In this document: positions 1 to 64,000 of the stretch, in pieces
How the letters are laid out: the number at the start of each line of letters is the position of its first letter
Numbering within the stretch: the first letter of the stretch is position 1
Made by a program: the position numbers and the translations under genes
The notes under the pieces: model-generated
What the model saw: only the letters and a program-made list of their open reading frames with translations
What the model was told of the DNA's origin: nothing
Database searches by the model: none
Source of the DNA: Fistulifera solaris
Taxonomy: Eukaryota
Direction: 5' to 3'
Length of the DNA stretch: 64,000 bases
Assembly: GCA_030295235.1 (NCBI GenBank)
Contig: AP026125.1
Span: 2,170,001 to 2,234,000, forward strand

Positions 1-4
1 GTGG

Positions 5-1312
5 TTGTTTCATCAACATCCTAATTCGATTCATCCTTCTTCAGGACAACACATACGACCATTGGTGCAGGCACATCAGTACAAACTCCGACATGCACAA
101 ATCATCCAGCGAAGCCATATTGTGCATCCTGTGGCTCCACCCTTGGGCTGTTTTCATTCCGTAGGGTCTGTGTATTCGAATCAGATGGATACTCCTACAA
201 GTGATTCGGACGCGCCGAAATGGATCCTTCAAGTCCATTGGGAAGGACCTCAACCACTCCACACGGCTTATTATGATATCGGATGGTTACAACAGTGTCA
301 TACTATGAGCTTACATGATAATGACAAGTCGAGTATCCACGCAAATAAAACGATTGTCACGCAACAAACACAACTCCTCTCCTTTGATCATGACAAAGTC
401 CTACGACACGACGACAACTTGTTTCGGCTCTTACGATCCTTGCTGGAGTACGGAGCTGTCTTAATCGAAAACACGCCCAATACAGACACGGCCTGTGCCA
501 ATATTGGCAAACGACTTAGTGGAGGCACATTGTCACATGGATCCTTGTATGGAGATGTCTTTGACGTCCAATCAATACCCAATGCACACAATATCGCCTA
601 CACCAATGATGCTCTTGCCGTACACCAAGATTTGGCGTATTATGAATCACCACCGGGCTTTCAGTTGTTGCATTGTCGGACGAATACCGTGACGGACGGC
701 GGAGCTTCGCTCTTGATCGATGCCTTGGCGGCCGCAGAAACATTGGCCAATCTAGCACCGGATCTGTTTGCTACATTGACTCGTGTACCGGCCACCTTTT
801 TGAAGCAACGTTCCGGGGCGGATATGATGTACCGTCGTACCCATATTCGTGTATCCGAACACAATCGCACTGAAGTATTGTCGGTGCACTGGGCTCCTCC
901 TTTTGAAGGTCCATTGTTTTCGTCGTCTGAAGAAGACACTCGCGAGTACTTTGTGGCCCGTGCCGCCTTTGAACGCATGCTGGATGTTTTGTTACCGCGT
1001 CAAGAACGATACTTGCCAATGCTCGATCGGCAGTTGGAACAACAGTTGATCGATTACGCTCATAACTATACCTGGCAACAAACCTTACAGCCGAAGCAAA
1101 TTTTGGTGTTTTCCAATCAACGACTCTTGCATGGTCGAACCGCTTTTCGTATTGATACAGCGAATGGGGGTACCCGTCACTTGACGGGATGCTACACAAA
1201 TGTGGACGAGACGCTGCAACAATATCGTTTATTACGAAGACAGCGATTGCGAGGCGCACAAGACCTTGAAGCTTTGCCGGTGATGGGGCATGGCAGTCAT
1301 CGAATTTCGTAA
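5..1312 (+). CDS. TauD/TfdA-family 2-oxoglutarate dioxygenase (gamma-butyrobetaine dioxygenase-like); probably 5'-partial at the window edge
   Basis: HxD motif (VHQDLAYYESPPGFQLLHC), distal His/Arg motif (NQRLLHGRTAF, RHLTGCY), and the N-terminal H-P-S-S-G-Q / W..HTAYYDIGWL segment typical of BBOX-like proteins. Confidence 0.88.
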   Translation: MFHQHPNSIHPSSGQHIRPLVQAHQYKLRHAQIIQRSHIVHPVAPPLGCFHSVGSVYSNQMDTPTSDSDAPKWILQVHWEGPQPLHTAYYDIGWLQQCHTMSLHDNDKSSIHANKTIVTQQTQLLSFDHDKVLRHDDNLFRLLRSLLEYGAVLIENTPNTDTACANIGKRLSGGTLSHGSLYGDVFDVQSIPNAHNIAYTNDALAVHQDLAYYESPPGFQLLHCRTNTVTDGGASLLIDALAAAETLANLAPDLFATLTRVPATFLKQRSGADMMYRRTHIRVSEHNRTEVLSVHWAPPFEGPLFSSSEEDTREYFVARAAFERMLDVLLPRQERYLPMLDRQLEQQLIDYAHNYTWQQTLQPKQILVFSNQRLLHGRTAFRIDTANGGTRHLTGCYTNVDETLQQYRLLRRQRLRGAQDLEALPVMGHGSHRIS

Positions 1313-1432
1313 TCGAATCTGTATACAAATAGAATTGGATTCAAAAGGGTCTTGTAATTAATTCTGATGTTTCTAGCATTAGTAGCGATGCTCGCGAATC
1401 TTCATGTTCCTCTTCAACTTATTTTGTATGAT

Positions 1433-2050
1433 TTACAAATCCGGCACATCGACGAGTGCATCAAAGAAATCTTGTACCAAATCATTCATTTTCTGTGCCA
1501 CTAGAACGAATCCAGTCGCATCTTTTGCACTGACAGGCACATCGGCTGCTTGTGCATATTGTCGCAATTTGTCGGCATCTTGTAAAGCTCGTTGTTTCAT
1601 GTCGGCACTTTGAATGGTCCCTGCTACCACTTTCATATCATCTCCAGCGAGTGAATAGATTTGGCGCAAGAATTTTCCGACATTATCCCATTCGGCGGCA
1701 TCCATTTCGCTGGAATTCTCTTGTACTCGCTTTGTTACCTTTTTCAGATCACGTTTCAACCGAATGCATCGATTGAATTGAGCCACACCTTGGGGTAATT
1801 CCGTGCCGGAATAGACATCGGCATGTGCGATAGTAGGCTGTTGCGTAATCACTGCCGTTGTAGTCAAAGCTGCCGTGAACATTCCTTGTAAGAATCTTTG
1901 TCGATTCATTGTTGTTGTGGAGAGGGATGCCGATTCAGAGACGGCGGAACGAGAACGAAGGGTATCGGAAGCTGTGGCACGAGAAGTGACCCAAGCCATT
2001 GTTGCCGATGGCAACGCCACGAGAACCAATACAGAAGCGGAGACCCTCAT
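1433..2050 (-). CDS. Plastid/thylakoid lumen protein, PsbQ-like helical bundle
   Basis: Signal peptide MRVSASVLVLVALPSATMA-W, Ser/Arg transit peptide, Tat-like NRQRFL plus hydrophobic stretch ending AHA, then a helical domain (EWDNVGKFLR...DFFDAL). Confidence 0.65.
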   Translation of the reverse strand: MRVSASVLVLVALPSATMAWVTSRATASDTLRSRSAVSESASLSTTTMNRQRFLQGMFTAALTTTAVITQQPTIAHADVYSGTELPQGVAQFNRCIRLKRDLKKVTKRVQENSSEMDAAEWDNVGKFLRQIYSLAGDDMKVVAGTIQSADMKQRALQDADKLRQYAQAADVPVSAKDATGFVLVAQKMNDLVQDFFDALVDVPDL

Positions 2051-2467
2051 GCTGAACACAGGAAAGAAATACTAGTGATTGTTGATTGCTTATTCGTAAT
2101 GCGTAATGCCTGTTGTGTGATCTTGTTGGTAATAATTGTGACGAAGTTGTTTGTTGTTTTATTATTTTCGAGTCAGAATCTGACGCATGTCCACAGTTAC
2201 ACATTTGAGTACCGCAGTGATGTCTTTTCGAAGCGCTAGCTATGGGGAGTATGAGGACGATACGTTTGAAAACAACTAGGACTACACTGAAAGATGGACT
2301 ATTGAAGAGGCGAAATCAAAATATTTACGGATGCGTAAAATGTTTTCGTTTTCTTTTCATTACTGGTACGCCGCTACACTCAACAGATCATCTATTAATC
2401 GTCACTCGACAAGGATTCGTTTTTGTTCATCGTCTCGTCAAACTCAGTTAAATCACCCGCATTCTCT

Positions 2468-3568
2468 CTATTTGCATCCCGCACTAGCCCGAGTGTCTAC
2501 GCCGGTTACCGGATTCGTGCCTTGTAACGTCGGATTCTTACACAAGGACCGACTATCGAAATCGCCCATGTACGCATCGGAAAAGTCGGTATTCTCCAAA
2601 TTGCTTTCTTCAAAGCTGGTGCCCGTCAAGACGGTATTGACAAACAAGGCACCACGTAACGAAGATCCTCGGAAACTCGCGCGATCGACTGACAAAAGAA
2701 AAGCGATTTACATCCGTGAGAGAAGAACTCGAATTGCTGATGCGAGGAGCTGAATGCACTTGGTACGTACCAATGGCGTTGGAAAAGTCAGAATCATCAA
2801 ATATACTATCTGTAGTGTGGTGAAACATCAGAAGCAAGAGAGTGTGAGAAAGCATCGTTACAACATGCGTTGCGTGTGAGCGATACGAGGATTAAAGAAT
2901 CCATTAATCTTAACTGCGACCTCAGCAACTTACCATGTAGATAAGCTTTACTGAACTGCGCATCTTGAAAATTGGATTTACGCAAATCCGTTTTCGTCGT
3001 AATCACACCCGACAGATCATAGCCTACCGCCTTTTGTTCAGGAATGTTGCAAGCTCGCAAATCGTACAGTTTGTCGCGTGCCGCGTTGGCTTGTCCGATA
3101 CTCGATGATTTCAAAACACAGCGGTTGGGGTCCGAATAGTCAATGGGTGGGAGTTTGAATTTGGAAGTTTGACCTGTAGATTGTACAGAGGAACGGAAAA
3201 AGGCATAAGATTGAGAACAGCAGGCAAACACAAGCAAAAAACAATCAGCGCCATGCGTTGATGTCATTTGATCATTATGACTCACCATCCGCCAAGGCCG
3301 CGCCCGAAAAGAGACTCCATGCGACAAACGCCGATGCGGTTGCAACAGAAAAAACGTTTGGATTGTTGTTGGCGATGTTACTCTTTTTCTGTAGTGAAGT
3401 GTTGCGGCTAACGCTGTCATTATTTTCTTTGTTGAAAAGACCCATGATGGTACCCTTTGTTTGACTCAGTGGCTTTGTCGTCAAAGGAGTCGTAAAAGAT
3501 TCGACAGAGTGACTGTTCGAAAGAAGGATCGTCAAAGTCATCATAAAAACACGACGAAGGTAAGTCAT
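2468..3568 (-). CDS. Thylakoid lumen pentapeptide-repeat protein (TL17-like), 4 exons
   Basis: Exons ~3568-3286, 3173-2934, 2809-2771 and 2688-2468 join in frame at GT-AG introns. Signal peptide and AALA lumen cleavage site; pentapeptide repeats (SNFQDAQFSKAYL, ASFRGSSLRGALFVNTVLTGTSFEESNLENTDFSDAY); C-terminal LCKNPTLQGTNPVTGVDTRASAGCK. Confidence 0.88.
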
Positions 3569-4241
3569 GATGGCGTTTTCTCGTTCGACTTTTGAGGTTT
3601 AAAAAAAGACGTAATGAAAGCGTTTCGTAGCAGTACGAAGGCAAGTTGTATTATTTGTAGCAACAACAACAATCAACAAGTCAAAGGTATGAATGATTGC
3701 GATGATCTGGCAAATCAAGCAACTTCGGTATCGGTCGGTTCGCGATCTGTTTTGTGTTGGATGATGCAAGTGACGTAGGCCGACTGATCCGTGATTGACA
3801 ATCACGCCAATATTCTGTACGGTAATCTGTACCGACGACGACACGACCTCCTCGCCGTCCCGGCAATAATTTCTCAACAAAAAATTGACAATGATGCGCG
3901 CTGCGACCTGTTTGTCATTTGAAAACTGCGTGGGTGTTGGCGTGTTGAGAATTGAGAAAAGGAAAATAAAGTGAATATTGTACGTCGAACGCTATTCGTA
4001 CTTCAGTATTGCTATTTGATTGTTAATGTGACTTGCAGTTGCTAACGAAAATAATGAGGAAACCGGCGAAGATTACCTCTGCGAGATCTCCTTCTCCGAC
4101 GCCGTCCGAGACGATCTTTGTACCTCCTTTGTTGCTTCTGTACTCTTCTTCTCGTTCCAATTTGTTTCCACTTTTCCCTTTCTTCTTTCTCTCGATTTTT
4201 ATTTTTCATCTAACGGCCATTAACTACAGATTCATTTTGAA

Positions 4242-4733
4242 ATGAAATGCCGCTCGAATCGATCTATCTCTTTTCTACGGATCATTCTCATTACGTTGGG
4301 TTGCACTTTTATGACTACGAAAGCCAATGTCATAAAACCACAGCTCAAACCTCGATTGGTGTTACAGCCGTTGATTGGCGGACCATCGTGGCTGAAAGTA
4401 CATGTTCAAGTGCATCTCGTGGAGCTAGATGACAACGGCGACAACAGAATCAAGAACCCAATACGCCACAAATTTGATTTTGTACCACTTAATCCTTCAG
4501 ATCCTCGTACACTCGCTCGATTATTGACACTACAATCGGTACCGGGAGAAATACGGACCTTTCAATCGACGCACCAGCCCAGTCTGCGGTTTTGTCAACA
4601 ATACAACAACAACGAACTGCATTTGATATTCAATAATTGCTGGATCTTTGCTGCGAAACTATACTGGTATTTATTGCAACAGCAAGAGGAGAAGATTGAA
4701 GATGCGAATTCATTTGAAAAGACGAAGCAATAA
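4242..4733 (+). CDS. Hypothetical protein, possible permuted papain-like (PPPDE/LRAT-type) fold
   Basis: 163-aa ORF with an N-terminal hydrophobic segment, an early His strand (KVHVQV) and a late HLIFNNCWIFA motif. Confidence 0.5.
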   Translation: MKCRSNRSISFLRIILITLGCTFMTTKANVIKPQLKPRLVLQPLIGGPSWLKVHVQVHLVELDDNGDNRIKNPIRHKFDFVPLNPSDPRTLARLLTLQSVPGEIRTFQSTHQPSLRFCQQYNNNELHLIFNNCWIFAAKLYWYLLQQQEEKIEDANSFEKTKQ

Positions 4734-4955
4734 GCTCTCCATGGATCCATGGAGCATTTAGACAGCATGTACTTGGGTCGATCGATAGAAACGATCAGCA
4801 CACACATCTCTGTGTGCTTACATGGTCAGTTACAAACTACACGTTGAGTATAAGAAAATGTGCATGGAACTTTTACGGGCTTATTTGGCTCTCCGTTATC
4901 AAGAATCTGCTAATGTCAAAGAATTGTTCTTATGTTTTGATTTTCCATTGACGAC

Positions 4956-6254
4956 TTACTCGCGGCGACTTCCCGAGTTGGAGGTCGAGGGACTATCAGC
5001 CGAATCCTTGCTGGCACTCGCACTAGCTAGGTTGCGGCGGCTTCCCGAGTTGGAGGTCGAGGGACTATCAGCCGAATCGTTGCTGGCACTCGCACTCGCT
5101 AGGTTGCGGCGACTTCCCGAGTTGGAGGTCGAGGGACTGTCAACTGAATCGTTGCTGGCACTCGCACTCGCTAGGTTGCGGCGGCTTCCCGAGTTGGAGG
5201 TCGAGGGACTGTCAACTGAATCGTTGCTGGCACTCGCACTTGCTAGGTTGCGGCGACTTCCCGAGTTGGAGGTCGAGGGACTATCAGCCGAATCGTTGCT
5301 GGCACTCGCACTCGCTAGGTTGCGGCGGCTTCCCGAGTTGGAGGTCGAGGGACTGTCAACTGAATCGTTGCTGGCACTGGAACTCGCACTTGCTAGGTTG
5401 CGGCGACTTCCCGAGTTGGAGGTCGAGGGACTATCAGCCGAATCCTTGCTGGCACTCGCACTCGCTAGGTTGCGGCGACTTCCCGAGTTGGAGGTCGAGG
5501 GACTGTCAACTGAATCGTTGCTGGCACTGGAACTCGCACTTGCTAGGTTGCGGCGACTTCCCGAGTTGGAGGTCGAGGGACTATCAGCCGAATCCTTGCT
5601 GGCACTCGCACTCGCTAGGTTGCGGCGGCTTCCCGAGTTGGAGGTCGAGGGACTGTCAACTGAATCGTTGCTGGCACTCGCACTTGCTAGGTTGCGGCGA
5701 CTTCCCGAGTTGGAGGTCGAGGGACTATCAGCCGAATCGTTGCTGGCACTCGCACTCGCTAGGTTGCGGCGGCTTCCCGAGTTGGAGGTCGAGGGACTGT
5801 CAACTGAATCGTTGCTGGCACTGGAACTCGCACTCGCTAGGTTGCGGCGGCTTCCCGAGTTGGAGGTCGAGGGACTGTCAACTGAATCGTTGCTGGCACT
5901 CGCACTCGCTAGGTTGCGGCGGCTTCCCGAGTTGGAGGTCGAGGGACTATCAGCCGAATCGTTGCTGGCACTCGCACTCGCTAGGTTGCGGCGACTTCCC
6001 GAGTTGGAGGTCGAGGGACTATCAGCCGAATCGTTGCTGGCACTCGCACTCGCTAGGTTGCGGCGACTTCCCGAGTTGGAGGTCGAGGGACTGTCGACAG
6101 AGTCGTTGCTGGAGCTTGCAAGATGACGCTTGCGCAACATCACAGGAGCTGTCTCATCCAAATCGTTGCCGAACTCGTTGTTGCTGGCAACTGCTTTTGA
6201 TGTTGCGCCTGTCAAAGAGAAAAGGAATAAGATGGAAGCAGTTGGAAACTTCAT
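4956..6254 (-). CDS. Secreted Ser-rich repeat polyprotein with RRNL processing sites (silacidin/silaffin-like precursor candidate)
   Basis: Signal peptide MKFPTASILFLFSLTGATSKAVA, acidic propeptide ending RKRHL, then 16 peptides ASA(SS)SAS[N/K]DS[A/V]DSPSTSNSGS separated by RRNL. Confidence 0.85.
   Translation of the reverse strand: MKFPTASILFLFSLTGATSKAVASNNEFGNDLDETAPVMLRKRHLASSSNDSVDSPSTSNSGSRRNLASASASNDSADSPSTSNSGSRRNLASASASNDSADSPSTSNSGSRRNLASASASNDSVDSPSTSNSGSRRNLASASSSASNDSVDSPSTSNSGSRRNLASASASNDSADSPSTSNSGSRRNLASASASNDSVDSPSTSNSGSRRNLASASASKDSADSPSTSNSGSRRNLASASSSASNDSVDSPSTSNSGSRRNLASASASKDSADSPSTSNSGSRRNLASASSSASNDSVDSPSTSNSGSRRNLASASASNDSADSPSTSNSGSRRNLASASASNDSVDSPSTSNSGSRRNLASASASNDSVDSPSTSNSGSRRNLASASASNDSADSPSTSNSGSRRNLASASASKDSADSPSTSNSGSRRE
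4959..6119. repeat. Coding tandem repeat, 72-bp unit (78-bp variant in 3 copies), 16 copies
   Basis: Near-identical units ...cttcccgagttggaggtcgagggact... read directly. Confidence 0.97.
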
Positions 6255-7099
6255 GTTGAATCAGTTCTTGGTTTGAGATGTGCTTTTAGAAAGATCTTGC
6301 TGAAAACTGTGCGACGAAAACAAAATGATGAAAAAGTGAAAGGATCCAAAAACTCGGTCGTTTTTCCGTCTTACGTCGCTCACCTCTAGACACAGTTTTT
6401 GGAATTAGTATGATGGCAAACAGTAAAGAAATCACGCACGACTGAAGTATGATGCATCTTGTGGCCGATGTCCAATAATTCGAAATACAAAAGATTGCGG
6501 CCGCAATCTTGCTTTTTTCGCTGGTATCTTCGTGCATGTTGAATTGAAAGATTTATGATATACTCCGTTTTCGCTCACGAATAAGGTCTTGTAGTTGTAG
6601 GAGCTGATTAAGTACGATTCGATCTCGAACGAAATCCGGACTATCGCAAGTCGTCATCCATCGTCGTGCGCGTGATCGGAGTCTACATGGAAGTGTGAAA
6701 GCGTCGTATCATCGTTCGCACAACGGCTCGATGAGAGGGGGACGGCAGAGATGCAAAATGATGAGTTGAATCATCATTAGCAAACAATGAGCCAGTCAAC
6801 GCTTTCATAGATTGAAGTCGATCTGCAGATGTCGTCGGTTGCGAGCCCTCGAAACATCGCTGCCAAGGGCCGATGATGATTCAACTAAACTTCAAACCGA
6901 TGCAAGGCGCTCCGCTACATTGGCATGAAGTCAAATCGCCATCGGCGTTGTCTCTTCACTACACCCATCGTGCGAATAATTCGTGTCAGAGCAAGCATCG
7001 TTCCGCCACGGAGAACTTCGGGACGCAACGATGTGCGAACAATTATTTGATCGAAACGTAACATTCTACGTAAATGAATACAGACTACGACACACCACT

Positions 7100-8420
7100 T
7101 TAAACTGCGTGGAAAATAGTTTGGTACCTAACATCCACGTAACCTTTTTGTCGGGCTTTCATCCAAATCGCGACATATCGAAACAGGCAGCACTTATCGC
7201 CTCGAGTATCTTGCAGTACGACATGCTCCTCTAGACATCCATTATGCATGTATTCACACAACACGTCCGTGTGAGTCGATAACAGTAAAGCCGTATGTTG
7301 GAAGTTTTCGAAAGAGCTTTCCAACAACGCCATCGCCACTAACGACGGTCGCAACAGCATAGACTCCTTCATCAGCTGAATGGATCCATGATAAAAGCGA
7401 TTCATTCAATGCATACAGTCTATCGATACTGGATCCATCTCTTGCCATAATGTTCCAATATCGTAATGTTTCGGTTTCTCGAAAGCAATCGCTCCAGCCA
7501 GGAGTACGTAGGATCTTCATCTGATGGGTATTCCCAAAGTGCAAATGTTCGTAGTTCTTTGTGCTCTTCAATTGCATTGAAAATTTGGGGCAAGTACTCG
7601 CCCCAAGTCACATCCCAACAATCACTGGTCACTCTAAGATAGGTCAAATTCGGATTAGCATTTATTGTACGAATCAGTGCTTTTGCAACAGATGCTTTAT
7701 CACGAAATTCATGACCTGACAATAAATCAAATGTAACATCCAATCTTTCAAAATGTCCCAACTCAGCCACTCGGTTTAAAAGCGAAAAGTCAAAAGCCTC
7801 TCCGAAATTTCACCCCCATCATCACCCTCATCAATAAACATGATTGAGAAGGAAGGTGATACAATCTCAAGAAAATCAAAGTCCTCTGGCTGAATATGAT
7901 CCATGTTTATGGCATAGTCGAGAGCCTTTGTCTTGGCGGAGAATGGGAAAAGGGCACATTCTTCATCGACAGCAGGCATATCAAGCCTCTCAAACATTGT
8001 ATCAAGTTTGCGAAGACGTTTCACATTTGCAGGACTGCACAGCATTTTATGGCAATCCCAGGGATTATAAAGCATATAAAGTGAACCGAACCGAGAGCAT
8101 CGACAAACTGCGTCCCGTCATCTTCAAAATAGAAACCGTCGTCTGTGTGACGTGATTCGAAATACAAATTCAAAAGATAGGGGCGCGTTGCAAAGACGAG
8201 GGATTGTTCAGCACTCCAAAGTCCTGTTGAAATTTGGACTTTTCGATTCGGGTTCGAGTCTAAAATATGAGCGAGTTGCTGCGGTGTAATTGCCGCAAAA
8301 CCAAAATTTGGCATCAAGCAATGCTTGTTGATTTCCAAGCAAGAATCACCTTTTCCAGAGCCTTTGAGGGACCAAAAGAGTGTCGCTGTCTCGGCAAAGA
8401 CAGTCTCTCTTTGGCAATCA
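7100..8420 (-). pseudogene. Fragmented, apparently 5'-truncated member of an expanded diatom (Fistulifera-type) RNI/LRR-like hypothetical protein family
   Basis: Consecutive minus-strand fragments (8338-8021, 8075-7776, 7770-7420, 7405-7100) read as one protein across frameshifts: AETATLFWSL, QLAHILDSNPNR, ALIRTINANPNLTYL, YSWLERLLSRNRNITI, NRFYHGS...LLLSTHTDVLCE. The 5' part abuts the tandem array. Family assignment is from recall; some indels may be sequencing errors. Confidence 0.55.
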
Positions 8421-8517
8421 ACGCTTTCACTTTCATGATATTCGACTGCAATACGTCAACGCATAAAACAACGCAATTTAATTGACAAAACTAGGAAGAT
8501 ATTATTATGACACTTCC

Positions 8518-10512
8518 AGCTTCCAGTGTCTACGCGTATGTTACGTAGCCGTCGTAGGAAATTTATCTCTGTAGGAGAACCCGGAAATTGCCTTTTTCAC
8601 CGTCGTCCAGTTCTTGGGTTTCCAGTCCACAGATGTCAACGTTTTGTTGCGCACCGTAATTGCTTCGTATTGGAAAACAACAATTGCCACCGACTTGAAA
8701 ACTGAACGTTGAGGGAGCGAATGATGCAACGCTTCGAACGTCTACGTGATTTCACGTAGCTCTCGTAGGGAAATTTATCGACAGAGGGGCAACCCGGATA
8801 TTGTTTAATTTCGATCACACCATTTTACGCGTCTTTTGGACACCAATGTCAAATATACTTAACCCAACATGATTCATACGAGCCATGAAACAATCAATCA
8901 TCCACCTTGATTGGATAGTAAAACTTGAAACAGTAGAAAGATAAAACACTTCCAATGTCTACGCGTATGTTACGTAGCCGTCGTAGGAAATTTATCTCTG
9001 TAGGAGAACCCGGAAATTGCCTTTTTCACCGTCGTCCAGTTCTTGGGTTTCCAGTCCACAGATGTCAACGTTTTGTTGCGCACCGTAATTGCTTCGTATT
9101 GGAAAACAACAATTGCCACCGACTTGAAAACTGAACGTTGAGGGAGCGAATGATGCAACGCTTCGAACGTCTACGTGATTTCACGTAGCTCTCGTAGGAA
9201 ATTTATCGACAGAGGGGCAACCCGGATATTGTTTAATTTCGATCACACCATTTTACGCGTCTTTTGGACACCAATGTCAAATATACTTAACCCAACATGA
9301 TTCATACGAGCCATGAAACAATCAATCATCCACCTTGATTGGATAGTAAAACTTGAAACAGTAGAAAGATAAAACACTTCCAATGTCTACGCGTACGTTA
9401 CGTAGCCGTCGTAGGAAATTTATCTCTGTAGGAGAACCCGGAAATTGCCTTTTTCACCGTCGTCCAGTTCTTGGGTTTCCAGTCCACAGATGTCAACGTT
9501 CTGTTGCGCACCGTAATTGCTTCGTATTGGAAAACAACAATTGCCACCGACTTGAAAACTGAACGTTGAGGGAGCGAATGATGCAACGCTTCGAACGTCT
9601 ACGTGATTTCACGTAGCTCTCGTAGGGAAATTTATCGACAGAGGGGCAACCCGGATATTGTTTAATTTCGATCACACCATTTTACGCGTCTTTTGGACAC
9701 CAATGTCAAATATACTTAACCCAACATGATTCATACGAGCCATGAAACAATCAATCATCCACCTTGATTGGATAGTAAAACTTGAAACAGTAGAAAGATA
9801 AAACACTTCCAATGTCTACGCGTATGTTACGTAGCCGTCGTAGGAAATTTATCTCTGTAGGGGAACCCGGAAATTGCCTTTTTCACCGTCGTCCAGTTCT
9901 TGGGTTTCCAGTCCACAGATGTCAACGTTTTGTTGCGCACCGTAATTGCTTCGTATTGGAAAACAACAATTGCCACCGACTTGAAAACTGAACGTTGAGG
10001 GGGCGAATGATGCAACGCTTCGAACGTCTACGTGATTTCACGTAGCTCTCGTAGGAAATTTATCGACAGAGGGGCAACCCGGATATTGTTTAATTTCAAT
10101 CACACCATTTTACGCGTCTTTTGGACACCAATGTCAAATATACTTAACCCAACATGATTCATACGAGCCATGAAACAATCAATCATCCACCTTGATTGGA
10201 TAGTAAAACTTGAAACAGTAGAAAGATAAAACACTTCCATTGTCTACGCGTACGTTACGTAGCCGTCGTAGGAAATTTATCTCTGTAGGGGAACCCGGAA
10301 ATTGCCTTTTCACCGTCGTCCAGTTCTTGGGTTTCCAGTCCACAGATGTCAACGTTCTGTTGCGCACCGTAATTGCTTCGTATTGGAAAACAACAATTGC
10401 CACCGACTTGAAAACTGAACGTTGAGGGAGCGAATGATGCAACGCTTCGAACGTCTACGTGATTTCACGTAGCTCTCGTAGGGAAATTTATCGACAGAGG
10501 GGAAACCCGGAT
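8518..10512. repeat. Tandem array of a 428-429 bp unit, ~4.6 copies
   Basis: Anchor ttacgtagccgtcgtagg at 8541, 8970, 9398, 9827 and 10255 (periods 429/428/429/428); copies nearly identical. Confidence 0.97.
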
Positions 10513-10684
10513 GGCGGAATGATACATCAAACAAAAGTCGTTCCGCGTTCGACGAGGAAAACGTTTATTATTGCGATCACGACGATGATGTTGCGATGCA
10601 CGAAAACGGAATCAAAGATTGCATTCATCTAATTTCTTCATCATAATGTCCCTTACATTTCAACCATAGATAACCATTAGAACA

Positions 10685-12167
10685 ATGACGACTCAGCATG
10701 GCAATCGCAAAAGCGGTGAGCAACCAAAGAATCGATCCTCATTATCACAGTCACCGAAGGAAAACGGCGACGAAACCGCGAAATCTTTCGTCACACAGAA
10801 ATCGTTGCCTCTGGTTCGCTACTTATCGTCGAATCATAGTGATGAATGGGATTCTTATACAGACGATGATGAATCCTTCATTCAAAGTTTCCCAAAAATC
10901 GAACTACATGTTCATCTCGACGGAAGTTTTGATCCGCATTATCTATTCGACTTCTTACAGCAGCAAATTCAGAAGTCTCCGCGTTACTCAGACTCCGTAC
11001 ACACACCGTCTCCGTATTTGTGCTGGCCTACAGAACAGCCTGTTCCGTGGGATCCTGCCAACAGTCCCTTACCGCTCCGTTCGAAAGTACAAGATTGTCA
11101 AACACCCAAACAGTATCATCAACTCTGCACGTGTCGTGGCTTTCGCTCACTCGCGCAAATGCTCAATTGTTTTCAATACTTCTTGCCACTAGTTCAAGGG
11201 AACTTGGAATTGCTGGAAAAACTCGCTTTTGATTTCGTCCAGCGGCAGTGGGAACAGCATGTCATGTACACCGAAGTGCGTTATTCGCCGCATTTACTAG
11301 CGACGCAGCAGTCACCAGAAGACGAGGAAAACAAGACTGGTTCTTCAATAATTACAGCGGAACAAGTGTATCAAGCTGTTACACATGGATTGCGTCGAGG
11401 AACGCAACAATTCGGAATCAAAGTAAATCAGATTCTGTGTGCCATCACATGGCATCCCGAATGGGCCGAAGGGACGCTGGAATTAGTCCAAGCACACTTT
11501 CACGAATTTCCTTGTGGAGTAGTAGGCATCGATATTGCCTCGGGCGAAGAGCATTTTGATCAAGAAGGACACCCAGAATTGTATCAAGCCCATTACGATA
11601 TGATTCAAAAGGCCAAACAGCTTCACATACCGATTACTTTACACGCGGGAGAATCGACGTCGCGAGCTCAGGAAAATGTACGAACGGCTATAGAAACATA
11701 CGGTGCCAAGCGCATTGGTCATGGTTACCGAATGGTGGATCAGCCCGAACTTATGACGTTTGTAAAGAGCGAGGCTGTCACGTCGAAGTTTGTCTTACTT
11801 CGAGTGACGAAACGGGTGGATGGGATTATGATGAACATACACAAAAGGATTGGAAGCAGCATCCTTGTGTTACTATGAAACAGCACGGTGTGCCGTTTTC
11901 GTTGAGTTCCGATGACCCCGCAGTCTTCCATACGTCATTGGCATGGCAGTATCGTACCGCTATCACCAAAATTGGATTTGATCGCGAAATATTTGAGCAA
12001 ACGAACTTGGATGCGATAGCGGCCGCCTTTTGCCAGAAGATGAAAAGAAAGAATTGCGAGAACAAGTTCGTCGGTATTGCAGCAACGCGCATAGACGTTC
12101 GTTTCGAAGAGCTACCTCGGAGACTTTTACAGATAGAGTGTATCTCAGCAACAAGCAATACTTATAA
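10685..12167 (+). CDS. ADA: Adenosine deaminase (two apparent homopolymer frameshifts)
   Basis: KIELHVHLDGS, YTEVRYSPH, TLHAGES, RIGHG. Adding one A at ~11765 restores GCHVEVCLTSS and SLSSDDPAVF; adding one T at ~12030 restores AFLPEDEKKEL through to TAA at 12167. Confidence 0.9.
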
Positions 12168-12625
12168 CTTGTAATTGAGTAAGTAAGTAGAATATATTTG
12201 CTTTTGAAGGCTGTTGCCTTTCTTCTCATGCTTGGCTAATTCAGATTCGGGTTCACATCTCTACCAGTACCAGGTATACTCCTAGTCCTAGGTCCTACTT
12301 CTTTGTCAACCAGATTAGATACAAGGTTAAGTATTTTCTGAGTTTTGTTCGTTTAGTTCTCTCGTGTCGTAGCGAGTCTACTTTGTACTTTAAATTGTAC
12401 TGTGAAGAGATTCTTTCTCACAAAAATCCGACAGCCCCTAAAAATCTATTCCAACGCTTCCTCAAAAAGGGAAGCAAGACCCAACGGCGCACATTCATCG
12501 TCTCACTTTTTCGTTCCTTGCAACCCAACAAAAAAATCACTAACGAGTTGCTCATCGAGTAGGCGGCTCTTTGATTAGTTTATCTTGGTGCTTGATTGGT
12601 GGCAATCCATTATTTAAGCTAGACT

Positions 12626-13967
12626 ATGGCGAAAGGGCACGATGCACATTCGGCGACAAGTTTTGAGATCTCGGATGACGAATCCTCAATTCATAGTTCT
12701 GATTACGGGACATCTTCTTCCGTCGATTCGGCAACCCATATTCGGTCCGTTGCATTGAGTATTGGAGCATCTACCATGTTGGATTTTCAAGGCGACGATG
12801 GCGACGAAGACGTGTTGGATATCCAAAAAAGATGGAAACTCAAAAAACAAGAGTATCTGAACAAAAACAAAACCAAGAAGAATTCTCAAAAAGAAAATAT
12901 ACCAGCAAACGAGGTACTGGCGACAGTGAATGCTCATCTGATGTCTGGGTTGAAGTAAGCGATTCATCTTGGGATCACGACGAGCGGCAAAATCAAAAGC
13001 ATTCACATCGATCGTCACGGCAATCGGCAGCGGCATCCAGACACTCCAGCAATGCTCAATCGTCGCGAAGTAGACGCAGTGAAAAAAAGTTCGGAAAGGA
13101 GTAGAGGGCCAGCTAAGTCACGCACCAGTTCAGAAGGGGGTGGAAGGTCTGGAAAGGGAAGTTTTAATTCGGACCGTTCTCGTTCATCTGGTGCGGTGAA
13201 GTTAGAATATGTCGATTATATTTCCAAAGTTGACGTGGCTTCAAACAATCGAGGCATCTCTACCGTTGGTCCCATTGGAAGTGAGGAAGCAAAGTCTGCT
13301 TTTTTTTAACATGAGAGAAATTCCTCATACAATTGCAGCTCAAAAGAGTGGGGACGATGTCTCATCAATCGGCGGCTACTCACACGTACATGTTGCGATG
13401 CAAGCGTATCGGAAGAAGCAACAAGAGCAACAGCGTCGACAAACAGCGGCTCATAGACCTGAAGCAGAATTACTGGAGGAGGAGGAGGAGGAGGCAGACG
13501 CTGCAAAGCGGGATAACACGCGCAATGCTACGCAAGGCCGTGTTCCCAATTCGAGATCGTCTTCACGCTCTGCCTCGAACCAAATGCCTCCCACTAACCC
13601 CTCGCACCCGCGCTCTGCAAGCGTGGATCAGCCAAGAGTTCCTCCTCCATTGATTCCGGAGTCTGAGGTACCAAATCCTGATATGTACCGTTTTGGTTCA
13701 GCAATGGGCCCAGCCAGACTCGATGCAAATAGGCTTGAGGCACTTCGAATGCAAGCTCATCGGCTGCATACGATGCCAGATTTAGAGCATGGCATTCAGC
13801 AGCGCTATGAAAGAACAATACAGCATCCGAATGGGATGATGATGATGGTCAAGCCCGAGGATTTACCTTTGCAGCGGACTGGGATGGAGCTTCTCTTTGT
13901 AGCCGTCATATCTGTTTCGCTGATCACGCTGGTCGTCCTGTTGATAATAATGATGACTCAAAAATGA
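12626..13967 (+). CDS. Hypothetical low-complexity protein with a C-terminal transmembrane helix (three apparent frameshifts)
   Basis: Overlapping ORFs 12626, 12832, 13052 and 13209 join at A/T runs (~12887, ~13085, ~13303); ends LLFVAVISVSLITLVVLLIIMMTQK. Confidence 0.6.
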
Positions 13968-14544
13968 AGCGGCAATTTTACCGCATTGTACGGCAAATCG
14001 TCTTGGTCGAAATTTATCATTGGTGGATTAAAACAACAAAAGTGACATATACCAACTGGATAACAAGACTACATTAAAATCTTATTTCCTTCCACTTGGA
14101 GCTCTACTCCACTATCTCTCTCATCTCATATTCATTTTCACAAACCTCCGCTTATACACAAAAGTTTCCCACGACCGCATTTCAGTCATGAATGTAAATG
14201 TGTGACGTGGTCGTGAAGAGGCCACGAATAATATTACCAATTGAAAGACTTTTTTAGGTGTGAGGTTAGATAACGTTTTCATTTGAAACGCAATATCTTT
14301 CAAATTTACGCCTTCGAAAAGGTTCCGGATCGTTGACTGCAGGGTCACTACAAATGTATAGGATCAATGTGTTCGTTCAACGAGACCGTGACTGAATTTC
14401 AGTCACGCTCCAATTAAGGAAAACAAATGGAACGGCGACAATTGCGGTCACACCGTACACTAAAGCCATCTTCATTTTCTCCGAGTACATGCCAGTAAAC
14501 GATAATCGACAGCATTTGTCTTCATTTCGTAAAAAGAATGAAAG

Positions 14545-14650
14545 ATGAAATGCAACCAATTTCTACGTGGGTTTTACGTAGGCCTCGTAGGGGAATTTAT
14601 CGACAGAGGGGGTACCCGGATATGGTGTATTTTCGGTCGCAGCATTTCCT
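14545..14650. repeat. Diverged partial dispersed copy of the 429-bp repeat family
   Basis: acgtaggcctcgtaggggaatttatcgacagagggggtacccggatat matches the unit motif at 8754-8803. Confidence 0.8.
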
Positions 14651-14673
14651 TTTCGTATAGTCTATCGTCATTG

Positions 14674-17600
14674 ATGATGATGATTCATTCATTCGTCAAT
14701 GCGTTGCTGTTTTACGTTACTTTTTTAATTCCTTTGCTTTCTAAGCTTCAGTCCAATTTTCTGCTTTATTATGGTGGAAAACGGCAATCGCGTCAATGCT
14801 GCGCAGAAAATGGTCGGCCTTTTTCGGCCTCCGAACTATCCTCTCGTAAAAAGCCATACTGGCAAATCACTGCTTTTCTGTCATTGATATCGGCTGATCT
14901 CCTAGTATCTTTACTCTTTATGACACCGCTATTCCCTAAACTCATCACAGGATCAGCAAACGATCATTACACTGTTTACGGTACACTTTCTGATTTAGGA
15001 TTGCTGGCTCTAGTGCGAGCATTGACATCGCTCGTAGCCATGGCTGTTTCCTACGTGAAAGCCGAAGAACGACCGGAGTATCCCTTTGTTCTTGTTCATC
15101 CGAATGGAGAAAAGAAAACACGAGAAGAACTCGAAGAAGAAGCTTTGGAAGAGGCGTTCGGATCGTGGCTCTGGCGATTTACCACTCGACCGTCATTTGC
15201 GACGCAACTGGTGGCGACGTTGACACAGGGACTTTGTGTTGTGAAAGCTCTGTTGCGTATGAATATTGAAATCGGTCTTTATCATGACAAGCAGCCGATG
15301 CATCCGCTACTTTGGGTGGCGATCATGTTGGCGGCCTTTATGAGTTTGTTAGAAGCATGCGTGCTCGATTATGTTTGTCAGTTAGTTGTCAGTTACGCGA
15401 AAGAAAATGAGCGGCGGGGAATGCTTCGAACGCTATCGTCGCTTAGTGTGCCTCTTTTGGCAGCGGATTCGAGATCAGTAGATGAAGAGCAAGACGGGAG
15501 TCTTGAAGAAGAACAGGAGAATGAAGTGGAAGTAAGAGGCGTGAGCGACATTACCAGCGATAGCAACTACAAGGCTTCGTGGAAAGACTTGCTTCAGACT
15601 TGTGCTCCTGATATCAATTTGCTCGTATTGGCTTTTTGTATTTTTGATTTTCGCTGCCGTATCACAGACGCTTATTCCACTTTATCTCGGACATATCCTT
15701 GATGCGCTGACGGAAGCTTTCTCGAACCACAATGAAGATAATGACGATGAATCCGTTTTGCAAGTTCCTGGTTTCATCAAAAACATTGAGCTCTTAGTCC
15801 TTGTATCCATTTGTGCCGGCGTCTTCTCCGGTTTGCGTGGTCAGTAAAACCCCTGCGTGTCGTAACGAATGTATGCTTTTTATTGAAAGAAGCTCACAAA
15901 AATTGTTCACACTGATAGGTTCGATTTTTACCGTCGTTGGCGGCAGAGTCAATTGTCGTTTGCGTATCAAATTGATGGATTCGCTTCTCGTTCAGGATAT
16001 TGGCTTTTTCGATGTGACCAAAACGGGCGATATTACGTCACGGTTGTCGTCAGATACCACGCTCGTGGGCGATCAAGTCACAATGAATGTGAATATATTT
16101 CTCCGTTCATTAGTACAAGCTCTTGGAGTTCTTGGTTTCATGTTCACGGTATCTTGGCAGTTGTCTGTGTTGGCATTTATCAGTGTTCCCGTGATCACGA
16201 TGATCAGTCGATGGTATGGAGGTTATGTTCGTTCTTTGACCAAACTGATGCAGAAGAGACTCGCCGAGGGGAACGTTGTTAGCGAGTCGGTGCTCAGCGC
16301 CATGTCCACGGTCAGGTCCTTCGATGCAGCAACCAATGAACTGAAGGAATTTGAAAAGTGCATGGACAAATACCTCACGCTGAATATGCGATCCTCCTTC
16401 GCATACTGTGGTTTCGCTTGTTTGACAACGTCGCTCCCCGAGCTTGTGTTTGCTGTTGTCGGTAAGTCTCGCCCGCGTTTTGTATAGTGTAGACGAATGC
16501 GAATTCTGACCCTTACCTGATGTGCTATAGTGTTTTATGGTGGATTGATGGTTCGTAACGAGGATATCACCAGCGGCCAGCTAGTTAGTTTTCTGCTCTA
16601 TTTACAATCGCTTTCTGACGCGATTGCCAGTATGGGGTGGGTTTTTGGTTCTTTGACACAAGCAGTGGGAGCGGCCGATAAAGTATTTGAACTATTGAAT
16701 CGTCAACCGAAAGTCACTCCTCCATCTACCACACGTCCCATCATCGAAGCGGAACGTCACTCCCGCGCACACAATTTACAATTGGGCACATTTAAGACAA
16801 CGAACCAACGATTGCAAGGTATTGTACCGGAGTCGGCGCGAGGTCAGATCGAATTCAAGGACGTGACGCTGTATTACCCTTCCCGGCCACAAAAGCGCGT
16901 GTTAAACGGAATCTCATTCAAAGTCGAACCCGGATCCATAGTTGCGTTGGTGGGAGAATCAGGTGGAGGAAAGAGTAGCATCATTTCGTTACTACTGCAT
17001 CATTACGAACAACAGTCGGGTCGAATTTTGTTCGATGGGATAGCCATTCACGAATTACAAGCTGCATGGCTCTGCCGAAACGTGTCGATTGTGTCACAGG
17101 AACCCACATTGTTTGGCCGCAGTATCAAACGCAACATAATGTACGGACTGGAAGGCACGTCCGCGGAACCCAACCAAGAAGAAATTGAAGAGGCGGCACG
17201 TTTGGCCAATGCCGATTCCTTCATTCAAAATATGCCGATGAAATACGATACCGAAGTGGGTGAGCGCGGAGTGCAACTGAGCGGCGGACAAAAACAAAGA
17301 ATTGCAATTGCTCGTGCGTTGGTGCGCAAACCTCGTGTGTTACTTTGTAAGTACCGACTGGACTAATGTGTGGCTTATTGTGAACAGATGCTGATCTTTT
17401 GACCACTTTCCCACGTTGCTGGCCTCACAGTGGACGAAGCCACGTCGGCTCTTGATGCTGAAAGTGAGCATTTAGTCCAGCAAGCCATTGATGATATGAT
17501 TTCTCGTGGAAAGAACAGCGACTCTGGCGAAGAGCCCATGACAGTTGTGATTGTAGCTCATCGTTTGTCAACAGTAAGGAGTGCAGATCGTATATTCGTT

Positions 17601-17754
17601 CTAAAAAGACGGCGCGGTTGTAGAGGAAGGCAATCATGAGGAGTTGTTGCAAAATGATACTGGGGTGTACGCTTCTTTAATCCAACGACAAATGGAAGCT
17701 CAAAGGAAATTAGATAGCACTGATGCTGTCACAGATGGAGACGCTGATGATTAG
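14674..17754 (+). CDS. ABC transporter B-family half-transporter (TAP/ABCB9-10-like), multi-exon
   Basis: TM domain [22 protein letters not shown], Walker [11 protein letters not shown]-loop VSQEP, signature [15 protein letters not shown], Walker [10 protein letters not shown]-loop IVAHRLSTV. Introns near 15840-15918, 16462-16530 and 17347-17430; frameshifts near 15635 and 17605. Confidence 0.92.
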
Positions 17755-18724
17755 GGAAATAGAAAAGTATATATTAAGTTTTTAACCCCACCAGTCTGTT
17801 AAGCGAGTGTCGATGTGGTCAGGAACGAGAACAAGCATTCACCGTTCAAGGGGCCAAAACCATTGATGTTGTTGTGGAAATGGATTGCGTCCAAGGTGTC
17901 TTCACTTCCCAGAAAATCTGCGTGATTAGTCATTACTCGTGACTGACAGGCAGTCGTGGACTCCTTGAACCATCACTTTGGGTCCATAGTAAACATGGGA
18001 AACAAAGTTTCACAAAGCTCTTCGACGTGAAACTTAATGACGTCTCATGAAAAGGCTTGTCAAGACTTTTTCATCGCAACGACGACAAATGGAACTCAAG
18101 GTATGTCGTTGAACAATCGAATTTTAGGCCGCATTATCGCTCAAAAATAATGATTCATGACTGAAGTGCAGTCGTGGCGAAAACGGAAAACACTTTGGTC
18201 GATAGTAATACGAAAGACAACGTTTTGCAAGGCTTCCGACGTAAAAAAATGTAATGATGTATAATCCAAACGCTTCTGTGACTATTGCATTGTAGGAACG
18301 ACAGAAGGAGCTGAAAAGATTCTGCTGAACGAACAAGTTCTAGGCAGCATTGTTGCTCGACATAATTTGCATTCGTGACGGAATTACAGTCGTGGATAGT
18401 ATGATTTAACACTTACCAGGTATCGCATTATACTCCGGAGTAGTAGATAAGGTTTTCCTTATTTAAAGCAGACGGAAATTCTGTATCTCAAGAGAAGTTT
18501 GAAATCATCTGGGTGTGCGGTGTTTTTACCGCTTCAGTAAATCTGCGGGCCTGGTGTTTTCACGTCGTCCGCACAGAAAAATCTGGAGAATGAAGGATAT
18601 CAAAGGCAATAATAACTTTTGTTACTTTTCCTTTATTTCAAACAAAAAACTATAATGATCAAAAAGCATCCAGTTGTTCAGTAACATCAAAGATTTCCAT
18701 ATACAAGCGCACCTGCACGCAAGA

Positions 18725-21012
18725 ATGAAACGACGATTTATTCAAAAATTTCCCCGGGTCGTTGCGTGTCATTTTCATCCTGGCAATGTCGTTCGACTTT
18801 CTTGTCGTCCTCTTTCGACAGCGAACAATCACAATAATATTGCATCAACAGCTACAAAATCACCAACATCTTTAGAACTCGATTTCTTCGGAGAACCCGT
18901 TACATTTGTTCATGCAACGCTCGATTCAACACAGCAATTAACAAATACAACAACAAACGCCATGGAAGCACTCGATGGCTTTTTATTGACAGTCGTGAGT
19001 AAAGGAAAGTCATGCATTGGCGGAGGCGATGAAGCGGGAATCGATGTCAAGCCGGCACATGCCGCATCGTTGAGTTGGGCGGAGTTGTTACGACATGCGG
19101 CGGTTTGGAATGATTCAACAACAGCAACGCAACGATCCTCGCCCATGTTGGCAGTCGTAGCTGTCGCACCGTTGTTGGCACAGGCCGGTGTCGCTTATGT
19201 GCGGCATTTAGACACTTTGTTAAAACAAGCGTCTCCCGGTGTGAAGGGATTGCCGGTGATACAAATGATGGACTTGGCGACAGCCGTAGTAGAGACCTGG
19301 ATGGAACACAGCGATGAAGCCTTGCCATGGAATGAACGAGAATGTTTGCATGTACAAGCCTTGTCTTATTTATTGAAAGACCAACACAGACGGGCACTTT
19401 CTGTCGTGCTAAAAATTTTGCAGCTGTGCCCAGGAGATTTATTGGCTTTGACTCTAGCCATGGATTTAGCACAAACCACAGGCGATAAACGTGCGGCCTT
19501 ACGGTGAGTTGTATAAGTCGATTGAATTGTGTTTTTCGTCTACAATTTGAACCACTTTCTTATGTTTAACTCATCAGTGCCGCCGGATCCGTGGCGGCGT
19601 ACTGGAGCGAACGAGGCGGTGGATTCATTACCCCCGCGTTGACGGGACATGCCGTGGCCACCAGTTGGATGGCACTAGGATTGGCTGTTGGAGGGCGCAC
19701 GGAGTCGGCAGAACAATTGGCAGAACGATCGATGAAACAGGGACGGAAATTGGGTGGTGCGGTGGCTACTTGGGCGCAAGCGCACATTTTCGATGCGGCG
19801 GGGCGTGTTTCGGAAGGAATCTCCGCCATGGCCAACTATGATGGAATTGTCAATTATGAAGGAGCGGGCTGGATGTTCTTTGATTGTCGTTTAGCGGGAT
19901 ATGGGGCACGCTTTTCATTGGATCGAGAAGAACGAGGACGTGGGACGAGCCGAGCCCTGACTTTATACGAACGTAGTTTTGATCGTGTATTACATTATAG
20001 TGGATTCGCCATGGGGAAACCGTGGAGACGTCCGCAGCAGCCCGCTCCGATCGCGTGGAAAGAGGAAACAAGATTATCACTAGAACAAGGAGAATCCGAC
20101 AATACACAGGAAGCTATGTCTTTTTGGGAACGAATCTCGGGGCAAAAGAAGAGTTCGGCGGCGTCTCAAAAGCAAGAATTCTACGAGCTAGTGTTGAAAG
20201 GGGAACAACTTCCGTCATCGAAATTAGAGAATTGGGATCCATCTTTAGAGGACGTCTTGACGTGGCTTCCTCCCACCCCTCAGCTCTTATCTGATGCAAC
20301 CTTATTGCTTCTACGACTGACATTGAATGGAACTATTTCTACACAGAATGGCCGATGGGGACATATGCGCAATGCTTGGCGTGTATTATTGGAAATGCAG
20401 GATACACACGAGAAGTCTTTGTCGTTTTGTCCGCTTGCTTGCTTATCGGCATCGCTTTTGTGCCATCCACGCGACACGGGAGGTGACAAGATTGGCAATG
20501 GACGACTAGCGCAAGCTTTGTACAATTTGGGAGAGACTTTACGTCTTGGAGGTACCACCGATCAGTCTTCGCCAATGAGTGAATCCAAGGCCATTCGTGA
20601 AGTTGTAGCTGATCGTGATCCCAGTTTTTGGTTGCCAGTGGAAGGTGATAGCAACGACATTTGGAAAGAAATCGTCGATCAATTTTCATCGGGCATCGAC
20701 GAATACCTTGATTTAAACAAAGCGGGCAATCACAACGGTTCACCGTTTGAACACTGGGACTTTGAAGCTCGTCCTATATTAGAGCATGCGGTAGTTTACG
20801 CCGCATGTAAAGCGGGAGATATAGAGAGCTTATCATTGGCCCGTGCTATTTGCAGTCAGGGTGTGACAATTCGCACCAATTCGCCCGAGGAGTGGTGGCG
20901 GTACAGCATCGTATTGGGCTTACTAGGGGACGAGAGAGGTTCAGAAGATGCTTTACAGCACAGTATTAACTTTGGTTCCGGTCAAGGATCTCGAAGTGTC
21001 AGTTCATTGTAA
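18725..21012 (+). CDS. TTC38-like TPR protein, possibly mitochondrial, 2 exons
   Basis: ERECLHVQAL...ILQLCPGDLLAL and ATWAQAHIFDAAGRVSEG resemble TTC38; intron ~19504-19576; Arg-rich N-terminus. Confidence 0.6.
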
Positions 21013-21463
21013 TAGATAGTCCAGAGTAGACTGAAGGTCAAGAGTTAATGAGTGTTTTTTTGAAGAAAAGCACAGCTGCGAAAGGTCGCTGCAAATAGAA
21101 AGTTCCAAGTATATCGTGCTGATACAATCCTCGGGCCCGAATAAATTTCACTTTTATTTGTATCCAGACAGTGGAAATTATCAAAAGTTTTATCTGCGGG
21201 GGTTGAAACCGTTTTGAAACAACGTTCCTGAAACATTCGTTTTGCAAACTAAGTTTACTATGGCATGAAGTGTATATTACTTTTTTCGTGACTCCTCGAT
21301 TACAAACCTCAGTCATGAGTTAGAGTAAGGCTAATGTACGCTGGCGACGTACAGACAATCGAAACAATGCGATATGAGAGGAAGGTTAAAAAAAATGAAA
21401 AAGAAAAAGGCGGCTTCATGCTTCATTCATTCTTCCTTTTTGATCAATTGATTAGCAAACACG

Positions 21464-23515
21464 ATGACTTCAACAGCAGCAACTTCTCATCACACACAAT
21501 TTCTTGAAGACAGCGAGATTTTGGCAAAAAGCGTTTTGCTGTGCAAATATTCTTTGCAAACGAAACGCAACAATCATTAACAGAGCGCTTGCAGCACTTT
21601 GTGGAGGCGTTTCAGGTGCGTTTACGACGTTTAAAGCATTTTCTCATAAATCGACATCATTAACCTAATCCACTGATCTCTTTACGTTGTAGGATCAAGT
21701 TCCACTGCAACAGAGAGAACAGCAGCAACTCGAATGGACGGCTTATTTACTCGCACGCGCCCCTGCTACTTTTCTAGATGAGTTAGAGCAATGTTTTCGT
21801 CAATGGCTACTTCAATACAGCGAGGAAATGCAAGAAGATGATTCTGCTACGGCGCCTTTAACGAGCTTGTTGCAAACACTTGGATGGTTTGATTTCGCTT
21901 TCGTACAAAAACCGCTGCAAAAAGCGGTCGCATTTCGTATACAACAAATTGCTCGTGATTTGATTCAAGGAGATTACGAAACACCCAATTTACTTCAAGT
22001 ATTGCTATCGGAATGTCAACAAGCCATTCCGTCAACACTGCAACAAATCAATTTGGAAGAAAACGTGCGTTCCGTTTTCGGACAAGTGCGCTTAGATGAA
22101 TTGTTTGAAATGGTGGCGGATTATCCAGATTCACAACCAGCCGTGCAGGATCTGCAAACACTTTGTCGAAGCAGTCCCCGCTTCGCACAACAACTGACTC
22201 ACTCGCTCAAACAAACCTTGATTCGACGACTATGTCACCCGGGGGCGGAAACGACGCAAATCATGCAAATGTACATTCATACCATCCATTGTCTTCGAGT
22301 ATGGGGACTGTCGAGTGCCGCCGTCACGACACCCGTACGCACATATTTGCGCGAGCAACGGTCGGATACGGTTCGATGCATAATTACCAGTTTGACGACG
22401 GGTGACTTGTACGAGGAATTGCGAAAGCCACAAGCGCTCGAACACATGGTAGAAGATGAAGACGATGAGGAAGAACCGCCCACCATGGAGTGGCAACCGA
22501 AACCTTCCATTTTTCATCCCGTCGCGGGACATGACTCGGAAGACATTCTGGCCCTGTTGGTCAGCATCTATGGCAGCAAAGAAGTCTTTGTCAACGAATA
22601 TCGACTCATGTTGGCTGACAAATTACTCAATCAAATGGACTATCAGACCGACTCTTCCGTTCATACATTAGAATTACTCAAGTTGCGGTTTGGAGAGCAA
22701 TCGATGCGGCACTGTGAGGTCATGGTAAAAGATATTGACGATAGCAAACGTACGAATGCGCAAATTAAGGAAGAACTCCGGGACAGTGTCGTTGACAGTG
22801 TTATCGTATCACACATCTTTTGGCCGAAACTGCAAAGGAACGCTTGCAGCATCATCCTCGCCTGCAAACACCCTTGGACGAATACAATCGAGTGTTTAGT
22901 CGCTTGAAGAATCCGCGACAATTGGTATGGTTTTCACAATTAGGAACTGTGGATATCGAACTAGACGTTTTCGACAAGGGTGGAGAAATCGTCACGAAGA
23001 ATTTTTCCTGTCCGCCATTACAAGTCACACTTCTGTTGCATTTCGAGGACCAACCTATTTGGAAGCTGTCAGATTTATCCAATGAAACTGGTGTTCCTGA
23101 AAATTTGTTGCAGAAACGTCTTTCCTATTGGGTCGGCCATCGCATTATTCGGCATACTGATGCCGATATCTACGAGCTAGTCCTTCGTACAGAACACCAC
23201 CATCACGAAAATACGGAAACAGCAGAAGATCACTATATGCATGCCGATGAAGGAAATAGCTCAGCCGTGAGTCTGACTGCTCACGAAGACGAAGAAATGC
23301 AGGTCTTTGAATCATACGTGGTTGGTATGCTGACGAACATGGGTTCCCTCCCCCTGGCTCGTATCCATCAAATGCTCAAGATGTTTGTGACAGGAAGTGA
23401 AGTCGTCGTAAAAGATCCAACTCCTCAACAACTTGCACAGTTTTTACAAAAACTCGTGGCGCAAAACAAACTCGAATGCGGCCCGGATGGTATGTACAAG
23501 CTTTATGGCAAATGA
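21464..23515 (+). CDS. APC2: Anaphase-promoting complex subunit 2
   Basis: RRLCHPGAETTQI, LLVSIYGSKEVFVNEYRLMLADKLL, LELLKLRFGE..CEVMVKDIDDSKRTN, IVSHIFWP, RQLVWFSQLGTV, and a winged-helix C-terminus YVVGMLTNMGSLPLARIHQMLKMF. Intron ~21616-21692; frameshift ~22835; start codon uncertain. Confidence 0.9.
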
Positions 23516-23670
23516 TAACAAGGCGAGGATTGATTACGAAAGGTTACTTTGTTGCGTTGTCACTGCAATTTTAAGACTATTCAAACATGTACTTTTTGGG
23601 TAGAGGAGAACTATTAATTTGTTTTTCAATATGCATCTCTAAACTGTTGGCACCATGTTAACTTTGGTGC

Positions 23671-24891
23671 TCAATTGGCGAGCGCCATTTTAGGCAAAGA
23701 TCCTAGAATATCCTTCAACTCCTCACCGAGTTCCTCATCCTCCTCGCTCCAATCATCATCTTCAGAGTCGTACTCGGAATCATCATCGTCGTCGTCGTCA
23801 GAGTCGTCAGAGTCGTCATCAGAGAAATCGGCTTCGCTCATATCAGCCGTCTTATCATTGTCCTCCAACAGCATGCGAGCTTCTTGGGGGCTGAGTTTAC
23901 CGGCGGCAACCATGCCCGCCATGTCATCAGGCAGGGCGTCCTTGGGATTTTCCACAAAGCGGGTGTGGGGTCCAATCTTCACAAGTTCTGGCGGACCTTG
24001 TTCCCCATCCTTCGCTACAGAGCGTTTGGGCCAATACTTGTCTTGGTTCTTTTCTAAGAATGCAATCCAGTCCCCATAATGCTCCTTACGAACGTAGTTC
24101 AAAGGGCAATGGCCTCGCGCATCAATCATATGAAACATTCTCACGTCGAATTTCAGAATTTCTTCTACAACCGGAAAAGCAGGCTCCGCAGCCCAACAAG
24201 CATCATGCAATGGGGTGCGACCGTAATCATCCGCGGTGCGAAAGTCGCAACCACGTTCAAGCAAAACGTCCATCATTGGCTTGCTACCATGACGGCAAAC
24301 AGTGTGCGCAACCGATTCATTGTACTGATTGCAGGGGTTGGACGAGAGACCAGCCCTCATGAGTTCCTGAAAGTTCTCAACGTCATGGCGACGAATCAAT
24401 CCAATCAAGTGAATATTGTAACTAGCACGCTGGTGAGAAGAAGGCGTGTTGTAATAGCCTGACTGCAGAGTAGGATAGCGCTTCGTCGAGTAGCCACGGT
24501 AGCGTAACATGGCGTCCATGTACGCCTGAGGATTCAACAACTGTCACAGACAAAGCATCAAAAGGAAGGTAAGCATTATGGAGGGTGGAGGTTACTTGAT
24601 ATCAAAACACTCTGTAAAACTTACATTATCGTTGCTGTCTGTCTTGCGAAGAGCCGGACGTTTCTTCGTCTCAGTGGGCGTCTTGACATCAGCCGTTCGA
24701 ATGATTTGACTCTTCTTTCCGCGGCTGAACGAACTCGAAGCTTTCTGGAAAAGCCAGTTGCGGAAAAAGACTTTGTTCGCAGCCTTTTCAGGAGGAGGTT
24801 TGTGAACTTCCTTTCCTCGGTTCGAAGCGAGGAAGACGGCTTGAAGAGCCACGGGGATACGGCTTTGCTTTTTCTGGGGTTGGGCACTCAT
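23671..24891 (-). CDS. Ankyrin-repeat protein with acidic tail (copy A), 2 exons
   Basis: DDYGRTPLHDACW, DARGHCPLNY; intron 24624-24541; Asp/Glu-rich C-terminus. Confidence 0.85.
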
Positions 24892-27800
24892 GGTTGACGA
24901 AACTGATGTTACGAAGAAAGATAAGACGAATATTCAGCGGATGTTGGCTTTTCTTTGCTGCTGCTTCGTTTTTATGACACGCAAAAGATTTTGGCTGTTT
25001 CTCTTTGGCCCAAACAGCTTTTTCTCAAGCACAAAGCAGAAGGAAATGCGCCACGTCGATCCGAAGACGAACGACAAAAAGACCGCTTAGGGCATAACGA
25101 ATAACGAATTGCTTCAGAATTTACAGTTTACGAATTCCAGTCATTTTGTCATTTATGTCACGATACAAAAATGTATCTCCAACGGCTAAGGGCGGAAGAT
25201 GGGTCATGGTCATTACTACACGGAAATTGTATACTACAGAAAGAAACCCCATATGTTACAGTCACATTTTGTATTCTGTTTATTTATAGAAGATCAACGA
25301 AGCGTTCTTTTGTTCCTTATCCGAATGTGGAAATTCAACGTTCAACGTTCAACCGCTTATCTTCTGCTTCTAAAATAATGGATAGTAACGGAGCTCACTT
25401 TTCGCTTTTCGCTCAAAGCGCTATCGCTATCCGCTATCTTCTCTTTCTTCTCTCGTATGTTTTCTCTCCTCTCCGAACTCCAGTCTATGAAATGATAGTC
25501 TATACAGCCTATAGCCCTTAGCCTGTAGGCTTCACTTCGTATGTACAAAGCTCATAGCTAGACTAGTCTTTCATCCCGAGCTGCGAACCGTGCTCGTGAT
25601 GATTTGGGCTGTGACTCTTTGAGCTTCTAGCGAAATAGGCTGAACCATAAACAGTGTGTGAGTGGGATGAATTCCATGGTTCATAGAGAGTGAATCAATT
25701 ACACACAAGTATGGTGGCCATTGGCGATTGGCGATTGAAGAATTCTAATTACAACTTACAAGCAAGTCAACGCTTTCAACCGAGCGTACCGGGCGGGGCA
25801 CTGAGCATAGAAGCATAGAACATAGAACCTATCTGCGATCTGAGAAATGCAAGTTCTCATACTTTCCACAATCCGCATCGCAGTGCTGTGTTGTGTACCT
25901 ACAGATTCTTTCCAGTGGAGACTGCAGGTTCAAACGCTCCGTCGAGTGTTGAACTGCACAGATGCTTTGTACAATAGCTCTTGAGGGGTAATTTTGGCAT
26001 TGCTAGACGTATAGTCACCTTGCGGTAATCATTCATAGGAAGAAAGGTCGTGTTCTTTCCCTTTCAATAGCGTTATCGGTAAATCATTCCCGGCGGGTTC
26101 TGATGACCATGTCTGACGATTCTAGGTGAACGAAGAAGGCAAGACTTCCCGCCAGGTGTGTTGATACAGACTATAAGTCACCAATCACCGTTCATCCACG
26201 TCGAACGCAGCGACAAGTTGTATCGCAACGTTGTGACTGCCCGCGATCCTACGAGCTGAGGGTTTGATCACGAAACCATACCATTGTTAACCAATAATGC
26301 TTATTATATGGGAAGATGGTAGCCGAAGAGTCAAGATAAAGACAACAAAAAGTAATAAGTAGGGTTCGGACGCACTGTAAAATAGTCCGTAAATAAATCC
26401 GTTCACCATTCCTTCGACGTCCGCCAAAATCCTACCACCATCTCAGGTTTTTCGACTGCTCCATCTTTTGTAATTCAACCTTATAAGTTGTATTGTCATC
26501 TACACATCTGACAACATGAATTATCGACTCAATACTCGAAATTTCTTCTTTTCCGCCGATTTCAGCGACGCGCGATTGTTCACACCTTACAATTCTACCC
26601 CGGATCCAGAACTTTTCGTTGAGCTTAGGTCGAAGCCAGACAAATCTTCCTAGAACATTGTCTGCGTAAGGAGTTTTGGGCTTGGCGATCGGCAGTTGAT
26701 CTGGTTCGTCGATCAGTGTACTGGCAGCGTCACCGACTTTGTCCGGTGTCGTTTGTTGAACTACCATTATTTCTCTTTTCGAAGTCGTAGCCGATTAACA
26801 CTTTGACTGCCGTTTAAGAAGTTGAGTAAGTCGAAAGTTCTGGAAAGCAAAGCCAAGCAATAAATAACCTGCTTTAATAATGCAGCAACGACGGCAACGC
26901 GCTGAAATACACAAAAAATTGCAAGTGATGGTCAATGTCATTGCTCGCAATGCTTGCGCTTGCGCTTGCGCAGGTTTCGCGAATGTACCAGGTATACTCA
27001 TGACCAAAGAGCTCTAACAGTAAGGAGATGAAGTACTCGACGACATCTGTCCAGAGTGCGGCAAGATACAGTTCGACTTCTAGTACATATTCTACGTGAT
27101 CCTACTCAGCCTCAATTTTCCGTGATTTTTCCCGCGATAAAAAACTCGCTAAATCTCAAGCCTCGCCAAACGAAATTTACGTACATTTACGCGTTAAACA
27201 ACGGTGCCAACTATCGTCACTTTTGGAATCGTTTTCGATATTATCTCATTTTTAAACATTTTATCTTATTCCACTCGAGTCAAGGACAAGGTGGTGCAAC
27301 GGAAATGGCGCAGACCGGCGCCCATCGCTTTTCCCTGACCACCGCAAATTATTATCGCCATCGCTGTCGTCGGGTGTTTCTCTCTCACTTTGTACCTCCC
27401 GATCATCAGCTTTATGTTCCGTCGACAACTATTTACAAGTACATAATATCTAAAGAATGGTTTTTATTCTTTCCCTTTCCATTTGAGCCATCTGCAGGAT
27501 GAGTTACTTGCGATTTCGACTCTCGCCTCGTGGTTCGTCAGCAAATTGCAGCTTCACATTAGGGCGCTTCTGAAAGACATCTTTCGCCGCCGTACGGGGA
27601 CCTTTAACCAGATGAAGCTTCAATGAAACAAAGACTTATTAAAAGGTAAATGAGCTAAATTGATTGATAAACAAGATGGATAACAATGGTATACTTGCCG
27701 CAGAAACGCGTCAAAAAGCTGCGGCCGATAAAATTGGCTTGGCGAGTATTTTTTTAGCTCACTGTATGCCACAGTCAGCATAGCCCACGTTGACCACGTA

Positions 27801-27949
27801 GACATGTACCAGAAGCGCCAAAACTAAATCTTGCCGCACTCTGGACACGGGGGGTCCATGTGGGACTATACGATTTAATGTAGTCGGGCTTACTACTTCA
27901 TCTCCTTACTGTAATAGCTCTTTGCTCATGACTCGTTATGTTATGAGTC

Positions 27950-28285
27950 ATGAACACCGATTCCAGAATTTCTGGAACGGCCATCATAGAATTTCGGTAC
28001 CGGTACTCTACGACGGCAAGCACGGATGGTCCAGAATTTCTGGACCAGCCACAGAATAGGGTCGCAAACACCGATTCCAGAATTTCTGGAACGCCCTCCA
28101 CAGAATTTCTGTTCGACTGCAAATACCTTTGGTCCAGAATTTCTGGACCGGCCACAGAAACGGATCGCAAACACCAATTCCTGAATTTCTGGAACGGCCA
28201 TCATAGAATTTCGGTACGACGGCAAGCACGGATGGTCCAGAATTTCTGGAACGCCTATCACAGAATTTCTGTAGCTAAACAAACA
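27950..28285. repeat. Array of palindromic CCAGAATTTCTGG units
   Basis: Copies at 27961, 28028, 28075, 28131, 28178 and 28234, plus ACAGAATTTCTGT at ~28100 and ~28260. Confidence 0.9.
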
Positions 28286-28841
28286 CCAATGATTGTTGGA
28301 CGAGAATTTCGAAACCGGAATAGAAGGGTAGCAGTAAGGCTAAGGTTACCAAAGTTTTTGGCGGCGGAATTATTTTCTGCTCCGAAAGATACCGAGTATT
28401 GAAATTTTCGTAAGGTTACAATTGACAATTAAGCCAGAAAGCTCTCGCGGGAAATTCGATATGGTACTTGATACCCTACAGCAAAAAATGTACTGTATCC
28501 TGACTCAGTGGGTAGTTGCAGCTAGTATGTACTAAATGGCTGTTTTCAAGACTAAGAGTTGGTGATTGACCGTGATACATTTCAGTAGAGAACATTTCCG
28601 TCACTTCAACTTTCAAAATTTCAAATCTGCGTTCGAGTTTTACGATCTGCGTGGCCACACGCCACCGCGACCGATACCAGCAGGTACCTCTTGATGTTCT
28701 TTGTTGTTGCTGCTGCTCATCAACGCAACATTCATCGGCAGTGCAATCATTCTGCTGACTGTTGAGTCAGACGAGCGAATAACTTTGGCAACTTTGCTAC
28801 CAAGCTCACAAATAGTTCACTTGAAAAGCGTAACGTCCGAC

Positions 28842-30013
28842 ATGAGTGCTCAACCTCAAAACAAACAGGGTCGCATCCCCGTGGCTCTTCAAGCAGTCTT
28901 TCTCGCTTCGAACAGGGGCAAGGAAGTTCACAAACCTCCTCCGGAGAAGGCTGCGAACAAGGTCTTCTTTCGCAACTGGCTTTTCCAGAAAGCTTCGACC
29001 TCCTTCAGCCGCGGAAAGAAGAGTCAAATCGTCCAGACTGCCGATGTCAAGGCACCAACCGAGACGAAGAAGCGTCCTGCTCTTCGCAAAACGGATAGTA
29101 CGGACAACGTAAGTTTTTTATTACCGTTCGAAGTGGATGGAGCACCTGCAAATATCTTACTTTCTTTTTTAAACAGCTGATGAATCCTCAAGCATACATG
29201 GACGCCATGTTGCGTTATCGTGGATACTCGACGAAACGTTATCACACTTTGCAATCGGGCTACTACAACAAACCTTCTCCACACCAGCGTGCTAGTTACA
29301 ACATTCATTTAATCGGATTGATTCGTCGTCGTGATGTCGAAAACTTTCAGGAACTCATGAGGGCTGGACTCTCGTCGAATCCTTGTAACCAATACAGCGA
29401 ATCTGTTGCTCATACTGTTTGCCGCCATGGTAGCAAGCCGATGATGGACGTTTTGCTTGAACGTGGTTGCGACTTTCGCACTGCGGATGATTACGGTCGC
29501 ACTCCTTTACACGATGCTTGCTGGGCTGCGGAGCCTGCCTTTGGAGTTGTAGAAGAAATATTGAAATTTGATATACGAATGTTTCATATGATTGATGCGC
29601 GAGGTCACTGTCCTTTAAATTATGTTCGTAAGGAACATTATGGAGATTGGATTGCCTTCATTGAACAGAACGCTGATAGATACTGGCCCAAACGTTCGGT
29701 AGCGAAGGATGGTGAGCAGGGTCCACCAGAACTTGCTCTAATGAAACCTCACAGTCGCATAGTTGACAACCCGAAGGATGCTTTGCCCGATGAGATGGCT
29801 TGCATGGTAGCAGCCGGTAAACTTAGTCCCCAGGAAGCTCGCATGTTGATTGAGGACAATGAAGCGACCGAGGCCATGAGCAATGATGGAAGTGAGGATT
29901 ACTCGGATGATGATGATTCCGAATATGACTCTGAAGACGACGACTGGGACGAGGAGGATGAAGAGCTTCTTGATGTTCTTGGCGGTTTGCCTCAGATCGC
30001 GATTCGCGAATAA
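28842..30013 (+). CDS. Ankyrin-repeat protein with acidic tail (copy B), 2 exons
   Basis: Paralog of copy A with the same motifs; intron 29109-29176 at the same codon position. Confidence 0.87.
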
Positions 30014-30110
30014 GTAAATAAAGATAGCGACAAGGGAACGGAGGTCTAGGGAAGGTCGTGTTCTATACATCTTCATCAGTCTTTCTATTAGTTTCGTACG
30101 ATTAGGATAA

Positions 30111-32099
30111 CTAAAGAGATGGTTTACCTAAAAGAAATGTGGCAAGCCAAGTGCGCAACGCTTTGTCGGAAAGCTCGCGTACTTTGACATCTGTATTGTA
30201 GACAAGCGAGTGATCCTCTTCATCGAATCCTTCCCCTAATCCACCAATGAGTACTGGTTCTGTTTCTCGTAAAGCATCGTCCTCGTCCTTTCGAGGCGTA
30301 TCAGCTGATTCGGGCGGGCGATTCGGCGCATGGCCTCCAACTGCCGCGTCCCAAACAGCGTTTGCTCTAGTAAGGCTGACGTCCAAGTTAGACGCCGACA
30401 ACACTTCCTGCTTTGTCAATTCCGACCACAACGCTTTCGTATGCTTGGGGTCTACATCCACAAATTTACCTTCCATGACATCTTTCCGTAGCTGTGGCAG
30501 TAACTCACCCTGAAGTCCTTTCTTGGGCCAAAGCGAAACGCCTGAAACAACCACAAAATCAGTTGGTGACGCTAATCCGCCTTTCACGGCTTTCGTTACA
30601 TCCGAGGCGGTGCATTTCCAGATTCCTTGTTCAAAACCGTCTTTTCCAACTGGACTTCCTATCTTTGCTTGGCGAAGGATGTCACTGTTGTGCAACCACA
30701 ACAGAGGCTCTTGTCCTTTGACTGTGTATTGTCCGCCGTAGCGTAGAGGCAGTGTTACGACACGATCACCAGCAGATGCTTTGATGCGAATATCCAAGCC
30801 TTTCGCAGCAGGGCGATTGAGAACAACACCAACGGTGCACAAGGCGTCGTCGCTTATAATCAAAACAACTGACTTATGTAGTTCTTGTGATTGCAACAGA
30901 TACGGCGATCGCTCTTGCGATGAAGCACGAACAATATGACCAGGAGTAAAATCCGAACTCGTGTCTTCCGTTTTCCCCTGGTTCTGCATGGAGGAAATGC
31001 GAGCACGTAATTCTTTCATTGGATCCATGAGCTTGATCTCTTCTTGCCTTTCAGTAGCTATAACAGCGGAAGAGGTGGGTAGTATTTTGGGAAGTAAGTT
31101 TTCCCTGGCCCATTCCTTCAACATATAATCATCGAAGGTGCCGGTTTCCTCCAAAGCCAGCTTTTCTCTACCGATAAGTTTCATGAGCATCGTCCAAGTA
31201 TCCAAACCCGCATCTCTCGCATCTACAGTCGTCGCCAATCGCGCCATTTCCTGCAACAGCGTTTGCGAATCAGTTGCCACCATGTACCAAGACTGTCGAT
31301 CGAGTTCACCCAAAAGTTGTCCAGGTCCCCAGCCAGCATATCCGCAAAACACCCAAAAATCGGAGGGCTTGGCGTGTCCGGCATGTACCAGCTTTTTCGC
31401 CTGATGAAACGATGTCCACTGAATATCACGAAGAACGGTAGTGCTGACTTCTGTCACCGGAGGTGTATCGAGCGAATGCAAACAGATTATGTCTGGTTTG
31501 GTCGAATCCAGTCCCTGTACATCTCCGCCGAACCAAACTTTCCATCTTATATTGTTGAGCGTGTCGGGTAACGTTATTTCCGTCGGTCTATTTAAAATGA
31601 TCCCTTTCGTAAATGTGGCCTCTTGATGATCTAAAACGAGGATCGCTGCCTTGTGAAAGTATTGTTGACGTAAGCCGAATCCGTAGTCTTGTTCTACACC
31701 ACCCAAGATGACAGCACCTTGTTCAATAACTTTTCCTGATTCGTAGGCCCATTGATCAGGATCGAAACTGCTGCTGGAGATACTTCCCGCAGTGACGCCA
31801 AACAAACTCCCGATGCCATCCAGATCGTCTTCTTCCGAGACGTTATCCGTTTTTGTCGCAGCCGCCGTTGCTTGTGATTCTCCCATGACGAGTTTCGCAC
31901 GAAATGCTCGCCAATCACGACTGGAAAGATCGAATTTTTCAGCGTCATCGTCAACGTCGTCGCCATTCGATGATTTGCCGTTCAGAAAAGAATATCTTGA
32001 GTATCGCCAAGTTGTAACAGAAGAAGGATTCAGGACGAAACTGGTCGTATAGGTCAGCTTCGTCAACAACAATAGTACTAGAATTTGAAGTCGCATCAT
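30111..32099 (-). CDS. Plastid-targeted protein with two YqgE/AlgH (DUF179) domains
   Basis: Signal peptide ending TTS-F, DWRAFRAKLV, QQYFHKAAILVLDH..GIILNRPT, FGGDV, FCGYAGWGPGQLLGEL; second copy LHKSVVLII..GVVLNRP..YGG. Confidence 0.85.
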   Translation of the reverse strand: MMRLQILVLLLLTKLTYTTSFVLNPSSVTTWRYSRYSFLNGKSSNGDDVDDDAEKFDLSSRDWRAFRAKLVMGESQATAAATKTDNVSEEDDLDGIGSLFGVTAGSISSSSFDPDQWAYESGKVIEQGAVILGGVEQDYGFGLRQQYFHKAAILVLDHQEATFTKGIILNRPTEITLPDTLNNIRWKVWFGGDVQGLDSTKPDIICLHSLDTPPVTEVSTTVLRDIQWTSFHQAKKLVHAGHAKPSDFWVFCGYAGWGPGQLLGELDRQSWYMVATDSQTLLQEMARLATTVDARDAGLDTWTMLMKLIGREKLALEETGTFDDYMLKEWARENLLPKILPTSSAVIATERQEEIKLMDPMKELRARISSMQNQGKTEDTSSDFTPGHIVRASSQERSPYLLQSQELHKSVVLIISDDALCTVGVVLNRPAAKGLDIRIKASAGDRVVTLPLRYGGQYTVKGQEPLLWLHNSDILRQAKIGSPVGKDGFEQGIWKCTASDVTKAVKGGLASPTDFVVVSGVSLWPKKGLQGELLPQLRKDVMEGKFVDVDPKHTKALWSELTKQEVLSASNLDVSLTRANAVWDAAVGGHAPNRPPESADTPRKDEDDALRETEPVLIGGLGEGFDEEDHSLVYNTDVKVRELSDKALRTWLATFLLGKPSL

Positions 32100-32790
32100 T
32101 TTCGAGGGAAACAGAGCCAAAAATGGCGAAAGATTATTCGAAGGAATGCAGGAAAGATCTGAAAGAAGAAGGATAATTTCGATCGAGTCAAAATACACGG
32201 ATTTCCGAAAACTGTCCCTCTGATCGCCCACCACGTTCCTCTCACTTCTCTTCGAGTGTCTGTCTTATGCTTTACAGATAGCGTCCGAATAGATTGTGAA
32301 GACAGAAGTCGTCAACAAAGAGTGCATGCATGCAGCATGCTCTCACCCATCAATTGAACGCGTGTGATTTCACGTTGATGATGATGCGATGTGACGCCTT
32401 TCCGCAAAAGCAACGGAATTCATTTTACTGTGGTCCTTGTAGTAGGCCGTCCAGGGTTCATTCTTGCGCCTGACCACGAGTGTTACGTCAGTCATATAAA
32501 GGAAGACGATGAACTGCGTCCGTCCGGCGCTCGCTTCATTCAATACCGTTTCGACAGCGGAGGAGACAGCGTCCATGATAAGAAATGACCAATGACCCAC
32601 AAAATGACTCCGCACGACTACATAAATGGATATAGTGAAAACTGAATGACCTTCCTCACTTTATCGTCGCTCGGGATGAAGTTTCGAAAGACTTGTGCTT
32701 CGAGCTTCGACAATCTCACAATCAATCAACAAAACGAAACATATATTGACATCGAAAGACCTCCTTGCCGTCTGAATTGATCCTACCAAC

Positions 32791-35700
32791 ATGACCACAA
32801 TCGTTACGACGACTCCTCCCCATTTCACTAACGACACCACCATCAATTCGCACGGCCCCAAGTCAGCGAGTCCCGGGCATTTGCAGGAACGTGTCGATGC
32901 TTTAGAAAAACGTTTGCAGACGCTTCTCGACACGCGTTCTTCGACTCAGGTAAGTCGTTGCTAACCAGCACAAAAGCCATTTGTAATATCGATAGCATCT
33001 TAACTCTCTCACGATTTCCGGTATGACAGGCTTCGATTACACAGTGTCAAGATGAGCTCAGTAAACTCTTTCGAGAAAGTCCTAGTCGTCCCCAAGATTC
33101 GCTCGAGCAGTTGAATGCTCGCATCACGTACGTTCATTTTATTATTCCACTTTCAGTCTTTAAGCTTTCTCTTCTCATACTTTTTTCGTTCTTGCTCAAA
33201 TACAGTGACCTGGAAAAGAACGCGTCCGCGTGAGCTTACCTTTAGCGCAAGAAAAAGACATTCTCAAACAGATTCACAAGTTGATGCGTCGCAAAGTCAA
33301 AGTACAAGCTTATATTCAGACGGAACAATCCATTCGTCTCAACAAGGTACGTCTGAAATGCTTCTTTCATTACTGTGCTGTCGTGTGATGGGCGTCTAAA
33401 GTATCTTTCTTTTGTCTTATTGCTGCAGAATCGGGTCACCGACTTACGCAACAAACTACGCGAATGCAACGATGAACTCAAAACGATTCGTTGGGAATTG
33501 GCTACAGTCAAAACCGCGAATCAGTTAGGTTGTCCTGTAGAAGATTTGGTAGGACGTGCTGTTGCCTGTCCTCCCGAAAAGTTGGGTCAAATCATCGGAA
33601 AGAAAGGACGTCATTTGCAACAGCTTTCCGCAAGTGCCGCCGTTCAAATGGAGGTCAACAAAAGTGAGGAAAAGAATGTTGTCCGTATGATTGGACCACT
33701 TGCTTCGTTGGATGCTGCCGTCATGGATTTGGACAAAGTCTTTCAACAAACGGAAGAAAAACTCGATGTCGATGAAACGTTGCTCGAATACTTGACCGCC
33801 AAAGGTGTGACGGCATTGCAAGAAATCCGGGCCAGTCATCCGGACATTCGCTTGGATGCTTCGCGTGAAAAAGGAATCGTGTGTCTGGGAATTCCAGAGG
33901 ATATTGTAGCCTTTCGGAAGGATTTGCCGGACATTCAATCCGAAACGTTGACAGTCTCTTCCAAAGAAGCTGCAATTGTTGTAGGAAAGAATGGAGCTAC
34001 CATTGAGAGCATCGTTGAATCGCATCAAACGGCCATCCAGCTGATTCGTGGTGAAGTCAACACTGTGATCAAGGTCATGGGTCCTTCCGGTCACGTGGAA
34101 TCTGCCATTCGCGAGATCGAGGAGTTGCTGGCTGCGAATCGCGACGGCGCTTTAAAAATGAACGTACTGGTACCGATCAAAAATGCCCTTCTCTTGGACA
34201 ATGGGAAAGGAGTTCGTGAGTTGACGGTACAGGTAAACAATCATCTCGAGGCGACCGGCGCAGTGACGCTGAATATTGAGGACGGCGCCTTGATCGTCAA
34301 AGGTAAAGCGCGGGTTTTGGAGGCCGCTATGGAAAAGGTGCAAGCAGAAGTGCGTCGTTTGGAGCAACTGATGGTGTCAATTCACGTAGATCCAATGGTT
34401 ATCCCAGTTTTCATTGGAAAGGGAGGTAGCGGTATCAAAGACTTGAAGAACGGAAAGCCTGTTACTATTGAGCTCGACAAAGAACAGGGTAGAATCGACA
34501 TTGCCGGATTAGAAGCGAGTTGCATTGACTACGTCCGAGAAAGAACCCAGGCGTTGGCAAACACACAATTGGTCGAACGGATTCAGACCGATCCTCCTTC
34601 TGCTTACAAATCTCTAATGGGGGGCTTTGTCCGTAAGCTGGCAAAAGAAGTTAATAAGTTGGTGTTCTTGAAACTCGAGGACGAGTCGCAGCAGATCATA
34701 CTGAGAGGAAGTCGGGAAAAGCTTGAAGAGGCAAAGGCTTTGATCAATCAATACTTTGCTCAAAATTTCTCTCAAGAGATTGAAGTAACTAAGGATGACA
34801 TTCAGGCTTTGCTGACCGGAGGCAAGAACTCCAAGATCGTAGAGCTGGCAGAAAAGGCGGGTGTCAAGCTAAATACAGTCAAAGATCGGCAGATAATTGT
34901 TGTTCGGGGTGAAAAAGAAAAGGTCGCTGACGCAATCCAGTCAGTAAAAGCTTATCTTTACGGGGGAGAAGGAATCAGTCTAGCGAAAGTTTCAATCGAT
35001 AAGAACGCTATCGGACTTGTTATCGGGAAAGGAGGCAAAAACAAAGAAGAGTTGGAGCATAAGTTTAATGTCAGCATCATGATTCAGCGAAATGAGAATG
35101 TGCTGACGATGCGCGGACAAGACGTCGACATCGAGGCCTGTCGTGCAGACATAATGAGGCAGATAGTAACGGCACGTGTGACTCAAACTCTCAAAGCTGC
35201 AGCTGAAGAACTCGAATCGCTGCGAAAGGCGAACGTTTTTCGCCGTATCATGCAGTCGATACCTGTTCAACTATCGAACAAGGACGACATCATTACGGTT
35301 CGCGGTGTTCAAGCTGATGTAAACGATGCAATATCCACTTTGAACGAAGCGTTGGGCAAATCGTATCGAATGAGGTACCGTATGGACGGAATCTTATTCA
35401 ACCGACTCCAGGAAGCTTGGAAAGATCCGGCACACGCAAAGCAAATAGAATCATCTACGCATGCAAAGCTAGAGTTGACACAGAATAGCTTATCATTCAC
35501 CGGAAGTCGAAAACAAGTAACTGATGCTAAGCGTGAAGTACTGAAGTATTTTGAGTTCTTGTTCGGCTCACAGTTCTGCCACCTAAGTGTCCCTCTCTCT
35601 AGCTTGCCCGGGTTGGGAAAATCGAGTGTTGTTATGAATACAATGGCTAGTTCTGGATGTCAACTGTTCCTTGACCGAGACCTTTCTGCTGTTTTGTTTT

Positions 35701-36722
35701 TCTGTTCCGACACCACGAAACTTGATGTTGCGCGAGAGGCAATCAAACTTCAAATCGAAGAGGAAAACAAGCGGGCTTTTGTTCTAGAGCTCGACGACAA
35801 TGAAGAATGGATCGTCTCTTTGGTATTGGGAAAGAATGGAGACAACATCAAATCTTTAAGGAGAGAAACTGGCTGCAAAATTGATGTCCACGACCGTACC
35901 ATAACTGTTACGGCCGATCAGACCGATCTAGTTGCAAGTGCAAAAGCCAAGCTGGAGTCGTTAGTTGAGAAGGCTCGTCGTGAATGTGTTTTTGTATCGA
36001 TTCCGGCTAAACACATGCCTGCATTTGTTGGGCGTAGCGGTGCAAACATAACCAAGTTCACCACCGAGTATGGCGTTGAAATACAGATTATGAAAAAAGG
36101 CACCGACGAAGCCTCGATTCGACTGACCGGTGACGGAGAAGCCGTATCCAATGCCCATGATGCCATTATAGAGTGGATAGAGTTGCGCGACACTCTTGGC
36201 GCCGTGAGAGAAGTCATCGGCACTCGCGAGAATAGCCCGAGGAAAGATCAGCCTTCTACCACACTTAAAGTGGAATCAGATCAGATTGCCAGAATCATCG
36301 GAAAGAAAGGAGCTGTCATTCGCGGTCTGGAAAATGAATTCGATTGTGAAATCAGAATTAATCGAAAGATGAGTTCTGTGACGATAACTGCAGCAAATCT
36401 CGAAAGTGTCATCGAGAGAATTCAAAAGATTGCGCAAGAAGCCCCTCCGAGTAAATCAAAAGCTAACGAAGTTGTTGATACAGAGGATGCCTCTGGAGCT
36501 GAGGAATTCGTGCAACCTAAATCAGATCTCAACATTACCGTGAAGAAGTCGGATTTCCCGACTATCAGTGGTGAATCTGGCGAAGAGAGTCATTCACATG
36601 ACTCTTCGCCCGTGAAAGGAAACACAATCACCTGGGCCGCAATTACCAAACCTTTGACTGGAACAGAATATGAGATATCTTTCGACGAGAGGGAGAGCTC
36701 ATCTGCCGTAGCGGCATTGTAA
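32791..36722 (+). CDS. Multi-KH-domain RNA-binding protein (vigilin-like), with short 5' exons
   Basis: Repeated KH GxxG loops: IIGKKG, VVGKNG, FIGKGG, VIGKGG, VLGKNG, FVGRSG, IIGKKG. Upstream coiled-coil exons separated by introns at ~32950, ~33128 and ~33347; start codon inferred. Confidence 0.85.
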
Positions 36723-36843
36723 TTGTGCCCATTTGCAATAGAAACCTGCTTGTCGACACGATAGATTAATTAGTAAGACACATATTGTTATTTATTCTTC
36801 TAAAGCTATTATTGAAGGACCACTCTGCATTTATACCCAGAGC

Positions 36844-39158
36844 TTATGCAAATTTGTACAGGTTCACAACACCGATCTCACTGTCGGTTTTCCCCAACGT
36901 CCCAATACCGCCTAATGCAACAGTTAATCCATCCGACGTTATTGAGACTGAAGTACCTAGTCGAAGTCCATCGTATTCGCCAACGATGTTGCTACCTTGT
37001 TGACAGAATAGAATTCCCGCATCTCGATAAACCTGTACAACACCGGCCGGGCTGGCACTCGCAAATGTTCCGACTACATAGGGCGATCCCACAACGAGAT
37101 CCTTGCCATCCCCGCTAAGACTTACTATTTCTCCAAAGTCTTCATGATCTAAGCCCGTAATGGTGTCAAACCTGAGCCAGTCGGCGCCGTCAAAGTCATC
37201 AACAGTAACATATCCAGTATTTCCTTTAGCAGAAAGGGTTCCGACAGAAACTCTATCTCCAGCATTGTTGATGGAAACCGAATTTCCGTAAGCATCTCCC
37301 TTGCTGGAAGATGGAGGGAGAATGGTACTGCCTACCTGCACCCACTTATCTGCTTCAAACTCGAAGACCATGGCGTATTCCCCGCCCTTTGCTCCAACAA
37401 CAATAAAGCTCCCGTCTTGGTTAATGTCGACAGCTGAAAAATCGATTCTACATTAGGATTGTAATAGATAGAGTCAATGACATCACGCGAATACGCTTAC
37501 CTTCACCAAACAAGTCACCGTCATTTCCTGTTAGTTTTTGTCCAACTTGCTCTAAAGCAGATTTATCAGCGTTCGCGCGGAACACGTAAACAGAGTTATT
37601 GTCGACGCCACTGGTGATGATCGTCGAGCCGTCTGACGAAATAGCAACTTGCTGCCCGACGGCCTCCGTCAGAGCCTTGGTACTTATGCTCGAGACAACA
37701 GTGGCGTCCTTCAAAAGAAAAGCTCTACATACTCATCGGCAGCAACGGCCAGAGCACTTCCATCACCTGAAATCGCTACAGCTGAGCCGAACCCGATGCT
37801 TGCAGCTCGATCTCCAGAGATCATTTCCTGGAAAGCAACCGTTCCGTTCGTAATTGTATAAGTATCAGCCAGACCAGTGAGACTTCCATTTCCATCGCCT
37901 ACGTCATAATTAGGACCGCCGATAAGAAGCATAGATCCGTCGGTTGTCATGGAGACTCCTGCTCCGTAGTTCCCCCCAGCTTGGTCACCAACTATCGTTG
38001 ATACCGATGTCCAGGTTCCCTGTCCTACACCAACGCAAGTGCTACTTCTTGTTGCTACCGAAAGAGAAGTCGGCGCTGGTGTCGATGACGATTCGTTTTC
38101 AGCAACATTTCCGTCTACAATACTGGACGGTTGCAATGATGGTAGTTCCGACGTTGATGGAGCGCTGCTTATTGAAGGTGCGCTGCTGACGGATGGAGCG
38201 CTACTAACAGATGGTGCATTGGATGAATCGGCGGATGGGACATTGGTAATATCCTCGGCGGCGGAGGGTGCGCCAGTGGTATCATCATCGGCAGCCGATG
38301 GTGCACTGGTCGTCTCATCATCAACAGCGGATGGTGCATTCGTTGTATCGTCATCAGCAGCTGATGGAGCGACAGTTGTTTCATCGTCGATCGCAGCTGA
38401 CGGGGCATTGCTGGCATCTGCATCCACCGTGTTTGAGCTTGGAGCTTCGGATGCCGTCGTCGTACTTGAGCTTGGAGCTTGGGATGCTGTCGTGGTACTT
38501 GAACTTGGAGCTTGCGATGCTTCGACCGTGTTCGAGCTTGGAGCTTGGGATGTCGACGCAACTGGGGGCGGCGTCTCAGATCCTGCTACTGGAGCTGTGG
38601 TAGCGTCACTTGTGGTGGGTTGTGGAGAGGCGACTGGTTGAGGTGATATGGTAGGTGTTGTCGTTTCCTGGGAACTACTTGGAGCAACTGTAGCGCTCGG
38701 TGAAATAGTTTTTGTCCTTTCTCGCTCTTTCCCATGCCCATGGATCCCTTCCCCTTCCCCTTTCCTTTTCCTTTGCTTTTTTCGCTCTTGTCATGTCCCT
38801 TGCCTTTTCCTTTTCCTTTGCCTTTTCCTTTGCCCTTGCTATGGCTGTCGTCGCTGAAAAGGCCATTACTATGATGGTGACCCTTTCCCATACCCATTCT
38901 GCCCATACCTTTGCCACTGCTAGTCCCTTTGCCACTATGGCTACCTTTTCCTGATTCTCGATAAGGGTCTTCATGATGAAGGAGACTTAGCTTTTCGTCT
39001 CCGTGGGTAATGACTTCTTCCTGCACTGACTCGTGCTTCACATGTTGGAATCGCAAATTTCGTTCTTCATCTGCAAACAGTCCTCTGTCATGTTGTTGTT
39101 GTCGCGCTGAGCTTAAGCTCAACACGGAAAGGACGGCAATACTCACTCTCATCTTCAT
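36844..39158 (-). CDS. Secreted protein: Lys/Gly/His-rich N-terminus, TxAPS/Asp-rich linker, FG-GAP-like beta-propeller
   Basis: Signal peptide MKMRVSIAVLSVLSLSSA, EERNL, (KG)n tracts, linker repeats, and propeller repeats FGSAVAISGDGSALAV / FGEIVSLSGDGKDLVVGSP / LGTSVSITSDGLTVALG. Single-base frameshifts ~38710 and ~37712; intron near 37500-37448. Confidence 0.8.
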
Positions 39159-39572
39159 GGTTGAGGTGCACGCGTTTTTTTTGAACTCGAATGAAAGAAA
39201 AATGTGAAGAGCTCGTTTCCTTGTGACAGTCAACGGATGAAACAAATTCAAATTTTCGCGCAAATCGCCGTTGCGTTCTCTTATGTACAAGAGTTTCTTC
39301 CTTCCCTTTCTCTCTGCGATATAGTAAAGCTTAAAGTGGTACCCAACAGTGTCACATAGACATTTATACGGTTATCGAGTTCTGCAAATCCAATTTTGAT
39401 TCACAAGACTCCCATTTAGCTTCTAACGTACGAAATATCAATTTCCAAGTCGTTGACCTATGATGATGATGTAGGCTTACACCTACGTGTCCATGTCTTT
39501 GAAACAAAGCACCCTGTTTCCGAGTCTCCATGATCGATTGGATAGAGTTGGCCACTGCGAAACTATTTCGAC

Positions 39573-40529
39573 TTAAACCGTTCTGGCTATAACATTATCT
39601 TGTCCTTCCTTTTCTTCGGTGGCAGGTTCATGCCACTGAAAGGCTCGAAAATGATGATTTGTAGAAGGCAATGTATGTAAGGAGTAGTGCGTCAATGCAC
39701 CCAATTGAGGAGACTTATCTACAAAAAGGATACGCCTCACCCGACTGTGCAAAGCCGCCATCCCTTCAAATAGAGAAGGTTCTTGACATGTATACAGATC
39801 AAAGCCAGTACATAAATAGGAACCCGCTGATTGCGTTCGCTCTCTTCGACTGACATTTTGAATCGCATAAATGATATCAGTTTGCAACGGATTGTTAATT
39901 GTATTGTTACTCAAGCATTGTTGCAATCGTCGCTCGACACTAGCCCTTCCGACAACAATGCCCGACGCAGGATCCAGTACTACAATATCCTTTTCCGATA
40001 TTACGTGCTGAATAGTTTTCTCCATCAAGATAATTTCGTCAGGACTGAGGCGTCTAGCTTCTTGCTCTTGTTCGATAGCTAGGTAGCTGACTTTCTTGGT
40101 AGGCCACTTCTCATTCATTCGATTCCACTCAAATTCTGAAATTGGGGGTCGTCTGGGAACATGTACGCGTTGTACTGTGTATTGCTGTGAGCAAAGTTCA
40201 ATTAAGCTTTGACACTCCGAGTGGATTGTTCCTATCAGCACGAGTCTCTGTTCCGTCACCTTTTGACGTTTGAGAACATCACCGTCATGACGTGAAACGA
40301 TAGGTAGACATTTCACTCGTTTTAAGTGCTGCAGTTCCGTGTCTTGTTGATTTTGTATTTGCCGAATGAGCGGGCCGCATAGTTTGGGCTCCACTTGTAC
40401 CGCAAACGCCTCAACAAACAGATCGTCATGGTTGCCATTGTCTTCCTTCGCGGACCCATTTTCGATCCTATCTTTCTGCAATTGCTTGTGCTTTGTTAAA
40501 ATTCCCGGCAGTATCTCCGTAAATGGCAT
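39573..40529 (-). CDS. TAD3: tRNA adenosine-34 deaminase subunit Tad3/ADAT3-like
   Basis: LQHLKRVK, VPRRPP, YLCTGFDLYTCQEP..MAALHSRVRRILF, LHTLPSTNHHFRAF. Confidence 0.82.
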   Translation of the reverse strand: MPFTEILPGILTKHKQLQKDRIENGSAKEDNGNHDDLFVEAFAVQVEPKLCGPLIRQIQNQQDTELQHLKRVKCLPIVSRHDGDVLKRQKVTEQRLVLIGTIHSECQSLIELCSQQYTVQRVHVPRRPPISEFEWNRMNEKWPTKKVSYLAIEQEQEARRLSPDEIILMEKTIQHVISEKDIVVLDPASGIVVGRASVERRLQQCLSNNTINNPLQTDIIYAIQNVSRRERTQSAGSYLCTGFDLYTCQEPSLFEGMAALHSRVRRILFVDKSPQLGALTHYSLHTLPSTNHHFRAFQWHEPATEEKEGQDNVIARTV

Positions 40530-40655
40530 ATTCCGGAGCAGTTGATGTTAATTATAAATAGAAAAAACAGGGAGTAAGCAAGATACAAGCCATTTACATC
40601 ATTGTGGATCGCATACGGCTGCTAAAAATTTGAAAGATGTACAACCCGCTCACAA

Positions 40656-40980
40656 TGTCCAAACCTTACGCGCATTGTACGTAGCCGCCGTAGGAAATTT
40701 ATCTCTGCAGGGGTACCCGGATATTGTGATTTTCACCATAATCCAATTCTTGGCTTTACGGTGCACAGATGTCAACGTTTTCTTGCGCACCGTATTTGCC
40801 TCGTAACAGAAAGCAATATGCGCATTCAACTTGAAAGCAAAACGTAGATGGAACGAGAAATGCAACGCATCGAATATCTACGTAATTTCACGTAGCTCTC
40901 GTAGGAATATTTATCGACATAGGGGAACCCGGATATCGTTCAATATTATTTTTCACACCGTTTTTCGCGTCTTTTGGACA
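40656..40980. mobile_element. Solo dispersed copy of the 429-bp repeat family with imperfect terminal inverted repeats (MITE-like)
   Basis: Collinear with unit 8530-8840; begins TGTCCAAAccttACGCG and ends CGCGTctTTTGGACA (inverted). Confidence 0.6.
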
Positions 40981-41318
40981 ACTGCTGTTACAGTTATAGC
41001 TTTTTGCCCTTCAGACTCATGCTTCTCACTTCAAAGCGAGTAAACGGAAAAGCTGAGCTTTAGGGTCTAGAAAAAATACGGCGTAGGTCTATTTTTTTAG
41101 CTTTAATGCGGTTTCGCACAATCGCTATGATTCGCGACTGAAATGAAGTCGTGGGAAAGTTTGTGGAATTCGGACGAACACCAGACCAAGAACGTTTATC
41201 ACCATCCACCTTTTTGTGTTGAAAGCGAGAATTGAGAATGTAAGGCGCCATTTTTTCTTTCTTTGTCTTTGATCTTCCAACTTCTGGGTATCAGTAAATA
41301 ATCACAAGTACGCAAACC

Positions 41319-42373
41319 ATGATGGACGTAGAAGAACAAGACTATGATAGTATGGAAGCAGAGACGACAAATCTCGAGCTTTCGAATGCAGCAACAACAA
41401 TTGACCCGTCAAATCGACCCTCTCGCATTTCACAATCCGTTTCCTTGCAGATGCAAGAAGGACACGATGAAGACGCCACAGAACAACCACATTTCCCCAA
41501 ATTAAATGCACTACAGTCCGCTGGAGGAAAGACGGAGTATCGTCGAGTTCGCTGTCCGCCTCATCGCTATACGCCTCTTCGTGATCATTGGGAACAAATT
41601 CTGACACCGCTGGTGGAATATTTGAAACTGCAGGTGCGTATGTGCGAGGCTCATACAGTAAAGATCACAAAGGTGACATTGTCATCAACTCGCACGCACT
41701 TCCAAAAGATGAACACAAATAGTCTGTCTGATTTTCTCGGCGATTGTGTTGTTCTTGCAACATCAAACCCATTTTCGTTGCAGGAAGCCTCAGTCGCTGA
41801 CGATGACAAACTCGCGGAATATTTCGCTGTCTGATGGAAACTACCGTGTTTGTGTGTTGATTCGCATTCACCAAAGGTCATTGTTGCTTTGATCGATAAT
41901 GTCTCATTTCTCACACGTTTCCCTCTAAATAGGTACGGTTCAATACCAAAACACGCAGTGTAGAAATGCGAACATCACCGCATACCATCGACACGGGTGC
42001 TTTGCAAAAGGAGCTGATTTTGTTTCTGCGTTCATGATGGGCTTTGAAGTACAAGATGCTGTGGCACTCTTACGTTTGGATGATTTGTACGTGGAATCAT
42101 TTCAAGTCACGGATGTGAAACTTCTGCGCGGAGATCACTTGAGTCGAGCCATTGGGCGAATTGCAGGCCAAGACGGAAAAACGCGATTTGCTATTGAAAA
42201 TGCCACACGCACCCGCATCGTTGTCGCCGATCAACGCATCCACTTGTTGGGTTCGTACGCCAATTTGCGTGTTGCACGAAATGCTATTTGTGATTTGATC
42301 TTGGGAGCTCCGCCAGGAAAAAGTATACAATAATATGCGCAATGTGGCCAAGCGAATGAGTGAGCGTTACTAA
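41319..42373 (+). CDS. PNO1: Pre-rRNA processing protein PNO1/Dim2, 2 exons
   Basis: [92 protein letters not shown]. Intron 41634-41932; homopolymer indels ~42008 and ~42320. Confidence 0.93.
41700..41839 (+). ncRNA. Intronic box C/D snoRNA (or scaRNA) candidate
   Basis: Terminal stem TTCCA/TGGAA; box C-like AAGATGA 41706; D' CTGA 41728; C' ACGATGA 41800; D CTGA 41831; long hairpin between D' and C'; host is a ribosome-biogenesis gene with an unusually long intron. Confidence 0.7.
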
Positions 42374-42859
42374 TGTCAAATTAATGATGACAATTGTGTT
42401 ATTGCTAGCTTTATGTTGTGTTAGCTGAGTCAGGGATCGATCAGGAAATACCATCGTCCTTGGTCCTTGCACTCTACCAAGTCCCCAAGTCTATCACGTA
42501 TCCACGCATCTCGCCTCTCATCACGCTTGATGCTTGATCGTGATTTTCTGATTTTGTACGTAGTCATGGTCGTGAAGTTTTCGTTTGAGAATCCGAAGGG
42601 CACGTTCTATATTACCGAGAATGACTGCAGTCACGTCATCCAATTCTACAAAACTGTACGTTCACGTGTCTGTGTGACAAGAGCATTGAACGATTGATAA
42701 AAATCCTTTCGAGATGAGTGAGTACATGAAGGGTCATCATCGCAGACTTCAAAACAACATTACCAAACTCTCTTCACAAAACAAAACCTCCGCGCCAATT
42801 ATCATAGCGAGGAAAACGATCATTCAATCTGCTATTTTCATATCGACCTAAAAGCAATC

Positions 42860-44275
42860 ATGATGAAACGAATTGTTGCTGTATGTACCGTTCTTTCGCT
42901 GCAAGTTGAGGCTGACATGAATCATATGCGCCGCTTAGCGCCCGCATCGGAGAATGATGCTTCATGCACGGATAATTGTGAAAAAGTCAATTCACGTCAA
43001 CTTTCCGAAGTGACATACTTTCCCGGAGACTTGACAGGAGGCTACCGTGCTGACTTGGGCTTAACGTTGTCGAAAGGATTGAATGGGAAGAGATTAACAA
43101 CGGGAGACAAGCCAGTTGCTTTAGCGAACGGCGGCGTCTCGTCCCAATTGTTTCATACACATGCCGACGGTGCATGCACTATTCCGAAAAGCAATGGAGA
43201 TGGCTGGTACTACGTTTCGAATAGCGAGGTGCGAGACGGACCCGTTGTCTCTTCATTTGCATGCGGAAGGCGTCGCCAATCCAACTCTGAAGGAATAGGA
43301 AACGGTGGTGTCGGTGCGATCGAATTCAATGCAGCTGGTGAAGTGGTAGGATACGAGCGTCTTTTATCAAAAACGTCAGCGAATTGCGGTGGGGGTCTTA
43401 CATATTGGGGAACATGGGTGTCTTGCGAAGAAAACGACCAAAGTGGTAGACTCTACGAAGTCGATCCCAACACTGGATTCACCCAACAGATACAAGCGGT
43501 CGACCGCGGTGGAAATTACGAGTCCTTTGCCTACGACAATCAAGATCCAGATGTTCCGGCTCGCTTTTTTTGTGGTACGTACATGAAATATGACAGACAA
43601 AGACAGTCGATTTCGTTCAAACAACTTACACCAGCCGTCAATAACCTTCGCCTTCATTAGACGGAAGACGTTAAAAACGGGGCTTTGATTCGATACACTC
43701 CCGCCGCTAGTGCTTTCACGACGGGCAACAACTACGATATTCTCAATAGTCCTGGTGGTACTTTCGAATATTTGGTTTTAAACGACAATGGTACCTATTC
43801 GTGGTCCACCAACCGGAGCGCCGGAGAACAATCTGCCGCTCGGTATTTTCCCTACACGGAAGGTATTGACGTTTTCAATCGTCAAATGTTCTTTGTGTCG
43901 AAAACCACCCGAACTTTGATACAGGTGGATTTAAGTGGCGACACTTATTCCATAACGTCGACCTTGTCGGGTCAATTCAATCTATATCCCGATCAACTCG
44001 GCCGCATCTTGGAGTCCTCCGGCGGCAATAATGATGTGTTGTATTTCTGTGAAGATGGTGGTAGCGACTCGGATATTCACGGTAGAGATGCGTCGGGGAA
44101 GTATTTTACGATTGTAGAAGGAACTGATTTTGATACGGAGACGACTGGTTTAGCCTTTTCACCCGATGCGATGTTTATGTATGTCGCGTTTCAAGACCCA
44201 TCCGCTATTTTTGCATTTTGGCGGGACGATGGATTACCTTTCTCCGGAACTGTAGCTGGAACTAAATATCATTAA
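42860..44275 (+). CDS. Secreted PhoX-family (DUF839) alkaline phosphatase, copy 1
   Basis: Signal peptide, HTHADG, WYYVSNSE, NCGGGLTYWGTWVSCEE, EGID, PDQLG, LYFCEDGG, ETTGLAFSPDAMFMYVAFQ; intron ~43576-43660. Confidence 0.88.
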
Positions 44276-44641
44276 TTGCTAGAGGGATTGTTTATAAAAG
44301 TTTGAATCAAAGCTTTAGCTAGAAGTTAAATCATCACAGTCCTCGTAGTGATTGAAAAGGTGACGGGTGACGCCCATAGTCCGATGTCCGAGGACATAAT
44401 TCTCTCGAAGAATGACCCCTCTTCACACTTAAAACCATACTAAAGTTTTCCCGGGTCTAAAAAAATAACGATGACACGATCCCTGCCAGTTATCATAGTT
44501 CGTTTTATGAAAACCAATTTTTACAACACGTGCACATTCTCATTTCTTTCCCCAAAGAAGCTTATCAAATCATTCCATAACACGTAAAAGAGGTTCAGCA
44601 CCCCGAAAGCTGACCCAATCAAGTCAACTGGCTCATGAATA

Positions 44642-46520
44642 ATGTTTACAAGCACAAAAGCGGCGCTTCTGTTGTTGTATTGTGTAAAATGGCTCGGTCA
44701 TCTTGTTGCTGCCGATATGAAATCACATGCTATTTGTATGCAACGGCGGCGGCTATGTAGATTGCGATGCCGACAATGATGGAGACCGAAGTTTGAATTG
44801 CGGTGGAACTGACTGCGATGATAATGATCCAAATGTTTTTCCAGATAGTCAGGAAATTTGTGGCGACGACAAAGACAACAATTGCGACGGTCAAATCGAT
44901 GAAGGATGTTTCGAACAGGGGGGATATTGTGTTCGTCATCAGATCGGCACAGCATGTCAAACCGACATGGATTGCGGGGGAATATGCTTACAGGGGTATA
45001 AGGCTGGCGCTGTATGTGCAGATGACTTGGATTGCCCTCCATATAACGGACTAGATCGTGGGTATTGTCGGTTCGCTGCTAAGTCATGCGATTCATCTCC
45101 AGCCGCCATTCCGGTTCCTCTTCCTACAACTACACCGTCACATGAGCCTTCGTCGAGGCCCATAGGAGCTCCATCTGCCGTGCCCTCTCACTTTCCGACG
45201 TCATCACCGGCTCCAAATCCAGTTCCGTCTTCGAAACCATCGAGCCAACCAACAGAATTACCCACTCCGAAACCTTCAGCGGCACCATCACCCGGTGTTC
45301 CTTCGTCCGTACCATCGTCAGCACCGACACGCGTCACATACGTTCCCGGTGATCTCACGGGTGGCTATCGTGCTGACTTGGGTTTGACATTGTCAAGAGG
45401 CTTGCAAGGTCGACGACTCACACTGGGCGGAAGCCGTGTTACTTTGGCAAATGGATCGCGCTCTACACAAACCTTTCATACGAAAGCAGATGGTGCAGGG
45501 GTTATTGCTAAGGCGAACGGAAATGGATGGTATTATGTATCGAATTCGGAAGTTGGTTCAAGCGGAGGAGGCGTGGGGGCCATAGAATTTAACGCCGCCG
45601 GAGAAGTGGTGGGATACAGACGGATATTGACAGGTACTTCTCGGAATTGCGGAGGTGGACGTACGTATTGGGGAACCTGGGTCACGTGCGAAGAAAACGG
45701 CGGGTCGGGACGTTTGTACGAAGTCGATCCGAACACAGGCTACACGCAACAGATCCGTGCCGTCGATGTGGGCGGAAATTGGGAGTCGTTTGCATACGAT
45801 GATCAGGATCCAGATGTACCGGCCCGTTTTTATATTGTAAGTCTTATGCGTCGTTGCATACAGTGCTGCAAATCGTTAGTGTTTTCTCATGCTTTCTTTA
45901 CAAAGACGGAGGATTGGAGTTACGGCGCTTTGGTGCGATACACACCCGCGCCAGCCGCATTCTTGACTGGTAACAGCTACGACATCCTCAACACCGCTGG
46001 TGGAACGTATGAGTTTTTGGTGTTGCACGCCAATGGTACCTATTCGTGGTCGCCGAGTCGATCGGTAGGAGAGACTTCGGCCGAAACGTATTACCCCAAC
46101 GCGGAAGGCATTGATATATTCAATCGACAAATGTTCTTTACCTCGAAAGCGACGAAAACATTGGTACAGGTCGATCTAGCGGGGAATACCTATTCCATTA
46201 CGTCGACATTGTCGGGACAATTTAATATGGAACCAGATCAATTGGGACGAATATTAGAGTCTGCGGGTGGCAACAACGACGTCTTATACTTCTGTGAAGA
46301 TGGTGGTAGCGACTCGGATATTCACGGAAGAGATGCTTCGGGGAAATATTTCACAATTGTGGAAGGTACCGATTACAGTACAGAGACTACAGGATTGACC
46401 TTTTCACCTGATGGGATGTTTCTGTATGTTGCCTTTCAAGGACCTTCATCGATTTTCGCGTTTTGGCGTGAAGATGGATTGCCTTTCTCCGGCATGATTG
46501 CCGGCACGAAATATCATTGA
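44642..46520 (+). CDS. PhoX-family alkaline phosphatase, copy 2, with an N-terminal Cys/Asp-rich module and Pro/Ser/Thr linker
   Basis: Same PhoX motifs; DCDDNDPNVFPDSQEICGDDKDNNCDGQIDEGC module; in-frame intron ~45837-45905. A signal-peptide-like start at 44642 is out of frame with ORF 44727, so the 5' end is uncertain. Confidence 0.85.
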
Positions 46521-47055
46521 CGAAGAGGCACAACTATAAACAATGGGCTGAATTCAGACTCGTGCTTCACTAGATAATTTCATATATATAGAGCGCTGTT
46601 AGGAAAATCTATTGATTGAACACCATAGTAAAAACATCGTGACTCATGACTGCAATTGCAGTCGTGGCAAACGTCGCCTACACATTAGGTCTATACTTTT
46701 CCACGAAGGAAGCGATCGGCAAGGAGTTTCGACGAATGTGATTGATATGTGCATTGCACACGATACTGATGATAATGATTCTATTGTAATACTCACAACT
46801 CTTGCCTTTCATCATTGCAGAACGAACGGAGATATCAATAGCAGTTCGTCTCGGAAAATTCATCCATGACAGAATTACCAGTCGTGGCAATGGTCGCCTA
46901 CACATCTCGTCTATAGTTCGGCAAGAAGACACCCAAGACCATGACGCGCGAGATCTCTTCTCTTTTGCTCTTTCGCCTTTGACACGCTTTTTCCGATGCA
47001 CACTCTTTCTTCTTTATTTTTTGGCTCCTAAAGTTAGAGAAACCTTTCGTCTGCA

Positions 47056-48045
47056 ATGATTCGATCCGCCTTGTCCTACCCAAGCAAAAAGAACTTGGTG
47101 CTGCAATGTCTGCGACGCATGTCTTCCTTAGTGAGCACGAGCGTTAGTGAAGTTCATCCCGGCGTCGCTCATGTAACGATGCACAGTCCTCCTGTCAATA
47201 GTTTATCCTTGTCATTGTAAGTAAGATCGTTAGATATATCACCTCGTGGATTGTATGTTGTGTGGCGATGAAGCTCCCACGAGTTGGAACTCAGCTTTCT
47301 CTCAACCTTCAAAACTCTCTTTCGTGTCGTCTATCAAATACTCTCTCGCCTCCACAGCTGCCAGGAGCTCTCGCAGAACTTACAAGTCATTCACAAAGAC
47401 AAATCAATTGATATTATTTTATTACAGTCGGATATTCCTGGTATTTTCTCAGCTGGACTTGATATTAAAGAATTTACACAACCGAAAGAGCGATTGATGG
47501 AGTTCTGGACGGCCTTTCAACAACTCTATATTGATTTATATGGTGCATCACAAACCACTATTGCCTGCATGGAAGGTTCCGCCCCGGCGGCGGGGTGCAT
47601 GTTGGCACTGTCTTGCGATTACCGTGTTATGACGAGTAACACCAAGGCCAAAATCGGATTGAACGAAAGTTTGTTGGGGATTGCCGCGCCTCCCTGGCTG
47701 GCGCAACAAATGATGGATACAGTAGGAAGTCGTGTGGCGGAATTGAGTTTGTGGCGGGGTACTTTGTATGCACCCGAACAAGCTTTGGCAATTGGCTTGG
47801 TGGATGAATTGCATGAGAATCCGCGAGAACGAGCACTCGAACTCGCTGTGGCCGAGTTTCAAAAGATTCCGCGACAGGCAAGGGCAGCGAGTAAAACATT
47901 GACGCGCCAGAAGCGATTGAAACACTTTCATCAAGAGCGACAAGCGGATTTGGAGCACTTTGTGAACTTTATCACGCAAGATGCGGTCCAAACACAATTG
48001 CGAGGGTATCTTCAGCAGCTGGCCGCGAAAAAGAACAAAAAGTAA
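47056..48045 (+). CDS. ECI1: Mitochondrial enoyl-CoA delta isomerase (crotonase superfamily), 2 exons
   Basis: Exon 1 MIRSALS...MHSPPVNSLSL; intron 47217-47357; IFSAGLDIKE, GSAPAAGCMLALSCDYRVM, IGLNESLLGIAAP. Confidence 0.88.
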
Positions 48046-48152
48046 ACTTGATACGGAGTAATAAAAGTACAAAGATCAAGTTAATAAATAAAAATGATTT
48101 GCTTATATTTGTGTGTATGAGTAAGCATGGTATCTTTTTTCTCGCTTTCGGT

Positions 48153-48987
48153 TTACTTCGAGTTTGACTTGGCCTTGAAAGTCGGGACGGGCTTGCGCTT
48201 GACACCTCGCTTTTCCATCTCCGCCTTGAACTGTTGAACATTACAGATCCCCGGAAAGAAATGAGGTTGTCCGTTTTGATAGCTATCAAAGGCAGCAAAC
48301 CATCTGTTCCATTTCCATTCTGGCGTCTCGGTCTCTTTGAAATAACAAATCACAGGGAATTGTTCACTAGGGAAGAAACCGTAGTTGATAATGGAATCAT
48401 ACTTCCAACGATTTCTGGTACCGGCAACATAGTTGTCTGGTTTAATTTCCAAACGCTGTAGGCCGGGACCCTTGAGATTGTAAAACTCAAAGGCATCCTT
48501 TTCAAAGACACAACGAACACGACGCGTTTGAACTCCCAATAGAGCGGCAAACAATAAGTGAAAGAGACCTCCGGAAACCCCAATAATCGAAGGACCTTCC
48601 GTGTAAGCTAATCAAATGAAACAAGCGAAATGAGATGAATGTCGTTTGAGTGCGTAAAAGCGTTCAGTTTGAATTGTTCGACTTACAAGGATGATACCAA
48701 ATGATGAGAGGGCACAAAAGCGCAACGCCGATCGTCAAGAAATAATCCGGCTCAATCATAACGTTGGGCATTGTGAGTCGTTCCATCCAACTTGGAGTGT
48801 ACGTGGCAACTGGCTTCGTTTGATGTTCGCCTTTGCGGGGAATGGCCTTGTCATACGGATCACTATTTGGCAGCAAAGAATTCGACACCGCTAACTGCGT
48901 CGTCGAGAGCGGAGCGATGCGGTTAGGCGAAAACGCCATTGCGGAGCCTGTAAACAGAAGAAAGGAGGCAGCAGTACAGGGCTTCAT
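48153..48987 (-). CDS. DUF3119-family plastid membrane protein, 2 exons
   Basis: Presequence MKPCTAASFLLFTGSAMA-FSP, NVMIEPDY, QTRRVRCVFEKDAFE, GTRNRWKYDSIINY, YFKETET, GQPHFFP; intron near 48687-48609. Confidence 0.75.
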
Positions 48988-50339
48988 GCTTTCTTTACAA
49001 CAAATCAATTGGAAGTTAAAAAGCAAAAGATCCGAAAAGTGGTGATGGGTGAAAAGAAAAAATCCGTCATGTGGAAGCCTTTTTCTCCCTTGTTGCATGA
49101 TGTTCTGTCCTTCCGGAAACACGGCTATAGGAGAGGAAAGTAGGCTGGTTCCTTCGTCGTAGCCACGGCACAACATGCAAGATGGCAAACCGTGACAGAT
49201 TGCACTTAACTTCTGAGTTTCTGTTCGGCGGTCGTTCTTTTCTTGTTCTAGGTGATCATCACAGTACAGTAACATCGGAAACCAAAATCGTCAGTTTGTG
49301 TTCGTCCAGTTGTAGTTTCTGACACGGATTTCGGATTCGTACCGCGGGCAATCCAATACCGGTTTCTCTATGCAGCTATGTGCTATGTCAAGAACGAGTC
49401 ACGAGTCTTCATCACTAATGAATGCACAGCAGCAAGACAAACTGAGAAGTTAGCAAGGTTTACAAGCAACCAATGTTTCTTGCTGCTTTGAATATTTTTT
49501 AAAACATAGTCCATGTGAAATGACGGAGAACCAAGCAATCCCAACTCAGATTTGAATCTCTTGGTCACCAAATTTTTACTGAGGCAAATTATTATGAAAG
49601 GATACTTTCGACGCAAACAGTGGCGAGATTGAAGACGCACCAATAAGCTTAGATGTCCCGTAAAACGAGAGGTGAGAAGTGAGAAGCTGAGGGACTAATC
49701 CCATTGACAATCCTCTGGATCTTGATTCTTGATATTCATTTCTGCGGTCTTTGAGTTCACGCTTCGCGTTTCTCAGGCATCAGGCATAATCAAAAAGAAC
49801 ATGATGCATTCCCGTTGGGTTATCGACTACAACAGATTTATCCAAGTTTTATTATTGCCCTTGAATTTTGTTTTTGAATTCTTAAAAGCACTGATAAAAC
49901 CAAATATAGCCTGGATGAAAGAAAAAGATTTGCTGGACTGCACTTATAGCCATGCTTCGTTTCAAAATAAATCTCGAAATCCAGGTCATGGGCTTAACTA
50001 ATACCTATCTTGTCAAAGTCGAGCTCCTTTCTGCAAAAAAACCGTTATACTACATAATGTCGCATACAAAAGGCCTCCCAAGGGGAAGATTTGATTTTGC
50101 GGGAGCTCGCATTGCAACGGACTTCTTATTGACTCACTGGAAAGTTTGCAAGATGATGTTCTGATAGTGATGTACTATTAGTCGGAAGCGATCGGGAATG
50201 AACGACGTCGCAGTCATTCCGTCTTTTTACGGGCGATACAAAATTGCGGCGAAAGACGCCAAAAGAATGACAATCCTTCTTCATTATTTTTTTCGTTCGC
50301 CCAAAATTTTTCGTTGACAAAGCTTTGTGCGATCTAAAG

Positions 50340-52490
50340 ATGAAAGTGTTGTCTTTTCTTCTTCTCCTTCTTCCAGCGACTGTCTTTGCAGCAGAATGCG
50401 AGGAAGAGCTTTGTATTCCGACGGGAAAGGCGTGCCTGGGAACTCCTGATGAGTGTTGCGACGGCTTGGGATGTTTCGGTTACGCTTTCTTCAAGAAGTG
50501 TCAGCCTCCGCCCGCTTGTGTTGGGGAATGGATGGATTGTAGCTCCGGTATGACGTGCTGTGACGAGCTAATTTGCGCTCAACTCAATAACGGGCACTAC
50601 GAATGTCAGCATAAAACGCTCGATGTAAAGGAAGCCGATTTGGTGGAGATTAATGATGAGGTTCCTCCTACTGCTGCTCCTACATCGACTCCCGTCAAAC
50701 AAAAGAATCTTGTTACGACGCATAAAGGAGATCCTGTTACTACAAGTATCGGCTGCAGCTTGGGAGATCCGGTAAGTTGTGTCACTGCTCCTCGCGAAAC
50801 CTTTTTCCTGGTTGATATCATTCCCTCACAACGAGGCGTTCCTATCCCGTTTAGCACATATACAACTTTAATGGCTTAGCACACGATTGCCAAGCCTCGG
50901 GAGAGTTTGTTTTGACGAAATCGACGATTACACAGCGCCAGGTTCAGATTCACATGGATCATTTCGGAGATCGCTTCAGTCCCGGCTTTGCTTGGGCCGT
51001 CACGAAAGGAGTTGTAGTGCAGGACGAAGGAGACACACCTCTCGTACAACTCAGTGTACCCATGGTAGAGAGCACATTCGCTCCGAATATCTTCACCCAG
51101 CGTCAGTGCAAGATTCTCTTTTATGTGGATGGTGTGCAGCGAGATTTGAATGCGGGGAGTGGTAATCCTGCTGTTCAAGTCACCTACAAAGGCCCCAACA
51201 TTGAAGTGCTTTACACGAAAAGTAAGATGAAGGTCACTGTCAATATCGGGTGGGCTGAGGGCTGTTACATCAATGTCTGCGCTTATGTGCCGAGTAAGTA
51301 AAGGAAATGTTAGTTTTAACGAGTCTCTCGCGGATCGAGTCGTCTCTCACATTCCACCTTTCTCCACAACAGACACGGATACGATGGTCGGACTTTTAGG
51401 AAGCGCTGATGGGAACAACGCCAACGATTGGACCACCCCGACGGGTACAATCTTGCCCATCCCGGATTCACTTCAAGCGCGCATGGGAAAAGCTGGCTAC
51501 GATTACTGCACCAAGAACTGGTGCATTCGAAATGAAGAAGACTCCTTGTTTGTACACGCCGAGAATGGTGTTGAATTCAGTGACTTGATGAAGTGCAACC
51601 TTCCGTTCGGTGATACTATGGAAGAATATCTCGAGAAAGTAGACGCATCGATTCTCGAATTTTGCGGACGCAACTTGCAGTGCATTACGGATGCACAGCT
51701 TTCTGGACTCGAGTCGGCCAAAGCGACTCTCACCAGTCAGGCAGCTTTGGCCGCCACGTGCAACACTGCGGGAGGTGAATGTTCGACTTCAAAGTGCTGC
51801 GATGGACTAATGTGCGTGGAAAAGAACGGATTCTTAAAAGAATGTCAACCGGCGCTCCCTACCTGTAAGCTCGAGTTTGGCGATTGCTCCAAGACTCCCT
51901 GCTGTGGCAATCTCGTCTGTCAAGAGAATAAAGCTGGTGAAATGCAATGCCGAGATATTCCGCCGTGCAAGACCGAGGCTGGAGACTGCAGTCAAACCGG
52001 TTGCTGCACGGGCTTGACGTGTGTGACGAAAGCGGACGGAGCCAAACACTGCATGAAACTACCGCAATGCATGAGTCGATGGAACGATTGCAGTCTCGGC
52101 GTTGCTTGTTGCGCCGGGCTCAAATGCAACAAGGATAAGCAATGCATTGATAATCCAGTGTGCCACGATCGCGAATGGCGTGATTGTTCGGAAACCCCTT
52201 GCTGCGACCCACTCACTTGTGTCGCTGAACCTGATGGTCGTAAAGTTTGCAAACAATTGCCTTCTTGCATGAAGGTGTGGCAGCCATGTGATTACAAGGG
52301 CTGTTGCCAGGATGGTGACAAGCCGTTGGAATGCGTCAAATTTACCGACCATACCGGACGAGCCGCTTCGCAGTGTCAACCAGCCTGTGCCGCCAACTGG
52401 GGCGAATGTGGCCCCACGCGTGCTTGCTGCAACGCTCCCAAGCACACCTGTAAAAAGCACCGTGATGGACGTATGCTTTGCATGCCGTGA
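50340..52490 (+). CDS. Secreted GDPH/von Willebrand D-domain protein with nine six-cysteine (C-C-CC-C-C) modules, 3 exons
   Basis: Exons 50340-50771, 50855-51293 and 51373-52490 splice in frame to give GDPHIYNFNGLAHDCQASGEFVL...MVGLLGSADGNNANDW; signal peptide; 2 N-terminal and 7 C-terminal Cys modules. Confidence 0.85.
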
Positions 52491-52801
52491 GTCGGTTAGT
52501 TGCATTCAGCCCCCGCTACATACGTTTGCGGCCCGATAGTTTCATATGTATACGTATTCCATAGAATCATAGTTGATCACTGACTGCATTGCTGTAGACT
52601 AGCTTTTTTATCAGAAAGATTTCTACATGAAACAAGAATCACCATTGGCGACTTCTAATTCAGCGAATATTCGTAAAGATACAGCCACAATTTCTTTATG
52701 AGAGTTAGTGTCAGTTTACACCACTCGTTTGGTGCGCACGTGCGCGTCCTCTGGAGTAGGAGTAAAGTCATAAAACTTACGACGGGCTACGGCCAAAGGC
52801 T

Positions 52802-53865
52802 TTACGGCTGCAGCCCTTCCTTCATTTCGCCACCTTGTCTTTGCAAACTAACCGGCAACAATGATTGATCTGGATTGTAGGCACTTGCCGGTGCTAGCAT
52901 ACTCCGACTTTGAGTAGCCGGACGTGCTTCATACGCAACATGAAATTCTGAGATGCAACCAAGAGGAACCTTAGCGGCCAGTATTCTTCCAGGTTCGTCC
53001 GGTACAGATACGTGCAACGTTGTTCCGGCCGTAGCGCCTGGTGGAATCTGAACCAACAGCAGCTTCTGACCCGAAGGCGTGGATTTGTTGTTCACTAATG
53101 TTGACGGGGCTTGCTGGGGCGGAGACGCGCGCTGAGGCACGTGATGCGGAATATACGGTGATTGAGATTCTTCCTTCTGCGTTATCGTTGGTGTGTATGC
53201 GACGTGAAACGACGTCACACCTGCCGGTATCTTTGCGGCAACCGTTCGGAATTCTCCAGGTATTTCGACATGGATAGTAGAGCCAGGCCGTACACCTTCC
53301 GGAACGTGAACAAGAAGAAGCTTTTGTGTACAGCCCAATGGTTTCTCCTCACCGAAAAATTGTTCTTCCGTACTTCCAGTTGCCTTTTCATCTTCTTCTA
53401 GAGACCCTTCATCCGATGGCAGATCATTGAGTTGCTCGGCTTCCGTCTCCTCGTTCGAAATAGTATTATTGTTTCCTTGCAATTCTGGCTGGACTCGCTC
53501 TGGGCGGACCCCGTCAGCAATCGGAAGGGAAGTCGACGTGTTGGAGGGAAAACGAACTAAAAATGTATCGCCTTCACTCAACCCCATAGGGACAATGGCA
53601 GTGACAGTTTCGTTACCATCAGGAGATCGCACGGTCAATGTGTCATTTTCGTTGACGCCGGGCGGTATCGTAACTATAGAAGAGAATAAAATCACCGCAT
53701 TAGTCGCCAATTGCACACATGCACAGAAAATCCTCTAAACTTACCCGAAACTATGAGTTCCGAAGAGGGAACAGTTGCTACAACAGATTGTTTGTCAAAT
53801 TCATCGACTTGAATGGTCTCAAAGTCCGATAGGATCGGTTCAAGAGGATCGCAGCACCAAACCAT
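52802..53865 (-). CDS. Hypothetical protein with three copies of a V(P)PG..PG..V..P beta-rich module
   Basis: VTIPPGVNENDTLTVRSPDG, LLVHVPEGVRPGSTIHVEIPG, LLVQIPPGATAGTTLHVSVPD; probable first exon MVWCCD...ELIVS ending at a GT donor ~53744. Confidence 0.65.
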
Positions 53866-54618
53866 TGTCTTTCTCGTGCCTCTTTGAAATGATTGATAAG
53901 AGAGATGTAATGCGGGCTTTTTCAAAAGTGTTCTGATGTCAAGGTGCCGATCAATGCTTCGCACCGTCTTCAATGCGTTGCATTTCGAACCTTGCTGCGT
54001 TGAGAATTCAAAGTGAGGCTCATTGAGGGAGAAGAATAAATTTAGCGATGAATGCTTCCTAAGTATGTAACATTGGTTCCTAAGTATCTTCGGCGGACGA
54101 GACGTTGGAGTCGCGAGTTCTTGATCTGTATTAACGATTTAGAATCCAACGTGACATTCAAATTCGCATGTATGATGTAAAGTGTACTATGTTTTTTCGC
54201 GGACGACATCAAAACATCAGAATCCATCATCGTGACTCAAACGAACGTGACTGACAGGTGTGTACGTCAGTCCTGGCTCCTGCCCAAAATCTATCGTCCT
54301 CATGCCTTTTTTTTGTGGCTTTGTCATTGTCATCACGCCTTCAAATCAATCTATCATCAACCATCATTCATCACAACCATCTAATTTATAGTGTGAGGAA
54401 CAAGCAAATAACGGCGTAGTCTGATGTAATGCAAACCGAAGTTGACACACGAGCGTCGACGAACGGATGTTAACAAGCAATGATAAGGCCGAGCAAAATC
54501 CCTTTATACGCATTGCCTACAAAGATAACCAAATCGTTCGTAAAAAGGTCTCAAGAGTTATACCACAGTTCTAGCTTCTTCAATGTATTATTCTTGTGAT
54601 TTGAATGCGAGAATCAAC

Positions 54619-54945
54619 TTAGAGCTTGCTAACAAAGTCAATGACCTCCTGTACGGTGGAGATGTTGGCGGCCTCCTCTTCAGGAATTTCGCAGTCGAAT
54701 TCCTCTTCAATAGCCATAATCAATTCAACAGTGTCGAGAGAGTCAGCACCCAAGTCATCGATGAAGGTGGCAGAAGGAACAACCTTGTCAGCATCAACAC
54801 CAAGTTGAGAGACGATGATCTCCTTCACTCGGTCTTCGGCGGCACCGAAAAGGGCCATGCCGGGACGGGCAACGAAGGCAGGTCGGGCAGGGGTGAAAGC
54901 GGAAGCACCGGCGATCAAAAGAGTAGCAACAGTCTTGAACATCAT
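54619..54945 (-). CDS. acpP: Plastid acyl carrier protein
   Basis: Presequence [19 protein letters not shown] (ASAF motif); [20 protein letters not shown] phosphopantetheine site. Confidence 0.95.
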
Positions 54946-56209
54946 CTTGAAAGTATTTGAGTGCTGCAAAAAGGAGGTCTGAATTTTGTGCAAACGAATG
55001 ATGATGAACGGAGATGATGGTGTGGTCATTTTTGTCGACGTACGCATGCGAGCGAGCGGCTTGGCAACGGGCCACGGTGTACGATCTCCTACGTCAAAGG
55101 TATAACGTAGGTTTTGTACCAGGTCGCAGTATGAACTCTTTCTCCCAGAGTACGGATACAGTCTCTGAACGATGACGTAGACACCCGTTTGTACGTCGCT
55201 CGTTGTTCGTGACCTCGCGCGCTTCCAGTCACAAGAAGAGTGTTACAAGACAGACGACTCCTCCCCCACTAGCCCACTAGGCTAGATAGCCTAGCCGATT
55301 TTTTTACGACAGCTCCCGAGAGACAAAACAAGATGAAATGGACAAAACGAGAAGGGGCAACTAGACAATCTGGATTTTAGAAATCGAAAATCGAAGGCTG
55401 ACGACTGACGACGCTTGAACATTGAACAATGCACAGGTACGGAATCAAGGTCTTGAAGGTGATAGCCATTGCATTTAATGGAGGTCAAATGTTAGTCAAA
55501 GTTTTTCTCAAACACTTTGGACGGAAATTTTTCTCTGTATCGGTCGATCGAGAAAGGGTTCTTTCCACTTTCCAGTGAGTTCAAATCATATCGCTGATGC
55601 CGAATGGGGCAAATTGTTGGGGCTATACGAACGCCGAACAAAGAACCCTAACCCACAACCTGCAATGAGAATTATGAAGTATGCACCCTAACATCTAAGA
55701 AATCTGATAGAGATCAAGAATCAAGGACGTCATGCGGAGATTGGAACTTTTGGCTGACAGTGCCTACGAAATCATGCAATTCGTTGCTTTTAAAAAAAAC
55801 ATGCTAGAGTGCAAAAATGCTAGGTAGAGTTTGCATCGATCAAACCTGAGCAATTAGGGTCTACCAGGAGCCCGGAGTGCACCGTTTTAGAAGAGCTGAG
55901 AATCTCATCGCAATGTTTGCTCCTAAAGGTCGTGTCGGTGTCGGAGGTCGGAGGCGAGAGGCGCGCTCTGTGCGTAACTTGAACTCTGTACTTTAGAAAT
56001 TAGACAAAGTGCCACGATGATAATCAGAAGCAATGATCCTTTTACAATGTTCGTTATTCGTTACACCCATCACTCATCACTTGCAACTTTTATAGGCATA
56101 AATGATAAATCCTAAAGTTAAGACTGTACAGAAAATTCTCCAGTTACTTTTGTAGTTTGTAGCATTTTCTGCCCGAGAAACTTCAATGTTCGCTACGTAG
56201 CTCGCTGCT

Positions 56210-56629
56210 TATAGTTCGACAAATACACGTATTGAGATTTTTGAATACGTAATACCGTCTTAATACCGTATTGAGACGGTATTTACAGTTTTGAGACTGA
56301 ACTGCTGGGCGCGTAAGCGCCCATCAGATTTCAAATCCCGAGGCGCCGAAGCGCCGAGGGCGCCGCCTTGGTCTCCCCTGAGCTCTGAAGGGGCCCGCCG
56401 CAGGCAATCACATAAATAACGTTGATTTGATTGAATTTTATGGTAAAAATGGTTCAAACTAACATCACATAGTCAGGGAATGTTAGCCACCAGCCAGTCC
56501 CGACATCCTAAGTCCCGTACTGACCAACTACAAATACATGTATTGCGAATTCCGAATACGTCAATACACGTATTAATACCATAGATACGGTGTATTGTAT
56601 TTACGTCTTGAGACGCTTGTCGAACTATA
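56210..56629. mobile_element. Non-autonomous DNA transposon (MITE), hAT-like by TSD length
   Basis: Perfect 13-bp TIRs TATAGTTCGACAA (56210-56222) and TTGTCGAACTATA (56617-56629); 8-bp direct repeat TCGCTGCT on both flanks; subterminal AATAC..GTATT repeats. Confidence 0.8.
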
Positions 56630-56949
56630 TCGCTGCTCGCTGCTCGCTGGTCTAAGTAGGAAAAAGGAAAAGTGGCTTTGAGCTTTTGAACTTTGAGTTT
56701 CGATCTTGGGTCATAGGTCATACTGTAGTCATGAGCGTCGCTCGTGGCTCGTGGCGCGTGGCGTTGTGTACATACAGTAGTTTACTTCGTACTTAAACAT
56801 GCATTGTTAGGAGCTCCGTGATTTCTTTGAGAACAAACCTCCCCGAATAAGATGATGCTTCTTCCTTTCTTTTTCCTCTCCCTATCTTCATGAGAAGAAA
56901 AATCGCAGCATCATAAATCGGCAACTTTTGTTGCAACTTTGTTCCAATC

Positions 56950-57222
56950 ATGGGCGGTTTGGCAGAAAATAACACCCTTACGACTAACGACAATCGTAGT
57001 CTGGACAGAGCACTTCTGACAGCTGCCATGGCAACAAACTCTTCGACAGCGACTCGTCGTTTCTTGCCAGAATCTGGACGAGCGCTCACGAGCATCGAGC
57101 GACGTGAGAGGCTTATTGCCATTCTAGATGAAGCGCTTGCTGTCATAAACGTCCCGACTGCTCCGACGTCGAGAATGTTTCACGCACCGACTACGCATGC
57201 CTCCCCACTTCCTCGTGACTGA
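56950..57222 (+). CDS. Small hypothetical protein
   Basis: 90-aa ORF with a caatcATGG start context and an amphipathic helix RRERLIAILDEALAVIN. Confidence 0.35.
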   Translation: MGGLAENNTLTTNDNRSLDRALLTAAMATNSSTATRRFLPESGRALTSIERRERLIAILDEALAVINVPTAPTSRMFHAPTTHASPLPRD

Positions 57223-57882
57223 ACGTGTACAACTGATCTTGAATGATTGTTCTTCGAGTTGACCCACAAGTTTGATTCTCCACCTTTTGAAAGTGACTGG
57301 TTTGTATATTGTCCCTCTTCGGATGTACGGTGAATCTAGTATTTATAGCTGTATTATTTAGGAGATAATAACTATCTATTACGTAATGAAGTATTCCATT
57401 TATTCGATATCCACTCGTTCGAATTTTTGATTTAAAACGCGGCTTTAGAAGCATGGCGACTCGGCAAGACGCTCGATCGAAAAAGCCAAGCAATAGAACA
57501 CCACCGTCATGTTGCTTCATTTCTTGAATGCTGATGGGGGTACGGTATATGTTATCTTCGTGCGACTTCGAAGCTGATTTCGTGTGTTTCAAACAACTTC
57601 TTCATTCTTTTTCACACGCCATTTTCTCGCCAAATAAGCGAAGAACTGCGAAAGTTTATGACGTCAGTCATATTTCGAAATAGCCTTTACCTGTGCGACA
57701 TGATATCCATGGGAAACACTCGCGACTCACCATTCATGGCTCATCCTTACCGGTATTTGCAACTGGAGACGAAACTCTTTTGTCATCGACACGAATGCTT
57801 CGACTGACTTCATTATCTGGTTTGAAACGCCTTGAATAAATCGAATCTTTGATTAGTGAAAAGCATTCGATACGCCTTTTCC

Positions 57883-58812
57883 ATGTTCGATCAGTGGAGA
57901 TTCAAATTGAAAGAAGCCGCACTAAAGGCTGCCGAACAACTAAATTTCGATGAAATGGCTCGCAATGACGAATATATACATCAAGAAGGATTAAAAGTCG
58001 TGCGAAAGGATGAGAAGAATAATGCAGCACGGGTGTTATCCCAAGAGATCGACCAGCCCTCGTCATTACCGAATTTTGAAGGACGCACTCAAGAGAGTCT
58101 GCTGAAGTTGACGAAAGTTTTACCCTCGTCGGCGCATACTATTGCTTCTTCAACACGTTCGGTAACTTCGATGCGACAACACAGTTCTCTGGGATCATCA
58201 GTATACTCAGATTCAGATGAAGAAGCCCCGAAACGCGTTGGAAACGACAATACTAGTGAAGATGAGAGTGAAAACGTTGTGCGAAAAAACAAATTACGAT
58301 TCTTAGAAGATTTAGATCATCGCTTATCAAAACCGAATCAAGAACTGGAATTAATGCCACAATACACAAAAACGAATACGGCTACAGCGTCATCGGTATC
58401 GGAGTCTGTATCAACGGGATCAGCACTATGGTCATCACCCCAAAGAAACAGCAACAAGAAACAGCCGCTCTGGGCAAAGACAGCTCGTTCACAGCCGCAA
58501 AATAAGCCAGACGAGGGCATGGAGCCATTGATTGTTACAACTACGACCTCCAGTGCTGTTTTGGATGACAGTGAAATGCAAGCATTGGCGGCATTGCAAC
58601 AACAATCCTCTGCATCTTCTTCAGCGTCACTCGTCTTTCTTTTCATGCCTTCTGTTGTAATGTCCTGGTGCTCGGGGATCGTACCTTCGTTACGACAATA
58701 TCCGAAGGTCACTTGCCTGGTGTTTCTCATTTTTCTGTTTTATTTGCTCCGTGTTTACAGTCGATTAGCAGTTCCTGTAGAAGGCGGAGCATCTTCTTTA
58801 CTAAGTCCATGA
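57883..58812 (+). CDS. Hypothetical Ser-rich protein with C-terminal transmembrane segment(s)
   Basis: Long uninterrupted ORF; VTCLVFLIFLFYLL near the end. Confidence 0.6.
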   Translation: MFDQWRFKLKEAALKAAEQLNFDEMARNDEYIHQEGLKVVRKDEKNNAARVLSQEIDQPSSLPNFEGRTQESLLKLTKVLPSSAHTIASSTRSVTSMRQHSSLGSSVYSDSDEEAPKRVGNDNTSEDESENVVRKNKLRFLEDLDHRLSKPNQELELMPQYTKTNTATASSVSESVSTGSALWSSPQRNSNKKQPLWAKTARSQPQNKPDEGMEPLIVTTTTSSAVLDDSEMQALAALQQQSSASSSASLVFLFMPSVVMSWCSGIVPSLRQYPKVTCLVFLIFLFYLLRVYSRLAVPVEGGASSLLSP

Positions 58813-58875
58813 CGTACGATAACTACTAGACGATTCTTGCAAAACCGACACAATTTACTACAGCGTCTACTTATT

Positions 58876-60410
58876 TTACGAAGATTCGGTAGTCCAATCG
58901 AGAAACAACCGCGACAAACCGACGTACAGGAGCACATGGCGCGCAACATACAATGCAAGTGTCGTCCCGGAAAGACTATTTGTCCAAACGTCGATCCAGT
59001 CCATCGCGCCAATCGACAAATAGGTTGTCGAAGCAAAAATTCCCGCCAAATATTGTGGTAGAACTGCCGATTGCGAGACACGGATCGTCCATGCTGTCCG
59101 CCATTGCGTCGACTGCGGTTGCCATCCATGTCTAGTTAATTGCCGTTGCAAATCGCTCATGTGTTGACACCCATACAATAGAGCAAATGTGTGAACTGGT
59201 TGGTTTTCACTCTTTTTCTTCCACCTCGACATGTGTTGATCAAGTGTATTCTGCAACACATTTATTGCTTTCTGATTGCGAAGTACGATCCAATCGTCTG
59301 AAGGAGCAGTGCTGCTGGTATTTGTTGGCTGTTGTTGTTGCTGTACAAGTTCTTGTCCCATGAGTAGCCATTTCACTTGGAAACCACTGTCCTGACAACA
59401 AAATTTGTACAATGGGCAAGGACGTCCAGCCCAGGCGTGTTGACGATGACGATTGAGAAAACAAAGTACTTGTATCAAAAACAAGAATGCTCAATTCAGG
59501 TGAGGGCACTGTGCACCACAGCAGTGTCCTCAAAAGACCCGCAAACGAACCACCCGGCCAAAATAAATGTGTAAACAAGCGCCGTTCCTGCGACGAAAGG
59601 GATGATAATGGAGGCCCTCCCTGTACAAGAGCCGCTTGTGCGACATTGGACCAAGTCTGTGATGTTGTGCGTTTCCATAGAGGTTGTTGTTTGAAATTGA
59701 ATTGAAGAGAGTTTGCGTTCGCAGCTCTCGACGATAGAAAAAGCTTGTAGTTCTTGTCGCGTCCAGTCTGCGTGATACCAATGCGATTGCTGATACTGCA
59801 AAGCGTCTACTTGACAGCACATTTGATACCGATTGCTTGTGATGCTTGTATTAGTCATGCCTTCCTGTTCCTTGTTCAGCTGTTGATTATATTGATGCAC
59901 ATAGGCACGATCGTATGGCGTCGCTTGTACGGGTTGTAGAAGCTGCCCTTGCGCATTAAACTGCTCCCTGATCTGTCAGCAACTCAAATAATAAGGTGGT
60001 AGACGTACTGCAGAGTTTATTGTAATAATGGTAGTAATCGAAGGCTCCGTAATGCACCATCGCGTGCAGTTCACAAATAGAGTTCTCATATTGTGGATGT
60101 TGCCATCGCGTGACGGCAGTCTGTAATTCCCAGGTGTGTGAATTCACAGGAAACCATCGCACGTGCGGTGTATTGTAGGTTGAGGTAGAAATGAACGGAA
60201 TTGAAGAAATATCGAATGTTGTGCCTTTGGATGGATCAAATAATAGTTGAGAGGGAAGTTGCCTTTCGCATAGCGATTCCTTTTGCAAAGAACGCATCAG
60301 CGAAATAAGCTAATAACAATAAAAATGAGAGAAAGCGACTGCAGAAGACGATGAAGGAGAGCTTCATAGTAACTTTGCCTTGCAAGAATAAGGCAAAAGA
60401 TTGCATTCAT
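58876..60410 (-). CDS. Conserved hypothetical protein (TraB/GumN-like motifs), split by several frameshifts
   Basis: Fragments WELQTAVTRW..ELHAMVHYG..YY, LLFELL, CQVDALQY...WYHADWT, LRNQKAINVL, ALLYGCQHMSDL read as one protein; start and family are uncertain. Confidence 0.5.
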
Positions 60411-61023
60411 TCTTTTCGTTTGAAATGGTTTCGCTTGTTGCTTCTTTGTGCACAGCATGCAATCAGCAATGCGATGATAGTGAGGAGTGAGGAGTGAGGA
60501 CAAAGAATTCCATTACGGTTTGAGCTACTAGTATTTGTGATGTGCAACCAAACCACGTCACACGCGTTTGATGACGTATGACGTATGACCACTTCATTCA
60601 TCATATTACAGACAGTATTTAATACCGCTTAGACAGCCACTTGGGACTGACGTAACGTACTACGTACTGTAGTAATGACTTCTCTAGAACTATGACTTAC
60701 TCAGAGTGTACAATGGAATAAAGAGTACGGAGCGCGGAGTATTTTTCAGATCGTCCGTTTAGGGTCAAGTAACTAAGGAACAAACTAAGAACGTTAGTCT
60801 CTCCAGTCTCCAGTCTTCAGTCTAGAGAGAAGCAGAAAATCCTAAAATAATCAAGTTCTTCTTAGTTCTTGTATAATTCTTTGAAGCTAGGCTTACGAAA
60901 ATAGGTGCTAAATTTTAAAGTGAATAACTTAACTTACATTCAAAAGAGAGTGTTTACTCAAATAGTTTATTTTTGATTTTCTTCTCAGATTTAACAAGTC
61001 ACTAAATTGAACAGATCCTTTCC

Positions 61024-61872
61024 TTAGGCCGCACTTGCACGATGATTGTTTGCATTACGCTGGTTTTGCTGCTGTTGTCTTAACTGCATCAACTGCTGCA
61101 TTTGTATTAGGCGAGCCTGCTGATTTGCCATTTTCTCTTGTTGTTGTTGGCGTTGTTGCTGTGATAAACTGATGGCGTGCTGCAACAAAATGCGGTTTGC
61201 TTCTTCCTGCTGCTGCAAGTGCAATTCTAGCAAACGTAAATTGGTTGGCGCGTAATTGGAGAACTGTTGCGTCGGGGCGCTCCCCTTGTTGTTGTTGCTT
61301 CCATTGTATACCGAAGGTTCCTTAGTCAATGCTGCAAGCAACGCAGGTGTCACTGGAATCGAAGCCGCAGCACTGCTTGATGCGACCGTTGCCTGGGTCG
61401 GAGCTTCGGTCGAAGAAGCCATTGCAAGCATAGTGCGAGCATTCTTGCAGAACATCTGCGTCGTCAAGTGGGGTTTGTCTCGTAAGAAAAACTCGTGGTA
61501 ATAAGCACCCAATTCCGGGCCTGAGCTCACCCGCGTAAAGTTCCTTTTGTTCATACAAGAAAGAATGCATTGTAAGTATGAAAACATACAAAATGTCACG
61601 GCAATGAATACAGGCGCTTACCATCGATTCAGCTTGCGCGTGAAACTCGAATATTTGGCTTTACGAGGGAAGAATCTCGGCATGATTGTGGAAGCAAATA
61701 AATCACGTTTACGAACAATGAATGCCTTTCCGTGCGGTAGCCATGCGATTGCCTCATGATTCCTTTCGTCGTCAAGAATCTCCATTAAACGTTGTGGGAA
61801 AATCTTCGAGTCATCTTCTTCGTGATCCGAGGCTGTGGGATCCTCTCTTTGGTTGTTGTTGCTGTTAGCCAT
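61024..61872 (-). CDS. HSF: Heat shock factor-type transcription factor, 2 exons
   Basis: FPQRLMEIL..IAWLPHGKAFIV..FFPRKAKYSSFTRKLNRW|NFTRV..YYHEFFLRDKP; intron ~61621-61543; Gln-rich tail. Confidence 0.92.
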
Positions 61873-64000
61873 TTCGTATCGCGCGTTGTATTATTGCGTC
61901 AAGACAAGCTAGAAAACGATTTCGTTGCTTCGTTATTCGGAGTTAACTACGATAATGAGCTCCTCAACCCGCTTGTTTTGTTGACTCGTTTCAAATATTT
62001 CTCTTCCGTCGGACACCCAAGACATCCTTGGCACCAGCAGAGGTGGAGACTGCCGTGTCTTCGAGCAAAATACAATGACCACTATAGGATCAGAAGTAGC
62101 TGATCGTCACTTGCCACGCGCATGACAGGATATCCGGCCTCTTACCACAACAATGAAGAGCCTGTGTTCTTTACTGATGATGCGAATGACCGGCTTCTTT
62201 ATGTATTACTCAATGCCCAATACAAAGTACATTATTCTACTTCAAGAATAGCAACTCGTGCTTTATGCTTTATCCGTCCCTTCTTCCTTCCTCCCCGAAA
62301 TCCAGTCATCGGATGTTCCAGGAACCGAAAGTCCGAGAAACGGTATTGATAATACTGAAGTACATAGGGACGAGATCCCTACTGAAATGCCTCGTCTATT
62401 TTTTCGATGTTTCTTGCTTAGCGTCGTAATTCTACAATGTATCTGTGAATAAACATGACCTCCACCACGATACATTATTTTACTATACTTGTAAGAACAT
62501 TAGCAAGAAAAATGTACATCCGGAAAATAGGCGTTAGGCGTGGCTTGCGCTTGCCTAACTCCCAACGCGCGCTGCGTTTTAATTTTTTTTAATGGAAGGA
62601 CGAAGGACTTAACCAGGTACCAGGTACATACTACGTAGTACGTAGTCTATTGACATCCGGTTGTCGGAGTTTTTTTAGTCGGTTCAATCTAAAGAATTCT
62701 TTAGGTTCAATTGCCTTTATTTTTTCTCGATTTGTCGTCTATTGTCTATTGCCTAACAGCAATAAGAGACGGTTATATCTAGTTATACATCATACCTCAT
62801 ACTCTACCTCCTCTCTCTCTCTCCTCTCAGCGAGCAAAGAGCAGAGAGCAGAGAGCAGAGAGACATCCTAAATGCGAAATCGGATGCAAGATACAAAAAA
62901 TTACGGAGTATAATGCAACATGCAACATGCAAGATGCAAGTAATTCTTACGTACTTGCCCAGTTTATTTTGTAGGAGTAACATGTAACATGTAACGTAGA
63001 CCTGTCTAGCTAGTTGAAAGTTGAAATTGAATTAACCGGTCGATACAAGACAAGTGCCCTTGTTTTTCTACCGGTATCTTTTTATGTACCATGGCTGAGC
63101 GAATCTTCGAAAGCCCATTGCCCGAAAAAAATGAAGAAATAGCCCTCTCATTCATCTAAACTCTTAACTCATGTAGCCCTTGCTCCTTCCTCACACGACT
63201 CATGATTGAAACTCAGTCGTGGTGTCGTTCAACCTTTACACACACTCGCACGAGGGGCATGGGGTTAAAGACAACGACCCGCAGGCTTTTATCTAGAATG
63301 GTTCTGAGATGTAAACGCATGAGTAAAATGGGATGGATTTTGTTTTTGAGTTAATTCGCGTCCGCGACGCGTCTGGCCTCGTCCGTCAACTTTTCGGGGT
63401 AGATACGAAAGGACGATTGATGATCGATGATCGAGGACCATGAGAAGATTATGAAGACGCTCTCATTATTTTTCTTTATAGAGCGTTTTTCGTGATTATT
63501 GATTGTTTAAAATTAAGTGACGACGGAGTAGGATGAATTCGACTAGTATTGCTCCATCTTCATCACCGTCAACAGTTCAAAAACAAGCTGCCGCTTTGGG
63601 TGCTCTCGTACATCGCTCAGCGTGGGCGACATCGAATCCAAATCCTTTGACTCGCTTAGCTCTACACAATGTACGCTCCGCTTTCGGAGAATGTGTCGAA
63701 GTCGTTGCTGATATATTGCAAGCGAAAGGCGGACGCACGTTGCGGCAATTACTTCTTTTGTTAAAACCGGAAATGGATGCTTCGACAGTACGGGCGGCGC
63801 TACTCGTCTTGATGCAACACAGTTTAGTGTCGTTTCAACCGTCGACCAATATCTATAACTTTCATTTAGAGGCGGCTTTACGTATTCTGCGGTGGCCGCG
63901 CTACTTGGAATGCACCAAAAAGTTCGTGGATGAAACTGCGGCTTGGGTTTTAGAGTCTTTAATGTTGCAAGGACGATGGAGGACCGTCGATCTTCTCACA

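Follow-up and report, generated by a model that had tools for sequence, protein, structure and literature searches.

A candidate minus-strand gene in a raphid pennate diatom for a secreted polyprotein of sixteen serine-rich, RRNL-bounded peptides with a putative role in silica formation

On the minus strand of a 64,000-nucleotide stretch of diatom DNA (hereafter referred to as the window), the list of open reading frames contains a frame of 432 codons and a stop, the product of which (432 aa) consists of a signal-peptide-like leader, a short pro-domain and 16 near-identical, serine-rich peptide units. Tentatively, and with slightly less than an even chance in our estimate, this frame is taken for a real, unannotated and lineage-specific gene encoding a secreted polyprotein that would be processed at RXL sites and is probably associated with the cell wall. 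For this product, we infer the coding strand, secretion, cleavage, trimming and phosphorylation as well as the link to silica. The putative product may plausibly contribute to the formation of silica, and the proposal of the initial annotation, i.e., a new biosilica peptide system, is a reasonable hypothesis. The features of the locus and of its surroundings are compiled in Table 1.

Table 1. Positions of the candidate gene, its predicted parts and neighbouring features in the window.
Feature	Position	Strand	Remarks
Candidate secreted repeat polyprotein	4956..6254	-	ORF; stop codon two codons upstream of the ATG
Signal-peptide-like N-terminus, approximately residues 1-21 (MKFPTASILFLFSLTGATSKA)	6192..6254	-	hydrophobicity heuristic; cleavage site approximate
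Pro-domain, residues 22-45 (VASNNEFGNDLDETAPVMLRKRHL), with an RXL motif at its end (RKRHL, residues 41-45)	6120..6191	-	
16 tandem peptide units, residues 46-432	4959..6119	-	RRNL ends 15 of 16 units, the last ends in RRE; stop codon 4956-4958
Opposite-strand ORF, 434 aa, unit RRLPELEVEGLSAESLLALALARL	4822..6126	+	rival frame; wobble positions common to the minus frame
Perfect palindrome CTCCATGGA/TCCATGGAG	4737-4754	.	
Perfect palindrome AGCACACA-6 nt-TGTGTGCT (8-bp hairpin)	4797-4818	.	

The open frame begins FN-M, and the start codon stands in the context AAC ATG A with an A at position -3. The leader preceding the first unit comprises 45 aa (MKFPTAS...RKRHL). Its hydrophobic core extends over residues 7-14, with Kyte-Doolittle means of 1.4-2.4 in a 9-residue window, and small-residue (-3,-1) sites are located after residues 16, 17, 19, 21, 23, and 24. 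The pro-domain (24 aa) holds four Asp and Glu and three Lys and Arg residues at a pI of 5.5 and, by analogy, corresponds to what has been termed the "RXL domain" of diatom biosilica proteins. The units following it measure 22 aa (one unit), 24 aa (11 units), or 26 aa (three units), while the last one has 23 aa with its RRE and the stop. Altogether, 16 R-x-L sites occur in the product, with one RHL and 15 RNL. Tandem Repeats Finder delimited the array to 4962-6112 with a period of 72, 15.7 copies and 91% matches, and reported an additional higher-order period of 294. Because one unit was amplified, the periodic RRNL does not represent 16 independent events. Independent evidence comes from the signal-peptide-like N-terminus, from the RHL that directly precedes the array and from the flush position of the ORF's start and stop codons relative to it. 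The product is predicted to be disordered, and AlphaFold2 returned a mean pLDDT of 38.7 and no helices. The signal peptide (here by a heuristic), the propeptide ending in RKRHL, the 16 RRNL peptides and the terminal RRE that the initial annotation had listed were all seen again when the ORF was split into its parts.

Five distinct cores are distributed over the array, namely ASASASNDSADSPSTSNSGS (five units), ...NDSVDS... (four), ASASSSAS... (three), ...KDSADS... (three), and ASSSNDSV... (one). The predicted peptides of 18-22 residues consist of approximately 45-55% Ser, two Asp, no Glu and much Ala and Asn, and each unit contributes one Pro and one Thr, with aromatic and Cys residues being absent from the cores. 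A recount agreed with the earlier figure of nine Ser and one Thr in the 20-aa core, and likewise reproduced the division of the sequon into 13 units with N-D-S and three units with K-D-S. Lys is absent from 13 of the 16 cores and makes up only 1.4% of the complete product (6/432), so that its previous description as nearly Lys-free is justified; neither a KXXK motif (0 occurrences) nor a lysine cluster is present in it. Ser accounts for 35.6% and Asp plus Glu for 8.6% of the residues, whereby Ser, Pro, Thr, and Gly together reach 210 of 432 residues (49%) and about 60% of the core peptide. The cores are mildly acidic with a calculated pI of approximately 4, and the unmodified peptides would have masses of about 1.7-2.0 kDa (1685.6, 1799.7, 1813.7, 1827.7, and 2001.9 Da calculated for the five cores).

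Between the units, 10 of the 13 variable columns fall on codon position 3 (the four RRE-stop columns of the last unit being excluded), and differences in unit length are always multiples of three (66, 72, and 78 nt). Run X1 contains, in its DNA contigs, a variant unit with five differences, all of them at wobble positions and all of them synonymous. This variation at wobble positions argues for the array being coding. Two of the six frames are stop-free across the array, one of them being the plus-strand frame to which the initial annotation had not referred. The two share their wobble positions, and the synonymous variation thus fits both strands. In the minus frame, the N/K change between units is a residue replacement. 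The plus frame absorbs it silently, as it does all other variants except A/T and one in-frame indel. The comparison of codon usage with seven reference ORFs did not separate the two frames (-0.036 vs. -0.030). A second copy of the array does not exist in the 64 kb window, none of the 18 blastn matches being located outside of 4900-6300.

The read evidence used for the array comes from the runs X1-X4, to the exclusion of the small-share freshwater and soil metagenome runs X6 and X7. The runs X3 and X4 were read as RNA because their coverage is restricted to 7 of 30 bins and a poly(A) loose end is found at 7090. Their contigs of 38-102 nt match the array with 1-6 mismatches and leave 6121-6254 as well as the region below 5029, which represent the unique ends of either ORF, uncovered. 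These contigs are strandless, and their matches concern repeat-like sequence rather than locus or strand; they could stem from another allele or paralogue. Contigs of the runs X1 and X2 break in the array, stopping at 4991 and resuming at 6066. As the locus illustrates, near-identical repeat genes of this type can escape annotation and break short-read assemblies, and cell-wall protein inventories derived from genomes are therefore likely to be incomplete.

The genes flanking the array are eukaryotic. A neighbouring TauD protein has its best named match in Fistulifera solaris (84% identity), and its other named matches all belong to diatoms (Amphora, Bacillariaceae, Cylindrotheca, Fragilaria, and Fragilariopsis), which is in agreement with the pennate diatom host proposed earlier. 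Judged from these sequences, the host is a raphid pennate diatom. Both palindromes occupy the interval that separates the plus-strand neighbour gene, whose stop is at 4733, from the stop of the minus-strand ORF. The second one ends 3 nt ahead of the ATG of the opposite-strand ORF, and both may possibly play a role in 3'-end formation. Rfam families were not detected in the section 3500-9500, nor were tRNAs in the window.

Silica-shaping proteins of diatoms are notoriously unconserved. A word-indexed search across 5.8 billion proteins, in which 8000 candidates with lengths of 237-756 aa were scored, gave no match at E up to 1e-3, and the same type of search with residues 1-70 against shorter proteins produced one candidate and no match. 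Likewise, the exact look-up of both ORFs and three alternative starts in a collection of 15 billion proteins retrieved no record, and the ESM Atlas contained no usable match for either frame, with low recognition values of 1150 and 976. Scanning of metagenome contigs revealed a pattern match at 202 stretches with the neighbour protein and at 495 stretches with the target protein, none of which was confirmed in either case. By phmmer against 1.84 billion representatives, 39 matches were obtained at E up to 1e-3, the best one with 76 bits. These were rejected as relatives, since the inspected ones (18 of 39 as sequence, all 39 by script) turned out to be unrelated period-24 repeats or true leucine-rich repeat (LRR) proteins; a silacidin-type match was not among the 39 proteins, from a library that may not contain silacidin. 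As no relative was found in these searches, the candidate has no evolutionary support. In the literature searches carried out, no paper on an RRNL-flanked serine-rich polyprotein was found. Among the papers listed there for RRNL in diatoms, PMC4557024 employs it for a peptide motif, PMC8329260 refers to the rrnL rRNA gene, and most of the remaining ones deal, to judge from their titles, with mitochondrial genomes.

Given the wobble positions common to both strands, the true gene might instead be the plus-strand ORF, encoding a cytosolic Leu/Glu/Ala/Arg-rich protein of 24-residue repeats with an LRR-like or helical structure, to which the minus frame would be an antisense shadow. This reading, which is considered quite unlikely, is favoured by a frame that stays open over 434 aa and in which nearly all variants are silent, including the N/K site, by a Pfam LRR_EndoS score of 31.1 bits (cut-off 27.9), by 52 sequences in the PDB matching at E up to 1, mostly LRR proteins (best 8e-7), and by a unit that agrees with the typical LRR consensus at 8 of 10 positions. 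However, the LRR_EndoS score tracks the number of identical units (none for three, 19.7 bits for six, and 31.1 bits for 16), and the posterior confidence of the PDB alignments is low. Moreover, the plus-strand ORF matches none of LRR_1, LRR_4, and LRR_8, whereas two control LRR proteins with near-identical 24-aa units (P0128 and P0141) match LRR_1, LRR_8, and LRR_4 at E 1e-22 to 1e-114, and AlphaFold2 modelled it (pLDDT 32.3) with helices only, without strands or a solenoid. Even the minus-strand ORF, with one Leu per unit, reaches 75 bits in the comparison with a true LRR protein, which illustrates that period-24 repeats inflate such scores. With LRR_EndoS as the only match and with the canonical LRR profiles and the solenoid fold absent, the plus-strand ORF was rejected as an LRR protein. 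Its ATG, furthermore, has a pyrimidine at -3, and its distance from the stop of the preceding same-strand gene is 89 nt and that from the end of the perfect 8-bp hairpin in front of it 3 nt. If the plus strand were the coding one, the signal peptide of the minus strand and its RHL beyond the repeat would both have arisen by chance. It is likewise conceivable that there is no functional gene at all, but a young 72-bp minisatellite that is stop-free in two frames by chance, or a recently dead gene. The missing annotation, the lack of any relative found, the recent amplification implied by near-identical units and the low ESM Atlas recognition values of both frames would be compatible with such an origin. 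Opposed to it are the concentration of variation at wobble positions (10 of 13 columns in the array and five of five differences in the X1 variant unit), indels that are in frame without exception, the framing of the array by a signal-peptide-like leader and by flush start and stop codons, and the repeat-matching contigs in two RNA-like runs; we hold this explanation for very improbable.

Two further explanations retain gene and strand and concern the fate of the product. As an uncut or partly cut, heavily glycosylated, mucin-like extracellular protein, it could belong to an organic coat, to mucilage, or to an adhesive trail and have no role in silica. Its richness in Ser, Pro, Thr, and Gly (210 of 432 residues), the 13 N-x-S sequons, the predicted disorder, and the raphid pennate host are in line with this possibility. 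According to the available part of the source, the adhesive trails of Craspedostauros contain PTS-rich secreted proteins with 40-78% PTSG, for which a high degree of O-glycosylation is expected (bioRxiv 10.1101/2023.03.06.531300), and the 49% of the protein and the approximately 60% of the core lie within this range for raphid adhesive-trail proteins. Nevertheless, a mucin-like protein appears unlikely to us. With its single Pro and single Thr, the unit is Ser/Ala-rich and no classic PTS repeat, and the presence of a dibasic RXL wherever one unit ends, in a form identical with the spacer of Sil1p, favours processing. Cys-rich or other adhesive-type domains are absent as well, and Pfam returned nothing for the minus-strand product even at E up to 10. 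The released peptides, on the other hand, might be diffusible signals or bioactive compounds, e.g., pheromones or allelopathic agents, originating from a Kex2-style multi-copy precursor with cleavage at the RR pair. A signal peptide combined with many near-identical short cores and dibasic flanks would suit this function, and fungal KEX2-processed repeat proteins of like layout include, as far as the accessible text of the source goes, the alpha-type sex pheromone precursor (PMC6339444). Still, low-complexity cores of Ser, Ala, Asn, and Asp that are devoid of aromatic and Cys residues are unlike typical receptor ligands, and the exact RRNL spacer together with the RXL pro-domain indicates the diatom cell-wall processing route. 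To our knowledge, no multi-copy signalling-peptide precursor system of this kind exists in diatoms, and this explanation is regarded as decidedly improbable. Should the product be mucin-like or a signalling precursor instead, the benthic diatom would nonetheless secrete something that has not been described so far.

The preferred reading of an RXL-processed secreted polyprotein would follow the plan of diatom cell-wall precursors, with an ER signal peptide, a short pro-domain ended by RXL and 16 near-identical units ended by RRNL. In the Sil1p precursor, to which the initial annotation had referred with good reason, the C-terminal RRIL/RRNL of the units R1-R7 is missing from the mature silaffins and the precursor carries an RXL motif behind its signal sequence, and the repeats of frustulins, cingulins, and silacidins likewise end in RXL motifs, according to the accessible part of the source (PMC4557024). 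A short stretch ending in RXL after the signal peptide is typical of diatom biosilica-associated proteins, again in the portion of the text available (PMC5525289). If processing followed the Sil1p example, cleavage behind every Leu by an endoprotease specific for RXL would be succeeded by removal of the RRNL tail, and approximately 16 peptides with lengths of 18-22 residues and five different sequences would be set free. Only in the case that their serines were phosphorylated in the secretory pathway would strong polyanions arise. Phosphorylated in this way, the peptides could take on a silacidin-like function and provide long-chain polyamines with an anionic partner, either within the silica wall or on its surface.

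Extending this scheme, the raphid pennate might possess a polyanionic phosphopeptide system of its own, independent of the silacidins of centric diatoms and built with a Sil1p-style RRNL/RXL cassette, in which phosphorylated peptides together with polyamines would tune silica deposition. This proposal is regarded as doubtful. If true, it would provide the first silacidin-type component in a pennate, and the RXL polyprotein cassette would represent a reusable chassis for cationic or anionic silica-active peptides. A pennate gene which features the exact Sil1p spacer along with lysine-free serine-rich cores would offer a concrete and readily testable candidate for the missing anionic polyamine partner in pennates.

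Outside the diatoms, the fungal KEX2-processed repeat proteins (KEPs) resemble the candidate in their signal peptide, near-identical short cores and dibasic sites, as given in the accessible text (PMC6339444). They differ in the kingdom of their hosts, in a protease logic of KR/RR vs. RXL and in cores that are usually not low-complexity serine strings. Membership in the KEPs was rejected, for the layout fits (at least three cores, dibasic sites) but the host is a diatom, which leaves an analogy only. Within the raphid diatoms, CaFAP1, CaTrailin4, and Ca5609 are, in the available parts of their description, likewise secreted, repetitive, rich in hydroxy amino acids and presumably glycosylated. 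Unlike the candidate, they are large, with Pro/Thr-rich repeats and, in some of them, Cys-rich modules, and periodic dibasic RXL sites are not mentioned for them in these parts. The serine-rich protein of Entomoneis vertebralis, also a pennate, shares a repetitive Ser-rich motif with the candidate and was proposed to be "silacidin-like" on pattern alone, without sequence similarity to silacidin. It differs by its motif SEV.S.SE, by PT and K...K motifs and by uncertain gene models, and RRNL-bounded units are not described for it in the accessible part of the paper (PMC12533330).

The silacidins themselves are described, in the excerpts available, as peptides of approximately 25 aa derived from a highly repetitive precursor, about 60% phosphorylated and rich in Asp and Glu, with a composition of S, E, D, and G; their motif is given as SEDS.SE (PMC12533330). 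The RRL spacers and the DSxDSP-like segment ascribed to them by the initial annotation were not recovered in this form, the available parts of the sources giving RXL motifs and SEDS.SE instead. Homologues of the silacidins were reported from centric diatoms only, and the genomes of two pennates yielded none according to the accessible text (PMC5649158). For silaffins as well as silacidins, part of another source describes a lack of conservation even between members of one genus (PMC12533330). As far as these partial sources reach, the candidate and the silacidins of Thalassiosira pseudonana have in common a repetitive precursor with RXL sites and Ser-rich peptides of similar length. The silacidin peptides are anionic after serine phosphorylation, whereas in the present case cleavage would follow by analogy and phosphorylation is assumed. 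Unlike in the Asp/Glu-rich silacidins, Glu is absent from the cores, which contain two Asp together with many Ala and Asn; with only 10% Asp, the peptides are for this reason at best loosely silacidin-like. The earlier designation as silacidin-like polyanionic phosphopeptides did not find support, since two Asp per 18-22 residues without Glu would become strongly anionic only after an assumed heavy phosphorylation.

Compared to Sil1p of Cylindrotheca fusiformis, the composition diverges in lysine. The Sil1p units are strongly basic and Lys-rich, with lysines bearing polyamines, in contrast to a Lys content of 1.4% here, and KXXK motifs and lysine clusters have served as screening criteria linked to silica targeting (PMC5501833). 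Because its peptides are nearly lysine-free, the minus-strand product is not a silaffin; sequence similarity to Sil1p was not detected, and Sil1p has seven units vs. 16 in the candidate. In their architecture, however, the two agree as far as the available text on Sil1p extends: both occur in pennates and both present a signal peptide, an RXL pro-region, tandem units and the identical RRNL spacer.

The minus-strand ORF, a candidate secreted Ser-rich polyprotein, starts with a signal-peptide-like leader, to judge from plain hydropathy and the (-3,-1) rule (residues 7-14 form a hydrophobic core, and small residues at -3/-1 come next), and continues with a mildly acidic pro-domain (residues 22-45) terminating in RKRHL. 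Then come 16 repeat units, mostly of 24 residues (11 units), with three of 26, one of 22 and a final one of 23; RRNL closes all fifteen units before the final one, which has RRE with the stop codon immediately after. Five variants of the peptide core occur in 5, 4, 3, 3 and 1 copies, with an N-D-S sequon in 13/16 units and K-D-S in 3/16. Tandem Repeats Finder places the array at 4962-6112 (period 72, 15.7 copies, 91% matches), with a higher-order period of 294 corresponding to four units. The protein contains 35.6% Ser, 1.4% Lys and 8.6% Asp+Glu and is predicted to be wholly disordered (AlphaFold2, pLDDT 38.7). The initial annotation had described ORF, leader, 16 units, RRNL ends and sequon counts, and was right in every checkable detail.

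Judged from its sequence, this layout is the plan described for diatom cell-wall precursors, the RXL repeat polyproteins of diatom walls. In Sil1p, units R1-R7 come after the signal peptide and an RXL motif, and the RRIL/RRNL at their C-termini is absent from mature silaffins; RXL also terminates the repeat units of frustulins, cingulins and silacidins, pointing to a dedicated endopeptidase (PMC4557024). Silicanin-1 has, behind its signal peptide, about 30 residues that end in RRL and are apparently removed, a stretch described as typical of biosilica-associated proteins (PMC5525289). By analogy with Sil1p, the polyprotein would be cut after each Leu and the RRNL tails would then be trimmed, giving 16 peptides of 18-22 residues; the calculated pI of these predicted peptides is about 4.05-4.2.

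Features at and near the repeat array, and a further Ser-rich stretch of the window
Feature	Position	Strand	Description
Neighbour gene	4242-4733	+	163 aa, no Pfam family, hydrophobic N-terminus, present in public protein sets
Plus-strand ORF	4822-6126	+	434 aa, unit RRLPELEVEGLSAESLLALALARL
Minus-strand ORF	4956-6254	-	432 codons
Ser-rich open stretch	23618-24076	+	153 aa, 32% Ser, no RXL periodicity; opposite ORF 23671-24519 (-)

The window is eukaryotic nuclear DNA of 45.7% G+C, in which no tRNA genes were found; the domains in its large ORFs are TauD, adenosine deaminase, ANAPC2/cullin, KH/vigilin and PhoX. Of 5878 candidates compared with its TauD-like gene (185-1312), 252 are relatives at E up to 1e-3. 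Fistulifera solaris is the best named match (84% identity) and the other named matches are all diatoms (Amphora, Bacillariaceae, Cylindrotheca, Fragilaria, Fragilariopsis), so that the host is a raphid pennate diatom close to Fistulifera. The 163-aa neighbour gene and the minus-strand ORF converge, and the 222 nt separating their stops contain two perfect palindromes (4737-4754 and 4797-4818), which may be 3'-end or terminator-like elements.

Among the listed sequencing runs with contigs matching the window, none is recorded as RNA. Two are DNA-like, X1 (same organism label; 29/30 bins covered) and X2 (wetland metagenome; 30/30 bins). Contigs of both end at 4991 and restart at 6066; the array thus interrupts short-read assemblies. 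Sparse coverage (7/30 bins) and a loose poly(A) end at 7090, found in each on a plus-strand contig of about 365 nt (6725-7090), are the reasons for reading X3 and X4 as RNA. Since both also contain contigs of 38-102 nt matching the array with 1-6 mismatches, repeat-like sequence is transcribed in the host; these strandless contigs may derive from another allele or paralogue. The longest plus-strand ORF of the 6725-7090 contig (62 aa, 6873-7061) is absent from a collection of 15 billion proteins, and the contig may represent a transcript that is non-coding or has a short ORF, running divergently from the repeat gene. In the neighbour gene, the X2 strain has two synonymous changes relative to the window (4292, 4574) and one from Gln to Pro (4576). 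Upstream of the minus-strand ORF, contigs of X1 and X2 contain one additional T after 6512 at full depth, and the window assembly is probably one base short there. Within 8359-9000, the summed contig depth in these two runs climbs from some 10-20 to some 900-6400, joints and loose ends are numerous, and ORFs 8538-8705 and 8955-9134 have an identical 55-aa sequence in common, the second with 4 more N-terminal residues; this segment resembles a repeat family of high copy number, dispersed or in tandem.

No relatives were found in a word-indexed search of 5.8 billion proteins, by phmmer against 1.84 billion representatives, in the ESM Atlas or in metagenome contig scans. By exact look-up, the collection of 15 billion proteins contains the neighbours at 185-1312, 4242-4733 and 39573-40529 but neither the minus- nor the plus-strand ORF, so public records appear to lack an annotation of the locus. 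Missing homologues are the norm for silaffins and silacidins (PMC5649158, PMC12533330), but evolutionary support is still absent here. Among library proteins matched by the minus-strand ORF, the unrelated P0130 (1094 aa, N-terminus not hydrophobic) repeats a 24-aa unit with RRNL (..SSPPRRNLTV..) 16 times, so such a unit can arise independently, which calls for caution on the motif alone. P0163 (197 aa) has a signal-peptide-like N-terminus and then Asp/Glu-rich segments (23% Asp+Glu) between RRRL, RKL and RRL sites, a silacidin-like layout.

It is very improbable that the locus is no functional gene, as variation in the array is concentrated at codon position 3 (10/13 variable columns, excluding the 4 that form the RRE-stop ending of the last unit) and all differences in unit length are multiples of three. 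Moreover, a variant unit in X1 differs from the window at five sites (5736, 5745, 5748, 5751, 5757), all at position 3 and all synonymous, and only two of the six frames are free of stops throughout the array. The array is hence under protein-level constraint and unlikely to be a non-coding minisatellite. Third codon positions coincide between the two open strands in their relative phase, and thus the synonymous variation fits either frame; likewise, codon usage did not separate the minus from the plus frame. The N/K difference is a residue change in the minus frame and silent in the plus frame. In favour of the plus-strand ORF as the real gene, it matches Pfam LRR_EndoS (31.1 bits, cut-off 27.9) and, weakly, LRR proteins of the PDB (best E 8e-7, 52 sequences at E up to 1), and its unit agrees with most positions of the typical 24-residue LRR consensus. 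Nevertheless, the LRR_EndoS score depends on unit number (none with 3 units, 19.7 bits with 6, 31.1 bits with 16) and reflects a single weak similarity of the unit, multiplied over identical copies. LRR_1, LRR_4 and LRR_8 gave zero matches, while P0128 and P0141, true LRR proteins used as controls whose 24-aa units are nearly identical, match these families at E 1e-22 to 1e-114. With a single Leu per unit, the minus-strand ORF cannot be an LRR, yet its scores against P0128 (75 bits) and P0141 (44 bits) reveal the noise level for period-24 repeats. In addition, a single-sequence AlphaFold2 model of the plus-strand ORF (pLDDT 32.3) has short helices and no solenoid, and the ATG of that ORF lies 89 nt downstream of the stop of the same-strand neighbour gene and 3 nt behind a perfect 8-bp hairpin. 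The signal-peptide-like leader and the RHL site, both independent of the repeat unit, occur in the minus frame, and position -3 of the ATG is A there and T in the plus-strand ORF. Such features outside the repeat favour the minus strand, which we infer to be quite probably the coding one if the locus is a gene; a real plus-strand gene is improbable.

A real minus-strand gene for an RXL-processed secreted polyprotein, probably cell-wall associated, is the favoured reading and is given somewhat less than an even chance. A mucin-like glycoprotein as product is distinctly unlikely, and is kept alive by a PTSG content of 49%, inside the range that a raphid diatom's mucin-like trail proteins are reported to have (bioRxiv 10.1101/2023.03.06.531300). 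The multi-copy, dibasic-flanked layout also resembles that of fungal KEPs (PMC6339444); a signalling-peptide precursor has only a low probability. No report of a comparable RRNL polyprotein was found in the literature search.

The initial annotation had proposed a new biosilica peptide system, RRNL-flanked and silacidin-like, which is a sensible, testable hypothesis drawn from the architecture. Its architectural part holds, the processing cassette being that of the silaffin precursor Sil1p down to the RRNL spacer. However, the chemistry is not that of a silaffin: the Lys-rich, polyamine-bearing character is missing, and silaffin identity was rejected on 1.4% Lys and the absence of KXXK, lysine clusters being a known silica-targeting feature (PMC5501833). 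The 'RRL spacer' and 'DSxDSP-like segment' ascribed to silacidins were not found in the accessible parts of PMC4557024 and PMC12533330. For Entomoneis, a Ser-rich 'silacidin-like' repeat was proposed on pattern alone (PMC12533330), so a pennate silacidin analogue is not a new idea. A silacidin-type system of silica-active phosphopeptides is rather unlikely here. Compared with silacidins as described in the literature, precursor logic, peptide length and Ser richness are alike, but silacidins are Asp/Glu-rich, whereas the present cores contain 2 Asp and 0 Glu and would need heavy phosphorylation to be strongly anionic. The resemblance to silacidins is functional and not one of family membership.
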